Below are positions 1 through 64,000 of a stretch of DNA of 64,000 bases, one piece after another. This DNA comes from a plasmid. Position 1 is the first letter of the stretch. Each line of letters opens with the position of its first letter. The position numbers and the translations under genes are program-made. Below the pieces are notes generated by a model. It had not been told where the DNA came from and ran no database searches. It saw only the letters and a program-made list of their open reading frames with translations. Where the stretch lies: NCBI RefSeq assembly GCF_053078305.1, contig NZ_CP166875.1; one strand, written 5' to 3'.

Positions 1-10705: not shown

Positions 10706-11068
10706 GTGAGAGACAAAACCAGGGAGGCCATGCGGTTTTTTTTAGGCGGCAGGTGTTACACGGCTGAAAACCTTGAAAAGGATTATCTGGCTGAAGTTGC
10801 TAATTACAGTGACGACCGCTGGGAAGCACCCCAACGCGCCGCACGTCTGGCAGCTGCCGTAAAGCGTTACAAGACATCAGAAATGCTGCGCTTTATTTTT
10901 GCTACCACTGCCTACGATCCCGATCCAGATTTAACCCCGCTGACTGTGAGACGTTTGTGCAAGGCATTGTTCGGCAGAACAGGAAGCCAGTGGCTGGTTG
11001 TTGAAGTTTTTGGGGAGAAGGGGCGTCAGCACCGCAGCGCGGACAGCAATCCGGAGATGGTGGAAAAA
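10706..11068 (+). pseudogene. 5' part of a hypothetical gene interrupted by a Tn3-family element
   Basis: ORF MRDKTREAMRFFLGGRCYTAENLEKDY...NPEMVEK then runs into IR; continuation found at 14969-15214. Confidence 0.55.
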
Positions 11069-11125
11069 GGGGGTTCGCGCCCATTTCCTCTAAAAGTCTC
11101 ACCTTGCTTAGGTAATTAATTGAAT

Positions 11126-11707
11126 TTATTTATAAAACGTTGCAATTTTAGCATCATTTTTTATTGTTCTTTTTAACCTGAAGTACGTCGATCGAGAGAT
11201 ACCTGTTTTTTCTGTCACACTGCCCAGAGATTCTCCCTGTGATATAAGCTCCAACGCTGTAGGCGTTCGTGGATGCTTCTTCCTGCCAAATTTTACGCCT
11301 GCGGCAAGTGCCGCTATTCTTCCGTCGTTTGTCCGCTCCAGAATACGCTCACGTTCCGCTTCAGCTACAGCAGCAAGGATTTGGATAACCATTTTGCCCA
11401 TTGTCCCTTCTGTACTGAGACCGTTCTCCAGGAACCGGATGGCGATCCCCTTTTTGTAACAGCTATCAACCACACGAATCATGTCAGCAGTGTTACGCCC
11501 CAGTCGGTCCATTTTTGTACAGATGATTACGTCGTCTTTCTCTGCACGGGCCAACAACCGCTGTAGTCCTTCCCGTTCATCAGTTGCGCCAGTCATCATA
11601 TCCGTAAAAATACGATCTTCCCGTACCCCGGCATTTTTTAGCTCCGAGATTTGATGTGTTAGCTTCTGATGACTGGTTGATACCCGTGCATACCCCAATA
11701 ACGCCAT
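11126..11707 (-). CDS. tnpR: serine recombinase (resolvase/invertase family)
   Basis: MALLGYARVSTSHQKLTHQ...; catalytic Ser motif and C-terminal HTH. Confidence 0.85.
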   Translation of the reverse strand: MALLGYARVSTSHQKLTHQISELKNAGVREDRIFTDMMTGATDEREGLQRLLARAEKDDVIICTKMDRLGRNTADMIRVVDSCYKKGIAIRFLENGLSTEGTMGKMVIQILAAVAEAERERILERTNDGRIAALAAGVKFGRKKHPRTPTALELISQGESLGSVTEKTGISRSTYFRLKRTIKNDAKIATFYK

Positions 11708-11863
11708 TTTTAGTCTCACTTATCGTTTTTGACACTGCATGGTATCATAATGTACAAAATACGATTTTTGAAACCTGCTTTTATGCTGTTTTAGACAGGT
11801 ATCAGATATCTTAATATTTGATACTAGCCATATTTAACAAATATTTAGCATTTTGGTAAATGT

Positions 11864-14800
11864 ATGCAGAAGTACAAGAAAAGAATTAGTATATTAACAA
11901 AAAGTGAAATAAATGAATTATATCAAGTCCCCTCTTTTAATCCTGTTGAAAGGGATGAGTTTTTTTCGCTGGATATCAGCCTTAAAAGAGAAATTGATAA
12001 AATAATAAATATAGAAAGCAGGGTGTATCTGATATTAATAACAGGGTATTTCAGATATAAACCTGTGATTCCTGAATTTACATTAAAAGACGTAAAAAGG
12101 GATGTGAAATATATTATCCAGACATATTATAAAAACGAAAGTACTAATCTCAATTTAAACATACCTAAAAGTACAAAGTACCGCCTTGTTAAACGAATGC
12201 TTTCTACTCTAGGATTTGAACAACTCACCCCATCTATAAAAAATGAGTTAAGTGAACGTCTGAATGATGTTGCTACTATATGTATGGAACCAAAATATAT
12301 TTTTGATGAATTACTTGCTTTTTTAGGACAGCGGCGTATAGCTCTTCCTGGATACAGTACTGTCCAGAACCTCGTTTCAGATGCTTTAAACTTTGAAAGG
12401 AAAAGGACAATTAATATTTTGTCAAAGAGAATTTATCCTGCCACTGCACAAAAGATTACATCCATCATCCATGATGATGGAATATTAAATTCCATCAGGG
12501 GATATAATTATAGCACGAGAGACTTCTCAGCATCAGAAATAGAAAATGAATTAAGAACTCACAATGTGATAAGTAGTATTTACTATGAAATAAAAGATAT
12601 AATTAATTCATTAGGTATATCCCAGGGAAACATGGAGTACTATGCAACTATCGTAAAACACAGTACAACATTCAGACTTAAGCGACACCCTAAATGGCAA
12701 GGAATACTTTATTTGTGCTGCTACTTGTACTTCAGATACAGAGAGATAAATGATAAAATAATCACAGCCTTCAGATATTTAGTAAAAAAACATAAAGACG
12801 CTTCAGTTTTGTTTGCAAAAGCTCGGGCAACAGAGGAAATAGATCTAATAAATAAAAAGCTTAAGTTTGCGAGTAAAATATTTAACTTCTTCGTTGATAG
12901 TAACATTGAAGACAGCATCCCTTTTGGATATGTTCGTGAAAAGGTTTTTTCACTTATATCGAAAGATGATATGCATCTTGTGAGTGAATTTTTTGACAAA
13001 AATAAAATCGATGTAATTGAATATCAATGGCAGTATATTGACAGCCATCACCTTAAGATCGCCAATTCAATCCGAAAGCTTTTTCTGGCTATAGATATAG
13101 TATATGACAACGAGAAGTCTGTTATTGGCCAGCAAATTACTGCTGCCAAGGATGATCTCAGAGGAAAAGGAAAGCTGGATGCTAAGGATCTGAGGGTAAT
13201 TCATCCATCCGAGAAAAATTACATTGTAAAAGAAGGAGAAATTAACACTCAACGATTCGAATTTCATATGTACAGCAGGGTATCTAACCATCTGGAAAAC
13301 GGTGTCTTTTATGCTGCGGAGAGTGAACAAAACAAGAGACTGGAAGATGATCTCATAGAACGAAGTTACTGGCATAAGAATAAATCGATTTTGATAGAGA
13401 AAACAGGCCTTGAACGACTTATCACACCAATAACGCAGACTCTTAATGAGCTGGAGAATACCTTTAGCGATAAACTGGCTCGTATAACCATTGGAATAAA
13501 CTCAGATGCTAATGAGTTTGTGAAAAAACAACCACACTCCAACAGATTACAGTGGAGTCTGGCCAGTAAAAAATGGAAGACCAGCATCGATAATCCGATT
13601 TACAATCAGATAAAAAATATCGGAATAGTTGACGTAATGAAGTATGTAAACAATGAGACGAATTTTTTGTCTGTGTTTAATGCCATATCATCCAGGAAAA
13701 ATAATCTTGAAGCTGACTATAATGACCTTCTTGCCTGTATATTTGGTAATGGCGCAAATTATGGTGTTCACAGAATGGCATCTGCATCAGACCGTAGTAT
13801 TGGAATACTACGTGATGTGAATGACAAATTCATTCGTCCAGAAACAACAGGAATGGCCAACACAGTAATATCTGATGCAATTGCAAATCTTTCTGTATAT
13901 AAATACTGGACGATAAATGAAGATTCTCCATTTGGAAGTGTTGATGGGCAGAAGCACACTTGCAGAATAAATACATTTAAAGCCCGTTATTCTGCCAAGT
14001 ATTTCAGAAAGGGGAAAGGGGTTTCTGCGATGACACTGGTATCTAATCATGTGCCATTATCAACTGTGGTAATTTCTCCAAATGAATATGAAGGTCATTT
14101 TGCATTTGACTTGTTATATAACAACACCAGTGAAATACAACCAAAGTCATTAGCGACTGACAATCATGGTATAAACAACGTTAATTTTGCGATTCTTGAC
14201 ATTTTTGGCTATCAGTTTTCACCACGTTATGCAAAATTCAAGAAAATATTTAATGAATTATTTGATGTTATACTGGAGAGTGATAAACTCATTATAAAAC
14301 TTAAAAAACAATTTAACTTTAAGCTCATTGAACATGAATGGGAAAACATCCAACATATTATTTGTTCTTTAAGCAGAAAAACAACCATTCAAAGTACGGT
14401 TGTTAAGAAGTTATCTAATACAAAGCGTAGCAACAAGACATTAGCAGCACTTCGGGAGTATGACCGAGTTATAAAATGCATATATGTCCTGGATTATGCT
14501 GACAATAAAACCTTAAGGCAATTTGTGCAACAAGCACTGAACAGAGGTGAAGCTTATCATCAACTAAGAAGAGCAATAGCATCAGTAAATGGAAATCAAT
14601 TTCGCGGTGGTAATGACTACCAAATAGATCAATGGAACGACTGTGCGAGGTTAATAGCTAATTGTGTAATCTATTATAATTCAGCAATATTATCCAGGCT
14701 GGTCGAGAAATTTGAAAAAGAAAATAATAAAAAAGCGATAGATGTTCTGGCTAACTTATCCCCAGTAGCATGGAGACACATTCTCCTTGGAGGGAATTAT

Positions 14801-14902
14801 TCTTTTGAAGATCAAGTTGCGATCACAAATTTGGACAGTCTTTTGGAGGGAGTAGACCCACTAAGTGATATCGGAGATATTGAGTCCGAATATGACGGTT
14901 AA
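11864..14902 (+). CDS. tnpA: Tn3-family transposase
   Basis: 1012 aa, size and position next to resolvase inside Tn3-type IRs; AT-rich codon usage. Confidence 0.75.
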   Translation: MQKYKKRISILTKSEINELYQVPSFNPVERDEFFSLDISLKREIDKIINIESRVYLILITGYFRYKPVIPEFTLKDVKRDVKYIIQTYYKNESTNLNLNIPKSTKYRLVKRMLSTLGFEQLTPSIKNELSERLNDVATICMEPKYIFDELLAFLGQRRIALPGYSTVQNLVSDALNFERKRTINILSKRIYPATAQKITSIIHDDGILNSIRGYNYSTRDFSASEIENELRTHNVISSIYYEIKDIINSLGISQGNMEYYATIVKHSTTFRLKRHPKWQGILYLCCYLYFRYREINDKIITAFRYLVKKHKDASVLFAKARATEEIDLINKKLKFASKIFNFFVDSNIEDSIPFGYVREKVFSLISKDDMHLVSEFFDKNKIDVIEYQWQYIDSHHLKIANSIRKLFLAIDIVYDNEKSVIGQQITAAKDDLRGKGKLDAKDLRVIHPSEKNYIVKEGEINTQRFEFHMYSRVSNHLENGVFYAAESEQNKRLEDDLIERSYWHKNKSILIEKTGLERLITPITQTLNELENTFSDKLARITIGINSDANEFVKKQPHSNRLQWSLASKKWKTSIDNPIYNQIKNIGIVDVMKYVNNETNFLSVFNAISSRKNNLEADYNDLLACIFGNGANYGVHRMASASDRSIGILRDVNDKFIRPETTGMANTVISDAIANLSVYKYWTINEDSPFGSVDGQKHTCRINTFKARYSAKYFRKGKGVSAMTLVSNHVPLSTVVISPNEYEGHFAFDLLYNNTSEIQPKSLATDNHGINNVNFAILDIFGYQFSPRYAKFKKIFNELFDVILESDKLIIKLKKQFNFKLIEHEWENIQHIICSLSRKTTIQSTVVKKLSNTKRSNKTLAALREYDRVIKCIYVLDYADNKTLRQFVQQALNRGEAYHQLRRAIASVNGNQFRGGNDYQIDQWNDCARLIANCVIYYNSAILSRLVEKFEKENNKKAIDVLANLSPVAWRHILLGGNYSFEDQVAITNLDSLLEGVDPLSDIGDIESEYDG

Positions 14903-14968
14903 CAACATGATAAATAATGGTTTTTATGCTAAGAGTGAGACTTTTGGAGGAAATGGGCGCAGAACCCC

Positions 14969-15214
14969 ACTGTGAGACGTTTGTGCAAGGCATTGTTCGG
15001 CAGAACCGGAAGCCAGTGGCTGGTTGTTGAAGTTTTTGGGGAGAAGGGGCGTCAGCACCGCAGCGCGGACAGCAATCCGGAGATGGTGGAAAAAATGGCT
15101 GCCAGATATCGTCATGCCGCCGAACTACACTGGTCCGCAACGCTGGCAGAAATTGAACGGGTAAAGCGGCTTTATCAGACGAAAATTAAGAAATCCAAAA
15201 AAGAAGTGGGTTGA
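14969..15214 (+). pseudogene. 3' part of the interrupted hypothetical gene
   Basis: MRRLCKALFGRTGSQWLVVEVFGEKGRQHRSADSNPEMVEKMAARYRH...; first ~125 bp duplicate 10945-11068. Confidence 0.55.
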
Positions 15215-15242
15215 CTGCCATTGTTATTCTTTTCCTTCATCA

Positions 15243-15274
15243 TTAATGCTAATGTATGCATACATTAGCATTAA
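15243..15274. repeat. 32-bp perfect palindrome (copy 2)
   Basis: Identical to 10661-10692. Confidence 0.9.
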
Positions 15275-15299
15275 TGATGGTGCGTTGAACGTACAATAA

Positions 15300-15450
15300 G
15301 GGGTCCGCTTGGAATTCGGAAATTTTCCCACGCTAAGTGAATTGAGTTGAACGAGTGGTTACATCCAGGCCAGCTAACTCACTGAACGTAAAGACTGTAC
15401 GAAATGTTCCGACCGTCCGATAACCATTTGGCTTACTTCCGTACATTTCC
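15300..15450. repeat. Tn3-type 38-bp IR plus ~115 bp subterminal sequence, inverted copy of 9704-9856
   Basis: GGGGTCCGCTTGGAATTCGGAAATTTTCCCACGCTAAG followed by sequence reverse-complementary to 9704-9818. Confidence 0.7.
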
Positions 15451-15523
15451 TTGCGTAGATGTACAGAATTGTACGTTTTCGTACGGTTGGCCCTCAAACC
15501 CCATCCTTGAGTAGTGGCATAAG

Positions 15524-15553
15524 AAAACGGCTCCCTGTTGTGGAAGCCGTTAT
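15524..15553 (-). terminator. candidate rho-independent terminator downstream of the NUDIX gene
   Basis: Hairpin ACGGCTCC-loop-GGAAGCCGT followed by T-run on the minus strand. Confidence 0.45.
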
Positions 15554-15577
15554 CAGTTGCACGATTAGCATTGGAGT

Positions 15578-16003
15578 TTAAAGGATACCTTTCTGAGAAA
15601 ATGTGATCCGGGTTGCTTCATTTAAATCCATATATTTTAGGGTGTCAGGAGATGCCCAGACTATATCCTGAAACTCCTCATTAAATGTAACTGTACGGTT
15701 TGTACTGATACAGTCGAATATTAGGTAAATCATGTAAATGTCCTCGTGGGTACCATCCGGGTACGTTTTTGTACGGATATCATCACGAAAGGCCCAGGGT
15801 TTTACGTCAGTGATATGCAGTTCTTTTCCCAGTTCTTCCTTTATTTCACGCCTCAATGCTGTTTCCATAGTCTCTCCGGGTTCCATTCCTCCACCGGGCA
15901 GTGCCCATTGGCCCGGGAATACTCCGCGATCAGAGGCCATTTTACAAAGTAGAAACTCACCTTCATTTTGTATCACAGGGCACACTATTACTCTCTGGCG
16001 CAT
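15578..16003 (-). CDS. NUDIX hydrolase
   Basis: 141 aa with Nudix box [23 protein letters not shown]. Confidence 0.85.
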
Positions 16004-16004
16004 T

Positions 16005-16712
16005 TTATGTCCTCAACATCATGGCTTTTTGGATAACCTTATCAGAAAAATCATCAATGTCATCCGGGTGAGCACATACCATAATCCGCTCACGAAGGTG
16101 TAACGGAAGATTATCAGTAAAATGTTGATATTCCGCATGCCATCCTGTGATCCATTTTATCTTCATTTCCTCATCTGGAAATTCTTCAGGCCGTACACCA
16201 TGAATTTCATCATCATTGAGATGCATGAGTGAATGTGCGATGGGATAATTAATGAATGCTATAATGTCTGGCTCTGTAAGTAATTCATTTATTCTACTCC
16301 AGAGCACCATGTATGCATCATATTGTGCTTTATTTATATATTCGGACTTCAGCATGAAGTTGATAAAAATATAATCCTCAATATGGGATCTCTCCATAAT
16401 AAGGTTAAACCCTTTATCCAGCCAAGATTTTATCAGTAATGCCCGTTGTATCATAAAATTAAGCTGGATTAGATAACCGTAGTTACTGGTATCGTCAAAA
16501 AGGTAAGGAAGGAGAGTGTGGTGGACACTTTTTTCATCTATCGCGACAGTGTCTGGATCTACCTTAAATAACTCCTTTGACATGCGTCTCAGAAGAGTAC
16601 TTTTACCTACACCGGAATTACCCGACAGACATATATACAGAGGATTTCGAGTTTTATTCTTCTCTTTTTTATCTGCTGACCAAGGATCCATATACAAGTA
16701 ATTATATCTCAT
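16005..16712 (-). CDS. P-loop kinase, deoxynucleoside-kinase-like
   Basis: Walker [15 protein letters not shown] motif ([11 protein letters not shown]); start taken at ATG overlapping upstream stop (ATGA); ORF track extends to 16739. Confidence 0.7.
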
Positions 16713-17575
16713 ACTGTAAACTCCATTTTGTCCAACCAAAAGCGGTTGTTCTTACATTTTTGCATGATTTCATTATTTCCGAAAATTGCACTGATTATAT
16801 GATCTTGTGAATCTGTCAGCATATTTCCCAACAGAGTATAGTTTTCTCCATCAGGGATAATAATGTCAAAATTGGGTTCCATAACAACATTGGCTTTGTC
16901 CCGTTCTTCGAAAGTTGCCCAACTAATGGGCATGTTAGGGTGTTGTTTTTTTAGCATTACCATTTTCTCTTTAAATATATCCGTATTGATTTCCAGTTTA
17001 TCTCTTTTTTCTTTTCCGACTCCTAGAGGACAGAACTGGTAAAATCGCCAAGCTTGGATCTTATAGGGCAGAGAATCAACCCAGCAAACAATATCACTGA
17101 GATGATTAATGTTAGACTGAGATACGACGGTCGTGAGTTTTATATTAATTCGATTATTATTTTGGGGTAACCATGTTAATATATTTTTGATAACCCTGTG
17201 TTGGTTACTCATTTTATCACTGCGAATTTCTGAATTGACAAGACTGTCAATTCCATCAATTGGTATTCCTACCCAGTCTAACACCGGATTTAACCGAGCA
17301 TGATCCATAATAAATCGATGCCCGACCGTGGAGAGATATGTCATAAAACCCAGTTGCTTAGCGTATTCAATCAGATCAATGAAATCACTCCGGGATGTAG
17401 GTTCCCCTCCGGTAAAACCGATACGACGGAATCCCATTTTATACATCCGCTCAATTACATTACGAGCACTAGCAAGAGAAGAGTCCTGAATTCCAGGTGT
17501 ACGAAAACACTGATCACATCCTAGGTTACAATGTGAAGTTATTCTGAAATCTAAAAGAAGGGTGCTAATATCCAT
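16709..17575 (-). CDS. radical SAM enzyme, viperin-like
   Basis: CNLGCDQC (CxxxCxxC), GFTGGEP, and C-terminal WRFYQFCPLG resembling viperin WKVFQCL region. Confidence 0.75.
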   Translation of the reverse strand: MDISTLLLDFRITSHCNLGCDQCFRTPGIQDSSLASARNVIERMYKMGFRRIGFTGGEPTSRSDFIDLIEYAKQLGFMTYLSTVGHRFIMDHARLNPVLDWVGIPIDGIDSLVNSEIRSDKMSNQHRVIKNILTWLPQNNNRINIKLTTVVSQSNINHLSDIVCWVDSLPYKIQAWRFYQFCPLGVGKEKRDKLEINTDIFKEKMVMLKKQHPNMPISWATFEERDKANVVMEPNFDIIIPDGENYTLLGNMLTDSQDHIISAIFGNNEIMQKCKNNRFWLDKMEFTV

Positions 17576-17869
17576 AACAAGTCCTCTGACTATGATACAT
17601 CAATAACCATTAAAACATAATGGTTATTGCAGACCATGACAAAGCGCAACCTTCGGCTTACCAGGGATATAATATCTGCCAGTAATCAGAGCAGTGGGTT
17701 GCGCAAGGAACTCATGAATGATGAGTTCCGGTAATCGCATTACTGGAAGCCCATGATCGGAGGGACGCTATCAGTCACACCAGTGAAAATTGTGCACAGA
17801 AGCATTTTCATCACTGACAGGCCGTATGCCTCACAAGACGGGAGATAACTGGAGAATATTTAGTTCTTC

Positions 17870-17946
17870 TACCGGCTTACGCCGATTTTACTCCTGTGTT
17901 ATATGTAACCACTGTGTGCCACCTTCCATGCGCTGGTGCGGCATCA
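17870..17946. repeat. partial copy (3' ~80 bp) of the ~270-bp repeat family
   Basis: TACCGGCTTACGCC...ATGTAACCAC...GCCACCTTCCATGCGCTGGTGCGGCAT matches ends of copies A/B. Confidence 0.7.
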
Positions 17947-18059
17947 GAGTAAAAAATCAGCATTAAATTTATTTGCAAATGTATGAGTAATACAGACTTG
18001 TTAACGGGTCCTTTCAGATGTATCTTTAAGACTTATTAAACAGTCTTAAAAGGTGCATT

Positions 18060-18311
18060 ATGCCTAACATCATTCTGTCTGACATCAGTGCAAGTGTCAG
18101 TGAACTGAAAAAAAATCCGATGGCGACAGTCGGTGCTGGTGATGGTTATCCGGTCGCCATTCTGAATCGCAATCAGCCGGCATTCTACTGTGTTCCTGCT
18201 GAACTGTATGAAAGGATGCTTGATGCTCTGGATGACCAGGAGCTGGTGAAACTGGTTACTGAACGTAGCAGTCAACCTCTGCATGATGTTGACCTGGACA
18301 GTTATTCATGA
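18060..18311 (+). CDS. stbD: StbD/RelB/Phd-family antitoxin
   Basis: 83 aa MPNIILSDISASVSELKKNPMATVG...; overlaps toxin start. Confidence 0.7.
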   Translation: MPNIILSDISASVSELKKNPMATVGAGDGYPVAILNRNQPAFYCVPAELYERMLDALDDQELVKLVTERSSQPLHDVDLDSYS

Positions 18312-18595
18312 CTTATACGATAAAATTCAGGGATGATGCGCTTAAAGAATGGCTGAAACTGGATAAGACCATTCAACAACAGTTTGTGAAAAAACTAAAA
18401 AAATGTAGCAAAAATCCTCATATACTGTCTGCAAAACTACGTGGGCTAAAGGACTGCTACAAAATTAAACTTCGTGCATCGGGATTTCGTCTGGTTTATC
18501 AGGTGATTGATGATATGTTAATTATTGCGGTTGTTGCGGTAGGTAAACGAGAACGTAGTAACGTTTATTATCTCGCCAGTGAGAGAATGAGATAG
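18308..18595 (+). CDS. stbE: StbE/RelE-family toxin
   Basis: 95 aa MTYTIKFRDDALKEWLKLDKTIQQQFVKKLKK... Confidence 0.75.
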   Translation: MTYTIKFRDDALKEWLKLDKTIQQQFVKKLKKCSKNPHILSAKLRGLKDCYKIKLRASGFRLVYQVIDDMLIIAVVAVGKRERSNVYYLASERMR

Positions 18596-18759
18596 TAACA
18601 TAAATAGCCTTTCCCGCAGATAACTCTCAGAATTGTTATTCTCTCTGTGGCCTCGCCTGAGGCGGAAAAAGAAAAGTTTTGTTGAGAGAATGATTTTACC
18701 TGCCGGGATGAGTCTGGGGTTATTTATATTACCAGACAAATTGAAACGGAGGGACATGT

Positions 18760-19167
18760 TTGATGACAATACTTGTGACGGCACAGGCTCAACTCATAGT
18801 TGGTGAGGCTATGGCGATAAAAAGTTTAGCTCCTGATGGAATGTTGGCCGCTGTATTTGAAGACGACGGGAATACCGGATATTTCTATGCACTTGATGAG
18901 TCCGTTGAAGGTAACCCTGTCAGGGATGCTGTGCATATATATAACGTTGAAGACATTTCAGATGCTCACATCCCCTCTGATGTGAAGATTGGCTGGTCTG
19001 AGGATTGCCTGAAGTGTGTTCTGCTGATAAACGGATATCCACATGGGGTATTCGATTTTGAGGGGAAGAACGGCTACTGTCGAAGTGGATTCCCGCCACC
19101 GGTTAATCATGAATGGTCTGTTCAGGGGCATTCATGGGATGATTACGTCGATAATTTCTTCCGGTGA
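18760..19167 (+). CDS. hypothetical protein
   Basis: 135-aa ORF, no recognisable motif. Confidence 0.4.
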   Translation: MMTILVTAQAQLIVGEAMAIKSLAPDGMLAAVFEDDGNTGYFYALDESVEGNPVRDAVHIYNVEDISDAHIPSDVKIGWSEDCLKCVLLINGYPHGVFDFEGKNGYCRSGFPPPVNHEWSVQGHSWDDYVDNFFR

Positions 19168-19475
19168 TTGAACCGAAAAATTACCTGACGGACAAGTCTG
19201 GGGCCGAATCGTGATGATTCATCATGGCCGTTTATAGTTCAGCAGTCTTGTTCTTTTGCTGTCAGTGGGATACCAGGAAAATAACCGATTGTTACCAGAC
19301 AGAATAACCATCATAAGACGTCACAAGACGGTGACGCTTACATAGTTCCGGGGAGTTAAACAATATACCCTGACTTTGTAATCATTTGAATTATATCCGT
19401 AACGTGTAACTTCCTGCCGTAACACCGGATTTAAGATATTCAAACTTTATCTTTATACCGATATTAAGAGACACA

Positions 19476-64000: not shown

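What the first reader, a model, noticed from the sequence alone, without database searches (positions are those of the whole stretch)
15524..17700. AT-rich three-gene operon: viperin-like radical SAM, dNK-like kinase and NUDIX hydrolase - candidate nucleotide-modifying antiviral system
Three tightly coupled minus-strand genes: the radical SAM stop overlaps the kinase start (ATGA at 16709-16712), the kinase-NUDIX gap is 1 nt, and a hairpin terminator follows. The radical SAM protein has CNLGCDQC and GFTGGEP and a C-terminal WRFYQFCPLG stretch that aligns by eye with the viperin WKVFQCL region. The kinase has a Walker A (GNSGVGKST) and a deoxynucleoside-kinase ERS motif; the third gene has a canonical Nudix box. 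Prokaryotic viperins are known to sit beside nucleotide kinases and make chain-terminating ddh-nucleotides. The NUDIX partner and the plasmid setting, next to a solo Tn3-type IR and a StbDE toxin-antitoxin, may not have been described. The composition is much more AT-rich than the backbone, so it was acquired horizontally.
Basis: partly seen in the sequence, partly recalled or inferred. Interest (0 to 1): 0.85.

Follow-up and report, generated by a model that had tools for sequence, protein, structure and literature searches.

The report
Plasmid-borne thionucleoside antibiotic gene cluster
These three plasmid genes are a relative of the thmABC cluster, shown in 2025 to make the antibiotic 4'-thiothymidine and to protect its producer, so they are most likely a weapon-plus-immunity module against rival bacteria and not a viperin anti-phage system.

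Summary
Three intact, tightly coupled minus-strand genes (radical SAM 16709-17575, dNK-family kinase 16005-16712, NudI-type Nudix 15578-16003) are followed by a hairpin terminator.

The same three-gene order is kept in all 12 intact related loci from Enterobacterales and Vibrio. One of these is Photorhabdus asymbiotica DSM 15149, where the published cloning primers map onto it. That locus is thmA-thmB-thmC, shown by Son et al. (mBio 2025, PMC12691670) to produce 4'-thiothymidine in E. coli, with thmC alone conferring self-resistance. The window proteins are 70, 53 and 58% identical to ThmA, ThmB and ThmC.

The cassette sits on a colicin B/M-type IncF plasmid, which fits a role in competition between bacteria. 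The product of this E. coli version has not been measured.

Verdict: new member of a known kind, of modest interest.

The parts
16709..17575 (-). thmA-like radical SAM gene (288 aa). It has a viperin-like fold and CX3CX2C at C16/C20/C23.
16005..16712 (-). thmB-like kinase of the dNK family (235 aa). It is AbmG-like, with Walker [10 protein letters not shown] and the MERSH motif.
   Evidence: PF01712 at 2.8e-19. 53% identical to ThmB. Best solved relative is 8j5e 'deoxyadenosine/deoxycytidine kinase': E 1.8e-30, 34% over 177 aa. The ATG start is supported by homologue alignments that begin at residue 1.
15578..16003 (-). thmC-like NudI-type Nudix nucleoside triphosphatase (141 aa), the presumed self-resistance gene.
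   Evidence: NCBIfam NudI equivalog 250.8 bits, cut-off 95. PDB NudI 6dt3 at 4.5e-65. 58% identical to ThmC. ThmC alone gave an MIC above 128 ug/mL against 0.125 (PMC12691670).
15526..15551 (-). Intrinsic-terminator-like hairpin after the Nudix gene.
   Evidence: 10-bp stem with 6 G-C pairs, then TTCTT. The only Rfam match here is a sub-threshold ctRNA hit to this hairpin, 33 bits against 50.
17614..17642 (-). Promoter-like site (TTGTCA-17-TATGTT) upstream of thmA. This is a consensus match only.
   Evidence: The number of such sites in the region is not above the shuffled expectation, so it is weak on its own.
17603..17627 (.). Conserved 25-bp palindrome ATAACCA-N11-TGGTTAT, 52 nt upstream of the thmA ATG. 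It overlaps the -10-like hexamer and is a candidate operator.
   Evidence: Unique in the 64-kb window, matching all 14 fixed positions. The same motif lies at the same distance (52-74 nt) in L004, L006 and L015 (14/14), L007 (13/14), and L003, L008 and L012 (12/14).

Best explanation
The cassette is a thmABC-type biosynthetic gene cluster for a 4'-thio pyrimidine nucleoside antibiotic. The product is 4'-thiothymidine or a close analogue. The cluster has built-in self-resistance and is carried on a conjugative colicin B/M-type IncF plasmid.

Proposed steps:
1. The ThmA-like radical SAM enzyme binds one [4Fe-4S] cluster through C16/C20/C23. It cleaves SAM to the 5'-deoxyadenosyl radical and attacks the sugar of a pyrimidine nucleotide, so that the ring oxygen O4' is replaced by sulfur. 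This step is inferred. Viperin abstracts H4' of CTP, and ThmA keeps the viperin barrel and three of viperin's phosphate-contacting basic or hydroxyl positions.
2. The ThmB-like kinase, a homologue of AbmG, carries out the phosphorylation-driven step. For AbmG in albomycin thiofuranose formation this has been described as 'net dehydration via cryptic phosphorylation'. Inferred by homology.
3. The nucleoside is released. [quoted passage not shown] This is shown for 4'-thiothymidine.
4. The ThmC-like NudI hydrolyses the toxic triphosphate in the producer. Resistance is shown for the Photorhabdus orthologue. The hydrolytic mechanism is inferred from the annotated nucleoside triphosphatase function of the NudI family.

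What is shown here is orthology, synteny and fold. The product and the resistance are shown only for the Photorhabdus orthologue.
For: Gene order and spacing:
- The order radical SAM, kinase, NudI, with overlaps or gaps of a few bases in all but L011 (81 nt between kinase and Nudix gene), is kept in the 12 intact family loci. These come from Rahnella, Xenorhabdus (3), Siccibacter, Vibrio (2), Edwardsiella, Photorhabdus (2), Acerihabitans and an Erwinia MAG. Identities to the window fall together across the three proteins.

Link to thmA-C:
- L011 is P. asymbiotica DSM 15149.
- The paper's thmC forward primer (24 nt) matches L011 exactly at the NudI start.
- The thmA primer's 3' end matches the radical SAM start.
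- The reverse primer's 3' end matches the NudI stop with one mismatch.
- Son et al. showed that thmA-C expressed in E. coli BL21 gives 4'-thiothymidine by ESI-MS and bioassay. They showed that thmC alone raises the MIC from 0.125 to above 128 ug/mL. They also reported homologous three-gene clusters in Enterobacterales and Vibrio.

Similarity of the window proteins:
- They are 70, 53 and 58% identical to ThmA, ThmB and ThmC.
- The ThmA family is a tight group at 280-597 bits among full-length members. Other proteins reach at most 52 bits in the word-indexed search and at most 187 bits with the family profile.
- The kinase's best solved relative is a Streptomyces-like 'dAdo/dCyd kinase', 8j5e (E 1.8e-30, 34% identity). 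This matches the paper's figure of 34.5% between ThmB and AbmG.

Context:
- The window from 28.3 to 50 kb matches colicin B/M plasmids.
- The one other plasmid with the full cassette carries colicin and colicin-immunity genes 4-6 kb away.
Against: - No product or resistance phenotype has been measured for this E. coli cassette.
- At 53-70% identity, the base or sugar specificity could differ. Son et al. themselves leave the products of the homologous clusters open.
- The ThmA reaction has not been reconstituted, and its sulfur donor is unknown. Unlike AbmM, ThmA has no extra cysteine set for an auxiliary cluster. Only C182 and C274 are conserved beyond the SAM cluster, and neither is invariant.
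- The Photorhabdus cluster is silent under normal culture, so expression from this plasmid is unknown.
- PADLOC's pVip models do hit the protein at 104.5 bits.
Confidence: 0.8

Rival explanations
1. It is the same class of cluster with a different product. The E. coli/Rahnella/Erwinia branch would make another sugar-modified pyrimidine nucleoside, for example a 4'-thio-deoxyuridine or 4'-thio-deoxycytidine analogue, and not 4'-thiothymidine itself. The Nudix protein would be tuned to that compound.
For: ThmB and ThmC are only 53% and 58% identical to the characterised proteins. The window branch and the Photorhabdus branch are the most distant in the NudI tree. More divergent ThmA relatives pair with other partners: dNK plus an inositol-phosphatase-family protein, or HAD plus a phosphoribosyltransferase. 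This shows plasticity in the chemistry. Son et al. leave the products open.
Against: ThmA is 70% identical with no gaps over 278 residues, and every family-invariant residue is kept. The three-gene architecture is identical.
Confidence: 0.2
2. It is a prokaryotic viperin defence system: the radical SAM enzyme makes chain-terminating ddh-nucleotides from NTPs supplied by the kinase and blocks phage transcription, with the Nudix protein as an accessory.
For: PADLOC pVip 'viperins associated with kinases' scores 104.5 bits, E 1.6e-30. The best NCBIfam hit is viperin_w_prok. Viperin is the top structural match by a clear margin. Three pocket positions are kept: K146, R177 and T55 align with mouse K220, K247 and S124. 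Viperins are often linked to kinases.
Against: - The curated viperin threshold is not met, 84 against 180 bits.
- The C-terminal 85 residues cannot be aligned with viperin.
- Viperin's N-Y-H is replaced by an invariant D-F-R.
- The same pVip models hit the characterised ThmA equally, at 98.7 bits.
- The kinase is AbmG/dNK-like. It is not the CMPK2-related NMP kinase typical of viperin loci, and it matches VakA only at the P-loop.
- The orthologous cluster yields 4'-thiothymidine, and its Nudix protein is a resistance protein.
- The setting is a bacteriocin plasmid, not a defence island.
Confidence: 0.04
3. It is a housekeeping or salvage module: a deoxynucleoside kinase plus a NudI pool-sanitising enzyme, with a radical SAM enzyme of unrelated or repair function. 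It would have no role as an antibiotic or in defence.
For: The Nudix protein passes the NudI equivalog model and is 67% identical to E. coli K-12 chromosomal NudI. RefSeq names the genes generically.
Against: The cassette is rare and mobile. The full form occurs in 1 of 5426 complete E. coli genomes, and its flanks differ in every species. The three genes are strictly co-inherited. There is direct evidence of antibiotic production from the orthologue.
Confidence: 0.03

Closest known systems
thmA-thmB-thmC, the 4'-thiothymidine biosynthetic gene cluster of Photorhabdus asymbiotica (Son et al., mBio 2025, PMC12691670)
   Same: It has the same three protein families, in the same order and on one strand. 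Identities are 70, 53 and 58%. It is a mobile cassette whose flanks differ between species. The authors already noted homologous clusters across Enterobacterales and Vibrio.
   Different: This copy is on an E. coli conjugative IncF colicin-type plasmid, not a chromosome. Its genes are more tightly coupled (ATGA overlap and a 1-nt gap, against an 81-nt thmB-thmC gap in L011). Its product and resistance are untested. It has a full 25-bp upstream palindrome, of which Photorhabdus keeps only one half.
Albomycin thiofuranose enzymes AbmG (deoxycytidine-kinase homologue) and AbmM (radical SAM sulfur-for-oxygen swapping enzyme) of Streptomyces
   Same: The kinase is a homologue of the AbmG type (34% identity to PDB 8j5e; ThmB-AbmG is 34.5% in the paper). 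Both pathways end in a 4'-thio nucleoside and use a radical SAM enzyme.
Prokaryotic and eukaryotic viperins (pVips; RSAD2), which make ddh-nucleotides
   Different: The protein is below the curated family threshold. The C-terminal sequence is unrelated, and NYH is replaced by DFR. The kinase belongs to a different family. The orthologue's product is a thionucleoside antibiotic. No evidence of phage defence exists.
NudI (YfaO), the chromosomal nucleoside triphosphatase of E. coli, Salmonella and Klebsiella
   Same: It gives a full-length match at 67% identity to K-12 NudI and passes the NudI equivalog model. K-12 NudI nests among the cassette-borne ThmC homologues in a neighbour-joining tree.
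   Different: Here the gene is the last gene of the thm operon and, by orthology, a specific resistance gene. Chromosomal nudI stands alone between yfaZ and ais.
Ophion (radical SAM OpnA + PHP + PRTase), an anti-jumbo-phage system (bioRxiv 10.1101/2025.09.30.679545)
   Same: [quoted passage not shown] A divergent ThmA relative (P0065) also sits beside a phosphoribosyltransferase and a HAD hydrolase.
   Different: The partner proteins differ.

Membership tests
thmABC-type thionucleoside biosynthetic cluster | A ThmA-family radical SAM protein | tested here: met
   70% identity over 278 residues to ThmA of P. asymbiotica. It lies inside a tight family (280-597 bits for full-length members) that is separated from all other proteins (at most 187 bits with the family profile). 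All invariant family residues are present.
thmABC-type thionucleoside biosynthetic cluster | An adjacent AbmG-like dNK-family kinase (ThmB) | tested here: met
   53% identity to ThmB. PF01712. 34% identity to PDB 8j5e.
thmABC-type thionucleoside biosynthetic cluster | An adjacent NudI-type nucleoside triphosphatase (ThmC) as the third gene, with the same order and strand | tested here: met
   58% identity to ThmC. The order A-B-C is kept in the 12 intact loci.
thmABC-type thionucleoside biosynthetic cluster | Identity of the reference locus (L011) with the published thmA-C | tested here: met
   Primer F-2 is exact at L011 7694. The 3' end of primer F-1 is exact at 5983. The 3' end of primer R-1 has one mismatch at the thmC stop. 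Primer R-2 as printed did not match within 3 mismatches.
thmABC-type thionucleoside biosynthetic cluster | Production of 4'-thiothymidine, and ThmC-mediated resistance | not testable with these tools
   Shown only for the Photorhabdus genes (PMC12691670). It needs expression of window 15500-17700, LC-MS and MIC assays.
Viperin / pVip antiviral radical SAM family | Radical SAM CX3CX2C motif and the viperin barrel fold with a C-terminal extension | tested here: met
Viperin / pVip antiviral radical SAM family | A score above the curated family threshold (NCBIfam NF038283 viperin_w_prok; TIGR04278 viperin) | tested here: not met
   84.2 bits against a cut-off of 180. TIGR04278 is not among the best 25 of 44 families matched at E <= 0.01. 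The 10 nearest non-family relatives tested are also sub-threshold, at 97-125 bits. None of the 150 nearest representative clusters scores above 74 bits against human viperin.
Viperin / pVip antiviral radical SAM family | Conserved nucleotide-pocket residues and the C-terminal sequence | tested here: inconclusive
   hhalign gives 97% probability but aligns only ThmA residues 8-203. Mouse K220, K247, S124 and K120 correspond to K146, R177, T55 and R51, so these are kept. N77/H79 correspond to D9/R11, R245 to A175 and N222 to T148, so these are changed. The last 85 residues are not alignable. The roles of these residues come from my memory of the mouse viperin-CTP structures. Only S124, K220, N222 and K247 are corroborated as pocket residues, by PMC11970327.
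Viperin / pVip antiviral radical SAM family | The associated kinase, when present, is a CMPK2-related NMP kinase | tested here: not met
   The kinase is of the dNK/AbmG type. PADLOC VakA matches only the P-loop, residues 27-48, at E 1e-4. The expectation comes from the Shomar et al. preprint.
Viperin / pVip antiviral radical SAM family | Makes ddh-nucleotides and protects against phage | not testable with these tools
   No assay was possible. The orthologous cluster's detected product is 4'-thiothymidine.
AbmM-type sulfur-swapping radical SAM enzymes | Homology to AbmM | tested here: not met
NudI nucleoside triphosphatase (NF012016 equivalog) | A full-length match above the curated cut-off, with a Nudix box | tested here: met
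   250.8 bits against 95, covering 1-141 of 141. PDB NudI at 4.5e-65. The Nudix box G38-X5-E44-X7-REIKEELG is present.

The most novel reading that the evidence does not exclude
Conjugative colicin plasmids of E. coli would carry a small-molecule 'colicin': a thionucleoside antibiotic plus its Nudix immunity gene. The thionucleoside is made by a viperin-fold radical SAM enzyme that uses viperin-like sugar-radical chemistry for O4'-to-S replacement without an auxiliary cluster.

On this reading, the core-genome NudI (YfaO) of E. coli, Salmonella and Klebsiella has no established physiological role (from memory; not checked here) and nests among cassette ThmC proteins. It would be an orphan immunity gene against such thionucleosides. 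The wider viperin-sister clade of about 280-aa radical SAM enzymes sits beside kinases and (tri)phosphatases, and would be a reservoir of nucleotide-analogue biosynthesis.
Probability: 0.15. Interest if true: 0.65.

Novelty: new member of a known kind. Interest (0 to 1): 0.3.

Why it matters
This result stops a plausible mis-annotation. Defence-system HMMs (PADLOC pVip) hit this protein, and they hit the characterised ThmA equally well. Viperin-like radical SAM enzymes next to kinases should therefore not be read automatically as antiviral.

It places a 2025-described nucleoside-antibiotic cluster on a transmissible colicin-type plasmid in human-associated E. coli. That is relevant to competition between strains in the gut. 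It also bears on resistance: the Nudix gene travels with the cluster, and sometimes alone, and in the Photorhabdus orthologue it raised the 4'-thiothymidine MIC by more than 1000-fold.

The clear viperin fold of ThmA was not mentioned in the paper. It gives a concrete mechanistic lead for how the thiosugar is made.

Tried and rejected
- **AbmM homology.** Rejected.
- **Literature search** for 'radical SAM + deoxynucleoside kinase + Nudix'. It returned nothing. A search for '8J5E' gave irrelevant papers. The AbmG and AbmM primary papers (PMC12857199, PMC12372959, PMC12401566) are not held, so their chemistry is cited only through Son et al. and their titles.
- **Ophion.** Read and set aside because its partner proteins differ.
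- **Recent capture of the Nudix gene from the E. coli chromosome**, which its higher G+C might suggest. Rejected: chromosomal nudI is only about 70% identical at the DNA level, and the gene co-diverges with thmA and thmB across genera.
- **Riboswitch or known RNA in the leader.** Nothing reaches gathering score.
- **Primer R-2 of the paper.** It did not match L011 within 3 mismatches. Comparison by eye shows several substitutions and an indel relative to L011, so only F-1, F-2 and R-1 are used as evidence.
- **Per-site fit of the upstream palindrome to the IscR motif.** Statistically weak, so it is kept only as a lead.
Full report
**1. The observation**

- a 288-aa radical SAM protein at 16709-17575;
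- a 235-aa kinase at 16005-16712, counted from the ATG;
- a 141-aa Nudix protein at 15578-16003.

The sequence shows the ATGA stop/start overlap and a single base between the kinase TAA and the Nudix ATG. A terminator-like hairpin (10-bp stem, 6 G-C pairs) follows at 15551-15526.

Pfam gives Radical_SAM for the first protein and dNK at 2.8e-19 for the second. NCBIfam gives the NudI equivalog for the third, at 250.8 bits against a cut-off of 95.

G+C is 0.35-0.36 over the first two genes and 0.44 over the Nudix gene. The surroundings run from 0.42 to 0.56.

The Tn3-family inverted repeat at 15466-15502 is single-copy in the window.

**2. Is the radical SAM protein a viperin?**

The resemblance is real.
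- PADLOC's 'viperins associated with kinases' model scores 104.5 bits.
- The best NCBIfam hit is viperin_w_prok.
- The best solved sequence relatives are viperin-like enzymes, and HMMER aligns WRFYQF with WKVFQ.
- An AlphaFold2 model built on 26 family sequences is confident: pLDDT 91, pTM 0.90.
- Foldseek's best match is mouse viperin with CTP, at TM 0.80 over the whole length.

Family membership nevertheless fails.
- The curated viperin model needs 180 bits, and the protein scores 84.
- hhalign against human viperin gives 97% probability but covers only residues 8-203, so the last 85 residues are not alignable. I wrote the human sequence from memory and validated it at 633 bits against mouse viperin.
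- In that alignment mouse K220, K247, S124 and K120 correspond to K146, R177, T55 and R51. This is compatible with a phosphate-bearing nucleotide substrate.
- Viperin's N-Y-H, however, is an invariant D-F-R here. R245 corresponds to A175 and N222 to T148.
- A profile search of 1.84 billion representatives found a large set of radical SAM proteins of about 280 aa scoring 120-187 bits. Ten of the nearest were tested. All hit the viperin model best, and all are below its cut-off, at 97-125 bits.
- None of the 150 listed scores above 74 bits against human viperin.

ThmA-like proteins therefore sit in an uncharacterised clade that is a sister to viperins.

**3. What the cassette is**

The word-indexed search found 77 relatives. 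Most are from Enterobacterales, and they form a tight family. A scan of one genome per species returned 16 family loci.

In the 12 intact loci the order radical SAM, kinase, NudI is kept, with overlaps or gaps of a few bases in all but L011 (81 nt between the kinase and Nudix genes). The three identities to the window fall together, from 87/81/81% in Rahnella to 70/53/58% in Photorhabdus. The Nudix gene is therefore an integral part of the unit and not a recent neighbour.

The kinase's best solved relative was an actinomycete-like 'deoxyadenosine/deoxycytidine kinase', 8j5e, at E 1.8e-30. This led me to AbmG of albomycin biosynthesis. From there I reached Son et al., mBio 2025 (PMC12691670).

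That paper identifies thmA (radical SAM), thmB (AbmG homologue, 34.5% identity) and thmC (nucleoside triphosphatase) of P. asymbiotica DSM 15149 as the minimal cluster for 4'-thiothymidine.
- Expression of thmA-C in E. coli BL21 gave the compound by ESI-MS and bioassay.
- thmC alone raised the MIC from 0.125 to above 128 ug/mL without affecting AZT.
- The authors noted homologous three-gene clusters in Enterobacterales and Vibrio whose products are uncharacterised.

My locus L011 is from that strain.
- The published thmC forward primer matches L011 exactly at the NudI start codon.
- The 3' end of the thmA primer matches the radical SAM start (MYKPEE...).
- The 3' end of the R-1 primer matches the NudI stop with one mismatch.

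The window proteins are 70% (195/278, no gaps), 53% (119/225) and 58% identical to ThmA, ThmB and ThmC. PADLOC's pVip models hit the characterised ThmA at 98.7 bits, about the same as the window protein. That hit therefore cannot distinguish a viperin from ThmA.

**4. Mechanism**

Shown for the orthologue:
- the three genes suffice for 4'-thiothymidine;
- the compound is a prodrug activated by thymidine kinase, enters DNA, blocks replication and induces the SOS response;
- thmC confers specific resistance.

Inferred here:
- ThmA uses one [4Fe-4S]/SAM site and a viperin-type active-site barrel to generate a sugar radical on a pyrimidine nucleotide.
- ThmB acts like AbmG. That enzyme's action has been described as net dehydration via cryptic phosphorylation. 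I know this only from the title and citation in Son et al., because the primary papers are not held.
- The NudI-like protein hydrolyses the toxic triphosphate.

Open points:
- The sulfur donor is unknown. ThmA has no auxiliary-cluster cysteine motif. Only C182 and C274 are conserved beyond the SAM cluster, and each is missing in one family member.
- ThmA is unrelated to AbmM beyond the radical SAM core.

**5. Setting**

The complete cassette occurs in only one record of 72,556 plasmids and in one of 5,426 complete E. coli genomes. That record is pFHI_NMBU_11_02 (IncFIA/FIC, 99.7% identical). It is annotated there only as 'radical SAM protein | deoxynucleoside kinase | nudI'.

That plasmid carries a pore-forming colicin and two colicin immunity genes 4-6 kb away. 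The window from 28.3 to 50 kb matches colicin B/M plasmids. A bacteriocin plasmid is a natural home for a second weapon-plus-immunity module. It is not a typical defence island.

Two other plasmids keep the Nudix gene without the biosynthetic genes: one carries it intact (CP027341.1), the other carries a copy interrupted by IS256 (JBUBMP010000002.1).

**6. Wider family**

Divergent ThmA-family members pair with other partners. One sits with a dNK-type kinase plus an inositol-phosphatase-family protein. Another sits with a HAD hydrolase plus a phosphoribosyltransferase.

Relatives outside the family sit with HAD phosphatases, CYTH triphosphatases, thymidylate-kinase-like kinases, an MFS transporter and methyltransferases. 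The recurring theme is a viperin-like radical SAM enzyme with a kinase and a (tri)phosphatase. This suggests a broader set of clusters that make nucleotide analogues.

**7. Verdict**

The cassette is a new, plasmid-borne member of the published thmABC kind. I put 0.8 on the statement that it is a thionucleoside antibiotic cluster with Nudix self-resistance. Within that 0.8, roughly a quarter (the 0.2 I give the different-product rival) goes to a product other than 4'-thiothymidine itself. I put about 0.04 on the viperin-defence model.

Interest is modest at 0.3. The aspects not already in the literature I could read are the viperin fold of ThmA, the colicin-plasmid location in E. coli, the nesting of chromosomal NudI among ThmC proteins, and a conserved upstream palindrome.

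Noticed in passing
window 17603-17627; also L004, L006, L015, L007, L003, L008, L012 at 52-74 nt upstream of the thmA-like start: A conserved 25-bp palindrome, ATAACCA-N11-TGGTTAT, overlaps the -10-like hexamer and is unique in the 64-kb window. It fits 7-8 of the 9 fixed positions of the IscR-binding motif AxxxCCxxAxxxxxxxTAxGGxxxT (PMC4169559). Per-site statistics are weak: 8/9 is reached by 2-3% of shuffles. Photorhabdus and Xenorhabdus keep only the left half. It could be the operator that keeps the cluster silent.
   Followed up: partly
L067 3913-4338 (E. coli K-12 nudI) compared with window 15578-16003 and the thmC homologues of L004-L017: Chromosomal NudI of K-12 is 62-74% identical to the cassette-borne ThmC homologues and nests among them in a neighbour-joining tree. 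Photorhabdus ThmC is closer to K-12 NudI (65%) than to the window protein (58%). The core-genome nudI might be an orphan immunity gene, or it might be the source of thmC. MG1655 is nevertheless sensitive to 4'-thiothymidine in the paper.
   Followed up: partly
L002 6001-6647 (plasmid NZ_CP027341.1); NZ_JBUBMP010000002.1; NZ_JBUXMJ010000002.1: CP027341.1 keeps an intact thmC-like nudI (99.3% amino-acid identity) plus only the last 146 nt of the kinase gene. The rest is replaced by insertion-sequence genes. JBUBMP010000002.1 carries a copy interrupted by IS256, and JBUXMJ010000002.1 holds a partial NUDIX gene matching only 275 nt of the query. These look like orphan immunity remnants of the cassette.
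   Followed up: partly
window 28341-50000 and the wider plasmid backbone: The window is an IncF-type plasmid. This stretch matches colicin B / colicin M (ColBM) plasmids at about 96% (cba, cma, parM, integrase). Bases 3341-9547 match IncFII repA regions with RelE/ParE toxin-antitoxin genes.
   Followed up: no
window 11069-14968, 9737-9857 and 15299-15419: An AT-rich Tn3-family transposase gene (11864-14902, 1012 aa) is bracketed by its own 34-nt inverted repeats (11069-11102 / 14935-14968, 88%). These differ from the solo GGGGTTTGAGGGCC... repeat at 15466-15502. A 121-nt inverted duplication (97%) flanks the whole region. The transposon is absent from the otherwise matching plasmid CP045714, which has a recombinase gene there.
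   Followed up: no
proteins P0078-P0223; loci L068-L072: A large set of radical SAM proteins of about 280 aa (114 representative clusters at E<=1e-30, 4059 at E<=1e-10) is closest to viperin but below its curated threshold. Sampled members sit next to HAD phosphatases, CYTH triphosphatases, kinases, AdoMet decarboxylase, an MFS transporter and methyltransferases. Some are fused into proteins of 650-1100 aa. Their function is unknown.
   Followed up: partly
window 18760-19167 and 19476-20960: Downstream of the Phd/RelE pair lie a DUF2251 protein and a secreted-looking 494-aa alpha/beta hydrolase. Both are conserved with the cassette's neighbourhood in CP045714. Whether they are linked to the cassette is unknown.
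   Followed up: no
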